Below, in pieces: positions 1 through 64,000 of a stretch of DNA of 64,000 bases. Within the stretch, counting starts at the first letter, position 1. Each line of letters opens with the position of its first letter. This stretch comes from Pseudomonadota bacterium (lineage in GTDB: Bacteria; Pseudomonadota; Gammaproteobacteria; UBA9214), in NCBI GenBank assembly GCA_039714975.1, contig JBDLIH010000006.1, forward strand, positions 9,325-73,324, read 5' to 3'. The position numbers were made by a program, and so were the translations under genes. The notes beneath the pieces were generated by a model, which was not told the origin of the DNA, made no database searches, and saw only the letters and a program-made list of their open reading frames with translations.

Positions 1-1071
1 CTTGCTCTCGTCACGTCCACAGTCCTTTAGGCGATCCACAATCGCCTTGACATCCTGCGCCTTGTCCTTGCTGGCGACCAGTACGGCATCGGCGGTTTCC
101 ACCACAACCACATTATCCAGTCCCACCGTGGCCAGACAACGGTGCTGTGCGACCAGGAATGCATTACGCGTATCCTCCGCGAGCACGTCACCCTGGATAA
201 CATTGCCATCGGCATCCTGCGGGCAGACATTCCACAGTGCCGACCAGGCACCAATATCGGACCAGCCCGCACTGATTGGAACCACCACGGCACGATCGGT
301 TTTTTCCATCACGGCGTAGTCAATGGAGTCACTCGGACATTCGTGAAACAGCTGTTTGTCAACACGGAAAAAGTCACTGTCCTGAACACCCTTGTTCATT
401 GCCTCGCGACAGCTCTTCAGGATATCCGGACGGTGTTGACTGATTTCATCCAGCCAGCGATCGGCGCGCATCAGGAATATGCCACTGTTCCAGTAATAGT
501 CACCTTCACTGACATACTGTTCTGCAGTTTGCCGGTCAGGCTTCTCAACAAAGCGCGCCACCGTGTACGCAGTACGGCCTTCAATCGGTGCATCCCGCTT
601 GATGTAACCGTAACCCGTCTCCGGCGATTCAGGTATGACGCCAAAGGTGACCAGTGCGCCCTGTTCGGCGTTGTCACTGCCCTGCCCGACTGCGGCTACA
701 AACTGTTGAGGTTCTGTCATGACATGATCGGCCGGCATCACCACCATCATGGCATCGGGGTCCTGCTTCACCAGGTATAAGGCTGCCAGAGTTAAAGCCG
801 GTGCTGTATTTCTGCCTTCGGGTTCGAGAATAATGGTGGCGGGTGTCTTGCCAAGTTGCTCGATCTGCTCGGCCAGCAGGAAACGGTGTGCTTCGTTACA
901 CACATAAACCGCATCCCCCATGTCCGGAATGTCATCCAGGCGACAGGCCGTTTCCTGTAGCAGTGTGTTATCCGAAACAAGTGGCAACAGCGGCTTGGGG
1001 TAATGCTCACGTGACAATGGCCACAGGCGTGAGCCTGAACCACCGGACAAGATTACTGGGTATAGTTTCAT
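1..1071 (-). CDS. manC: Mannose-1-phosphate guanylyltransferase/mannose-6-phosphate isomerase (partial, runs off window start)
   Basis: Reverse-strand translation from ATG 1071: MKLYPVILSGGSGSRLWPLSREHYPKPLLPL, the ManC/AlgA N-terminal motif; missing from ORF track because there is no stop in the window. Confidence 0.92.
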   Translation of the reverse strand, partial: MKLYPVILSGGSGSRLWPLSREHYPKPLLPLVSDNTLLQETACRLDDIPDMGDAVYVCNEAHRFLLAEQIEQLGKTPATIILEPEGRNTAPALTLAALYLVKQDPDAMMVVMPADHVMTEPQQFVAAVGQGSDNAEQGALVTFGVIPESPETGYGYIKRDAPIEGRTAYTVARFVEKPDRQTAEQYVSEGDYYWNSGIFLMRADRWLDEISQHRPDILKSCREAMNKGVQDSDFFRVDKQLFHECPSDSIDYAVMEKTDRAVVVPISAGWSDIGAWSALWNVCPQDADGNVIQGDVLAEDTRNAFLVAQHRCLATVGLDNVVVVETADAVLVASKDKAQDVKAIVDRLKDCGRDESK

Positions 1072-1381
1072 TCAAGCGATCCCGGATCGTAACAGTGAAC
1101 AATTATAAGGTGTTGTTTGAAATACCCCTAGTAATCGACGATTCAGGCTGAACATTGAATCCCGGTGAATCTGGATCGAGCATACAGGATTTTGAAAAGA
1201 GGGACAGTCACGATGAAGCTTAACCTTGCGACCGGCAGAAACACGAAACACACTGAAGAGTAACTTCTATGTATTTGTTATTTATGCAAATAATGCACAC
1301 GCAGCAATACACTGACTGCCGCCCCGAAAAACTGCCACGACCCCGACAGGGTGTCCGGATCATGGCAGCCCCTGTGCATGA

Positions 1382-1666
1382 CTACTCGCCCATTGATCCA
1401 ACCTGAAGATTCTGGCGATTTTTCTCGACTGTGCCCGGACCGATTCCCTTGACGTTGGATAGGTCCTCAACGTGCGTGAAGGGACCATGCATTTCGCGGT
1501 AGGCAACAATCGTTGCCGCCTTTTTCTCGCCCACACCATTAATGGCACTGGCCAGTGTAGCGGCATCGGCCGTGTTGATGTCGACCGGCCCGGCATTGAC
1601 TTGCAATGGCACCAACAGCGCCATTGAAACCAACACTGATACAAACAATCTTTTTACCTTGTGCAT
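1382..1666 (-). CDS. comEA: ComEA-family helix-hairpin-helix DNA-binding protein
   Basis: Signal peptide then VDINTADAATL...GVGEKKAATIVAYRE..GPF..VEDL.NVKGIG; GGAGG RBS before ATG 1666. Confidence 0.88.
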   Translation of the reverse strand: MHKVKRLFVSVLVSMALLVPLQVNAGPVDINTADAATLASAINGVGEKKAATIVAYREMHGPFTHVEDLSNVKGIGPGTVEKNRQNLQVGSMGE

Positions 1667-1764
1667 TCCTGCCTCCTGTGTAATGACTTCCCTGAAATAA
1701 TGAATCGTCATGGCGATTAACACCCTGCTGACAGGCTGTTGCGCCACCACAGCTACGGTGCCAG

Positions 1765-2484
1765 TCAGGACGACAGGGTTAAAGCAGACAGATCTGAATT
1801 TATTGTCCGTAAAACTCCCACAGGATCGTCAGCCCGGGTCACCGGGCGCCCAATAACAAGATAATCTGAACCATTTTCTATCGCATCAACCGGCGTCATC
1901 ACCCGGCGCTGGTCATCGGCCTGACTGCCGGCCGGGCGGATGCCCGGCGTAATCAGCCTGAAACCGGCACCGAGTTGCTCCCTGAGTACCGGCGTTTCAC
2001 GTGAGGAACACACCACGCCATCCAGACCGGATTGCTGCGCAAGCTGCGCAAGGCGCAGCACATTGTCCTGTGGTGACCCGGACAGGCCCACATCTGCGAG
2101 ATCTGTTTCATCCATACTGGTCAGTATGGTGACCGCGATCAGCAAGGGTGAAGTTCCCGTTCGTGACACACCCTCTTTCGCCGCTGCCAGCATCCGTTGC
2201 CCCCCCAGCGCATGCACGTTCAACATCCATATACCCAGCTCGGCGGCGGCCTGGCAGGCACGGGCTACCGTGTTGGGGATATCGTGAAATTTCAAATCGA
2301 GAAAGACATCAAAACCACGCGCGGCAAGCGCTTCTACCAGCTGTGGCCCGGCACGGGTGAACAACTCTTTGCCGACTTTCAAACGGCATAGATCAGGCAC
2401 CAGTCGTTCTACCAACTGCATGGCAGATTCTGCATTCGGGTAATCAAGCGCGACAATAATTTTTGATTTCTGCGTATCAACCAT
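1765..2484 (-). CDS. pyrF: Orotidine-5'-phosphate decarboxylase
   Basis: [37 protein letters not shown] motifs. Confidence 0.97.
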
Positions 2485-2485
2485 T

Positions 2486-3652
2486 TTATTCGCCTTCCAC
2501 ACCGTGAATCGGTTTGATGGTATTCCAGTGCTTGCAGCCCGGACATTGCCAATGCAGGGCCTTCCCGCAGAAGCCACACTCACGGCACTTGTAAACCGGT
2601 TTGTTTTCCAGCAACTGGTCGCTCATGTTTTTCAGTATCAACAGGGTCTCATGAGCCGCACCTTCGCTTCTCGACAGGCTCAGATCAATAAAGCGTGACA
2701 GACCGCGTACCGAAGGCCGCTTACCCAGCTCACCGGCGATAAACATGGCTGCCGATTCACTCCCCTCATCACTGCGCATAATATCTGTCAGAGTAAGAAC
2801 CGGGGAAATACCGGCATAACGGATGATCGCCTCATGCAAATAGTCAATGAAGGTATCTACGCTATCCAGTTGTTCGTGACAATCCTGCATGTCATCAAGA
2901 ATTTCCGGTAACAACTCGATATCACGTTCTGCAACCTGTTCATAGGCGTCCAGCGCAAGCTGATAGTCACCTCGTTGTCGGGCAATATTTCCCATGATCA
3001 GCCGTGCACGTGCACAGTGGGGATTGTATTCGCTGGCTTTCTTCAGCAAGCTGCTGGCGCCCTCTACATTCTCCCCGGCGCAGGCGTTCTCGGCCAGCTC
3101 ACAATAAAACTGGGCAATCACTGCCTTTGCCGGCTGCTCACCCACAAACCCCATCTGGCCGGCAATGCCAATGGCATTTTCCCAGTCTTTTTCCTGCTGA
3201 TAGATATCAAGCAACAGGGGCAACACAGTGGAGAGGTGGACATTGCTGTCAATCAGTTCCCTGAACAGGCCCTCGGCACGATCAAATAATCCGGCCTTCA
3301 TGTAGTCATGTCCCAGTTCAAGCACGGCATCGCTGCGCTGCTCGGAATTCAATGAGGAACGTGCTATCAGGTTCTGATGGATACGGATGGCCCGATCCAC
3401 TTCTCCGCGTTTTCTGAACAGGTTGCCCAGTGCGAGATGTGTTTCAACGGTGTCACTGTTTACTTCCAGCATGCGGATAAAGACATCAATGGCCTTGTCC
3501 TGTTGCTCATTGAGGAGATAGTTCAGACCCTTGATGTAATCGGCACCAAGAATGGAATCGGAACAACTACCGGCCCTGCCTTTACTGCGCTTTGCCGCAA
3601 ACCAGCCAAACGCGGCTGCAACTGGTAACAAAAACCAGATCAGGTCCTGCAT
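2486..3652 (-). CDS. lapB: Lipopolysaccharide assembly protein B (TPR + rubredoxin-like)
   Basis: N-terminal [31 protein letters not shown]-terminal CRECGF...WQCPGCKHW; upstream of pyrF. Confidence 0.95.
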
Positions 3653-3721
3653 TACGGCTTCGGGATACGTTGGAAAATATTGGCTGGAGACACGGGTATT
3701 CCCTCTCCATCAGGAGGGTGT

Positions 3722-3785
3722 CGCAAAAACCAGTATGCAGGCCGGGTTAGCGATAGCGTTACCCGACCTGCAAAGGATTTTTGCG
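3722..3785. repeat. REP-like palindromic hairpin between ihfB and lapB
   Basis: CGCAAAAACC..TGCAGGCCGGGTTAGCGATAGCGTTACCCGACCTGCA..GGATTTTTGCG; core matches the copy at 43307. Confidence 0.65.
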
Positions 3786-3786
3786 T

Positions 3787-4092
3787 CTAGAGCAGTTCCT
3801 TCTCGCGCGCCAGACCGGCATTGACGCGTTCTCTGAGTTCCTTGCCTGGCTTGAAATGCGGTACATGCTTCGCCGCCAGCGCAACAGATTCGCCGGTCTT
3901 CGGGTTTCTGCCGATGCGCGGCGGACGATAATGCAGGGAGAAACTGCCAAACCCCCTGATCTCAATCCGCTGCCCTGTTGCGAGTGCCCAGCTCATTTGC
4001 TCAAGCAGACTTTTGACTGCCAACTCAACATCCTTTTGATTCAGATGTCCGTTTTTAGCCGCAAGTATCTCGATCAATTCAGACTTTGTCAT
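3787..4092 (-). CDS. ihfB: Integration host factor subunit beta
   Basis: MTKSELIE...[46 protein letters not shown]; follows rpsA. Confidence 0.97.
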
Positions 4093-4172
4093 TTTATCCA
4101 CCAACCCGGATGAAAGTTTCCGTTCCAGTCAAAATCCGACGAATAAGCCATTATCCCTGATACGTCGAATGA

Positions 4173-5849
4173 CTAACCCTCGTCCCCGTTCATGTGCTGC
4201 TTGAGCACATCCCCAAGATTTGTTGTTGCTTCTGCAGAAGTTGAACCATAGTCCTGCACCATGGCCGCTTCATCCGCACTGTCCTTTGCCTTGACGGACA
4301 ACATGATGGCGCGGCTCTTTCGGTCGACTCCCATGAATTTGGCCTCGACTTCATCGCCGACATTCAGGATTGTGCGTGCATCTTCAATCCGGTCACGGGA
4401 CAGCTCTGACGCACGCAAGGTGCCATCAATACCATCGCCCAGATCAATGATCGCCGCTTTCGCGTCCACTTCCTTGACAGTACCCTTAACGATGCTGCCC
4501 TTGCCGTGTTCAGCCACAAAATTCGAGAATGGATCCTTCTCCAGCTGCTTGATACCCAGTGAGATGCGTTCACGCTCCGGATCAACAGACAACACCACGG
4601 CTTCAATCTCGTCACCCTTGGAGAAACCCCGCACGGCCTCTTCCCCCGGTTCATGCCAGGAAATATCCGACAGGTGGATCAGGCCATCGATATCACCTTC
4701 CAAACCGATAAAAATACCGAAGTCGGTAATCGACTTGATGGTGCCCTTGACGACATCACCCTTGTTGCGGGTAGCACCGAACTCGTCCCATGGATTCGGG
4801 AAACACTGTTTGACACCCAGCGAGATGCGACGGCGTTCCTCGTCGATATCCAGTACCATCACCTCGACTTCCTGACCGATATGGACCACCTTGGAAGGAT
4901 TGACGTTCTTGTTGGTCCAGTCCATTTCCGAGACATGCACCAGGCCTTCAACACCCTCTTCAATCTCAACAAAGCAACCATAGTCGGCAATGTTTGTAAC
5001 CTTGCCGAACAGACGTGAGTTAGCCGGGTAACGGCGTGCCAGGTCTGCCCATGGATCCGTACCCAACTGCTTCATACCGAGGGATACACGGTTGCGCTCA
5101 CGATCAAACTTGAGCACCTTGACATCAATTTCTTCACCGACATTGACTATTTCAGACGGGTGCTTGACACGCTTCCACGCCATGTCGGTGATGTGCAGCA
5201 GACCATCGATGCCACCGAGGTCAACGAACACACCATAATCGGTCAGATTCTTGACAACACCCTTGACGGTGATGCCTTCCTGCAGACTTTCAAGCAGCGC
5301 CTCGCGCTCTGCACTGAATTCAGTTTCCACCACGGCTCGGCGTGAAACCACCACGTTATTGCGGCGCTGATCGAGCTTGATAACCTTGAATTCAAGTTCC
5401 TTGCCTTCCAGGAAGACCGGGTCACGAACCGGCCGTACATCGACCAGTGAACCTGGCAGAAAGGCACGAATCTCTTCAATATCAACAGTGAAACCACCCT
5501 TGACCTTGCCACTGATGAGTCCCTTGACAATATCTTCATTTTCAAACGCCTTCTCAAGGCGGCGCCAGACTTCGTCACGTTTTGCCTTTTCACGGGATAA
5601 CTTTGTTTCTCCAAAACCATCTTCAACGGCTTCCAGTGAAACTTCGACTTCATCGCCAACTTCTACTTCTACTTCACCGGAAGCATTCTTGAATTCATGT
5701 AAGGGAATAACACCTTCGGACTTCAATCCGGCGTTAACGATGACACTATCTGATTGAATATCAACAACTGTCCCGGTTACTACAGCACCCCGCGTTAAGG
5801 TCTGGTTAGCGAGGCTCTCTTCGAACATTTCAGCAAAACTTTCAGTCAT
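4173..5849 (-). CDS. rpsA: 30S ribosomal protein S1
   Basis: [12 protein letters not shown], repeated S1 domains ([30 protein letters not shown]), 558 aa. Confidence 0.99.
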
Positions 5850-6007
5850 GGGAAACTCTATCCTAGAACCGCAAAAGTACGGTCCATTGTCATTAGCTAC
5901 TGTATCTGGCGATACCGCAGGTCAGGTTAAAAGATTTGCCCGGGTAGTGACCCGGTCAAAGCGAAAACAGGGATTATACGTGTATCTGCTTAATTGTACA
6001 GGGATTT

Positions 6008-6694
6008 TCATATAGCCGCATGGACTGCTCCCAGCGCCTGCTGCAAGGTGGCTGCCTCATCCAAATCACTGTTGTCGATGATCAGCGCATCCGGTGCCGG
6101 CTTCAGGGGTGAGGCCTTGCGGGACATATCGCGCCGGTCCCGGGCCTCGACCTCCTCCACCAGCACCACAAGATCGACAGTTATTCCTTTATTTTTCAAC
6201 TGGTTATAACGCCTCACGGCGCGCACCTCGGGACGTGCCGTGAGGAATAATTTGAGCGTGGCATCGGGGAAGACCGCGGTACCCATGTCACGGCCATCCG
6301 CAATCAGGCCGGGGGGCTGGCGATAATGCCGCTGCCATGCCAACAGCGCCTCGCGTACGGCCGGCAGGACCGCTGCCTTCGAAGCCGCCTCGGCACACCC
6401 TTCCGTGCGCAGGGCATCGCCGACATCGACCCCGTCCAGCAGGATGGCCGGCTTGTCCGCTGTCGGCAGGTGATAGGTTTCGCTTAGCCGGCCAGCCAGT
6501 GTGATCAATGCCATTTCATCAGCAAGGTCAAGCGACGCCTGTAATGCCGCGTAGGCCAACAGGCGGTACAGGGCGCCACTGTCCAGATGGTGCCAGCCAA
6601 GCTCTGCTGCCAGCGCCTGGCTGATGGTGCCCTTGCCCGAACCACTGGGGCCGTCAACAGTGATCACCGGCACTTTTTTTATGGGGTCACCCAT
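6008..6694 (-). CDS. cmk: Cytidylate kinase
   Basis: ITVDGPSGSGKGT, LDSGALYR, ADGRDMGT motifs; aroA-cmk-rpsA order. Confidence 0.97.
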   Translation of the reverse strand: MGDPIKKVPVITVDGPSGSGKGTISQALAAELGWHHLDSGALYRLLAYAALQASLDLADEMALITLAGRLSETYHLPTADKPAILLDGVDVGDALRTEGCAEAASKAAVLPAVREALLAWQRHYRQPPGLIADGRDMGTAVFPDATLKLFLTARPEVRAVRRYNQLKNKGITVDLVVLVEEVEARDRRDMSRKASPLKPAPDALIIDNSDLDEAATLQQALGAVHAAI

Positions 6695-8010
6695 TAGGAG
6701 GCTTTGATCTTCAGGCCAACCCGGCTTGCCTGTTCGACAAAGCCGGGGAACGAGGTATTCACATTGGCGCAGTTGGTAATCTCTATGTCACCCTGTGCAC
6801 CTAGCGCGGCCATGGAAAACGCCATGGCAATGCGGTGGTCACCGTGGCTGTCCACGCAACCGCTACCGATCGTTCCTGCCTCTATAACCATACCGTCGGG
6901 TGTTGCTTGTGCATCGATGCCAAGTGTCTGCAGGCCGTCTGCCATCACCTGGATGCGATCGCTTTCCTTGACACGCAATTCTTCTGCCCCGGTTAATACA
7001 GTCCGGCCCTGTGCACAGGCCGCGGCGACAAAGATCACGGGAAACTCGTCGATTGCCAGTGGCACCAGTTCCGGCGGGATATCGATACCGTGCAATTGCG
7101 CAGACTTCACCTGCAGGTCGGCAACGGGTTCACCGCCAACGTCATGCATATTCGCCACCGTGATGTCGGCACCCATGCGCTGCAGGATATCGATGACGCC
7201 GGTGCGCGTCGGGTTCATGCCGACATGCTGCAACAGCAGGCTGGAGTCCGGTGCAATGCTGGCACCGACCAGGAAAAATGCAGCGGAGGAGATATCGGCC
7301 GGTACATCGATTGTTATTCCACGCAGGCGGTGTCCACCCTCGATACACACCCGGCCACCCTCACGCTGCACGGGGTAACCCATGCCGGTCAACATGCGTT
7401 CGGTATGATCGCGGGTGGGCGCCGGTTCCGAGACGCAGGTCGTGCCGTCAGCATACAGGCCCGCCAGCAGCAGGCTGGATTTTACCTGCGCACTGGCAAC
7501 CGGCATGTTGTAACTGATTCCTGTGAGTGTCGCGCCACCGTGTATCTGCAGCGGTGCTGTCCACATTGTCGTGGTATCAATATGTGCGCCCATGGAGACC
7601 AGCGGCCCGACTACCCGCTTCATTGGACGGCCGGACAAGGATGTATCACCCGTCAGCGTGGAGGAGAATGCCTGACCCGCCAGCAGACCGGACATCAGTC
7701 GCATGGACGTACCGGAATTACCGAGATACAACTCACCGGCTGGTGCTTGCAGCCCCCGCAGACCCACACCCTCGATCTCGACCTTGCCGTCATCCGGCCC
7801 GCTGATCCTGACGCCCATGGCACGAAACGCTGATAGCGTTGCAAGGCTGTCCTCACCTTCCAGAAAGCCACTGACCCTGGTTTTACCTTCGGCCAGGGAA
7901 CCCAGCATGATGGAGCGATGCGAAATGGATTTATCGCCGGGTACACGCACCTGGCCCGCGAGTTTTCCACCCGGCGTTACCTTGAACCGGATATCAGGGG
8001 CTTCAGACAT
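6694..8010 (-). CDS. aroA: 3-phosphoshikimate 1-carboxyvinyltransferase (class II EPSPS)
   Basis: PGDKSISHRS, GNSGTSMRL, SAQVKS, RDHTERML, LRVKESDRI, DHRIAM. Confidence 0.98.
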   Translation of the reverse strand: MSEAPDIRFKVTPGGKLAGQVRVPGDKSISHRSIMLGSLAEGKTRVSGFLEGEDSLATLSAFRAMGVRISGPDDGKVEIEGVGLRGLQAPAGELYLGNSGTSMRLMSGLLAGQAFSSTLTGDTSLSGRPMKRVVGPLVSMGAHIDTTTMWTAPLQIHGGATLTGISYNMPVASAQVKSSLLLAGLYADGTTCVSEPAPTRDHTERMLTGMGYPVQREGGRVCIEGGHRLRGITIDVPADISSAAFFLVGASIAPDSSLLLQHVGMNPTRTGVIDILQRMGADITVANMHDVGGEPVADLQVKSAQLHGIDIPPELVPLAIDEFPVIFVAAACAQGRTVLTGAEELRVKESDRIQVMADGLQTLGIDAQATPDGMVIEAGTIGSGCVDSHGDHRIAMAFSMAALGAQGDIEITNCANVNTSFPGFVEQASRVGLKIKAS

Positions 8011-8012
8011 GG

Positions 8013-8873
8013 TTATTTTTCAACATAGCGGTCACGTGCGGCCTTGGCGGAAGAAAAGATGTCCAGCAGTTGCTGCCCGTCATGGTTTCGCACTGCCTGG
8101 TTCAATGCCTGCAGGTCAACGATAAAATGTTCAATCATAAGCTGGATGGCATCGCCGTTGGCCAGACAAATATCACGCCACATGACCGGATCACTGGAGG
8201 CGATGCGGGTGAAGTCGCGGAAGCCGCCCGCGGCGTATTCAAACACTTCACTGGTATCATCCAGTTTCGCCAGGGTATCCACCAGCGAGTAAGCCAGCAC
8301 ATGCGGCAAATGGCTGGTTGCAGCCAGCACGGCGTCATGATGTACCGGGTCCATGGTCACGACCTGTGCACCGGTGGCTTTCCACATATCATGCACCCGA
8401 TCAGTTGCATTAGCAGACGTTTCCGGTAACGGCGTCAGAATGACGCGACGATCCCTGTAGAGGCCGGGGAAAGAAGCTTCGACCCCGCTTTGCTCGGTAC
8501 CGGCAATCGGGTGTCCCGGCACGAAGAAATCCGGCACGCTGCCAAATACCAGCTGCGCGGCCTCAATGACACTGCCCTTGGCACTGCCGGCATCGGTCAG
8601 CACGGCATGCTCGGCCAGCTGTCCCTTGATGGCACGGAATACACTCTCCATAGCACCCAGCGGCACGCACACTACCACCATGTCGGCACCGCTGACGGCC
8701 TGCGCCAGGTCGGTGTCGTAACGATCGATGATACCCAGATCAACCGCGGTTTGCAGGTTCCCGGTATTGCGACCGGCACCCACCACTTCCTGGCAGGCAC
8801 CCGCCTCCCGCAGCGCACGCGCCAGTGAGCCACCGATCAGGCCTACCCCGATAATACACAGTCGTTCAATCAC
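8013..8873 (-). CDS. tyrA: Prephenate/arogenate dehydrogenase
   Basis: Likely GTG start at 8873 (VIERLCIIGVGLIGGS), GHPIAGTE, HDAVLAATSHLPH, GFRDFTRIASS. Confidence 0.92.
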   Translation of the reverse strand: MIERLCIIGVGLIGGSLARALREAGACQEVVGAGRNTGNLQTAVDLGIIDRYDTDLAQAVSGADMVVVCVPLGAMESVFRAIKGQLAEHAVLTDAGSAKGSVIEAAQLVFGSVPDFFVPGHPIAGTEQSGVEASFPGLYRDRRVILTPLPETSANATDRVHDMWKATGAQVVTMDPVHHDAVLAATSHLPHVLAYSLVDTLAKLDDTSEVFEYAAGGFRDFTRIASSDPVMWRDICLANGDAIQLMIEHFIVDLQALNQAVRNHDGQQLLDIFSSAKAARDRYVEK

Positions 8874-10005
8874 GCAGCACTTGCTCCAGTGCACCCAGGA
8901 AGCGGGCGTTTTCTTCGCTATGCCCCACGGTGACGCGCAAATGACCGGGCATGCCATAGTTCGCTACCGGACGCACGATCACGCCCTTCTGCAACAGGGC
9001 CTCGAAGACATCAGCCCCGGACCGGCCGGTATCGACGGCCACAAAGTTGCCCACGGATTTTATATAAGAAAGACCCAGCGTCTCAAACCCCGTGGCCAGC
9101 TGTGCCATACCTTCCCGATTGGCCATGATACATCGCTGCAGGTAATCGACATCGTCCAGCGCGGCCAGTGCGGCGGCCTGTGCAACACTGTTGACATTGA
9201 AGGGTTGCCGTACCCGGTTCAAAAGGCCTGCCACATCGGGGTGTGAAAGAGCATAACCAACCCGCAGGCCGGCCAGTCCATAGGCCTTGGAGAATGTGCG
9301 GGTCACGATCAGGTTCGGGAAACGTGCCAGCCAGGTCGAGGCGTCCGGGTAATCCGGGTAGTCCGCCTGTTCGACATACTCGAAATAGGCCTCGTCGACG
9401 ACCACCATGACATGTGCCGGCAACGCCGCGATGAACTGCTCCAGCTCATCACTGCCCAGCCAGGCCCCGGTCGGGTTATTGGGGTTGGCGATAAACACCA
9501 GTCGTGTATCCGGTCCAACATGTTCAAGCATGGCCACCAGGTCATGGCCATAGGCCACTCCGCGACTGCCATCATGTGCCGGGGCAATACGTGCCGTTGC
9601 ACCCACCGCCTGCACGGTAATCGGATAGACCGCAAAGGCATGTTGTGAAAACACAGCCTCGTGATCCGGCGTCAGGAATACCCGCGCGATGAGATCGAGC
9701 ACATCATTGGAGCCATTTCCCAGCGTAATGCATGACGGATCGAGCCCGTGTTTCACGGCAAGCCGTTCGACCAGCAGATGGCCACTGCCTTCCGGATAGC
9801 GGGACAGATCCTGCAACGCCTCTGTAGCCGCTGCGATGGCTAACGGACTCGGACCAAACGGGTTTTCATTGGAGGCCAGTTTCACGGCATTGCTGATACC
9901 GTATTCACGTTCCAGTTCCGCTACCGGTTTGCCTGGCAGGTACGGTTGCAGTGCCTGCACTCCGGGAGCGGCGAGGTTGAGGAAATTATCGATGGATGCT
10001 GACAT
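8866..10005 (-). CDS. hisC: Histidinol-phosphate aminotransferase (HisC/HisHb)
   Basis: YLPGKP, KLASNENP, IANPNNPTG, VDEAYFEY, RTFSKAYGLAGLRVGY. Confidence 0.95.
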   Translation of the reverse strand: MSASIDNFLNLAAPGVQALQPYLPGKPVAELEREYGISNAVKLASNENPFGPSPLAIAAATEALQDLSRYPEGSGHLLVERLAVKHGLDPSCITLGNGSNDVLDLIARVFLTPDHEAVFSQHAFAVYPITVQAVGATARIAPAHDGSRGVAYGHDLVAMLEHVGPDTRLVFIANPNNPTGAWLGSDELEQFIAALPAHVMVVVDEAYFEYVEQADYPDYPDASTWLARFPNLIVTRTFSKAYGLAGLRVGYALSHPDVAGLLNRVRQPFNVNSVAQAAALAALDDVDYLQRCIMANREGMAQLATGFETLGLSYIKSVGNFVAVDTGRSGADVFEALLQKGVIVRPVANYGMPGHLRVTVGHSEENARFLGALEQVLRD

Positions 10006-10019
10006 AAACGCTGTAATTT

Positions 10020-10102
10020 CTCTCGCCAAGACGCAAAGTTACAAGCTACTGTAAAAACCATATCAATATTTCTATCTTGGCGTCTTTGCGCCTTGGCGAG
10101 AG
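10020..10102. repeat. Palindromic intergenic repeat (CTCTCGCCAAGACGCAAAG...CTTTGCGCCTTGGCGAGAG family)
   Basis: Long inverted arms around an AT-rich spacer; second family member at 57458-57534. Confidence 0.75.
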
Positions 10103-10123
10103 TTATCCTTTATTGAATGGAAA

Positions 10124-11206
10124 CTAGATAACCGCCTTTGGATAGGAACCCAGCACCTTCACTGCAAAGGCTTCCTGCTCAAGGGCCGCCAGCACAGCGG
10201 CAACATCGGCATCATCGCGATGACCGTCCACATCGATATAAAACACGTATTCCCACATCGCCTGTCGTGACGGACGGGACTCGATACGTGTCATGCTGAT
10301 TCCATGTTCAGCAATCGGTTTCAGCATGGCGTACAGGGAGCCGGGCTTGTTGTTCACCGACACCAGTAACGATGTCTTGTCATCACCACTGGAACGAGCG
10401 ACCTGCTGGCCAATCACCAGAAAACGGGTGGTATTATCCGGATGATCCTCGATATTACGTTCCTTAATGGTCAGTTTGTAGAACTCGGCCGCCATGTCAC
10501 TGGCGATGGCTGCTGCACTGCCATCATCACTGACGAGACGCGCAGCCTCCGCATTACTGCCAACAGCCACATGTACGGCCTGCGGAAGATTGGCTTCAAG
10601 CCAGCCACGGCATTGTGCCAGTGCCTGCTGGTGTGCCAGCACCCGGGTCACCTTTACGTCTGCGTTCTTTACCAGCAGGTGATGGTGGATCCGTAACTCA
10701 ACTTCTCCACAGATATTCAAGCGGGACTGCTGAAACAGATCCAGCGTGTGACTGATTACACCTTCAGTCGAATTTTCTACCGGCACGACGCCGTAATCGG
10801 CCGCACCGGCAGCCACTTCGCGGAACACAGCATCAAGACTGTCGAGTGCCAGCGTCTGCACCGAGTGACCGAATTGCTTCAGTACAGCCGCCTGCGTGAA
10901 AGTCCCCTCCGGACCCAGGTAGGCAATTGTGAGGGGTTTTTCCAGTGCCAGGCAGGCCGACATGATCTCGCGAAACAGGCGCACCATCTCTTCATTCGGG
11001 AGCGGCCCCTTGTTACGTTCACCAACACCACGCAGAATCGCGGCTTCCCGCTCCGGTCGGTAAAAATGAGTATCCTCACCCTGACCGATCTTGACCCTGG
11101 CAACTTCTGCGGCACACTCTGCACGTGCACTGATCAACGCCTGGAGCTGTTCATCCAGTGCATCAATCCTGTCACGCAGTTCAAGCAGTTTTTTCCCGGA
11201 ATCCAT
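10124..11206 (-). CDS. pheA: Chorismate mutase/prephenate dehydratase (P-protein)
   Basis: LRDRIDALD, YRPERE, AYLGPEGTF, VPVENSTEG, NTTRFLVIG, MTRIESRPS. Confidence 0.97.
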   Translation of the reverse strand: MDSGKKLLELRDRIDALDEQLQALISARAECAAEVARVKIGQGEDTHFYRPEREAAILRGVGERNKGPLPNEEMVRLFREIMSACLALEKPLTIAYLGPEGTFTQAAVLKQFGHSVQTLALDSLDAVFREVAAGAADYGVVPVENSTEGVISHTLDLFQQSRLNICGEVELRIHHHLLVKNADVKVTRVLAHQQALAQCRGWLEANLPQAVHVAVGSNAEAARLVSDDGSAAAIASDMAAEFYKLTIKERNIEDHPDNTTRFLVIGQQVARSSGDDKTSLLVSVNNKPGSLYAMLKPIAEHGISMTRIESRPSRQAMWEYVFYIDVDGHRDDADVAAVLAALEQEAFAVKVLGSYPKAVI

Positions 11207-11250
11207 TTTTTTCAGCTTGCCAGGCGGGTCCCTTGCGCAACCCGCAGTGA

Positions 11251-12414
11251 CTACAGGGCCCGAACATTCAGCACACCTTCGATTGACGCAATGTGTTCCA
11301 GACAGACAGGCGTTGCCTCGGCGTCCACATCAACCAGTGTATAGGCCAGATCATTTCGCGATTTGTTTAACATATCGAGAATATTCAGCCCGGCATCTGC
11401 CATGCAGGTTGATATCTGGCCGAGCATGTTGGGCACATTCTCATTGACGATTGCCAGCCGGAAACCGCCGTTACGTGGCATCTGCATCTCGGGGAAATTC
11501 ACCGAATTCCTGACATTCCCGTTCTCAAGGAAGTCACGTACTTCTTCAGCCACCATAACAGCACAGTTTTCCTCGGCCTGTTGGGTAGAGGCACCCAGGT
11601 GCGGCAGGGTCACGACGCGCGGGTGATTCTTCAGCAGGTTGCTCGGGAAGTCACACACGTAGGCATACACCTTGCCGGAATCGATTGCAGCAACCACTGC
11701 CTCATCGTCCACGACACCATCACGTGAGAAGTTAAGGATTACCGCGTTGTCCCTGACCAGTTTGAGACGCTCGGTATTAACCATGTTGCGTGTTGCATCG
11801 ACCAGCGGTACGTGAAAGGTCACGTAGTCCACATTCGCCAGCAATTCCTCGATACTCGCCGCCTGGCGAACATCCGAAGACATCTGCCATGCGCTTTTGA
11901 CCGTGATCTCCGGGTCAAAGCCAATGACATTCATGCCCAGTGCAAGGGCACCATTGGCAACCTGTACCCCGATTGCACCCAGCCCGACCACGCCGAGCGT
12001 TTTGCCAGGCAATTCAAAACCGACAAACTGTTTCTTTCCAGCTTCTACCGCCTTGTGAATGGATGCATCATCCCCCTCAAGGGAACGGGAATAATCCCAC
12101 GCCTGGCAGAGGTTCCTGGATGCCATCAACATTCCGGCGATGACCAGTTCCTTGACTGCGTTCGCATTCGCGCCCGGGGCATTAAAGACCGGAATACCCG
12201 CCTGGCTCATGCGGTCCACCGGTATGTTGTTCACGCCCGCACCGGCACGGCCAATGGCCTTGACCGAATCCGGTACCTCCATGTCGTGCATATTAAAGGA
12301 ACGCAGCAGAATGGCATCCGGATGCTGGATCTCGGAGGCCACTTCATAGGAATCACGCGAAAAATGTTCCAGGCCCAGTGGAGAAATATTATTCAATGTC
12401 AGAATCTTTTTCAT
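11251..12414 (-). CDS. serA: D-3-phosphoglycerate dehydrogenase (ACT domain)
   Basis: RAGAGVNNIP, NAPGANANAVKE, GLGAIG, LPHLGAST, C-terminal ACT; follows serC. Confidence 0.92.
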   Translation of the reverse strand: MKKILTLNNISPLGLEHFSRDSYEVASEIQHPDAILLRSFNMHDMEVPDSVKAIGRAGAGVNNIPVDRMSQAGIPVFNAPGANANAVKELVIAGMLMASRNLCQAWDYSRSLEGDDASIHKAVEAGKKQFVGFELPGKTLGVVGLGAIGVQVANGALALGMNVIGFDPEITVKSAWQMSSDVRQAASIEELLANVDYVTFHVPLVDATRNMVNTERLKLVRDNAVILNFSRDGVVDDEAVVAAIDSGKVYAYVCDFPSNLLKNHPRVVTLPHLGASTQQAEENCAVMVAEEVRDFLENGNVRNSVNFPEMQMPRNGGFRLAIVNENVPNMLGQISTCMADAGLNILDMLNKSRNDLAYTLVDVDAEATPVCLEHIASIEGVLNVRAL

Positions 12415-12464
12415 TGTTACGCAGCTACCAGATATTCAGAAACCAGTGTGGTTCGTCCCGAGGC

Positions 12465-13547
12465 TTAAGCCCGTGCACGTTCAAACTCACCCATAAAATC
12501 AATCAGGGCATCAACACCCGCCTCCGGCATGGCATTGTAAATACTTGCACGCATGCCACCCACGGAACGGTGCCCCTTGAGATTCAGCAAGCCGGCTGCC
12601 TGCGCCTGCACCAGAAATTCTGCATCAAGCGAGTCGTCCGCCAGTGTGAACGGCACATTCATCCATGAACGGCAATCCACATCAACCGGGCTGTTATAAA
12701 ATCCACTCTGCTCGATCGCATCATACAGTCGCTGCGACTTGCGCCGGTTGATCCCGGCCATTGCGGCTACCCCGCCCTGCTGCTTCAGCTGCCTGAACAC
12801 CAGACCGGCAAGATACCAGCCATAGGTTGGTGGTGTATTCAGCATGGAACCATTATCGGCATGCAACTTGTAGTCATACATGGAAGGTGTGCCCGCTATC
12901 GTCTCGCCAGACAGGTCATCCCGAACGATCACCACCGTCAGTCCGGCCGGACCAATATTTTTCTGCGCACCGGCGTAGATCACACCGAAGCGTGATACAT
13001 CAATGGGCCGGGACAGAATGGTCGAGGACATATCGACCACCAGCGGCACGTCACCCGTTTCCGGCACCCAGTGAAATTCAACACCGCCGATGGTTTCGTT
13101 CGGTGTGTAGTGCAGATAGGCGGCATCGTTATTCAGTTGCCAGGAATCAAATGCAGGAATCGTGGTGAAGTTACTGTCTTCCGCTGAAGCAACAACATTG
13201 ACCTCACAGAAACGCCGGGCCTCGGCGATGGCCTTTTTTGACCAGGCGCCGGTATTCACATAGTCGGCCTGCTGCCTGCCCCTGAGCAGGTTCATCGGCA
13301 CCATGGCGAACTGGCTGGTGGCACCACCCTGAAGAAACAGTACGCGGTAATTATCGGGGATAGCCAGCAGCTCGCGCAGATCCGCCTCGGCCTGCTCGGC
13401 AATCGACAGATAGTCTTTGCTGCGGTGACTCATTTCCATCACCGACATGCCGGTACCGTGCCAGTCCAGCAATTCATCGCGCGCCTGTTCCAGCACGGCC
13501 CTGGGTAACACAGCGGGTCCGGCGCTGAAATTATAGATCGCAGACAT
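12465..13547 (-). CDS. serC: Phosphoserine aminotransferase
   Basis: YNFSAGPAVLP, SVMEMSHRS, YAGAQKNIGPAG, GHRSVGGMRASIYNA. Confidence 0.98.
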   Translation of the reverse strand: MSAIYNFSAGPAVLPRAVLEQARDELLDWHGTGMSVMEMSHRSKDYLSIAEQAEADLRELLAIPDNYRVLFLQGGATSQFAMVPMNLLRGRQQADYVNTGAWSKKAIAEARRFCEVNVVASAEDSNFTTIPAFDSWQLNNDAAYLHYTPNETIGGVEFHWVPETGDVPLVVDMSSTILSRPIDVSRFGVIYAGAQKNIGPAGLTVVIVRDDLSGETIAGTPSMYDYKLHADNGSMLNTPPTYGWYLAGLVFRQLKQQGGVAAMAGINRRKSQRLYDAIEQSGFYNSPVDVDCRSWMNVPFTLADDSLDAEFLVQAQAAGLLNLKGHRSVGGMRASIYNAMPEAGVDALIDFMGEFERARA

Positions 13548-13553
13548 CAGCAG

Positions 13554-16118
13554 TTACTCGTTTTCAGCCAGGTTCTGTTCGGTATCGGCATCATCCTTGT
13601 CCTCGACCACGCGTTCGATGCCGACAAGTTTTTCTCCATCAACCAGGGAGATCAGGCGTACGCCCTGGGTGTTTCTGCCCATGACAGAGATCTCGTTGAC
13701 CCGGGTGCGCACCAGTGTGCCACCACCGCTGATCAGCATCACTTCATCACTGTCATCTGCCGGCACAGCACCGATGACGGCACCATTTCTCTCGGTAATC
13801 TGGATGGCAATCACACCCTGTCCACCGCGGCCATAAACGGGGTAGTCATCTGCCGAGGTACGTTTGCCATAGCCATTTTCGGTTGCTGTCAGCACCGGGC
13901 TGTCACTGGCAATGATCAGGGAAATCACGCATTGTCCGGGTTGCAACCTGATGCCACGCACACCGCACGCCGTACGCCCCATGGCACGTACATCGTCTTC
14001 CCTGAAGCGAATAACCTTGCCGGCATTGCTGAACAGCATGATGTCACGCGAACCATCCGTGATCGCCACATCAATCAGGTAATCCCCGTCACGCAAATCA
14101 AGGCCTATGATGCCGTTGGCGCGCGGACGGGAAAAACCGGACAGTGCGGACTTCTTCACAGTACCCATCGCAGTGGCCATGAAGACATAGTGATCTTCAG
14201 AGAACTCACGAACCGGCAGGATCGCATTGATTCGTTCATCCGCTTCCAGCGGCAACAGGTTTACGATCGGTTTGCCACGTGACGCACGGCTGGCCTGTGG
14301 CAGTTCGTAAACCTTGAGCCAGTAGACCTTGCCGCGACTGGAAAAGCACAGGATCGTATCGTGGGTACTGGCAATGAAAAGCTTGTCAATAAAATCCTCT
14401 TCCTTGACCCCGGCCGCACTCTTGCCGCGCCCGCCACGGCGCTGGGCACGGTAATCGGACAACGGCTGGGATTTTGCGTAGCCTGCATGTGACAGCGTGA
14501 CCACTACGTCTTCCTCGGTGATCAGGTCTTCCAGCGTCAGATCCAGGTGATCGGTGAGAATTTCCGTGCGACGTTCATCACCGAACTGATCACGCAGTTC
14601 TTCCAGCTCCTCCCGTATCACCTGCATCAGGCGATCCGGGTTCTGCAGAATCGCCAGCAGCTCATCGATCAGATCGAGCAGTTCCTTGTACTCATTAACG
14701 ATCTTGTCCTGTTCCAGACCGGTCAGCTGGTGCAGGCGCAGATCCAGGATGGCCTGTGTTTGTGTCTCGGACAAGCGGTAACCGTCTTCCACCATGCCGA
14801 ATCCGGCTTCCAGGTCATCGGGACGTGATGCATCGGCGCCACTGCGTTGCAACATACCGGTCACGGCACCCGGTTCCCAGCTGCGCTCCATCAATGCCTG
14901 CTTGGCAACGGCGCGATTGGGCGAGGACTTGATAAGCCTGATGACTTCATCAATGTTTGACAGCGCAACAGCCAGGCCTTCCAGGATATGTGCCCGTTGG
15001 CGCGCCTTGCGCAGATCGAACACAGTGCGCCGGGTCACCACATCGCGACGATGACGGATAAAGGCTTCCAGGCACTGCTTCAGGTTCAGCAGTTGCGGAC
15101 GACCATCGACCAGCGCCACCATGTTGATGCCGAAGACATTCTGCAGCTGGGTATGCTGGTAGAGGTTATTCAGTACCACTTCGGCCACTTCACCGCGCTT
15201 CAGGTCCACCACCATGCGCATGCCGTCTTTATCCGATTCATCACGCAGACCGGAGATACCCTCGATCTTCTTGTCCTTGACCAGCTCGGCAATCTTTTCC
15301 AGCAGGCGCGCCTTGTTGACCTGGTAAGGCAGCTCGGTAAATACCAGTTTCTGCCGGCCCTTGTCATTTTCCTCGACATGGCTGCGCGCACGTATATGAA
15401 TACGACCACGGCCGGTACGGTAGGCTTCATGAATCCCGCGTACACCATTGATGATACCGGCGGTTGGAAAATCCGGGCCCGGGATGTATTCCATCAGGCC
15501 GGGTATATCAATCCCGGAGTTATCAATCAGTGCCAGACAGGCATTGATTACTTCAGTCAGGTTATGCGGTGGAATATTGGTCGCCATACCCACGGCGATA
15601 CCGGCAGAGCCGTTGACCAGCAGGTTGGGAACACGCGTCGGGAAAACCGAGGGTTCATGTTCGGTCTCGTCGTAGTTGGCAACGAAATCGACGGTTTCCT
15701 TGTCAAGGTCGGCAATCAGTTCATGCGCGATCTTTGCCATGCGCACTTCGGTGTAACGCATGGCGGCCGGCGAATCACCATCCACGGAACCGAAGTTGCC
15801 CTGCCCGTCCACCAGCATGTAACGCAGCGAAAACGGTTGTGCCATGCGCACGATGGTGTCGTACACCGCAGTGTCACCGTGCGGGTGATATTTACCAATC
15901 ACGTCACCGACGATGCGGGCCGATTTTTTGTAAGGCTTGTTCCAGTCGTTATTGAGTTCACTCATGGCGAACAGGGCACGCCGATGAACCGGTTTCAGGC
16001 CATCGCGCACATCCGGCAAGGCGCGTCCCACGATTACGCTCATGGCGTAATCGAGGTAAGACTGTTTCATCTCGTCTTCGAGATTGACGGGCAGAATTTC
16101 TTTTGCGAAATCGGTCAT
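13554..16118 (-). CDS. gyrA: DNA gyrase subunit A
   Basis: [39 protein letters not shown], GyrA box QRRGGRG. Confidence 0.99.
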
Positions 16119-16327
16119 TTGGCGGGGGTTAGTGCTCTATCAATGTGATAATTACGGATTCAGCGTCCCTGTTCAGGTGTTTTCAGGCTGCAAACCGCTT
16201 TTGACGGCACCGACAGCAATAAAGACCGTTAATTTTAGCACAGTCGTCTCCCCCACTACACCAGAAAAATATCGCTTTCTGGCGTCACTGAGGCCCTCTA
16301 TCGGGAAAACGGGCAAACTGCGGGAAT

Positions 16328-17380
16328 TTAGTCCTGCAGGCAAGCACTCTTATGCAGAGCCATCAGTTTTTCGTAGCTCGGGGCCTCGATCACGCCGGCT
16401 TCCGTGACTAAAAAATCGACCAGCCCGGCGGGCGTCACATCAAAGGCCGGATTCCAGGCCGTCGCACCACTGGCGGCCACCGGCTGACCGGCCAGGCTAA
16501 GCACTTCCGACTCGGGGCGCTGCTCAATGGTCACCTGGCGACCATCCGGCATCGCCATGTCCAGCGTGGACAGCGGTGCGACGACCATCATCTTCACTCC
16601 ATGATAACGACAGGCCACAGCCAGCTGACAAGTACCGATCTTGTTGATAACATCACCATTGGCAGCTACCCGGTCAGCACCTGTAATGACCCACTGCACC
16701 CGCCTGGACTGCATCAGGTATGACGCCGCATGATCGGGAATCAGGGTCACCGGAATACCATCCTGCAGCAGCTCCCAGGCGGTCAGGCGTGCACCCTGCA
16801 ACCAGGGGCGTGTCTCGCCAGCAAAGACTGTATGCACCTTTCGGGCCGCCCAGGCACTGCGCACGACGCCCAGTGCAGTGCCGTAGCCACCTGTCGCCAG
16901 TGAACCGGCATTGCAATGCGTCAACAGCGAATCCCCTTTACTAATAAGGTGTGCGCCATACTCGCCCATACGCCGGTTTGCCTCAATATCCTCGGCATGG
17001 ATGCGGCGGGCCTCTTCCAGCAGGGCGGCAACCGGCATTTCACCCGCCGTGGACAGACGTGCCTGCATGCGTTCCAGTGCCCATGCCAGATTGACAGCGG
17101 TCGGTCGCGCATCAGCCAGCCGCTGAATATCCCTCTGCAGCAGGGTGCGCCAGTCGCCCGGCGAAGCTGTCGTATGTTGCTGTGCCGAAAGAACGACCGC
17201 ATAGGCAGCAGTAATACCGATGGCCGGAGCGCCACGCACCACCATGTCACGGATGGCATCGGCCACGGCGGTCGCATCCACAAAATCGAGGTAGATTTCA
17301 TCATGTGGCAAGCGCCGTTGGTCGAGCAAACGCAGGCCCGAGTCGGTCCAGCTAATGGCCTGAAATGAAGATTTCATCAC
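16328..17380 (-). CDS. mtnA: S-methyl-5-thioribose-1-phosphate isomerase
   Basis: LDQRRLP, MVVRGAPAIG, ARPTAVNL, LTHCNAGSLAT, ETRPWLQGARLT, NPAFDVTP. Confidence 0.96.
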   Translation of the reverse strand: MMKSSFQAISWTDSGLRLLDQRRLPHDEIYLDFVDATAVADAIRDMVVRGAPAIGITAAYAVVLSAQQHTTASPGDWRTLLQRDIQRLADARPTAVNLAWALERMQARLSTAGEMPVAALLEEARRIHAEDIEANRRMGEYGAHLISKGDSLLTHCNAGSLATGGYGTALGVVRSAWAARKVHTVFAGETRPWLQGARLTAWELLQDGIPVTLIPDHAASYLMQSRRVQWVITGADRVAANGDVINKIGTCQLAVACRYHGVKMMVVAPLSTLDMAMPDGRQVTIEQRPESEVLSLAGQPVAASGATAWNPAFDVTPAGLVDFLVTEAGVIEAPSYEKLMALHKSACLQD

Positions 17381-17551
17381 TGTTTGTAAGGCCTTTGGCC
17401 CTCCGTCTATACCCCGATTAGGGGTATTTTACTGATTCCATATGAAAAAACAGTTGTACAGGGGGCTGGCGTCCGGATAAATTTACGTCTAGAATGCGTT
17501 CCCAGCAATGCCTCTTACCCCTCAACTACCAACACCACAGGAGTGGATAAA

Positions 17552-18187
17552 ATGAAGATTGATTATCGCATCGGAGGTCTGGTCACCTCAATTGCTGCCG
17601 GCGTGTTGTTTGCAAGTGCAGCAATCGCCCACGAAGGCGGTCAGGCGAATAATAGCTATGTCGGCGACTCATCCGGCCAAAACGTGATGGACAGCAGTGG
17701 CGACTGTGTGCGCACCAGCTCATGGAAAACCGAAGACATGACAGTCGAGTGTGGCGCAGAGCCGCCGGCACCTGAAGTTAAAGCTGTAGAACCTCCTCCT
17801 CCTCCTCCTCCACCTGTCGTCATGTATGAAAAGACCACCATGTCGACATCGGCGCTGTTTGACTTCGACAGTGCCACACTGAAAGAAGCAGGCAAGGTCG
17901 CACTGCAAGAACTGGCTGACGATATCAAGGCCAAGAGTGGCAAGGTTGTCGATATTGACATCATCGGTCACACCGACAGCACCGGTCCTGAAGACTACAA
18001 CCAGGGCCTGTCAGAGCGCCGTGCCCAGTCTGTTGCCGATTACGTCATCAGCGAAGGCGTTGACGGGAGCATCATTGATGTTAGCGGTGATGGTGAGAAC
18101 AATCCGATCGCCAGCAACGATACCCGTGAAGGCCGTGCTGAAAACCGCCGCGTGGATATCAACGTTGGTGTAGAACAGCCTCAATAA
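17552..18187 (+). CDS. OmpA-family peptidoglycan-binding protein
   Basis: Signal peptide, GDCVRT..W..EC, poly-Pro linker, LFDFD, GHTDSTG.EDYNQGLSERRA, NRRVDI; AGGAG RBS. Confidence 0.92.
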   Translation: MKIDYRIGGLVTSIAAGVLFASAAIAHEGGQANNSYVGDSSGQNVMDSSGDCVRTSSWKTEDMTVECGAEPPAPEVKAVEPPPPPPPPVVMYEKTTMSTSALFDFDSATLKEAGKVALQELADDIKAKSGKVVDIDIIGHTDSTGPEDYNQGLSERRAQSVADYVISEGVDGSIIDVSGDGENNPIASNDTREGRAENRRVDINVGVEQPQ

Positions 18188-18209
18188 CGTCATATCAAGT
18201 ATCGGTATC

Positions 18210-18245
18210 AAACCCACCGTCCGCATCGCGGCCGGTGGGTTTTTT
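18210..18245 (+). terminator. Rho-independent terminator of the OmpA-family gene
   Basis: AAACCCACCG-loop-CGGTGGGT followed by T run. Confidence 0.8.
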
Positions 18246-18331
18246 ATGCCCGAGATAAAATGCAGGCACCCTCAAGCTACCTGCTGTCAGGTGCCTCCGT
18301 TATACTTCCCTGACAGGCACAGAGCCATCGC

Positions 18332-19645
18332 ATGACTGCTATCGATACACTTATTCATAGCCGCTGGATTGCACCGGTAGAACCGGCTGCGACCATCCTC
18401 GAACATCATAGTGCGGCCATTCACGAAGGTCGCATTCTGGACATCCTGCCGACCGAACAGGCACTCTCGTCCTACACTGCAACTGTTGAACACGCACTGG
18501 ATCGCCACCTGCTCATCCCCGGTCTGATTAACGCTCACACCCATGCCGCCATGTCACTGTTACGCGGACTGGCCGATGACCTGCCACTGCACGAGTGGCT
18601 TAACGACCACATCTGGCCTGCAGAATCCCGCTGGGTCAATGAAGAGTTCGTACATGACGGGACACAACTCGCCATGGCTGAGATGCTGCGCAGCGGGACG
18701 ACCTGTTTCAATGACATGTACTACTTTCCGGACATCACCGCACGTGCTGCCGCCAGCTGCGGCATGCGCGCCAGCGTCGGACTGATTGTGATCGACTTTC
18801 CGACGGTATGGGCACACGATGCCGATGAATACATCTCAAAGGGACTTGCCGTACACGACCAGTACCGCAGCGACCCGTTGATTACAACACTGTTTGCGCC
18901 GCATGCACCCTACTCGGTCTCGGACCAGCCACTGGAACACGTTCGCGTACTTGCAGATGAACTGGATATTGGCATCCACATACATGTCCACGAAACCGCT
19001 GACGAAGTCAACAAGGCCATCGAACTGAACGGCAAACGCCCTTTGACGCGTTTACATGAGCTCGGACTGATCTCGCCTGCCATGCTGGCGGTTCACATGA
19101 CACAAATGACTACAGAAGAAATCAGCCAGTATGCCGCCAGCGGCGGTCACGTGGTGCACTGTCCCGAGTCCAACCTGAAACTGGCCAGCGGCTTCTGCCC
19201 GGTGCAGTCATTGATGGCAACCGGGATCAATGTCGCCCTGGGTACTGACAGTGCTGCCAGCAACAATGATCTTGATATGCTGGGTGAAATGCGTACCGCG
19301 GCACTGCTGGGCAAGGCGGTTTGCAATGATGCCAGCGCCCTGCCCGCACACACTATCCTGGAAATGGCGACACTAAATGGCGCAAAGGCACTGGGCATCG
19401 AGGAGGATGTCGGGTCACTGATAACAGGAAAATGGGCCGACATCGCCGCCGTACGCCTGGATACCATTGAAACCCAACCAGTCTATGATCCGGTCTCGCA
19501 ACTGGTGTACGCTAGCGGGCGCGAACAGGTGACCGACGTCTGGGTAGCTGGCCAGCACCTGTTAAAGGATCGTCGCCTGACAACACTGGATGGCGAAGAT
19601 ATCCTGGAGCACGCACGCAACTGGAAAAATCGAATCCGCACATAG
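18332..19645 (+). CDS. mtaD: TRZ/ATZ-family amidohydrolase (5-methylthioadenosine/S-adenosylhomocysteine deaminase-like)
   Basis: PGLINAHTH, GTTCFNDMY, HAPY, HVHET, HCPESNLKLASG, LGTDSAASNN; next to mtnA and ubiG. Confidence 0.85.
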   Translation: MTAIDTLIHSRWIAPVEPAATILEHHSAAIHEGRILDILPTEQALSSYTATVEHALDRHLLIPGLINAHTHAAMSLLRGLADDLPLHEWLNDHIWPAESRWVNEEFVHDGTQLAMAEMLRSGTTCFNDMYYFPDITARAAASCGMRASVGLIVIDFPTVWAHDADEYISKGLAVHDQYRSDPLITTLFAPHAPYSVSDQPLEHVRVLADELDIGIHIHVHETADEVNKAIELNGKRPLTRLHELGLISPAMLAVHMTQMTTEEISQYAASGGHVVHCPESNLKLASGFCPVQSLMATGINVALGTDSAASNNDLDMLGEMRTAALLGKAVCNDASALPAHTILEMATLNGAKALGIEEDVGSLITGKWADIAAVRLDTIETQPVYDPVSQLVYASGREQVTDVWVAGQHLLKDRRLTTLDGEDILEHARNWKNRIRT

Positions 19646-19652
19646 GTAAACC

Positions 19653-20360
19653 ATGACAACAGCAACACACAACGTCGATCCCGGCGAAATTGAAAAATTT
19701 GAAAAACTGGCTGGACGCTGGTGGGATCCGAACAGTGAATTCAAACCACTGCATGATATCAATCCGCTACGACTCGACTATATTGACAAACTCGCTCCCC
19801 TTGCCGACAGGCGTGTGATCGACGTCGGTTGCGGCGGCGGCCTGCTCACTGAAGGCATGGCCAATCGCGGTGCGCAGGTCATCGGCATTGACATGGGCAA
19901 GGCACCCTTGAGCGTCGCCCGCCTTCACCAGCATGAATCGGGCCTTGATATCGATTACCGGCAAGCGACTGCCGAGCAACTGGCCACTGAACAGGCAGCC
20001 GGTTTTGACACAGTGACCTGCATGGAGATGCTGGAACATGTACCGGACCCGGCCGCAACGATTGCCGCCTGTGCACAGTTAATCGGGGATAATGGCCGGG
20101 TATTCCTGTCCACCATCAATCGCAACCCCAAGGCTTACCTGTTTGCAGTGATTGGCGCTGAATACCTGCTGCGACTGCTACCCAGGGGCACCCATGACTA
20201 TTCAAAATTTATTCGCCCCTCGGAAATGGAGGCATGGGCCCGGGAAGCCGGCCTGCAACTGGTTGATCTCACCGGTATGAGCTATAACCCGCTGACACAG
20301 GAATACACTCTTGGCACTGATGTGTCGGTCAATTACCTGGCCTGCTTCCGCAAAGCCTGA
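19653..20360 (+). CDS. ubiG: Ubiquinone biosynthesis O-methyltransferase
   Basis: NVDPGEIEKF, WWD..SEFKPLHDINPLRL, DVGCGGG, CMEMLEHVPDP. Confidence 0.97.
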   Translation: MTTATHNVDPGEIEKFEKLAGRWWDPNSEFKPLHDINPLRLDYIDKLAPLADRRVIDVGCGGGLLTEGMANRGAQVIGIDMGKAPLSVARLHQHESGLDIDYRQATAEQLATEQAAGFDTVTCMEMLEHVPDPAATIAACAQLIGDNGRVFLSTINRNPKAYLFAVIGAEYLLRLLPRGTHDYSKFIRPSEMEAWAREAGLQLVDLTGMSYNPLTQEYTLGTDVSVNYLACFRKA

Positions 20361-20373
20361 CAGATTCCGCATC

Positions 20374-21051
20374 ATGTCCATTACAGACATTCGTACCGTC
20401 CTGTTCGATCTGGACGGGACATTACTGGACACCGCACCGGACCTGGCTGCCGCCCTGAATACCGTCCTTGAAGAAAATCAACGGGCAGCATTGCCATTTG
20501 ATTACATCCGCCCGGTTGTTTCGCACGGCGGTATCGCACTCATCAAACTCGGCTTCGAACTGCAACAGGACGACCCGTGTTTTGAATCTTTACGTAAACG
20601 GCTACTGGCTGTGTATCGTGAAAATATTTCCCGTCACACGACCCTGTTCCCGGGTATGGATGCAGTCCTGCAGGAAATTGAACAACGTGGACTCAACTGG
20701 GGCGTAGTCACCAACAAGCCGGGCTGGCTGACCGATCCATTGTTAAAAGACCTGCAACTGTATGACCGTGCCACCTGTGTGGTCAGCGGCGACACCCTGC
20801 AGGAACGCAAACCCCATCCTGCCCCCTTGTTGCATGCCTGCACACTGGCCAACAGTCTGCCCGAACAGTGTCTCTACGTCGGTGATGCACAGCGTGACAT
20901 TGAAGCCGGGGAAAACGCGGGCATGTACACAATGGTTGCACTGTTCGGTTACTTCACCGACGAGGATCAGCCACATACCTGGGGGGCAAGCCATACAATT
21001 GATGAACCCGCAGAACTGCTGACCTGGCTCGACAAAGGCCACACCCCATGA
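20374..21051 (+). CDS. gph: HAD phosphatase, phosphoglycolate phosphatase/MupP-like
   Basis: LFDLDGTLLDTAPDL, VTNKP, RKPHPAP, YVGDAQRDIEAG; follows ubiG. Confidence 0.85.
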   Translation: MSITDIRTVLFDLDGTLLDTAPDLAAALNTVLEENQRAALPFDYIRPVVSHGGIALIKLGFELQQDDPCFESLRKRLLAVYRENISRHTTLFPGMDAVLQEIEQRGLNWGVVTNKPGWLTDPLLKDLQLYDRATCVVSGDTLQERKPHPAPLLHACTLANSLPEQCLYVGDAQRDIEAGENAGMYTMVALFGYFTDEDQPHTWGASHTIDEPAELLTWLDKGHTP

Positions 21052-22328
21052 CAATCAACGAGGTCACCTTCCTGATTCTGGTCGTTGTTATCTCGCTGGA
21101 AATCGGGGCACTGGCAGCCTACCTCATGGAAAACCGGAAATATAACAGGCTGCGAGACAAGTACACGCACCTGCTCACCGCACTGGAATACGAACGCAGA
21201 ACAGCTGAACACAAAGAGTCCACTTACCGGGAGACCACCCGCTCTCTGAAGGATACGTTCAACACACTGGCCGGGAATGCGCTGAAAGACAATACCGCCC
21301 GGTTCCTGCAACTGGCGCATGAAAACATGAAGCAGTTCCAGATCAGGGCCGAGGATGACCTCAACCAGAAGGAAAAAGCGATCGAATGGCTGGTAAAACC
21401 AATCAAGGACGCGCTCGACAAGACCGAGAGCGAAATGCGGCGTATGGAGAATGAACGCAAACAGGCGCAGGGCGCCTTGACCCGGCACCTGGAATCCATC
21501 GCCGAATCACACAAATTACTGCAATCGGAAACACGCAACCTGGTGCAGGCCCTGCGCCGTCCGGAAGTCCGCGGGCAATGGGGTGAACTGACACTGAGGC
21601 GTCTTGCCGAGCTGGCCGGCATGGTTGAGCATTGTGACTTCCATGAACAGGAATCAGTGCAAACCGAACAGGGACAACAACGCCCGGACATGGTAGTGCG
21701 AATGCCGGACAAGCGCGAGATTGTCGTTGATGCCAAGACACCACTCGACGCCTACCTGTCAGCCGTTGAGAGCACCGACGATAACGAACGCAAGAGCCAC
21801 CTGGAGCGCCATGCACGCAATGTGCGCGCCCGTATCAAGGAACTTTCCAGCAAGGCCTACTGGCAGCAATTCAAGTTCAGCCCCGACTTCGTCGTGCTGT
21901 TCATCCCCGGCGACCAGTTCCTGACTGCCGCACTGGAATGCGAGCATGCATTGATTGAAGAGGCCCTGACACAGAATGTCATCCTCGCCACACCCACCAG
22001 CCTTGTCGCACTGCTGCGTGCCGTGGCCTATGGCTGGCGTCAGGAAGTTCTCGCCGAGAACGCCGAAACCATCCGCGAGGTTGGCCAGGAAATGTACGGC
22101 CGCCTGACCACCTTTGCCGAACACCTGTCGAAGCTGGGCCGCAGTCTGGACAACAGTGTCGATGCCTTCAACAAAACCGTTGGCTCCTATGACTCACGTG
22201 TCCTCCCGGGAGCAAGGAAGTTCACGGAAATGGGTATTTCCGCGAAAAAGGAACTGCCCCGGGTCGAGCAGATCGAGCGTGCCACCCGCCTCGTCGGGCC
22301 ACAGGACGCAGTCGAAAAAACCGGTTAG
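21048..22328 (+). CDS. rmuC: DNA recombination protein RmuC
   Basis: N-terminal TM plus coiled coil, RGQWGE, RPDMVV.MP, VDAKTPL, PDFVVLFIPG, ATPTSL. Confidence 0.93.
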   Translation: MTINEVTFLILVVVISLEIGALAAYLMENRKYNRLRDKYTHLLTALEYERRTAEHKESTYRETTRSLKDTFNTLAGNALKDNTARFLQLAHENMKQFQIRAEDDLNQKEKAIEWLVKPIKDALDKTESEMRRMENERKQAQGALTRHLESIAESHKLLQSETRNLVQALRRPEVRGQWGELTLRRLAELAGMVEHCDFHEQESVQTEQGQQRPDMVVRMPDKREIVVDAKTPLDAYLSAVESTDDNERKSHLERHARNVRARIKELSSKAYWQQFKFSPDFVVLFIPGDQFLTAALECEHALIEEALTQNVILATPTSLVALLRAVAYGWRQEVLAENAETIREVGQEMYGRLTTFAEHLSKLGRSLDNSVDAFNKTVGSYDSRVLPGARKFTEMGISAKKELPRVEQIERATRLVGPQDAVEKTG

Positions 22329-22360
22329 CAACACCAACCTCCCGGCCCCGGTTCCCGCAG

Positions 22361-22425
22361 TGTGAATATGTCACACTATTCGCGTGAATACCTCATACCT
22401 GCATGTGGCCTCCCATTACTATCCT
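22361..22425 (+). promoter_or_regulatory. Double-box promoter P1 (TGTGA-N5-TCACA, 7 nt, CGTGA-N5-TCATA, 22 nt, TATCCT)
   Basis: Same architecture at 23371, 30004 and 31107. Confidence 0.6.
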
Positions 22426-22431
22426 TAGGTT

Positions 22432-22561
22432 ATCAGGGATTGACGTCATGGATGACTGCCAGGGATGGCAACCCATGACTTTTGATTATGGAGGTAACTC
22501 TGCCGCATCTGCGAGCGAAGACCTGACCGGGAGCCGGTGCGGACACCTGAGGAATGAACAA
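22432..22561 (+). promoter_or_regulatory. GGA-hairpin-rich leader (putative CsrA/RsmA-binding RNA)
   Basis: Seven GGA in 130 nt, e.g. GTCA-TGGA-TGAC, TGCCA-GGGA-TGGCA, GGTG-CGGA-CACC. Confidence 0.55.
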
Positions 22562-23182
22562 ATGGGCAAGGAAGATCTCATCTTCTTCGCAGACAATGAC
22601 CCGCAGACGTCCAGTCAACACTGCGTAACACTTGATCGTGCAGGCTACACGGTCAAGCGCTGCCCGTTGAACATCCTCGCCAACACCCTCAACGGCACGC
22701 TGCAGGGTATTGTGGTACTGAACCTGGGCAGTAACGTGAAGGCCGGCCTGGAGACCCAGCAACAGCTGATTGCCGATGGCCGTGCGTGGCCGGTCATTTT
22801 TATCACCGACTGCGAGCAGATACCCGAGGCGGTCAAGGCCATGAAGGCAGGCGCCACGGACTTCCATGTGACATCCGTTTCTCCCGGGAAACTGCTGCAC
22901 AGCGTCCAGGAGGCCATGTTGCAACTGGATGCCGAGAAAGACCTGCAGTTACGTCGCACAGGCATAGAGCAACACTACATAAACCTGACCCGACGTGAGA
23001 AGGAAATCATGGAATACGTTACCAACGGGGTAACCAATCAGGACACTGCGCAGCAACTGGGTCTCAGTATGCGCACCATTGAGGTGCATCGCTCACGGAT
23101 TATGGAAAAAATGGGGGCAAGGTGCCTGGCCGATCTGACACGCATGGTCGATCTGTGCAGACTGTGCAGCAGCAATCACTGA
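22562..23182 (+). CDS. FixJ/LuxR-family transcriptional regulator with degenerate receiver domain
   Basis: PVIFIT...AVKAMKAGATDF receiver-like region; LTRREKEIM..V.NG.TN...A.QLGLS.RTIEVHRSRIMEKM LuxR HTH; start 22562 chosen over the upstream ATG at 22403. Confidence 0.85.
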   Translation: MGKEDLIFFADNDPQTSSQHCVTLDRAGYTVKRCPLNILANTLNGTLQGIVVLNLGSNVKAGLETQQQLIADGRAWPVIFITDCEQIPEAVKAMKAGATDFHVTSVSPGKLLHSVQEAMLQLDAEKDLQLRRTGIEQHYINLTRREKEIMEYVTNGVTNQDTAQQLGLSMRTIEVHRSRIMEKMGARCLADLTRMVDLCRLCSSNH

Positions 23183-23207
23183 CAGCCGCCGCATCTGCAA
23201 CCCCGGC

Positions 23208-23295
23208 ACAAACAAAACGGCGACCCGTGAGGGCCGCCGCTGAGGAGCAACTATGAAAAAAACAACAACTACACTGTAGCGCGTAACCCTCAGCA
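23208..23295 (-). ncRNA. Candidate small RNA on the minus strand (ends approximate)
   Basis: Minus-strand terminator CGGCGGCCC-TCAC-GGGTCGCCG-TTTTGTTT with no minus-strand CDS upstream; GU-rich tract and CUCCUC motif. Confidence 0.4.
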
Positions 23296-23370
23296 GCACA
23301 ATACGTATATACACGTACTCCGAAAGTCACACGAAATAATTCTGCCTGAAGACCACCTGCCATGCCCCAC

Positions 23371-23434
23371 TGTGAATAAATCACACCTGCCATGTAACTA
23401 CTTCATACCCGTCCTGCACCGGAATCACTATGCT
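23371..23434 (+). promoter_or_regulatory. Double-box promoter P2 (TGTGA-N5-TCACA, 7 nt, TGTAA-N5-TCATA, 21 nt, TATGCT)
   Basis: Aligned with P1/P3/P4; directly upstream of the small ORF at 23473. Confidence 0.6.
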
Positions 23435-23472
23435 GATATCAACAGGACAGTATAAACATGTAGAGGTGTACC

Positions 23473-23715
23473 ATGGCTATAGCGAATAGAGATGTCGAAA
23501 TAATATTGCATGTTGACGAAACGCTGGGGGTATCCCGCCGCAATGATCTGACCAATGCATTAAAGAGCAAGGCCGGTATCAGATCGGCAGAATTCTGCCC
23601 GTTACGCTACCACCTGATGCTGGTCAGCTATGATCGGGACAACCTGACATCACAGGACATCCTGCATCAGGTCACCAACCAAAATGTGCATGCCCAGTTA
23701 ATCGGGCCCGTATAA
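23473..23715 (+). CDS. Small HMA/ferredoxin-fold-like hypothetical protein, paralog 1
   Basis: 80 aa, GAGG RBS, pattern LHV..AL...GI....F...HL..VSYD; clear similarity to ORF 30100. Confidence 0.75.
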   Translation: MAIANRDVEIILHVDETLGVSRRNDLTNALKSKAGIRSAEFCPLRYHLMLVSYDRDNLTSQDILHQVTNQNVHAQLIGPV

Positions 23716-23890
23716 TATCCAGCATAACCCGGTCAGGGAGGAGACACCGGTTGATGGACAGGATGTCCTGATGCCGGTGGCATTTTTGTCATCAGGTCCG
23801 GGGCTGCCACAGGAACAAACCAGCTTGTTATTAGCCTGTATCTGCTCCATTATAAACAGCACTCAAGCAAGCATGCCATGACATAGCTAC

Positions 23891-26146
23891 ATGACCAGAC
23901 CGGCCAAGGCTCTCACCCTGGGTGTATTCACGGGCATCCTTGGCATCCTTGTCATCTGTATTCCCTTTATTCTCGATCTTGAAGAAACTGCCGGCCTCGA
24001 CTGGCTGTTTACCCTGCGTGGTCCCATCGCAGCACCGGATGATGTGGTTATCGTCAGCATCGACAAGGCATCAGCCGATGCACTCAATCTTTCGACTGAT
24101 CCGGGCAAGTGGCCACGCAGCTACCATGCCGAATTGCTGGGCAAACTGGCACAGGCCGGTGCCGCCGTGATCGTTCTGGACATCCACTTCAAGGAACAAC
24201 GCGAACCGGATGTGGACACCGCACTGGCACGGGCAATTGAAACATCAAACAGGGTGGTCCTGTTTGAGTACACAAAGAAAGACATCATCCGACTCTACGA
24301 TAAATCAGGTCACTACAGTGGTGAACTGATTGCACAGCGACTGATACGACCGGCAGAGCCAATCGCCTCGGCTCCACTGGCGCTCGCACCGTTTCCGTTA
24401 CCCGTCTTCCCGGTCAAGGTCAGCCAGTTCTGGGCATACACACCGGGTACCGGTGATCTGCCCACCGAGCCTGTCGTCGCCCTGCAGCTTTATAGCGCGG
24501 CACTCTACCCCGACTTCCTGGCACTGATTCGACAGACCGATCCGAAAGTCAGTCTGCCGCCAGTACAAACCACTGCCGGCCTGTTTGAGAAGTACGCCGT
24601 ACAGGAATCCATACAGGCACTACGCAAGCTGTTTACGGAACGTCCATCGTTGGCGAAACAAGTAGCCAACGCCCTCGATAGCGATACAAAGTTCGCTGAC
24701 AGCACAGGGCAACAGGCCTTGATGCACGCATTGATTGCAATGTACAGCAAGGCCGACAGCCGCTATCTCAATTTTTACGGGCCGCCACAGACCCTCACCA
24801 CGGTACCCTATGCGCAGGTACTAAGACCTGACATTACTTTACCCGGTAACAGTCAGGCGCCAGACCTGCAGGGCAAGACTGTTTTTGTTGGCTACTCAGA
24901 GCGATTGCAACCCGAACAACTGGACGAGTTCTACACGGTCTATTCACAGAATAATGGCCTGCACCTCAGTGGCGTGGAGATTGCTGCAACGGCATTTGCC
25001 AACCTGCTGAGAGACAATCCGGTGAGACCACTGCCCCTGCCGGCCCAGTTTCTTCTCCTGGCTGGCTGGGGCTTATTGCTTGGTTGCTGTGTGCGCCTGT
25101 TACCGGTCTTGCCTGCGGTGACAATCAGCACGGGCCTTACTGTGCTGTATCTGGTTACCAGTCAGCTGTTGTTCAACCAGCATACTATTTGGCTGCCGTT
25201 GCTTGTCCCCCTTTTGATACAAGGCCCGTTCGCCCTGTTTGCAGCTATCGTCTGGCACTACCATGAAGTTCGCCAGGAACGTGAAAGCATTCGCACGGCC
25301 TTTGGCCTGTACCTCCCGGCACCGGTTGTTGATGAACTGGCAAATGATCTCGCTAAAGGCAAATCAGAAAGCCAACTGGTCTATGGCACGTGTCTGTCCA
25401 CCGATGCCGACAAGTACACAACCCTGTCTGAAAGCATGGACCCTGCAGCACTGGCTGAGTTGATGAACGCGTATTACGAAACCCTGTTTGCACCCGTACG
25501 TCAATTTGAAGGCATTGTCTCCGACGTGGTGGGTGACGCCATGCTGGCGCTCTGGACTTCCAGCACACCAGAGTCCGAATTTCGTCGCAAGGCAATCCTC
25601 GCCGCACTGGCCATCAATGAAGCCGTCAGGCAACCCGAGGTAGGAAACATCCCGCATCATCTACCGACGCGTATCGGCCTGCATACCGGGCAGGTTATAC
25701 TCGGTAGCATCGGTGCCATTGATCATTTCGAATACCGGGCTGTCGGTGACATTGTCAATACCAGCACACGCATCCAGGGTATGAACACCTACCTGGGTAC
25801 CCGGGTGCTGCTAACAAAGCAAGTACTGGAGGGTATTGATGATTTTGTCACACGTGACGTTGGCTCGTTTGTACTGGCTGGTAAAACACAAGCACTCGTC
25901 ATTCACGAGTTACTCGGTCATCGCGATTCCGCAATTGAATCTTCGGTAGTCGAACAGCAACTGCTCTTCGCCGAAGGGCTAACCACCTTCCGCCAGGGCG
26001 ACTGGGCACAGGCGCAAAAGATTTTTACACGGCATTATGCAGTCAACAGGAATGATGGTGTATCACGCTACTATGTGAACCTGTGCCGCCATCAACAGCA
26101 ACCTGATGAGAACTGGAACGGTGCAATAAAACTGGACACAAAATAA
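23891..26146 (+). CDS. CHASE2-domain class III nucleotide cyclase
   Basis: N-terminal TM, CHASE2 (D.LF.LRG, VVIVSID, WPRSYHA, GAAVIVLDI.F, GKTVFVG, GVEI.A), three TMs, cyclase (TD..KYT.LSE, VGDA, RIGLHTG, VGDIVN..TRI), C-terminal helical tail. Confidence 0.93.
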   Translation: MTRPAKALTLGVFTGILGILVICIPFILDLEETAGLDWLFTLRGPIAAPDDVVIVSIDKASADALNLSTDPGKWPRSYHAELLGKLAQAGAAVIVLDIHFKEQREPDVDTALARAIETSNRVVLFEYTKKDIIRLYDKSGHYSGELIAQRLIRPAEPIASAPLALAPFPLPVFPVKVSQFWAYTPGTGDLPTEPVVALQLYSAALYPDFLALIRQTDPKVSLPPVQTTAGLFEKYAVQESIQALRKLFTERPSLAKQVANALDSDTKFADSTGQQALMHALIAMYSKADSRYLNFYGPPQTLTTVPYAQVLRPDITLPGNSQAPDLQGKTVFVGYSERLQPEQLDEFYTVYSQNNGLHLSGVEIAATAFANLLRDNPVRPLPLPAQFLLLAGWGLLLGCCVRLLPVLPAVTISTGLTVLYLVTSQLLFNQHTIWLPLLVPLLIQGPFALFAAIVWHYHEVRQERESIRTAFGLYLPAPVVDELANDLAKGKSESQLVYGTCLSTDADKYTTLSESMDPAALAELMNAYYETLFAPVRQFEGIVSDVVGDAMLALWTSSTPESEFRRKAILAALAINEAVRQPEVGNIPHHLPTRIGLHTGQVILGSIGAIDHFEYRAVGDIVNTSTRIQGMNTYLGTRVLLTKQVLEGIDDFVTRDVGSFVLAGKTQALVIHELLGHRDSAIESSVVEQQLLFAEGLTTFRQGDWAQAQKIFTRHYAVNRNDGVSRYYVNLCRHQQQPDENWNGAIKLDTK

Positions 26147-26305
26147 CCACCGCCCGGTACCCTTTTGCTGGAAAATCAAGTATATTCATTTGACATCTAA
26201 AGAATAACGCCAATCAGGGAATGATAGAACAACATATACGTACATATACGTATAGGCATTGCAAATTACAATAATACATCCTGATATTACGGGGGAGTTA
26301 CCTGA

Positions 26306-29300
26306 ATGCAAATCAACAAAGGCTTGTTGGTCATCATTTATTGCTGTACCTGCCTTGTCCTTACACTGTCTACTGTCACCGCCACGGCGGCTGAACGCTG
26401 CAATAATGCCGTAGCGCGCACCCTTTCGGTACAAGGATCGTTCGAGGTCCGCTATGCCGGCCAAAGCAACTGGCAAGCAGCCAAACTCAATGACCGCTTC
26501 TGTACCGGTGATGCCTTGCGCACCGGTCAGGACAGCCGAGTCGCCCTCATGCTGCTTCCGGAAACGGTTATCCGGCTGGACCAACTCAGTTCAATGGTAT
26601 TCACCCGACCGGATACCGATGCATCCCCCTCCTGGCTTGAATTACTCAAGGGCGCGGCCCATTTTATCAGCCGCGACCCGCGTGCGCTGCAGATCATCAC
26701 GCCGTTTGCCAACGCCGCCATTGAAGGTACCGAGTTCCTGGTACAGGTAGACGAACAACAGACCGGTGTCACCGTCTATGAAGGCAAGGTACTGGTCGGC
26801 AACAACAGTGGCAGTGTTGCCGTCACCAGCGGCAAACAGGCCATTGCGCAGGCAGGCCAGGCACCGGTGGCACAAGCCGTTGTTCACCCGCGTGACGCCG
26901 TGCAATGGACGCTGTACTACCCTCCGGTCATGCAGCAGGGCGACGCTACTACCCGGCAGGCCGCTGCGGCACTGGCTGTCGGACAGGTGGACAACGCCGA
27001 TGTACTGCTGGACCAGGCACTGGCAACCAATGCCGGCAACAGTGATGCCCTGGCGCTGAGGTCCATTATTGCCGTGACCCAGAACGACAAGGCGTCAGCA
27101 CTCACACTGGCCAACCAGGCGGTCAGTGCAGACCCCAACTCGGCTGCAGGCTACATTGCCCTGTCCTATGCACAACAGGCACACTTCGATCTGTCCGGTG
27201 CCCTGAACAGTCTGCAACAAGCGACCCAACACGAACCTGATAACGCGCTGGGCCAGGCACGGCTGGCAGAAATGTGGTTGTCCGTCGGCGACCTGGACAA
27301 GGGCCTTGCGGCAGCGGAGCAGGCACACGCTATTGACCCCAACCAGTCTCTTACACAGACGGTACTGGGTTTTTCCTACCTCACCAGAATAAAGATTCCG
27401 GAATCGCTGGATGCGTTCAATCGTGCCATCATGCTGGACCAGGCCGCCCCCCTGCCCAGACTCGGACTGGGACTGGCAAAGATCCGTAAAGGCGACTTGG
27501 AAGCCGGTCGTGAAGAGATTGAAATCGCCGTAATTCTCGACCCCGGCAACTCCCTGATCCGCAGCTATATGGGCAAGGCCTACTACGAAGAGAAGCGTGA
27601 CAAGCTGGCAGCAACCCAGTACGACATGGCCAAAGAGCTGGACCCCAACGACCCGACACCGTGGTACTACGATGCCATCCGCAAACAGACCGAAAACCGG
27701 CCGGTGGAGGCGCTGCACGATCTGCAGGAATCCATCAAGCTGAATGACAACCGCGCCGTGTACCGCTCAAGGCTGGAACTCGATGCCGACCTCGCCACCC
27801 GTAGCGCCAGCATCGCACGCATCTACAATGATCTCGGTTTTCAGCAACGCGCCCTGGTGGAAGGCTGGCAATCGGTGAATACAGACCCGGGTAATTTCTC
27901 CGCACACCGGCTATTGGCCGACAGTTACTCTGCCCTGCCCCGGCACGAGGTGGCCCGCGTCAGTGAGCTGTTACAGTCACAACTGCTGCAACCCATCAAC
28001 CTGAACCCGGTACAACCACAGCTGGCCGAAACCAACCTGTCCGTCCTCGACAATGCTGGGCCGTCAGACCCGGCCTTCCTGGAATTCAACCCGCTGTTTA
28101 CACGCAACCGCGTTGCACTGCAGCTCAACGGTGTCGGCGGCAGCAACAGCACCCGGGGCGATGACCTGGTGCTCAACGGCGTGCATAACCGCTGGTCCTG
28201 GAGTCTGGGCCAGTACCACTACCAGACCGACGGCTACCGTGACAACAATGATCAGAAGCGCAACATCTATAACCTGTTTGTGCAGGGCGCCCTGTCCCAC
28301 AAGACCAGCATACTGGGTGAGCTGCGTTACGCTGACGAGGACTTCGGCGACCTGAACCTGCGCTTTGCCGGTGATGACTTTGAACCCAACCAGCGCCACG
28401 ATGAAGAGCTAAAATCCGCCCGGGCCGGGCTGCGCCATGCGTTCAGCCCGCGTTCCGAACTCATCGCCACGCTGGTCTATGCCGACGGCGATAACTCCGC
28501 AACAGACCGGTTCGGTTTTGACTTCCCGCCGTTCTTCTTTGGCAACGAACTTGATCTCGGGATCTCGAGTGATGACAAGGGCTGGACGGGCGAACTGCAG
28601 CACCAGTTCCGTGCCGATAGCTACACCCTGATCAGCGGTATCGGCCACACCGATGCCGACCGGGAGGAAACCATCAGCCAGCAATATGCCTTCGAGTTCC
28701 CGCCATTTTTTGTCGATAGCACACAAAAGGATGATACCGACCTGCGCCAGTCCAATATCTACCTGTACTCACTGTTCGACCTGCCACACGACATTACCCT
28801 GACCGTCGGGGCCAGCGGCGATACCTTTGATAACGGCCGCATCGACAAGCAGCAGTTCAACCCGAAGCTGGGCGTCGAGTGGGATGCCACCACAGACACC
28901 ACGGTGCGCGCCGCCGCCTTCAGGACACTGCAACGGCTGACCAGCATCTCGCCCCAGACCATCGAACCCACCCAGGTGGCCGGTTTCAACCAGCTTTATG
29001 AAGGCGCGGACGGCGAACAGGCATGGCGTTATGGCCTTGCCCTGGATCACTCCTTCTCGAACAGCCTGTACGGCGGGGCAGAGTTCAGCTACCGTGATCT
29101 TGAGGTACCGAGTACCAGTATCACCACGGGTGAACTATCTGACGCCGACTGGAACGAACAACTGGCACGCGCCTACCTCTACTGGGCGCCGCATCCGCAA
29201 CTCGCCCTGAACGCCGAATACCAGTACGAACGCTTCGATCGCGACCCGGAATTTCCTGGCGTGGAGCAGATCAGCGACCTCAAGACCCACCGGCTGCCAC

Positions 29301-29623
29301 TGGGTGTCTCCTGGTTCTCGCCCGGCGGCCTGATCGGCAAACTCAGCACAACCTACGTGAACCAGGACGGTGAGTTCGGCCTCGGGTTAGCGGGTAATCA
29401 GACCGAGAGGGACAGTGACAATTTCTGGATCGTGGATGCGTCGCTTGGCTACCGTCTGCCAAAACGCTATGGCATTGTGTCACTGGGCGTGCTGAACCTG
29501 CTGGACGAGGAATTCAAGTTTCAGGATACCGACCCGGCACTGCCACAGATCGCGCCGGAACGCACGGTACTGCTCAAATTCACATTAGCCGTTGATTGGG
29601 AATCCGGTCATGCGGGCCAGTGA
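26306..29623 (+). CDS. FecR-TPR-TonB-dependent-receptor-like beta-barrel outer-membrane protein (NsrA-like architecture)
   Basis: Signal peptide, FecR (GDALRTG..SRV, ITPFANAAIEGTEF.V, VYEGKV.V), multiple TPRs, C-terminal amphipathic beta strands (NPKLG, VDASLGYRL, NLLD). Confidence 0.88.
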   Translation: MQINKGLLVIIYCCTCLVLTLSTVTATAAERCNNAVARTLSVQGSFEVRYAGQSNWQAAKLNDRFCTGDALRTGQDSRVALMLLPETVIRLDQLSSMVFTRPDTDASPSWLELLKGAAHFISRDPRALQIITPFANAAIEGTEFLVQVDEQQTGVTVYEGKVLVGNNSGSVAVTSGKQAIAQAGQAPVAQAVVHPRDAVQWTLYYPPVMQQGDATTRQAAAALAVGQVDNADVLLDQALATNAGNSDALALRSIIAVTQNDKASALTLANQAVSADPNSAAGYIALSYAQQAHFDLSGALNSLQQATQHEPDNALGQARLAEMWLSVGDLDKGLAAAEQAHAIDPNQSLTQTVLGFSYLTRIKIPESLDAFNRAIMLDQAAPLPRLGLGLAKIRKGDLEAGREEIEIAVILDPGNSLIRSYMGKAYYEEKRDKLAATQYDMAKELDPNDPTPWYYDAIRKQTENRPVEALHDLQESIKLNDNRAVYRSRLELDADLATRSASIARIYNDLGFQQRALVEGWQSVNTDPGNFSAHRLLADSYSALPRHEVARVSELLQSQLLQPINLNPVQPQLAETNLSVLDNAGPSDPAFLEFNPLFTRNRVALQLNGVGGSNSTRGDDLVLNGVHNRWSWSLGQYHYQTDGYRDNNDQKRNIYNLFVQGALSHKTSILGELRYADEDFGDLNLRFAGDDFEPNQRHDEELKSARAGLRHAFSPRSELIATLVYADGDNSATDRFGFDFPPFFFGNELDLGISSDDKGWTGELQHQFRADSYTLISGIGHTDADREETISQQYAFEFPPFFVDSTQKDDTDLRQSNIYLYSLFDLPHDITLTVGASGDTFDNGRIDKQQFNPKLGVEWDATTDTTVRAAAFRTLQRLTSISPQTIEPTQVAGFNQLYEGADGEQAWRYGLALDHSFSNSLYGGAEFSYRDLEVPSTSITTGELSDADWNEQLARAYLYWAPHPQLALNAEYQYERFDRDPEFPGVEQISDLKTHRLPLGVSWFSPGGLIGKLSTTYVNQDGEFGLGLAGNQTERDSDNFWIVDASLGYRLPKRYGIVSLGVLNLLDEEFKFQDTDPALPQIAPERTVLLKFTLAVDWESGHAGQ

Positions 29624-29662
29624 CGGATGTTTGGTAATAATAGTAAATACAAGGAGAACGTT

Positions 29663-29911
29663 ATGTCAGATGATAATACGATAAGCATTAATTTGAAATT
29701 TAACAAGAATCTGAAACTGAAGGAAATAGTGCACATATTCAAGGATAAAAACGGGAACGAGAAAAGCAAGAAAATAAAGGCGAAAAAGAAATTCAAAGTT
29801 GACTTCGACAAGGTCGATGCGATGTGCGATGTGACCCTCATAAGAGGCGAGATCGCTGGCGTGGACCCCTACTGCATCAAGGTTGGCGGGACGCTGTACT
29901 GTTTCCCGTAA
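29663..29911 (+). CDS. Small Lys-rich hypothetical protein with C-terminal Cys pair
   Basis: AAGGAG RBS, 82 aa, ends DPYCIKVGGTLYCFP; AT-rich relative to neighbours. Confidence 0.6.
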   Translation: MSDDNTISINLKFNKNLKLKEIVHIFKDKNGNEKSKKIKAKKKFKVDFDKVDAMCDVTLIRGEIAGVDPYCIKVGGTLYCFP

Positions 29912-30003
29912 ACCGGATATTCGTTTATCCACATGCCGACAGGGACGCCGGCAAGTGTAATTACTCGCTACCTTCAGTGCCCACCCGCTTCATCCTCTCT
30001 TTT

Positions 30004-30068
30004 TGTTAATTTTTCACAGTTAATTTGTTGCATAAGTCATAGCTGCGCTTCCCTTGCCTGCATAGACT
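30004..30068 (+). promoter_or_regulatory. Double-box promoter P3 (TGTTA-N5-TCACA, 7 nt, TGTTG-N6-TCATA, 21 nt, TAGACT)
   Basis: Aligned with P1/P2/P4; directly upstream of ORF 30100. Confidence 0.55.
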
Positions 30069-30099
30069 GTCTGCAGGTTTACCACACGGGGGAGAGATT

Positions 30100-30348
30100 A
30101 TGGGAATCGTACAATTTCACAGCAAGCAATCAGACCTGGTGTTGCACGTAAACGACCAGGTAGGTGATGTACAACAGCGTGACATTGAATCAGCACTTGA
30201 GGAAAACCCCGGTGTTGTTAATGTGGAATTTACAGAAAACCGTCCGCGCCTGATTCACGTCAGCTATGATCAGGATGAAACAAGCTACATTGAAACTCTT
30301 GAGCGACTTTGCAGCCAGAACGTGCACGCGCAGCATATGGGTGACTGA
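30100..30348 (+). CDS. Small HMA/ferredoxin-fold-like hypothetical protein, paralog 2
   Basis: 82 aa, GGGGAG RBS; shares LHV, AL...G, EF, VSYD.D, QNVHAQ..G with ORF 23473. Confidence 0.75.
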   Translation: MGIVQFHSKQSDLVLHVNDQVGDVQQRDIESALEENPGVVNVEFTENRPRLIHVSYDQDETSYIETLERLCSQNVHAQHMGD

Positions 30349-30406
30349 TCGGTAGAGATATACCTGCAGGAGCACCTTGCAGAGAGTTCTGGATTCCAGG
30401 GAATAC

Positions 30407-39000: not shown

Positions 39001-40215
39001 TCAGCTATAGCTCAGCCCCATGGCCTGGCGTACCTCTTCCAGCGTTTCTCGCGCCACGTCGCGGGCAGCACTGGAGCCTTCGTTAATGATAGCGCGTACC
39101 CGTCCCGGGTCCTGTTCAAACTCCCGGGCACGTTCCTGTATCGGTTCCAGCTCCTGCAACACACTGTCAATAATGTGCTGCTTGCAATCGAGGCAGCCAA
39201 TGCCGGCCGTGGTACAGCCTTCACGCACTGCGGCCTTGACCTCGTCACCGGAGTAGACTTCGTGCAACTGCCACACCGGACAGATATCCGGGTTACCGGG
39301 GTCCGTGCGTCGCACCCGTGCCGGGTCGGTCGGCATGGTACGCAATTTCTCACGCACATCATCCGGGTCTTCGCGCAGGGTGATGGTATTGTGATAGGAC
39401 TTGGACATCTTCTGGCCATCCAGTCCCGGCATTTTTGATGCCGGCGTCAGCAGTGCCTCCGGCTCGGTCAGTATCATGCGCCCACTACCTTCCAGATATC
39501 CCAGCAAGCGTTCCCGATCGGTAATGGCAAGATTTTGCTGCTCTGCCAGCAGGGCCTGTGCCACGGCCACCGCCTCGTGGTCGCCCTGCTCCTGGTAGCG
39601 TTTCCGCAAATCACGGTACAGGCGTGCATTCTTTTTGCCCATCTTCTTGACCGCGGCCTTTGCGGCCTCTTCAAAACCGGGCTCACGACCAAAGAGATGA
39701 TTAAAACGACGCGCAACTTCACGGGTCAGCTCGACATGCGCCACCTGGTCTTCACCAACAGGGACCTTGTCGGCACCATAGATAAGAATATCGGCGCTTT
39801 GCAACAAGGGGTATCCAAGAAAGCCGTAGGTCGCCAGGTCACGTTCGCGCAGCTTTTCCTGCTGATCCTTGTAGCTCGGCACCCGCTCCAGCCAGCCCAG
39901 TGGCGTTACCATGGACAGCAGCAAATGCAGTTCGGCATGTTCCGGTACATGTGACTGGATAAACAATTGCGCCGCACCCGGATTAACACCGGCGGCCAGC
40001 CAGTCGATCACCATGTCCCAGACACTGTCAGCAATAATGTGCGAATCTTCGTAGTGTGTCGTCAGTGCATGCCAGTCGGCGACAAAGAAAAAACAGTCGA
40101 ACTCCTGCTGCAGCTTTACCCAGTTCTTAAGCACTCCGTGATAATGCCCAAGGTGCAGGGACCCGGTTGGCCGCATGCCGGAAAGCACCCTGCTGTTTGC
40201 ATGTATTCCACCCAA
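39001..40215 (-). CDS. trpS: Tryptophan--tRNA ligase
   Basis: SGMRPTG.LHLGH, ADWHALT, GYPLLQSADIL, VPVGEDQ, KMSKS. Confidence 0.97.
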   Translation of the reverse strand: MGGIHANSRVLSGMRPTGSLHLGHYHGVLKNWVKLQQEFDCFFFVADWHALTTHYEDSHIIADSVWDMVIDWLAAGVNPGAAQLFIQSHVPEHAELHLLLSMVTPLGWLERVPSYKDQQEKLRERDLATYGFLGYPLLQSADILIYGADKVPVGEDQVAHVELTREVARRFNHLFGREPGFEEAAKAAVKKMGKKNARLYRDLRKRYQEQGDHEAVAVAQALLAEQQNLAITDRERLLGYLEGSGRMILTEPEALLTPASKMPGLDGQKMSKSYHNTITLREDPDDVREKLRTMPTDPARVRRTDPGNPDICPVWQLHEVYSGDEVKAAVREGCTTAGIGCLDCKQHIIDSVLQELEPIQERAREFEQDPGRVRAIINEGSSAARDVARETLEEVRQAMGLSYS

Positions 40216-40224
40216 AATAATCTC

Positions 40225-40914
40225 CTATCTGCCCATTAGCGTCAGCAGTAGCAATTGAAATTTCTGTGCTGACAGTCCGGACACCGGCACCACCATCGAC
40301 ATGACCACACTGATCACGGGCCACAACACCATGCCCAACACGCCCGTCACCAGCAGGCCAATCAGGATAAAGAACCCGTAGGGCTCGATACGACTGAATC
40401 TGTAGGCCCAGGGCCCCGGCAACAGGCCGGTCATCACGCGCCCGCCATCCAGCGGCGGCAGTGGCAGCAGGTTCAGCACCATCAGGATAATATTGATGGT
40501 AATCCCGGCAACACCCATCAGTATCAGCGCCATACCGGTCTCGCCCAGCAACAAACCAAGGCGTATCAGCAGTGCCCAGGCAATTGCCATTAACAAATTC
40601 GCACCCGGACCGGCGGCCGCTACCAGCGCCATGTCCCGTTTGGGATGGTGCAGGTTTTTCCAGTTGATCGGGACCGGTTTGGCGTAGCCAAAGATAAAAC
40701 CTGCCTGCAGCAATAACAGCATACCGGGTATCAGTATGGTTCCCACGGGATCGACGTGCTTGAGTGGATTCAGTGTCAGGCGGCCCAGCATGAAGGCCGT
40801 GTTATCACCCAGTTTGCGGGCAATCCAGCCATGTGACACCTCGTGCACAGTGATGGCCAGCAGTACCGGCACCACCCAGATCGAAATTTTTTGTACCAGG
40901 CTGAGTTCTAGCAT
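40225..40914 (-). CDS. Site-2 (M50) membrane metalloprotease
   Basis: HEVSHG, NPLKHVDP.G, AGPGAN, NLLPLPPLDGGR. Confidence 0.92.
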   Translation of the reverse strand: MLELSLVQKISIWVVPVLLAITVHEVSHGWIARKLGDNTAFMLGRLTLNPLKHVDPVGTILIPGMLLLLQAGFIFGYAKPVPINWKNLHHPKRDMALVAAAGPGANLLMAIAWALLIRLGLLLGETGMALILMGVAGITINIILMVLNLLPLPPLDGGRVMTGLLPGPWAYRFSRIEPYGFFILIGLLVTGVLGMVLWPVISVVMSMVVPVSGLSAQKFQLLLLTLMGR

Positions 40915-40966
40915 CGGCGGATTATAACCTTATGACCGGTGATTGCATTAACGTGTTCCCGGCAGC

Positions 40967-41584
40967 CTAAAAACCCTCAGCACTGCCCCGCCCCTGCCTG
41001 ACCACCTCCGGTACGCCGTCCACAAGATCAATGACCGTGGTGGGTTCCACACCGCAATGATCACCATCAATCACCAGATCAACATCGTGCTCCAGTGTTT
41101 CGCGGATATCGTACGCATCCGTTTCCGGCATATCCTTGCCCGGAAGTATCAGGGTAGAACTCATTAACGGCTCACCCAGTTCATCCAGCAACGCCTGGGC
41201 AACAGGATGATCAGGGATACGAATACCGATGGTCTTGCGCTTCGGGTTTTGCAGGCGCCGCGGCACTTCATGCGTTGCTTTCAGAATAAAGGTATAGGCA
41301 CCCGGTGTCAGCGACTTCAGCAGGCGGTAACTGCTGTTGTCCACCTTTGCATAGGTGGCTATCTCGGACAGATCACGACACATCAGGGTAAAGTTATGCC
41401 TGTTATCGAGATCACGAATGCGCCGTATGCGCTCCATGCCGCGCTTGTCACCGACATGGCACCCCAGTGCATAACTGGAATCCGTCGGGTACACGACAAG
41501 ACCATCATGACGGATAATCTCAACCGCCTGACGGATTAACCGCATCTGCGGATTAAGCGGATGAATCTGGAAAAACTGGCTCAT
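40967..41584 (-). CDS. yciO: Sua5/YciO/YrdC-family protein
   Basis: MSQFFQIHP.NPQ.RLI, YPTDS.YALGC, HNFTLMC, KRKTIGIRIP. Confidence 0.92.
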   Translation of the reverse strand: MSQFFQIHPLNPQMRLIRQAVEIIRHDGLVVYPTDSSYALGCHVGDKRGMERIRRIRDLDNRHNFTLMCRDLSEIATYAKVDNSSYRLLKSLTPGAYTFILKATHEVPRRLQNPKRKTIGIRIPDHPVAQALLDELGEPLMSSTLILPGKDMPETDAYDIRETLEHDVDLVIDGDHCGVEPTTVIDLVDGVPEVVRQGRGSAEGF

Positions 41585-41596
41585 GGAAACACAGCA

Positions 41597-42442
41597 TTAT
41601 TGAACCGGCCAGCGGTCACTTTCCCACACCGGCAGACACCCTGCAGGCAATGCCGGCAGCTGTCCGAGTTTAATCCACGGATTTTCCGGCCCGTGATAGT
41701 CGGAGCCACAGGATGCCAACAGCTCCTTGTTACGGCACAGTGTTGCCATCGCAGTGATGTTGTCCCTGCTATGACTGCCCGAGACAACTTCCATACCCAC
41801 TCCACCACCGGCACGAAAATCATCAATAAGACGACGCAGCTTGCTGGCCGTCATCCGGTACCGCGCCGGGTGTGCGATCACGGCCAGCCCCCCGGAACGG
41901 TGGATCCAGTCGAGTACCGCCTCCAGACTCGCCCACTGGCCCGCAACAAAACCGGGCTTGTTATTCACCAGAAAACGCTTGAACACCTCGCGTACAGAAC
42001 GAGCGTACCCGGCTGCCACCAGATGCTGCGCAAAGTGTGTCCGCCCGACGATATTGCCTTTGGCACGTGCGCGCGCACCCTCGTAACAGCCGCCGATGCC
42101 GGCCCTGGCAAGACGCCGGCCAATTTCCTCTGCGCGCCAGTGACGAAACTCACGCAGTCCTGCAAGACCCGCCTGTAATGGCTTGCAGGCCGGATCAACA
42201 TTCAGGCCGAGGACATGGATGGTCTGTGACTGCCAGCTTACCGATATTTCCACCCCCGGCACCAGTTGCAACCCCAGCTCCCGGGCAGTGTGTCCGGCTA
42301 CAGCCAGTCCATCCAGCGTGTCATGGTCAGTCAGTGCCAGCACATCCACTCTGGCGGCATGTGCTGCGGTCACCAGTTCGACCGGACTCAGGGTTCCGTC
42401 AGAGGCAATTGAATGGCTGTGTAAATCATACTGAAGAGGCAT
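41597..42442 (-). CDS. yciV: PHP-domain phosphoesterase/RNase AM (YciV/TrpH)
   Basis: DLHSHSIASDG, ALTDHDT, GVEIS, IHVLGL, R.HFA, AHP.RY, GSDYHG. Confidence 0.9.
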   Translation of the reverse strand: MPLQYDLHSHSIASDGTLSPVELVTAAHAARVDVLALTDHDTLDGLAVAGHTARELGLQLVPGVEISVSWQSQTIHVLGLNVDPACKPLQAGLAGLREFRHWRAEEIGRRLARAGIGGCYEGARARAKGNIVGRTHFAQHLVAAGYARSVREVFKRFLVNNKPGFVAGQWASLEAVLDWIHRSGGLAVIAHPARYRMTASKLRRLIDDFRAGGGVGMEVVSGSHSRDNITAMATLCRNKELLASCGSDYHGPENPWIKLGQLPALPAGCLPVWESDRWPVQ

Positions 42443-42538
42443 CCGATCCATTCTACAGGACACTGCTTTATAATGTGCCCTGAACCCCTTGGTACACTTT
42501 CAAGGTGCTATTTCCGCACTAATAACCGGGCATTCATT

Positions 42539-43279
42539 ATGCAAATACCCACAGGAGAATTGACCGTCATCCTGACCGGCATCAACACTGTCCTTGCGGC
42601 CTGCAAACAGGCCGGTTCGTCATCCACCTTGCGAATGGAAAACGAAACGGACCTGCCTGCAATGGCACAAGCGCTGCAGCAACTGGCCGATGTCATCACA
42701 CGCGTTGAGGCCGACACCCAGTCAACCAGCGATGCCACCCCCGGGGACATTACCGAGATTGGCGAATATGCCCTGCAGTTACTTGAGGCCCTGTCTGCGG
42801 AGTCCGGTAACCCGGCTCTGAACGGGCAACAGCAAGCCCTGGCCAGCCTGGCAATCAATATTGCCCTCTGGATTGCCCGTCACGGCGGCCAGCTCGAAAC
42901 ACTGGAGCCGGTGGCAAATGCCCTGGCACTCATGGCCAACAGTAGCCGCGTACCGGAAGAACTGGGGCAACTCAGTGGCGTCATAAATGAAATCATTACA
43001 GCCGTATCCAGCCTCATTAGCCAGGATCTGGAGAAAATGAACCCTGGCCGGCCATGGCGGGTACTGCTGCTTAATAATAGTATCGTTGCAACGCGCAGCC
43101 ATGATACGGACTTGATGGAAGCCGCCTTTGTCCTGTTGACCAGCAAGCTGCCGGAAGATGCGACCCGTTTTTTCAGCGAGGGAATGGAGCAAATGGACAG
43201 CCTGGATTACCCGCCCCACGTCCGCCGGGTGATGGAAAAATACCACCGTGAATGGCCGGTTAATCGTTCGCTGCATTAA
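42539..43279 (+). CDS. Hypothetical protein (predicted helical)
   Basis: 246-aa ORF filling the gap between yciV and yciB; no motif recognised. Confidence 0.65.
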   Translation: MQIPTGELTVILTGINTVLAACKQAGSSSTLRMENETDLPAMAQALQQLADVITRVEADTQSTSDATPGDITEIGEYALQLLEALSAESGNPALNGQQQALASLAINIALWIARHGGQLETLEPVANALALMANSSRVPEELGQLSGVINEIITAVSSLISQDLEKMNPGRPWRVLLLNNSIVATRSHDTDLMEAAFVLLTSKLPEDATRFFSEGMEQMDSLDYPPHVRRVMEKYHREWPVNRSLH

Positions 43280-43306
43280 CCCCGTCATGGATGCAAAGCC
43301 GCGCGG

Positions 43307-43364
43307 GTCGGGTTAGCGAAGCGTAACCCGACAAGTTATGTGGCAACATGCTGTCGGCTTACGC
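43307..43364. repeat. REP-like element plus degenerate partial copy
   Basis: GTCGGGTTAGCGAAGCGTAACCCGAC (43307-43332) and TGTCGGCTTACGC (43352-43364); related to 3722-3785. Confidence 0.7.
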
Positions 43365-43462
43365 TGCACCAGCATATTACGGCTTTCACCTGCCCGCCAA
43401 AAAGACTATTATTCGGTTCCTTTGCCTGGAACTTCCCGCGTATATCCCGGACTAACGCAGCA

Positions 43463-44017
43463 ATGAAATTTCTTTTTGACCTGTTCCCGATCATCCTGTT
43501 TTTTGTGGCCTACAAGATGTACGACATCTATGTTGCCACGGCCGTCGCTATTGCTGCCGCTTTTGTACAGACCGGTCTGTTCTGGCTCAAGCACCGCAAG
43601 TTCGAGAAATCGCATCTCATTACCCTGGCTATCCTGGTGGTGTTTGGCGGGCTGACACTGATTCTGCATGACCCTGTTTTCATCAAGTGGAAACCGACCG
43701 TGGTGAACTGGTTATTTGGCGTCACCTTCCTCGGCAGCCAGTTCATTGGCAAAAAACCGCTGGTTGAACGCATGATGGGACACGCCATCACCGCACCCGC
43801 ACCAATCTGGCAACGACTCAACTGGGCATGGATCCTGTTTTTTATCGCCATGGGTGTACTCAATTTGTATGTCGCATTCAGCTTCAGTGAAGAGACCTGG
43901 GTAAACTTCAAGCTGTTCGGCATGATGGGCCTGACGCTGGTGTTCGTGTTCGGACAGGCCTTCTACCTGAGTCGCTACATGGAAACCGATGAGGAAGCCG
44001 ACGAGGAAACAAGGTAA
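43463..44017 (+). CDS. yciB: Inner membrane-spanning protein YciB (IspZ)
   Basis: [38 protein letters not shown]. Confidence 0.95.
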
Positions 44018-44316
44018 TGCTGTATGCGATTATCAGCGAGGACAAAACCGGCACGCTTGAACAACGGCTGGCGACACGGCCGGCACACCTGGAACGGTTA
44101 CATGCACTGCAGGATGAAGGTCGCTTGCTGCTGGCAGGTCCACATCCTGCCATCGACAGCACCGATCCAGGCGAGGCAGGCTTTACCGGCAGCCTGGTGG
44201 TTGCTGAATTTCCCTCACTGGATGACGCACAAGCCTGGGCAGATGCCGATCCCTACATGAAGGCCGGTGTCTATGCACAGGTCACCGTCAAACCCTTTAA
44301 AAAGGTGCTGCCCTGA
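44017..44316 (+). CDS. yciI: YciI-family protein
   Basis: [35 protein letters not shown]. Confidence 0.94.
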
Positions 44317-44317
44317 C

Positions 44318-44590
44318 ATGACGACTGAACGTACAGCAATGATCCGCGAACGCCTGACGCGCGAATTGCAGCCGGTGGAACTCGAGATCATCGACGAGAG
44401 CGCAATACATGCCGGTCATGCAGGCGCCGCCAGTGGTGGCGGTCATTTTATCGTCAGCATCGTTTCCCCTGCCTTCGAGGACAAAACACTCATTCAGCGA
44501 CATCGACTGGTCTATGATGCAGTCGGTGATATCATGCACAGCGAGATTCACGCACTCAGTATCAATGCAAAAACTCCGCAAGAATCCTGA
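44318..44590 (+). CDS. bolA: BolA-family protein
   Basis: IIDES..HAGH, GHF.V.IVS.AF, QRHRLVY, IHALSI. Confidence 0.9.
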   Translation: MTTERTAMIRERLTRELQPVELEIIDESAIHAGHAGAASGGGHFIVSIVSPAFEDKTLIQRHRLVYDAVGDIMHSEIHALSINAKTPQES

Positions 44591-44616
44591 TTTTCAACCC
44601 AAGAAGGACTAATCCA

Positions 44617-45462
44617 ATGAACTATCGTCATTACCTGGTACTCATCGCATCACTGGCAACCGTCACAGGCTGCGACCAGATGCAGTCAAGCAACCGTACG
44701 GATACCGGCAACATTGCAGCCATGGCGGAACCGGCTGTCGAGGGCGTCGTCGTTGCAACCGTCAATAACAGCCCGCTTACCCAGGACGTCCTGGACATCT
44801 ATGCCAAACAACGCAAGGCGCAGCCCGGCAACAAGCAGGCAAACACCGAGGAAGCGATACTGAATGAGTTGATAGCACTTGAGCTGATGCGGCAGGAAAG
44901 CATCAAGAAGGGCCTGGACACAAAACCGGTTGTCATTGCCACACTCAACCAGACAACTCGCACCACGCTTGCCGGTATCGCTATCCAGGACTTCATGACC
45001 AATAACACCATCTCGGATGAAGCCGCCAAGACTGCCTATGATGAACAGATGGGCGCAGCAGGCAAGGAATATAACGCGCGTCATATCCTCGTGGCTGACG
45101 AGGATACAGCGAAAGAGGTGGTCAAACTGCTTGACAGTGGCAGTGACTTCTCTGAACTCGCAAAGGAAAAATCCACCGGCCCGTCCGGCGCCAGTGGTGG
45201 AAAACTTGGCTGGTTTGGTTCGGGCCAGATGGTGAAGCCGTTTTCCGACGCTGCGGCTGCACTGGAAAAAGGCGCCTACACCAAGACGCCGGTACAGACA
45301 CAGTTTGGCTGGCACGTCATCATCCTGGATGATGTTCGTGAAAGCACACCACCACCGTTTGATGATGTGAAAGACCGCATCAAGATGCTGCTTGCCAACC
45401 AGAAGTTGCAGGAATTCGTTGAATCATTGAAGAGCACGGCAACCATCGATATCAAGCAGTAA
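44617..45462 (+). CDS. PpiC/parvulin-type peptidyl-prolyl isomerase, putative lipoprotein
   Basis: Lipobox-like TVTGC, YNARHILV, F.ELAKEKS, GG.LGWF, MVKPF, TQFGWHVI. Confidence 0.9.
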   Translation: MNYRHYLVLIASLATVTGCDQMQSSNRTDTGNIAAMAEPAVEGVVVATVNNSPLTQDVLDIYAKQRKAQPGNKQANTEEAILNELIALELMRQESIKKGLDTKPVVIATLNQTTRTTLAGIAIQDFMTNNTISDEAAKTAYDEQMGAAGKEYNARHILVADEDTAKEVVKLLDSGSDFSELAKEKSTGPSGASGGKLGWFGSGQMVKPFSDAAAALEKGAYTKTPVQTQFGWHVIILDDVRESTPPPFDDVKDRIKMLLANQKLQEFVESLKSTATIDIKQ

Positions 45463-45480
45463 GCACTGATGACATTCACG

Positions 45481-45503
45481 GCTGGCGGACTCGTTCCGCC
45501 AGC
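45481..45503. terminator. Hairpin between convergent genes (possible terminator)
   Basis: GCTGGCGGA-CTCGT-TCCGCCAGC; no strong T tract. Confidence 0.4.
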
Positions 45504-45522
45504 CGGTTTCGTTACGGCGCTC

Positions 45523-46986
45523 TCAACCGGCAGGTGCCCGCCTCTCTGCCAGTGACACCACCTCCACTCCCTGGCCTGTGTCACTATCCAGCCACGCCTG
45601 TATACGCACACCATTTTGCGGATCACTGATAATATCAAGACAACAGTGACGTGCCGCATCAATCAACTCGTACAGGGTTTCTCCATCGGTACCTGCCGTC
45701 ACATTCATCGCAGGCACATTCAATAACATAATCTGCGCAGTGTCAGGCAGCTCTGCCTGCATCATATGGAAAACATATTTCAGATAACGTCCTGGCCGCA
45801 GCCATGCCGCGTCCGGGTGGGTAACAGCTGTATCCTTGACCTGGAACCGGAATGACTGCATCGGGTATGTTGCTTCAATGATTGCAAGTAACCGGGAGAC
45901 CAGTGTTATCAACTGGCCCCGTTGCAACAGACCGTCCTTCGCATCCATCAGCATGCGAACATCCTGCCCGGCAGCACCGACAAAGGCATTCAGGTCAGCC
46001 AGCAACAGCTGCTGACTGCCTTGCAGGCTGTCCCGCATCGCACACAGGCTTTCGAGAGTCCCCTGGAAGTGCAACAGGCCCGTTTCCCTGTCCTGGCTGT
46101 ACACAGGTGCTTCAGACTGCCGCTCCGGCTCCTCCGATGTCTCAAGCTCGTCATCGAGCAAGGTGTCACCGGTTAACTTGACCGGTAACTGGATCACATC
46201 AATCAGGGCGTGCCAGAGTGCCGCCAGGGTGCGCGGACCGGAGAAAAATTCCACCTGGATATCTTCCAGGGCATTCGCGATCACGACAATACCGCCGGCT
46301 GCATCAGACTCCGGGAAAACAGAACTAAAGGCCTGCCGGACATGCTGTGCCCTGTTCACGTTTTCATCCAGCGGCAGCACCCCCAGCAACGGCACATCCA
46401 GCCCGAGACAGGAATTCACCTGGCGATGGAAATCACTGTGTATTCCTTTTGCATCTGCAGGATAGCGCACCTTGTTAACAATCAACCGTAACAGGCCGGC
46501 AAAACCGTTCAGCTGCAGCACCCTGACAAGAGCGAAGGCCTCCGCTCGTGAGCGTGGCTCGGGGGTAACAACCAGCACTACCACACCCGAAGCCCTGCAG
46601 CAGGCAAGCAATGTCCGTGCATCCATACCGGAGGTATCAATCAGGAAGTCGTCATAGCCCTCCTGCACATCCATTTCCTTGATGCAGCGCGTACTTTGCT
46701 CGACATGAATCGCCGGCCATTCACGCAACGGGGTTCCGCATGAAATAATGTCAATCCCCTGGTAACCACTGCGCAACAGTCCCTGTTCTGTGGAATCACC
46801 CGCACGCCGCAGCATACTCACGGGTTGTTGCACCATCAGCAGGCTTTCAATCGGAGTTGCACACTCCCGCGCATGGAAAATACCCACCTGTCGTCCACGC
46901 CGGACCTGCTCCAGCGCAATGTTGATTGCCAGGTGTGTCTTGCCCACGCCCGGCAGACCACTTGTAATTGTCATTATTCTTGTCAT
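45523..46986 (-). CDS. Degenerate FleN/FlhG (MinD/ParA)-like protein with long C-terminal extension
   Basis: ITSGLPGVGKT..AIN.A, YDDFLIDTSG, VVTPEP, LIVNKV, LGVLPLD.NV. Confidence 0.75.
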   Translation of the reverse strand: MTRIMTITSGLPGVGKTHLAINIALEQVRRGRQVGIFHARECATPIESLLMVQQPVSMLRRAGDSTEQGLLRSGYQGIDIISCGTPLREWPAIHVEQSTRCIKEMDVQEGYDDFLIDTSGMDARTLLACCRASGVVVLVVTPEPRSRAEAFALVRVLQLNGFAGLLRLIVNKVRYPADAKGIHSDFHRQVNSCLGLDVPLLGVLPLDENVNRAQHVRQAFSSVFPESDAAGGIVVIANALEDIQVEFFSGPRTLAALWHALIDVIQLPVKLTGDTLLDDELETSEEPERQSEAPVYSQDRETGLLHFQGTLESLCAMRDSLQGSQQLLLADLNAFVGAAGQDVRMLMDAKDGLLQRGQLITLVSRLLAIIEATYPMQSFRFQVKDTAVTHPDAAWLRPGRYLKYVFHMMQAELPDTAQIMLLNVPAMNVTAGTDGETLYELIDAARHCCLDIISDPQNGVRIQAWLDSDTGQGVEVVSLAERRAPAG

Positions 46987-48458
46987 TACTGCTTACCATT
47001 GTGTTCCGCCAACCATGCAACCATATCGGTCCTCGACATTGGCTTGCTGACATAATAACCCTGATAATAATCACACCCCATCCCTTTCAGCATATTCAGG
47101 ACCGCACTGGTCTCGACCCCCTCTGCGGTTACCGTCAGGCCCAGGCTGTGCGCAAGATCGATCGTCGCCCGTACAATAGAGGCATTCTCTTCATCTGTAT
47201 CCATATCTGCTACAAAGGATTTGTCAACCTTCAGGGTGTGAACCGGCAACCGCTTGAGATACACCAGTGAGGAGTGACCGGTACCGAAGTCATCAATTGA
47301 CAACTGAAACCCCTTCGTGGCCAGTTGACCCAGCGTGTCGATCACCTGCTCCGGATCCAGCATAACCCCGGTCTCGGTTATTTCAAGCAGTAATGAGGCC
47401 GGAGGCAGACGGTGTTTGTCCAGTGAAGCCTGTATTTTATCCATCAGATTGAAATCATGCAGATTATGCATCGACAGGTTGATGCCGGCACGCAACCCCG
47501 GGGTATTTTGCTGCATCCCGTCAAGCTCCCGACAAGCCGTCTCGATGACCCATTCAGACAACTGCCTGATCAGGCCGCTCTTTTCGGCAGCCTGGATAAA
47601 GGCCCCGGGCATCAGAATTTTTCCATCCGGCTGCTGCCAGCGTACCAGTGTCTCGATATAACTGATCCCGCCCGTCCTGAAATCCATCACCGGCTGGTAG
47701 ACGAGAAACAGGTCATTACGTTCAATGTCTTCATTGAGGATACCGTCCAGCGTCATCCTGGCCTGGGTGATTTCTTCCGTAATCGACGGATCAAAGACTG
47801 CATAGCCCTGTTTGTTATCCTTCGCCGAATACATCGCATAGTCTGCATTGCGCAGCAGCGTATCCACGTCATCAGCATGCTCGGGCATCAGGGTAATGCC
47901 GATGGACACCGATGCAGATAATTTATGGCCCTCCACCTCGAACTCGGGCTGCATTGCCTGAATAATTTTCTGCGCGACCTGTATGGCCTGTTCCGTATCG
48001 GTATCCGGAAGAATCACGACAAATTCGTCACCCCCCAGCCTGGCCAGCGTATCCGATTCGCGCAACTCTCCGGAAATACGTTCAACCACATCCTTTAAAA
48101 GCAGATCGCCGGTATGGTGACCCAACAGGTCGTTGACATATTTAAAGCGCACCAGATCGAGCAGCAGCACGGCTGCCCGACCCGGTGTGCGGCGATACTC
48201 GACAAACAACTGTTTCAGGCGATCGAATAGCAGTGCACGATTATAGATACCGGTCAGAGGGTCCCTGATGGCCATGTCATGCAGGGTTTCATAGAGCTCA
48301 CCCAGCTCGTGAAAACTGACCGGCGTGTCCTTACCCGTGACCGTTATGGCATCAGATGCCGGTTTGCGCCTGCTCCAGGCATGACGGAGCCTGTAACCGA
48401 GTCCTCTCAGCGGTTTCAGGATCATTCCGGGCAGCAAGCTGATTTTAAGGTGTTTCAT
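46986..48458 (-). CDS. GGDEF-EAL c-di-GMP metabolism protein without an obvious sensor domain
   Basis: DPLTG.YNR, FK.VND.LGH, RESDTLARLGGDEF, YQP, ETLVRW, EITET, DDFGTGHSSL, AEGVET, QGY. Confidence 0.93.
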   Translation of the reverse strand: MKHLKISLLPGMILKPLRGLGYRLRHAWSRRKPASDAITVTGKDTPVSFHELGELYETLHDMAIRDPLTGIYNRALLFDRLKQLFVEYRRTPGRAAVLLLDLVRFKYVNDLLGHHTGDLLLKDVVERISGELRESDTLARLGGDEFVVILPDTDTEQAIQVAQKIIQAMQPEFEVEGHKLSASVSIGITLMPEHADDVDTLLRNADYAMYSAKDNKQGYAVFDPSITEEITQARMTLDGILNEDIERNDLFLVYQPVMDFRTGGISYIETLVRWQQPDGKILMPGAFIQAAEKSGLIRQLSEWVIETACRELDGMQQNTPGLRAGINLSMHNLHDFNLMDKIQASLDKHRLPPASLLLEITETGVMLDPEQVIDTLGQLATKGFQLSIDDFGTGHSSLVYLKRLPVHTLKVDKSFVADMDTDEENASIVRATIDLAHSLGLTVTAEGVETSAVLNMLKGMGCDYYQGYYVSKPMSRTDMVAWLAEHNGKQ

Positions 48459-48498
48459 TATCCTTCTAACGGGCCTGAAATCAGCGCCGAACAGTCAC

Positions 48499-51260
<2,762 letters not shown>

Positions 51261-51359
51261 GAGATGACTACCTGACCCCATTAATCGAAGAAATCCAGAG
51301 TGGCTGTATTTTCCTCCAAATGCAGGGAAGAATTCAACAGGGTCCCTGCCTCACCCCTG

Positions 51360-54300
51360 TTAAACGGCCGCCAGCTTCACTGCCTCATCAATATCAACGG
51401 CCACCAGACGTGACACACCGGGTTCATGCATGGTGACCCCCGTCAACTGGGTGGCCATCTCCATGGTGATCTTGTTGTGTGAAATAAAGATAAACTGTAC
51501 GTGCTCTGACATCTTGCGCACCATATCGCAGTAACGGCCGACATTGGCATCATCCAGCGGTGCATCAACCTCGTCCAGCATGCAAAACGGTGACGGGTTC
51601 AAGCGGAAGATCGCAAATACCAGCGCAATTGCGGTTAATGCCTTTTCGCCACCGGAAAGCAGATGGATGGTACTGTTACGCTTGCCCGGTGGACGCGCCA
51701 TGACCGTCACCCCGGTATTCAGCAGGTCCTCACCGGTCAACTCCAGGTAGGCATGCCCCCCGCCAAACAGGGTCGGGAAATTTTCCTGCATGCCTTCGTT
51801 GACCTTTTCGAAGGTCTCCTTGAAACGGGTACGGGTTTCCTTGTCAATCTTGCTGATGGCACCTTCCAGTGTATCCAGGGCCTCGATCAGGTCGGCATGC
51901 TGCGCATCAAGATAAACCTTGCGCTTGGATTCTTCCTCGTATTCCTCGATCGCGGCCAGATTGATCGGCCCAAGTCGCTGAATACGCAGCTCCAGTTTTT
52001 CGGCGGTCTCGGCCCAAACCTCAACGGTTGCCGACTCGTCTGTCTGCTCCAGCAACGGCTGGTACTCAAAACCGGATGCTGTTATCTGCTCCAGCAGCGT
52101 ATCACTGCGCACCCTGATTTCCTGCCACGCCATACGGTCCTGTTCAAGCTGCTCACGCATGTTGCCGACACCGCGTTCCTTCCTGATCCGTTGCCGGTCG
52201 AATTCGCGCGTATTGTGCTCGATGTCTTCAACCTGCTTGCGCGCTTCACCAAGTTCGGCCTCGACAGTCGAACGTCGGGACAGCATCGCTGCCAGTTCCG
52301 ACTCCAGCTCGACAATCGGGGTATCACCCTGCCCGAGTACAGTAGTCAGTTCATCGCGACGCGTGAACAGTTGCTGACACTGCTCACGCATGCGCGCCAG
52401 TGACTGGTTCGTGGCATCCTGTGCCGTACGCATGGACTCTGCACGAATTGCCAGCTCATGCACTGCCTGCTGATCACTGCGCGCAGTCTCCCTGGCGGCA
52501 TCGAGCACACTACTGAGATGTTGCTGCTGGCGCGTGCGTTCCTCGCGTTCCACTGACAGGGCGGCGGCGGCATCCAGCGCCTCCTGAAGCCGGGTGCGGG
52601 CACTTTCCTGCTGTTCCGCCTCGCTGGCCTTTTCAGTGCGCAGCACTTCGGTTTCCATCATCACATGCTCGCGCCGGCTTTGTTGCTGCTCAAGCCGCGA
52701 CTGTACAGCCGCCAACCGGGCACGCAGGTCACTGACGGCACGCTGCACCTGGTTGTATTCACCCTGTAACTGCTCACGGCCGGCCTCGGCCGCCACCAGG
52801 TCCTCACGCGCTGTCGTGATCGACCGGTTTAATGTCTCTATGTTTGTGGCCTGTGCCCCGGTTTGCGTGCTCAACTCGCTGATTTCACGTTCACGCTCCA
52901 GCACCCCCGCCTTCTCATCAGTATCGCGTGCAACACGTAACCAGCTCTTGCCTATCCAGACACCGTCCCTGCTGATGATGGACTCATGGGCAGCCAGCCC
53001 GGCACGCATTGACAGAGCCTCTGTCAGGGATTCCGCGGCATAGATACCATCAAGCAATGTGCCCACTGACCAGGAAGCCGTGACCTTGCTGGCCAACAGC
53101 ACACCATTGCCGCTGGACAAGGATGCATCGCCGGCGACACTGGTATCAAACAGTGCGACCGCACCCTGCTCCAGGCTGCCGAGCAACCGGGCAGCGCTAT
53201 CCAGCCCGTCGACACACACGGCCTCCAGATAAAACCCCAACGCAGTTTCTACCGCATGCTCCCAGCCCGACTCGGCCTGTAACTGCTGTGCCAGTCGCTG
53301 TGCACCCTGCAGTCCGCTCGACTTCAGCCAGCCAGTGACCTGCTCCGAACGCTGCCCCAACGCCGCATGTTGCAATGTTTCAAGGGAAGCCAGCTGACCA
53401 CGGGTATCGTGATGAATACTTTGCAACGCGGAAAGTTCCTGTTCCTGCTGTTCCAGTCCGCCACGCACATCAGCAATATGCCGAACGGCATTGTCCAGTG
53501 TGGCCTGTATCCCGGTCAGCTCGGTTTCCTTTGCCTCACATTGCTGTGCCTGTTGCTGCAGACCCTCTTCTACGGATTGTTGACCCAGTGTCTGCTGCTC
53601 GTCGTCCATACGCTGCAGGCGCTCATCCAGCTGCTGCATGTGACGATCAAGATGATCAAGGCGGGTGCGTTCCACTTGCGCAGCCTGTGCACGTTCCGCC
53701 GAACGTCGATTGAACTCGTCCCATTCTTCCTGCCAGGCATGCATGGCCTGCTCGGCATCTTTCAGCGCAGTCTTTGACTGCTCGGTACGCTCGGTGGCCG
53801 CGGCCAGCTCGGGCTCCACCGCTTCAAGGTCCCGCGCCAGTTCTTCCAGCCGCGCACTGTCAACCTTGATGTGCGACTCGATCTCGGCCAGCGTCCGCTC
53901 GGCACGCGACAGTTCCTGTTGCTGTTGCTGACGCGACTCCCTGTTGTGTTTAATAGCCTGTTCTATACGGGCCACATCCGCGCCCAGTTTGTAGTAGTGG
54001 CCCTGCACTGTATTAAAGGATTCATTCGCACCGGTCAGGCTGTCTCGCAGCTTTTCCAGTTCGGCCTCGATCCTGCGCTGCTCAGCCAGTTCGGCCTGCA
54101 TGGCAAGTTCGTGTTCCTGTATGGTCTGCTCCCGCGCACTGGATTCTTCGTGCATGGCGCGATAGCGTAATGCCAGCAATTCACCCTTGACCTGCCGCTC
54201 TTCTTCCTTGAGCTCCTTGTAGCGCGCAGCCGCACGCGACTGCCGCTTCAGCTTGTCGAGCTGCTTTTCGATCTCTTCCAGCAGGTCATTCAGGCGATCC

Positions 54301-54872
54301 AGGTTTTCTCGCGTGTGCTTGATGCGGTTTTCAGTTTCGCGGCGGCGTTCCTTGTACTTGGAGATCCCGGCAGCCTCCTCCAGAAACGAACGCAGGTCAT
54401 CCGGCTTGGCCTCGATCAAGCGCGAGATAGTGCCCTGCTCGATAATGGAATAACTGCGCGGCCCAAGGCCGGTGCCCAGAAAAATATCGGTAATATCACG
54501 CCTGCGACAGCGCGTGTTATTCAGAAAGTAGCTGGAGGTACCGTCGCGTGAGACCTGGCGACGAATGGAAATCTCGTTGAAGCCGGCATATTGACCAGCG
54601 ATGGTGCCATCCGAGTTATCGAATACGAGCTCGATACTGGCATGGCCCACCGGCTTGCGGCCGTTTGAGCCATTAAAAATAACATCGGCCATGGACTCAC
54701 CGCGCAGGTGCTTGGCCGAGGATTCACCCATCACCCAGCGGACGGCATCAATGACATTCGATTTGCCACAGCCATTCGGACCGATGATTCCGACAAGGTT
54801 ACTGGGGACGTGGATCGTGGTCGGGTCGACGAAGGACTTGAACCCGGCCAGCTTTATTTTGGACAACTGCAT
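51360..54872 (-). CDS. smc: Chromosome segregation protein SMC
   Basis: GFKSFVD, GPNGCGKSN, long coiled coils, LSGGEKA, LDEVDAPLD; 1170 aa. Confidence 0.98.
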   Translation of the reverse strand: MQLSKIKLAGFKSFVDPTTIHVPSNLVGIIGPNGCGKSNVIDAVRWVMGESSAKHLRGESMADVIFNGSNGRKPVGHASIELVFDNSDGTIAGQYAGFNEISIRRQVSRDGTSSYFLNNTRCRRRDITDIFLGTGLGPRSYSIIEQGTISRLIEAKPDDLRSFLEEAAGISKYKERRRETENRIKHTRENLDRLNDLLEEIEKQLDKLKRQSRAAARYKELKEEERQVKGELLALRYRAMHEESSAREQTIQEHELAMQAELAEQRRIEAELEKLRDSLTGANESFNTVQGHYYKLGADVARIEQAIKHNRESRQQQQQELSRAERTLAEIESHIKVDSARLEELARDLEAVEPELAAATERTEQSKTALKDAEQAMHAWQEEWDEFNRRSAERAQAAQVERTRLDHLDRHMQQLDERLQRMDDEQQTLGQQSVEEGLQQQAQQCEAKETELTGIQATLDNAVRHIADVRGGLEQQEQELSALQSIHHDTRGQLASLETLQHAALGQRSEQVTGWLKSSGLQGAQRLAQQLQAESGWEHAVETALGFYLEAVCVDGLDSAARLLGSLEQGAVALFDTSVAGDASLSSGNGVLLASKVTASWSVGTLLDGIYAAESLTEALSMRAGLAAHESIISRDGVWIGKSWLRVARDTDEKAGVLEREREISELSTQTGAQATNIETLNRSITTAREDLVAAEAGREQLQGEYNQVQRAVSDLRARLAAVQSRLEQQQSRREHVMMETEVLRTEKASEAEQQESARTRLQEALDAAAALSVEREERTRQQQHLSSVLDAARETARSDQQAVHELAIRAESMRTAQDATNQSLARMREQCQQLFTRRDELTTVLGQGDTPIVELESELAAMLSRRSTVEAELGEARKQVEDIEHNTREFDRQRIRKERGVGNMREQLEQDRMAWQEIRVRSDTLLEQITASGFEYQPLLEQTDESATVEVWAETAEKLELRIQRLGPINLAAIEEYEEESKRKVYLDAQHADLIEALDTLEGAISKIDKETRTRFKETFEKVNEGMQENFPTLFGGGHAYLELTGEDLLNTGVTVMARPPGKRNSTIHLLSGGEKALTAIALVFAIFRLNPSPFCMLDEVDAPLDDANVGRYCDMVRKMSEHVQFIFISHNKITMEMATQLTGVTMHEPGVSRLVAVDIDEAVKLAAV

Positions 54873-54968
54873 GGACGGCTAGGGTACTCGATTGATACCT
54901 GAAAATACAAGCTTTTGTTGTTGTATTCAGGTTGCATACACCATCTTGTGTCTTGTACCCTGATGCGC

Positions 54969-55358
54969 ATGTCTACGAAGCCCAGCAAGAATATCGATAC
55001 CTTTCCCAATCCGCACCCGGAACGGGATTACACCGTCCGTATCCGGACACCTGAATTCACCTGCCTGTGCCCGAAAACCGGCCAGCCGGATTTCGCCATA
55101 CTGCACCTTGAGTACGTCCCGGATCAGGCCTGCATCGAACTTAAATCGTGGAAGCTGTATATCTGGTCGTTTCGCGAAGAAGGCGCATTTCACGAGGACA
55201 TCACCAACCGCATACTCAATGACCTGGTTAAAGCCTGCCAGCCCCGCTTCATGCGCCTGCGCGCCGAGTTTAACGTCCGCGGTGGTGTGTACACCGACGT
55301 GGTCGTGGAGTACCGGCACCCTGGCTGGAGCCCGGCTGACAGCATCGCCTTGATATAA
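54969..55358 (+). CDS. queF: NADPH-dependent preQ0 reductase (short, unimodular QueF)
   Basis: [33 protein letters not shown]. Confidence 0.93.
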
Positions 55359-55407
55359 GGCATATATATTACATTTAGTTATATAGTTCTTCTCGGATAT
55401 TTCTATA

Positions 55408-56682
55408 ATAGATACACTCTACCTGGGTATCGATGTCGGCACCTCCGGCGTCCGCAGCTGCATCATCGATGAGACAGCGGCCATTCGCGCCGGGGCAAGC
55501 ACCCCCCTGCCAGCGCCCGGCCGCATGGGCGCTGCCGTCGAACAGGATCCCGAAATCTGGTGGACGGCACTGACAGAGAACCTGGAGCAACTTCGCGCGC
55601 AACGCTCATTGGCGCCCGTCGCCGCCATCACGCTGGACGGTACCTCTTCCACCCTGCTGTGCTGCGACGCCAGCGGCAGGCCGCTGGGACCGGCACTGAT
55701 GTACAACGATGCGCGGGCCACCCGTGAGGCGCAACGTATCGCTGGCATTGCCCCACCTGACTGTGCCGCTCACGGGCCCAGCGCCAGTCTGGCGAAATTA
55801 CTGTGGTTGCAACAGTCACCCTTCTGTAAATATGCCCGGCATATCCTGCATCAGGCCGACTGGCTGCTGGGCAGACTGTGTGGACACTTTGGCACCAGCG
55901 ATGAGAATAATGCCCTGAAACTGGGATATGACGTCATCCAGCGGCGCTGGCCTGACTGGTTGCAGGCGCTGGATGTCCCGATGACCCTGCTACCCACGGT
56001 AGTACCCGCCGGGCATGAAACAGGAACTCTGGCAGCACAGGCCGGTGAGCGCTGGGGCCTGTCCACCGATACACGCATCCTTGCCGGCACCACGGACAGC
56101 ACCGCCAGTTTCATCGCAACCGGCGCCGGCCCCGGTGACGCAGTCACCTCGCTCGGCAGTACCCTGGTCCTGAAAGTACTGGCAGACCAGCCGGTGTTTG
56201 CTCCGGCATACGGCATATACAGCCACCGCCTCGGCGACCGCTGGCTGGTGGGCGGTGCATCAAACACTGGCGGCGCCGTCCTGAAAGCACATTTTACTGC
56301 CGCAGAGATCGAGCAATTTGCTGCATTAATCAACCCTGACGAGACAACCGGACTGGATTACTACCCATTGCTTGCCGACGGCGAACGCTTCCCGGTCAAC
56401 GACCCCGCACTCGCACCCCGCCTGCAACCAAGGCCAGCCGATGACGTGCTCTTTTACCAGGGCATACTTGAGGGTATTGCGAATATTGAAGTCCGTGGTT
56501 ATCAGAAACTGGCCGAACTGGGTGCGCCCTGGCCGAAAAGAATCATGACCACCGGCGGCGGCGCAGCCAACGCACCATGGCGTAAAATGCGCTCACGTTT
56601 AACCGGCATCCCCGTAACGGCCGCTACGCATCAGGAAGCCGCTTATGGTGCGGCCTTACTATCACTAAAAGGATCATCATGA
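55408..56682 (+). CDS. FGGY-family carbohydrate kinase (D-ribulose/xylulose kinase-like); start uncertain
   Basis: In-frame YLGIDVGTSGVR lies upstream of the first ATG (55525); DGTSST, MYND, GTTDSTA, SLGSTLVLK, GGASNTGG, GGGA.N..W. Confidence 0.85.
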   Translation: MDTLYLGIDVGTSGVRSCIIDETAAIRAGASTPLPAPGRMGAAVEQDPEIWWTALTENLEQLRAQRSLAPVAAITLDGTSSTLLCCDASGRPLGPALMYNDARATREAQRIAGIAPPDCAAHGPSASLAKLLWLQQSPFCKYARHILHQADWLLGRLCGHFGTSDENNALKLGYDVIQRRWPDWLQALDVPMTLLPTVVPAGHETGTLAAQAGERWGLSTDTRILAGTTDSTASFIATGAGPGDAVTSLGSTLVLKVLADQPVFAPAYGIYSHRLGDRWLVGGASNTGGAVLKAHFTAAEIEQFAALINPDETTGLDYYPLLADGERFPVNDPALAPRLQPRPADDVLFYQGILEGIANIEVRGYQKLAELGAPWPKRIMTTGGGAANAPWRKMRSRLTGIPVTAATHQEAAYGAALLSLKGSS

Positions 56683-57425
56683 AAAACAATCATTCCGGCA
56701 TGCACTACCTGCTCGAGGGTTTACGCCTCATCCGGCAACCCGGTCTGCGCCGTTACGTCATCATACCGCTACTGGTGAGCATCGTCTTTTTCAGCGTTGC
56801 GGTCTTTGGCCTGACACACTGGCTGGAGCAGTTAATCGAACTGCTGCTGGGTTATCTGCCCGCCTGGCTTGACTGGCTGCAATACCTGTTGTGGCCGCTA
56901 TTCGCTATCGCCGGGGTACTGATCATCTTTTACAGCTTCTCAATAATAACCAATCTGATTGCCGCACCCTTCAATGGCATGCTGGCAGAGGCGGTAGAAA
57001 AATATCTCACCGGGCAACCCATCGAAACCGGTGGCTGGCAGGCACTGCTTAAGGATTTCGTACCCAGTCTTCTTTCGGAACTGCGCAAACTGCTTTATTT
57101 TCTGCTGCGGGCCCTGCCACTTGGCATTCTGTTCCTGATCCCCGGCATCAATATTGCGGCACCCTTTATATGGGGACTGTTCAGCGCCTGGATGCTGGCA
57201 ATTGAATACGTCGATTATCCGATGGCGAATCATCTGCTGCATTTCTCGACACAACGCAAGGTGCTGCGGAAACGGCGCGTGCTGTCCTATGGCTTCGGTG
57301 GCAGTTCATTATTGATGACCATGATCCCGGTGGTGAATTTTTTTGCCATGCCGGTATCGGTGGCCGGTGCCACCGCGATGTGGGTAGGGGAATTGCGGGA
57401 GCATGTACAGGATACCGCCGCATGA
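56679..57425 (+). CDS. cysZ: CysZ/EI24-family membrane protein
   Basis: GLRLI.QPGLRRYV.IPL, IAAPFNG.LAE.VE, EY.DYP.ANH, IP.VN...MP..VAGAT. Confidence 0.92.
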   Translation: MKNNHSGMHYLLEGLRLIRQPGLRRYVIIPLLVSIVFFSVAVFGLTHWLEQLIELLLGYLPAWLDWLQYLLWPLFAIAGVLIIFYSFSIITNLIAAPFNGMLAEAVEKYLTGQPIETGGWQALLKDFVPSLLSELRKLLYFLLRALPLGILFLIPGINIAAPFIWGLFSAWMLAIEYVDYPMANHLLHFSTQRKVLRKRRVLSYGFGGSSLLMTMIPVVNFFAMPVSVAGATAMWVGELREHVQDTAA

Positions 57426-57457
57426 ATGGATTTGTGTTAGTGTCGGGATAATTATTG

Positions 57458-57534
57458 CTCTCGCAAAGGCGCAAAGACCGCCAAGAATTCATTGATCTTT
57501 CTTTTTCTTTGCGTGCTTTGCGCCTTTGCGAGAG
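57458..57534. repeat. Palindromic intergenic repeat (CTCTCGCAAAGGCGCAAAG...CTTTGCGCCTTTGCGAGAG)
   Basis: 19-bp perfect inverted arms; same family as 10020-10102. Confidence 0.8.
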
Positions 57535-57552
57535 GCTTTATACGGCAGCCAT

Positions 57553-58707
57553 TCATGACAAGAATTCCTGCAAGCGCCGCACCCCTTCCTGCAGATTTTC
57601 CAGCGACGTGGTATAGGCAAAACGCACATGGGTTTCAGGCTGATTCACACCGAAATCAATTCCCGGTGTAATGGCCACACCTGCCTCCTCCAGCAGCAGT
57701 GAAGAAAAACTGAAACTGTCGTCGGTAAAACGACTGCAGTTGGCATACAGGTAAAAGGCACCGTCCGGGGCCACCGGTATATCAAAACCAATATCACGCA
57801 AGGCGGGCAATAAATAGTCGCGGCGCAGCCGGAATTCGCGGCGCCGCGCTTCAAGGATGTTGATACTCTCCTCGTCAAAGGCCTTCAGTGCCGCATGCTG
57901 GGCCATCGTCGGCGCCGCCAGAAACAGATTCTGTGCAAGCTTGTCAATGTCTGCCACGTACGCCTGCGGTGCAATCAGCCAGCCCAGTCGCCAGCCGGTC
58001 ATACCGAAGTACTTGGAGAAACTGTTCACCACAAAAATTTCATCCGAGATAGCCAGGGCCGTGGTTGCCTGCTCGCCGTAAACCAGACCATGGTAGATCT
58101 CATCTACAACCAGGCAACCACCCTGTGTGGAAGTAATGGCATGATATTCACGCAGGGCGCTCTCTCCCAGCAGGGTGCCGGTGGGATTTGACGGCGAGGC
58201 TACCAGCAAGGCTGCAACCTGCTCTGTCCAGTAGTCACGCACTTGCTGTAGCGTTGGTTGATAGTTTGATGCGGCTGTCACCGGGATACCAACCGGTTGC
58301 CCATTCAGCAAATAGACAAAATTACGGTTGCAGGGATAACCCGGGTCTGCCATTAACACCTGGTCACCGGGATTTACGAGCACTGCCATAATCAACTGCA
58401 ATGCAGCCGAGGCACCGGGCGTGACAATAATCCGCTGCGGATCAATATCCACGCCATATCGCACCCTGTAAAATTCAGCAATGCGTTCTCGCAGCGCCTG
58501 CAAACCCACCGCGGGCGTGTAATGTGTGTAACCCTCCTGCAAGGCCCTGATACCGGCATCGATGACCGGCTGTGGTGTAACGAAGTCCGGCTCACCGATT
58601 TCCATGTGAATAATCGAACGACCAGTCGCCTCCAGTTCACGAGCGCGTGCCAGCAACGCCATCACATGGAACGGCTGGATCGACTGCATACGGTTGGCCG
58701 GCCTCAT
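57553..58707 (-). CDS. PLP-dependent aminotransferase class I/II
   Basis: IQPFHVM, EIGEPDF, ASPSNPTG, VDEIYHGL, NSFSKYFGMTGWRLGW. Confidence 0.92.
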   Translation of the reverse strand: MRPANRMQSIQPFHVMALLARARELEATGRSIIHMEIGEPDFVTPQPVIDAGIRALQEGYTHYTPAVGLQALRERIAEFYRVRYGVDIDPQRIIVTPGASAALQLIMAVLVNPGDQVLMADPGYPCNRNFVYLLNGQPVGIPVTAASNYQPTLQQVRDYWTEQVAALLVASPSNPTGTLLGESALREYHAITSTQGGCLVVDEIYHGLVYGEQATTALAISDEIFVVNSFSKYFGMTGWRLGWLIAPQAYVADIDKLAQNLFLAAPTMAQHAALKAFDEESINILEARRREFRLRRDYLLPALRDIGFDIPVAPDGAFYLYANCSRFTDDSFSFSSLLLEEAGVAITPGIDFGVNQPETHVRFAYTTSLENLQEGVRRLQEFLS

Positions 58708-58709
58708 CG

Positions 58710-59483
58710 TCAGGCTTCCCGGCAGGCAGCGTGCAGGCGTTGCAGGTAATCCGTATCAACGAAAGGCCCGGGTTGCAAACAACCCTGCAACATGCGACAG
58801 GGGTTGTCCGGCTCGCCAAGATGATCCAGCACCACGGCGGCACCGGAAAAATCGTGCCTGTCAGTGTACTGGTTAACAGTAACCAGCACGTCAACACCGG
58901 CAGCGAGGGCCGCCTTCAAACCATTTGCGGAATCCTCAAGCGCAAGACATTGACTGGCGGACACGCCCAGCTTTGACATGGCATAGGTATAGATATCAGG
59001 CGCCGGCTTTTTCCGGGGCACCACACCGCCGGCCGCAACCACCTCAAACCAGTCGTCCTCGTGCCCACCGAAACTGTGTTTGAATAATGCACTGACGTTT
59101 GCCGGTGTTGTTGTCGTTACAATCGCCAGGTGCAATCCTTTTTCACGTGCTTCCCTGATCAGGCGAGCAACACCCGGTCGTAACGGTACCCGTCCCTCGG
59201 TCATCTTGCTGACATAGCTCGACGTTTTATCTGCATGCAGACTGGCGATAAACGCATCCGTATCCGGCGGCAGTTCTTCTCCCGGTTGTTCCTGCTGCAT
59301 GTAGTGACGAATGCGTTCCTTGCCACCGGTAACTGACAGTAATTCATGATAGCGTTCGGGGCTCCATACCCAATCCAGACCCGCTGCCTTGAAGGCCTCG
59401 TTAAATGCCTGGCGATGCACCTCTTCGGTGTCTGCCAGTGTGCCATCCACATCAAACAGCAGCGCCTGCAATTCTGTTTTCAT
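58710..59483 (-). CDS. cbbY: CbbY-like HAD-family phosphatase
   Basis: LFDVDGTLADTE..HRQAFN.AF, W.WS...Y..LL.V.GGKERI, RPGV.RL, KKPAPDIY, EDS.NGL. Confidence 0.8.
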   Translation of the reverse strand: MKTELQALLFDVDGTLADTEEVHRQAFNEAFKAAGLDWVWSPERYHELLSVTGGKERIRHYMQQEQPGEELPPDTDAFIASLHADKTSSYVSKMTEGRVPLRPGVARLIREAREKGLHLAIVTTTTPANVSALFKHSFGGHEDDWFEVVAAGGVVPRKKPAPDIYTYAMSKLGVSASQCLALEDSANGLKAALAAGVDVLVTVNQYTDRHDFSGAAVVLDHLGEPDNPCRMLQGCLQPGPFVDTDYLQRLHAACREA

Positions 59484-59720
59484 TTTCTGATCATCCCTAT
59501 TTAAAATAAACCGAGGTACGCAACGGGCCCGGCCTGAAAAGACACTGCCGCGGTATTTTTTTGTATCAATTTCCGTTCTTGACTAATAGCGAAAGTGGCG
59601 TATAAATAACGCCCCTGAAGCTGTTGCCAGCCGATAATAATACGTAAAGATACAGCCGGTAAAATTATTTTTCTCAATTCAAACAGCATGTTAAATTAGC
59701 CGAATCTGGAGACAGTCTAC

Positions 59721-60410
59721 ATGGCGGCAAAAAAGAAAGCAGTAAAGACCAAGGCAGCAGTCAAGAAAAAGACTGTTGCGAAAAAGAAGACAGTTAAAAA
59801 GGCTGCCGTGAAAAAAGCTGCGCCGAAGAAAGCTGCACCGAAAAAAGCTGCCCCGAAAAAAGCTGCACAGAAGAAAGCTGCACCGAAGAAAGCTGCACCG
59901 AAGAAAGCTGCACCGAAGAAAGCTGCACCGAAGAAAGCTGCAACAAGGAAGACCCCAACAAAAAAGACCGCAACAAAGCGGAGACCTTCATCGCAGATTG
60001 GGCCTGTACCCGGCATCGCCCCCTATGCGGAAAAGAAGGGTGAGGAGTACATGAATGAGAATCAGGTCCAGCATTTCAAGAATATTCTGCTGGAATGGAA
60101 ACGCGGATTAATGGAGGAAGTGGATCGCACCGTACATCACATGCAGGATGATGCCGCCAATTTCCCCGACCCGAATGACCGGGCAACCCAGGAATCGGAA
60201 TTCAGCATGGAACTACGTGCACGTGACCGGGAACGCAAGCTGATCAAGAAGATCGACGAATCAATGAGCAACCTCGACAGTGATGACTTTGGTTACTGCG
60301 AGGCCTGCGGTGTTGAAATTGGTGTCAAGCGCCTTGAAGCAAGACCCACGGCAACGCTGTGCATTGACTGCAAGATTCTGGATGAAATCCGGGAAAAACA
60401 GCAGGGTTAA
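59721..60410 (+). CDS. dksA: RNA polymerase-binding factor DksA with histone-like N-terminal extension
   Basis: [36 protein letters not shown]...CIDC zinc finger. Confidence 0.96.
59802..59936 (+). repeat. 15-bp tandem repeat (GCTGCACCGAAGAAA-like x9) encoding AAPKK
   Basis: Nine consecutive units inside the dksA 5' part. Confidence 0.92.
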
Positions 60411-60435
60411 TCATCTGATGCCCTTGCTGCACATT

Positions 60436-60461
60436 AAAAGCCGGCATACGCCGGCTTTTTT
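60436..60461 (+). terminator. Rho-independent terminator after dksA
   Basis: AAAAGCCGGC-ATAC-GCCGGCTTTTTT. Confidence 0.82.
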
Positions 60462-60482
60462 ATTTCCTGTATCTACCCCCCA

Positions 60483-61397
60483 ATGACCTGCTACCGCGGC
60501 CGGTTTGCACCCTCACCTACCGGGCCGTTACATTTTGGCTCGCTGCTTGCGGCAACAGGCAGTTACCTGGATGCCCGTCATCAACAGGGGAAGTGGCTAC
60601 TCCGTATAGAAGACCTGGATCCACCCCGTGAAATTGCCGGTGCCAGCGACAGCATCATCAGGACACTGGAACAACTGGGTATGACATGGGATGGCCCGAT
60701 CAGTTACCAGAGCCAGCGCAGCCACCTCTATGAGGACGCACTTGACCTGCTCAGACAGCAGGACTGTCTCTATGACTGCGGGTGCAGTCGCAAGGAAATT
60801 GCTGACAGTGCGGTACAGACTGAAGCCGGCCCTGTATATCCTGGCACTTGCCGCAAGGGATTAGCCCCGGGGCGCAGCCCCCGCTCCGTCCGTGTGCGCG
60901 TGGATCCTGCCGAAATCAGTGTTCGAGATCGCCTGCAGGCACCGCTGCAGCAACAACTTGCATCCGAAGTTGGTGACTTTATCGTCAGACGTTTTAACAA
61001 GCTGTTTTCCTACCAGCTTGCCGTGGCAGTGGATGATGGCGCGCAACAGATCAATCATGTCGTACGTGGCGCTGATTTGCTGGATTCAACACCGAGACAG
61101 ATGTACCTGCAACGGTTACTGGGCTTGCCGACACCGGCCTACCTGCATTTGCCGGTCGCGGTGAAAACCGACCAGGCCAAGCTCAGTAAACAAACCTTCG
61201 CGCAGCCGGTCGCAGCAGATGACAGACACAGTGCCGTGATCGATGCCCTGCGATTTCTGCACCAGGAATTACCGGATTCACCTCACGACGCCAGCAGGGA
61301 CGAACTCTGGCAATGGGCCATTGATCATTGGGATGTTACTGCCCTGCCGGCCTGCCGCACCTTGCCGGCACCCGTAGAATACATCGACCCGTCCTGA
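60483..61397 (+). CDS. gluQ: Glutamyl-Q tRNA(Asp) synthetase
   Basis: YRGRFAPSPTGPLHFGS, RIEDLDPPRE, C.CSR, YPGTCR, VVRGADLL.STPRQ, KLSKQ; follows dksA. Confidence 0.95.
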   Translation: MTCYRGRFAPSPTGPLHFGSLLAATGSYLDARHQQGKWLLRIEDLDPPREIAGASDSIIRTLEQLGMTWDGPISYQSQRSHLYEDALDLLRQQDCLYDCGCSRKEIADSAVQTEAGPVYPGTCRKGLAPGRSPRSVRVRVDPAEISVRDRLQAPLQQQLASEVGDFIVRRFNKLFSYQLAVAVDDGAQQINHVVRGADLLDSTPRQMYLQRLLGLPTPAYLHLPVAVKTDQAKLSKQTFAQPVAADDRHSAVIDALRFLHQELPDSPHDASRDELWQWAIDHWDVTALPACRTLPAPVEYIDPS

Positions 61398-61494
61398 AAA
61401 ATACTGCTCCCGTCTCTTGGCACGTCTGGCTGCATGACTATAATCAACAGGCAATCACACAACGTCACGATTCAACCACCAAGGGAATTTATCG

Positions 61495-63432
61495 ATGCCT
61501 GACACAAGGATTTACGATGTACCGGAAGCCTTCGCCCGGAATGCTCTACTCAATACAGAGCAATTCGAGGCCATGTATGAGCAGTCGGTTTCTGACCCCG
61601 CCGGTTTCTGGTCTGAACAGGCAGAGAAATTCCTCAACTGGGACAAACCCTGGGACAGGGTCCTCGACTGGGATTACAGCAAGGGACATATCCGCTGGTT
61701 TGAAGGTGGCCGGCTAAATGCCTGCTACAACTGTGTTGACCGGCACCTCGATACCCGTGGCGACCAGGTTGCCCTGATCTGGGAGGGAGATGATCCCGCC
61801 AATGACGACCACATCACCTACAGGGAACTGCACGAACGTGTATGCCGCCTGTCCAATGTACTCAAGTCCCGCAACGTCCGGAAAGGTGACCGGGTCTGTA
61901 TCTACATGCCGATGATCCCGGAAGCCGTCTATGCCATGCTGGCCTGTGCACGCATTGGTGCCGTGCACTCGGTGGTCTTTGGTGGCTTCTCGCCGGAGTC
62001 CATCAAGGACCGGATACTGGACTCGGACTGCCAGACCGTCATCACAAGCGACGAAGGATTACGCGGCGGCAAAACCATCAAAATGAAACACAATGTCGAC
62101 CAGGCGCTGCAATCCTGCCCGAATGTGCATACCGTAATCACAGTGTGCCATACCGGCGGTGATATCGACTGGCATGAAGGCCGTGATATCTGGTATCACG
62201 ATGCCGCCACCAGCGTTTCCAGTGACTGCCCCGTAGAAATAATGGATGCTGAAGATCCCCTGTTTATCCTCTATACCTCTGGTTCAACCGGCAAACCAAA
62301 AGGGGTACTGCACACCACGGGTGGCTATTTACTGTATGCCGCGATCACGCACAAATATGTATTCGATTATCACGATGGCGATATTTACTGGTGTACGGCA
62401 GATGTTGGCTGGATAACCGGTCATTCCTACATTGTTTACGGGCCATTATGCAACGGTGCCATCTCTCTGGTGTTCGAAGGCGTTCCGACCTACCCTGATG
62501 CTTCACGTTTCTGGCAAGTCTGTGACAAGCACAAGGTGAATACCTTTTATACGGCACCCACCGCCCTGCGGTCCCTGATGCGCATGGGTGATGAACCGGT
62601 TAAAAGTACTTCACGCAAGAGCCTGCGCCTGCTCGGCACAGTAGGCGAACCAATAAACCCGGAGGCATGGGAGTGGTATTACCATACCGTCGGCGACGCG
62701 CGTTGCCCGATTGTGGATACCTGGTGGCAGACCGAAACCGGCGGTCACATGATTACATCGGTACCCGGCGCAGTAAAAATGAAACCGGGCTCTGCCACAC
62801 GTCCCTTCTTTGGCATACAACCTGCCATCGTCGACACTGAAGGCAACATCCTCGAGGGTGCCGCTGAAGGCAGCCTTGTTATTACACATCCCTGGCCAGG
62901 TCAAATGCGCGGCGTCTACGGTGATCATCAGCGGTTTATCGATACCTACTTCAGCGCCTTCCCGAACAAATATTTCACAGGCGACGGTGCGCGCCGTGAT
63001 GAGGATGGCGACTACTGGATCACCGGTCGCGTTGATGATGTGCTGATCGTTTCCGGACACAACCTGGGAACGGCAGAAATTGAAAGCGCCCTGGTGTTGC
63101 ACGACACCGTAGCCGAGGCCGCTATCGTCGGTTACCCGCACGAAATCAAGGGTCAGGGCATCTATGCCTACGTCACACTGGTCAGCGACGTCGAACCCAG
63201 CGATGATCTGCGCAGCGAACTGATCAAGCACGTACGCAAGGAAATTGGTCCGATTGCCACACCGGACATCATCCAGTGGGCACCGGCTTTGCCGAAAACA
63301 CGCTCGGGCAAGATCATGCGCCGCATTCTGCGCAAGATTGCCGCCAACGAAGTGGACTCACTGGGTGACACCTCGACACTGGCAGACCCGGCAGTCGTTG
63401 ATGATCTGCTTGAGAACCGTGTAAGCCCCTGA
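61495..63432 (+). CDS. acs: Acetyl-CoA synthetase
   Basis: [40 protein letters not shown]. Confidence 0.97.
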
Positions 63433-63455
63433 TCCCGACCCGGGATCCACAATCA

Positions 63456-64000
63456 ATGATCACCCGCAGTGCCTTTCGCCCCGCGTGGTGGTTGCCGGGC
63501 CCGCACCTGCAAACCATCTACCCTTCCCTGTTTCGCAAGCGCAAAGCGCCATCACTGACACGGGAACGTTTTGAGCTGGCAGACGGGGACTTTATCGATA
63601 TTGACTGGACCAGACAAACCAAGGGTTTAAGGGTGCTCATACTGCATGGCCTGGAGGGTTCGCTCGAGTCGCACTATACCGGCGGCCTGCTCTGTGCCCT
63701 TGAAAAGAGCGGATACACTGCAGGCCTTATGTACTTCCGTGGCAGAAGCGGTGAACCAAACCGCTTGCCGCGCAGTTATCACTCCGGTGATACCAGTGAC
63801 CTTGATGAAATCATACAACGCATTACGCAGCCGCACCGGGACATGGAGATTGCCGTCATTGGTTTTTCGCTGGGAGGCAACGTACTCCTCAAGTGGCTGG
63901 GCGAAAAAGGTCATGCCGCAAACATCAAGACTGCCATCGCCATTTCTGTTCCACTGGATCTCCACCACACAGCCCTGAATATTGACCGTGGGTTATCACG
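63456..64000 (+). CDS. YheT-family alpha/beta hydrolase (partial, runs off window end)
   Basis: MITRSAFRPAWWLPGPHLQTI, LHGLEGS, YHSG.T.D, GFSLGGN. Confidence 0.85.
   Translation, partial: MITRSAFRPAWWLPGPHLQTIYPSLFRKRKAPSLTRERFELADGDFIDIDWTRQTKGLRVLILHGLEGSLESHYTGGLLCALEKSGYTAGLMYFRGRSGEPNRLPRSYHSGDTSDLDEIIQRITQPHRDMEIAVIGFSLGGNVLLKWLGEKGHAANIKTAIAISVPLDLHHTALNIDRGLS

Follow-up and report, generated by a model that had tools for sequence, protein, structure and literature searches.

The window, which is the whole 64,000-nucleotide stretch of DNA analysed here, contains at 23891..26146 of the plus strand an open reading frame of 751 aa (P0001), in which CHASE2 is joined to a class III nucleotidyl cyclase and followed by a helical tail of ~85 aa, as judged from the ORF, Pfam and an AF2 monomer model (mean pLDDT 86.5). 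The CHASE2 domain covers aa 25-398 (Pfam, E 7.6e-35) and the catalytic domain aa 504-667 (25400..25891, plus strand), where the Guanylate_cyc profile (PF00211) is matched with E 2.2e-10 and 40.8 bits against a cut-off of 21.9, which places the protein among class III cyclases. The segment 25382..25771 corresponds to codons 498-627 of this frame. A paralogous CHASE2 cyclase of 754 aa is encoded on contig C14 of the source genome; it is a class IIIb adenylate cyclase of the same architecture and length and with the same C-terminal helical tail, but it has Lys/Thr (K/T) at the two base-specifying positions, a D-I-R-S-F-T loop and Arg four residues before the second of them (position -4).

The next gene on the plus strand (26306..29623) encodes an NsrA-like protein of 1105 aa with a signal peptide, FecR, TPR repeats and a C-terminal outer-membrane barrel (Pfam, BLASTP). 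Directly 3' of it a small ORF of 94 aa (29627..29911, plus strand) is found, with a Cys/Tyr-rich, hairpin-like C-terminal motif; it had no family match in Pfam or NCBIfam, a similar C-terminal motif was noticed by eye in ORFs directly downstream of the NsrA-like gene at at least 10 other loci, and the product is probably a fast-evolving small partner. Two further small proteins, also encoded on the plus strand, are paralogues of each other (BLASTP E 8e-16, 34% identity): one of 80 aa upstream of the cyclase (23473..23715), which the neighbourhood comparison found in the closest relatives only, and one of 82 aa at 30100..30348. A LuxR/FixJ-type response regulator is encoded upstream of the cyclase as well (22403..23182, plus strand; Pfam GerE E 8.3e-19); its receiver domain falls below the Pfam cut-off and NCBIfam describes the product as TtrR/FixJ-like. 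This gene adjoins the cyclase in the window and in three of the five closest relatives, and lies ~5 kb away in a more distant locus (L057). On the minus strand (30407..31168), 4.3 kb downstream of the cyclase gene, there is a gene for a Crp-type regulator of 253 aa with cNMP-binding and HTH_Crp domains (Pfam), which is the best cNMP_binding match of the genome.

The arrangement is similar to the NsrA-CyaK (CyaD1/CyaD2)-Clr system of Sinorhizobium meliloti, where a CHASE2 cyclase likewise stands beside a FecR/TPR/barrel protein of ~1100-1200 aa and where a regulator of the Crp family responds to the product (PMC13001267, PMC10127613). The NsrA-like protein is co-linear with the FecR protein encoded beside cyaK on pSymB (best BLASTP segment E 6e-18), and judged by adjacency the two genes of the window form a module of this known kind. 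Around cyclases which, like P0001, have Asp/Arg (D/R) at the base-specifying positions, an NsrA-like gene was present in 26/33 loci of the class sample and in 56/80 metagenome loci, in contrast to one of 32 sampled loci of canonical K/T CHASE2 adenylate cyclases, the other 31 being without it. The NsrA-like protein is presumed to be the upstream sensor of the cyclase; a complex prediction of CHASE2 (25-385) with its periplasmic part (30-530), run without controls, scored 0.00 and speaks neither way. The window locus differs from NsrA-CyaK-Clr in its additional small proteins and LuxR-type regulator and in its reversed gene order, and P0001 shares 25% identity with CyaK. In CyaK the pair is Lys/Ser, the loop D-V-R-G-F-T and the residue at -4 Arg, and it falls in the K/T clade. 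The pocket residues of P0001 speak against plain identity with CyaK. A match to a Sinorhizobium medicae plasmid cyclase was left out of the comparison as a different, longer cyclase.

The residues of the active site were placed by single-sequence HMMER alignments to solved cyclases and by a 41-sequence profile. The closest solved relatives of the catalytic domain are 6fht and 2w01 (Cya2), bPAC and CyaB, with the lowest E-values for the chains of Cya2 from Synechocystis (2.1e-13 for 6fht, 5.8e-13 for 2w01). In the preliminary description the catalytic residues were taken to be intact, and each was indeed found at its position and aligns to the metal Asp residues and the Asn/Arg pair of solved cyclases: D505, the first metal Asp, which opens the phosphate-loop motif D505-A-D-K-Y-T510 (25403..25420, within STDADKYT), D549, the second metal-binding Asp (codon 25535..25537), and the transition-state pair N623 and R627 (25757..25771, VNTSTR), all on the plus strand. 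The same description read Asp545 (GIVSDVVGDA) in place of Lys and Arg616 (EYRAVG) in place of Thr, and both columns are upheld by the solved structures. In HMMER and profile alike, D545 (codon 25523..25525, plus strand) falls on site 1, which is Lys in adenylate and Glu in guanylate cyclases. The residue aligned with it is the specificity Lys in CyaB (3r5g), bPAC (5m27) and 6fht, and Glu in Cya2 (2w01), a guanylate cyclase; 6fht is an engineered protein in which the Cya2 cyclase domain is fused to a phytochrome, and its deposition names it an adenylate cyclase. R616 (codon 25736..25738, plus strand) occupies site 2, which is Asp/Thr in adenylate cyclases and Cys/Ser/Gly or others in guanylate cyclases, in the column of Thr in CyaB and bPAC and of Gly in Cya2. 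Invariant anchors flank both columns (G548-D549; Y615, G619, N623, R627), and at -4 the conserved Arg/Lys is replaced by H612 (codon 25724..25726, plus strand). An objection that the preliminary description had raised against itself, namely that an alignment might place a Lys at the specificity site, was checked, and D545 stands there.

With Asp545 instead of Lys and Arg616 instead of Asp/Thr/Ser, the pocket is not that of a class IIIa-c adenylate cyclase. It is not that of a canonical guanylate cyclase either, for site 1 is Asp instead of Glu and site 2 is Arg616, while the residues described for guanylate cyclases at site 2 are Cys/Ser/Thr/Gly/Ala/His (PMC4215837). The acidic site 1 and a site 2 other than Asp/Thr are shared with Cya2 (2w01), from which P0001 differs in that Cya2 has a Glu/Gly pair and a D-L-R-G-F-T loop and is still basic at -4; full-length Cya2 reportedly carries CHASE2 too (PMC5995499).

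Conservation was followed in three samples, i.e. 120 close matches, 151 representatives clustered at 50% identity, and 80 metagenome loci; the family comprises 808 representatives at E <= 1e-30, of which at least 150 were inspected. The D/R pair is present in 112 of the 120 close matches, the remaining eight having N/R, and in 113/151 of the distant representatives. Site 1 is D in 124, N in 16, Q in 6, E in 2, G in 2 and R in 1 of the representatives, and D in 52, N in 18, E in 5, G in 2, Q in 2 and A in 1 of the metagenome loci; Lys was found at this site in none of the three samples, and the guanylate-cyclase residue Glu (2/151, 5/80) marks sub-lineages with E/Q or E/R. Arg at site 2 was found in 120/120, 132/151 and 62/80, respectively. 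All of the other CHASE2 cyclases sampled from the same class (32/32) have K/T. His at -4 is seen in 137/151 representatives and in 64/71 members of the clade described below, versus Arg in 33/34 K/T cyclases, and the loop consensus is D-A-x-x-Y-T in the D/R family versus D-[IVL]-x-G-F-T in K/T CHASE2 cyclases. The catalytic residues are common to both groups: D505, D549, N623, R627 and K633 occur in at least 90% of each, both metal Asp residues in 151/151 representatives (D549 also in 120/120 close matches), N623 and R627 in 150/151 each. In a tree built with the trait columns removed, 71/71 family rows formed one separate clade (SH-aLRT 100, stem length 1.23), and S. meliloti CyaK (K/S) and the K/T CHASE2 paralogue of the source genome grouped outside it. 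As far as alignments and tree can tell, the D/R pair is a conserved mark of a deep, well-supported clade and no local oddity, and its conservation, far above chance, points to selection on the change across this large clade. The earlier claim that the pocket departs from the Lys plus Asp/Thr type of adenylate cyclases is supported.

Judged by sequence, the product of the cyclase is probably other than cAMP and most likely cGMP, and a preference for GTP, perhaps with some residual use of ATP, can be proposed at a little below even chances. An acid at site 1 and a base at site 2 match the logic of guanylate cyclases and of a cGMP-forming Pucsar cyclase with a modelled Glu/Lys pair. For RhGC the bond of Glu to N1/N2 is named as the main determinant for GTP and site 2 is called poorly conserved; a point against the GTP reading is that specificity is said to be set in catalysis and not in binding (PMC7384201). 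PfPucC forms cGMP in vitro according to a preprint, whose AlphaFold 3 model puts Glu118 and Lys195 on the Watson-Crick edge of guanine; the authors liken these residues to the K497/D566 positions, i.e. sites 1 and 2 (bioRxiv 10.64898/2026.08.12.744502). Unlike P0001, PfPucC is soluble, defence-associated and of a different clade. Its guanine contacts belong to a preprint model, and its positional match to P0001 follows the comparison of those authors, not sequence. It may also be observed that Asp is one methylene shorter than Glu, which is a counter-point to the GTP reading. No assay of a cyclase that pairs Asp at site 1 with Arg at site 2 is known to us, and literature searches for such an assay or for a description of the trait found none. 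Among mycobacterial adenylate cyclases there are some with Asn/Asp or Gln/Asn pairs. The two-residue code is known to be unreliable in bacteria and fails for some enzymes; XC_0250 forms cGMP with quite different residues, having Ala at one substrate-specifying position and no Asn/Arg pair (PMC3770947).

According to this proposal, P0001 would be a catalytically competent class III cyclase, presumably active as a dimer, and would serve in the inner membrane as the output of an envelope-spanning sensor of the NsrA type. A signal sensed by the outer-membrane FecR/TPR/barrel protein would be passed, by a putative NsrA-to-CHASE2 contact, to the periplasmic CHASE2 domain, which would control the cyclase dimer in the cytoplasm. 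The base pocket would have been remade in the clade by Asp at site 1, Arg at site 2, His at -4 and the D-A-x-x-Y-T loop; Asp545 would accept hydrogen bonds from N1-H/N2-H2 of guanine, like the Glu of guanylate cyclases, and Arg616 would donate to O6/N7. In the lineage of the window the product may be read by the adjacent Crp-type regulator, which is a candidate receptor.

In the class sample a Crp gene stands beside the D/R cyclase at 22/33 loci; among the metagenome loci the number falls to 4/80, and for that reason covariation of the cyclase sites with the Crp motif was abandoned as a test without power. In 22/22 module Crps an E...R-S-A cassette is combined with L-T at the positions of CAP T127-S128, and the best NCBIfam model for the regulator of the window is cAMP-CRP, far below its cut-off (135 vs 266 bits). 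The cAMP receptor SYCRP1 has L-N at these positions and the cGMP receptor CgrA an R-T cassette (PMC10187061); Clr, with T-T, binds both cAMP and cGMP, XC_0249, with N-E, binds cGMP, and T127L/I are CRP* alleles (PMC2743635). Deduction of the product from the neighbouring Crp motif was rejected, since SYCRP1, Clr, CgrA and XC_0249 indicate that such motifs are not diagnostic. CAP-type sites (TGTGA-N6-TCACA, up to 2 mismatches) were not enriched near the module, with 18 matches against 33.9 expected. The source genome also encodes K/T cyclases and, on contig C89, a canonical T-S CRP, which makes a separate signal plausible, and a private messenger insulated from cAMP, as the preliminary description imagined, may be envisaged.

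The most serious rival reading, though an unlikely one, is that the enzyme still makes cAMP, either because the charge-swapped pair reads adenine in another orientation, with Asp accepting from N6-H2 and Arg donating to N1 or N7, or because contacts with the base are of minor importance; in that case the module would amount to a normal cAMP pathway of the NsrA-CyaK-Clr type. Asp and Arg do offer adenine one acceptor and one donor, so that a flipped adenine could be read. In 15-25% of relatives site 1 is Asn or Gln, which is reminiscent of non-canonical mycobacterial adenylate cyclases. The adjacent Crp, whose E...R-S cassette is standard and whose C-helix motif is L-x, like that of the cAMP receptor SYCRP1, would suit this reading, as would its top NCBIfam model in spite of the low score, and the studied module of this kind forms cAMP (PMC13001267); a 180-degree flip of the base was observed in a Ma1120 mutant. 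These arguments have to be set against the complete absence of Lys from site 1 among the 120, 151 and 80 sequences sampled and its retention in every K/T CHASE2 cyclase sampled, the long and fully supported stem on which several further active-site changes accompany the pair, the Glu variants at site 1, and the presence of a canonical K/T CHASE2 paralogue in the same genome.

The preliminary description had offered guanine or a pyrimidine as the base; the guanine half is now better founded through RhGC and PfPucC, while the pyrimidine half is without positional support. A cUMP or cCMP cyclase, in which pairing of Asp545 with Arg616 narrows the pocket to a small base, is very improbable. It is true that BcPycC/EaPycC (PDB 7r65) have a class III-like fold with Asp/Arg side chains in base selection, these forming the restrictive UTP pocket of BcPycC, that the CTP-specific EaPycC has Arg at site 1 (PMC11224242; bioRxiv 10.64898/2026.08.12.744502), and that PADLOC PycC models match the domain at E 7e-14, although by generic cyclase homology. 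Their residues, however, lie at -2 from the first metal Asp and at -2 and +1 from the second, and Y50/D94/R97 of BcPycC correspond, via the shared alignment to CyaB 3r5g, to S503/V547/A550, all of which are small, so the pocket-narrowing positions of Pycsar are not in use; the Pycsar analogy was dropped because the residue positions differ. Effectors and biology differ as well: around the cyclase stand the NsrA-like gene, small ORFs and the Crp gene, with no PycTM or PycTIR among them, the context is envelope signalling and not defence, and in the place of S128 the Crp has Thr, like the purine receptors CAP and Clr, instead of the Asn of cUMP-binding PycTIR. It is likewise improbable, if slightly less so, that no conventional 3',5'-cNMP signal is made and that the domain is very weak, regulatory or active on another nucleotide substrate. 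The joint departures (loop Gly to x, Arg/Lys to His at 612, the specificity pair) and the scarcity of Crp partners at metagenome loci would fit this, but the metal Asp pair, the Asn/Arg pair and K633 hardly vary among 150 inspected of the 808 representatives, and a dead domain is therefore not expected.

Bacterial cGMP signalling is represented by a handful of known systems, and the sequence rules for predicting the product of a cyclase are weak. The clade of P0001 offers convenient handles in this respect, namely a clear active-site signature, a canonical paralogue in the same genome and, in some lineages, an adjacent regulator. It can be suggested tentatively, with the balance somewhat on the side of doubt, that the D/R (N/R, E/Q) CHASE2 cyclases constitute a large and hitherto overlooked family of receptor guanylate cyclases in bacteria, or of other non-cAMP cyclases. 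If this is true, environmental proteobacteria would commonly signal with cGMP through outer-membrane sensors of the NsrA type, and the lineage of the window would possess a Crp dedicated to this signal, with L-T as its C-helix motif, alongside the canonical cAMP-CRP. The clade would represent either a widespread family of receptor guanylate cyclases or one in which Asp/Arg is another solution for reading adenine, and with either outcome a better annotation could be given to thousands of ‘adenylate/guanylate cyclase’ genes.

A CHASE2 class III cyclase of 751 aa is encoded on the plus strand (ORF 23891..26146), and the stretch singled out in the preliminary description corresponds to codons 498-627 of its gene; the residues named there were all found in place in the translated ORF. 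Pfam assigns residues 25-398 to CHASE2 (E 7.6e-35) and residues 504-667 to the class III cyclase domain (E 2.2e-10, over the cut-off). In the AlphaFold2 model, for which a 41-sequence alignment was the input (mean pLDDT 86.5), an N-terminal helix is followed by the CHASE2 domain (mixed alpha/beta), a set of three long helices, the cyclase fold and a helical tail. Judged by its sequence, the protein retains every feature expected of an active class III cyclase.

The two base-specifying positions (sites 1 and 2) were located by HMMER alignments of the window cyclase to solved cyclases and by a profile of 41 family members. G-I-V-S-D545-V-V-G-D549 stands opposite G-T-I-D-K-F-V-G-D of CyaB (3r5g) and G-T-I-D-E-F-M-G-D of guanylate cyclase Cya2 (2w01), the D545 column being Lys in bPAC and 6fht, and E-Y-R616-A-V-G stands opposite D-Y-T-I-I-G (CyaB), D-H-T-L-L-G (bPAC) and K-Y-G-V-V-G (Cya2). 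Because the 41-member profile gives identical columns for D545 and R616, the earlier placing of Asp545 and Arg616 at sites 1 and 2 is upheld, and at the sequence-profile level no Lys is put at the specificity site. Two departures go beyond those in the preliminary description: the phosphate loop reads D-A-D-K-Y-T, as against D-[IVL]-x-G-F-T in relatives, and four positions ahead of site 2 His612 takes the place of a basic residue, which is Lys in bPAC and Arg in CyaB, CyaK and Cya2.

Among the window cyclase and its 119 best matches, down to 45% identity within the domain, the pair is D/R in 112/120 and N/R in 8/120, with both metal Asp residues kept in all 120. An exhaustive search of 1.84 billion representatives gave 808 proteins at E <= 1e-30; in a distant sample made of the best 150 of these and the window cyclase (n=151), D/R (113) was found next to N/R (13), D/T (6), Q/R (5), D/A (3), N/A (3), G/T (2) and one case each of D/S, E/R, Q/L, E/Q, D/G and R/T, while D505 and D549 were present in 151/151, N623 and R627 in 150/151 and H612 in 137/151. 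Site 1 in 80 metagenome loci was D (52), N (18), E (5), G (2), Q (2) or A (1), Lys occurring in none of the 80; this site lies in none of the DNA patterns of the scan, and the site-2 frequencies are biased because one pattern includes site 2 (Y[RTA]...). Glu at site 1 is present in sub-lineages of the D/R clade in both the distant sample and the metagenome loci. One metagenome sub-lineage (L138, L143, L144 and L177, also L160 and L185) has Glu/Gln, or Asp/Gln or Asn/Glu, at the two sites and the loop D-V-E-K-Y-T. Of the whole clade, this sub-lineage comes closest to the canonical guanylate-cyclase Glu.

When 401 genomes of the window's class were searched, the scores were bimodal: 34 genomes, the window's own among them, matched at E <= 2.4e-43 and the next match was at 2.8e-35, the line between the groups being set by the analyst. 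Four of the 34 (G039, G141, G308, G296) are flagged as unpublished and were counted only. From the high-scoring group 28 loci were fetched and L082 was left out (gene cut by an N run); the retained loci, the window and 5 loci from named Gammaproteobacteria MAGs made up the D/R set (n=33), and the low-scoring set comprised 32 full-length matches in list rank order, not random. In these samples, picked by score, all 33 high-scoring cyclases were D/R with the loop D-[AG]-x-x-[YF]-[TSA] (His612 in 31), and all 32 low-scoring ones were K/T, the adenylate-cyclase-type pair; their loop was D-[IVL]-x-x-F-T, and 31 carried Arg four residues ahead of site 2. When 107 cyclase domains were placed in a maximum-likelihood tree (quick search without bootstrap, ten trait columns taken out), all 71 family rows, 33 D/R and 38 non-D/R variants from the distant sample, fell into one clade (SH-aLRT 100; stem 1.23 substitutions per site). 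CyaK of S. meliloti grouped with the K/T cyclases, as did the window genome's own K/T paralogue. In the two other genomes of the window's genus, G367 and G212 (98% and 100% complete), the window-cyclase query brought up no D/R cyclase, and therefore the module looks patchy within the genus; G367 has a K/T-type match only.

Directly downstream of the cyclase lies the gene of an NsrA-like protein of 1105 aa (26306..29623), in which Pfam recognises a FecR domain, a C-terminal barrel and TPR repeats. Three co-linear segments of it (best E 6e-18) match the FecR protein beside cyaK on pSymB of S. meliloti, and in the NsrA-CyaK pathway the same position is held by NsrA (PMC13001267). The next gene is an ORF of 94 aa (29627..29911, plus strand) whose C-terminus is rich in Cys and Tyr; judged by eye, at least 10 other loci have its C-terminal motif downstream of their NsrA-like gene. 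ORFs of this small, fast-evolving type (T-[VIL]-x-[KR]-x-x-G-S-x-[CY]...G...Y...P/C) occur in many loci and lie just 3' of the NsrA-like gene in L001, L061, L063, L064, L069, L070, L072, L073, L079 and L081. The module is bracketed by paralogous ORFs (34% identity, E 8e-16) of 80 aa, upstream of the cyclase (23473..23715, plus), and 82 aa, between the 94-aa ORF and the Crp-type regulator (30100..30348, plus); both products terminate in QNVHAQ-x-(I/M)G, neither matches a Pfam or NCBIfam family, and both were found in the closest relatives only (L001, L002). Last in order is the convergent 253-aa Crp-type regulator (30407..31168, minus), the best cNMP-binding match of the genome. Upstream of the cyclase there is also a LuxR/FixJ-type regulator (22403..23182, plus), with a receiver domain under the Pfam cut-off (25.8 vs 30.2 bits) and an N-terminal extension of ~55 aa, kept at the same place in L001, L003 and L004. 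A 747-aa protein, AAA_22 ATPase at its N-terminus (E 1.1e-24) and TPR-like towards its C-terminus, is encoded just past an SDR gene (32206..34449, minus); no tie to the module was seen.

An NsrA-like neighbour accompanies 26/33 D/R loci and 1/32 K/T loci, and a Crp neighbour (E < 1e-20), usually divergent and 0-410 bp off in the D/R set, 22/33 and 3/32 respectively. The metagenome loci have the NsrA-like neighbour in 56/80 (36/42 of those >= 8 kb) and Crp in 4/80 (2/42). Since 22/33 class-sample loci but only 4/80 metagenome loci carry it, the Crp link belongs to the window's lineage and not to the D/R clade as a whole. All 22 module Crps have E...R-S-A, and L-T at CAP T127-S128, followed by Asp or Glu in 21; a ligand prediction from these motifs was dropped, as published receptors show no motif-to-ligand rule.

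The same genome encodes four class III cyclases: the D/R enzyme, a 754-aa CHASE2 paralogue of canonical K/T type (contig C14), a HAMP-linked K/T cyclase (C19) and an R/D class IIIa-like membrane cyclase of 425 aa (C78:10527..11801, minus). In the last, Arg replaces Lys at site 1 (E-K-I-R-V-I-G-D) while site 2 is Asp, a second non-canonical pocket. A CRP with canonical T-S is encoded as well, and contig C24 (about 4066..9495) holds a cluster of three cNMP-binding genes. One of them encodes a Crp-like protein whose cassette is unusual (F-G-D...R-V-A) and whose C-helix motif is L-A; a motif almost identical to it adjoins a K/T cyclase in L096, from the same genus.

At site 1, adenylate cyclases have a donor (Lys) and guanylate cyclases an acceptor (Glu); at site 2, adenylate cyclases have an acceptor or Thr. 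The Asp/Arg pair has guanylate-cyclase polarity at both sites. A preference of the window cyclase for GTP is put, tentatively, at a little under an even chance, and formation of cAMP is considered unlikely. In the RhGC study, the Glu-N1/N2 bond is the sole direct base contact of the GTP complex and is regarded by its authors as the main determinant, site 2 being variable (PMC7384201). PfPucC (Pucsar) is reported to form cGMP in vitro, and in an AlphaFold 3 model its Glu118 and Lys195 lie on the guanine edge, likened by the authors to the K497/D566 positions (bioRxiv 10.64898/2026.08.12.744502). Counting against a confident product call, XC_0250 forms cGMP with very different residues (PMC3770947). 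Adenylate cyclases without Lys exist as well, and no assayed Asp/Arg cyclase was found in the literature searched, Ryu et al. 2015 lying outside its coverage.

The pocket had been described as suited to guanine or a pyrimidine; polarity at both sites favours the former, and the latter found no positional support. The UTP-pocket residues of BcPycC (7r65, sequence taken from the PDB alignment of a homologue in a sampled genome) are Y50, D94 and R97 (PMC11224242), Y50 two residues before the first metal Asp, D94 two before the second and R97 one after it. These positions hold S503, V547 and A550 in the window cyclase, so the likeness to Pycsar, whose pocket also contains Asp and Arg, is non-positional and was rejected. 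Weakly against cUMP, the module Crps carry Thr at the S128 position, as purine receptors do, whereas cUMP-binding PycTIR has Asn (PMC11224242). A pyrimidine product is considered very improbable, and another product, or none, only slightly less so.

The wiring common to the module and the S. meliloti pathway comprises an NsrA-like putative sensor, a CHASE2 cyclase and, as candidate receptor, a Crp. The pocket of the window cyclase matches the definition of neither adenylate cyclases, canonical guanylate cyclases nor Pycsar cyclases.
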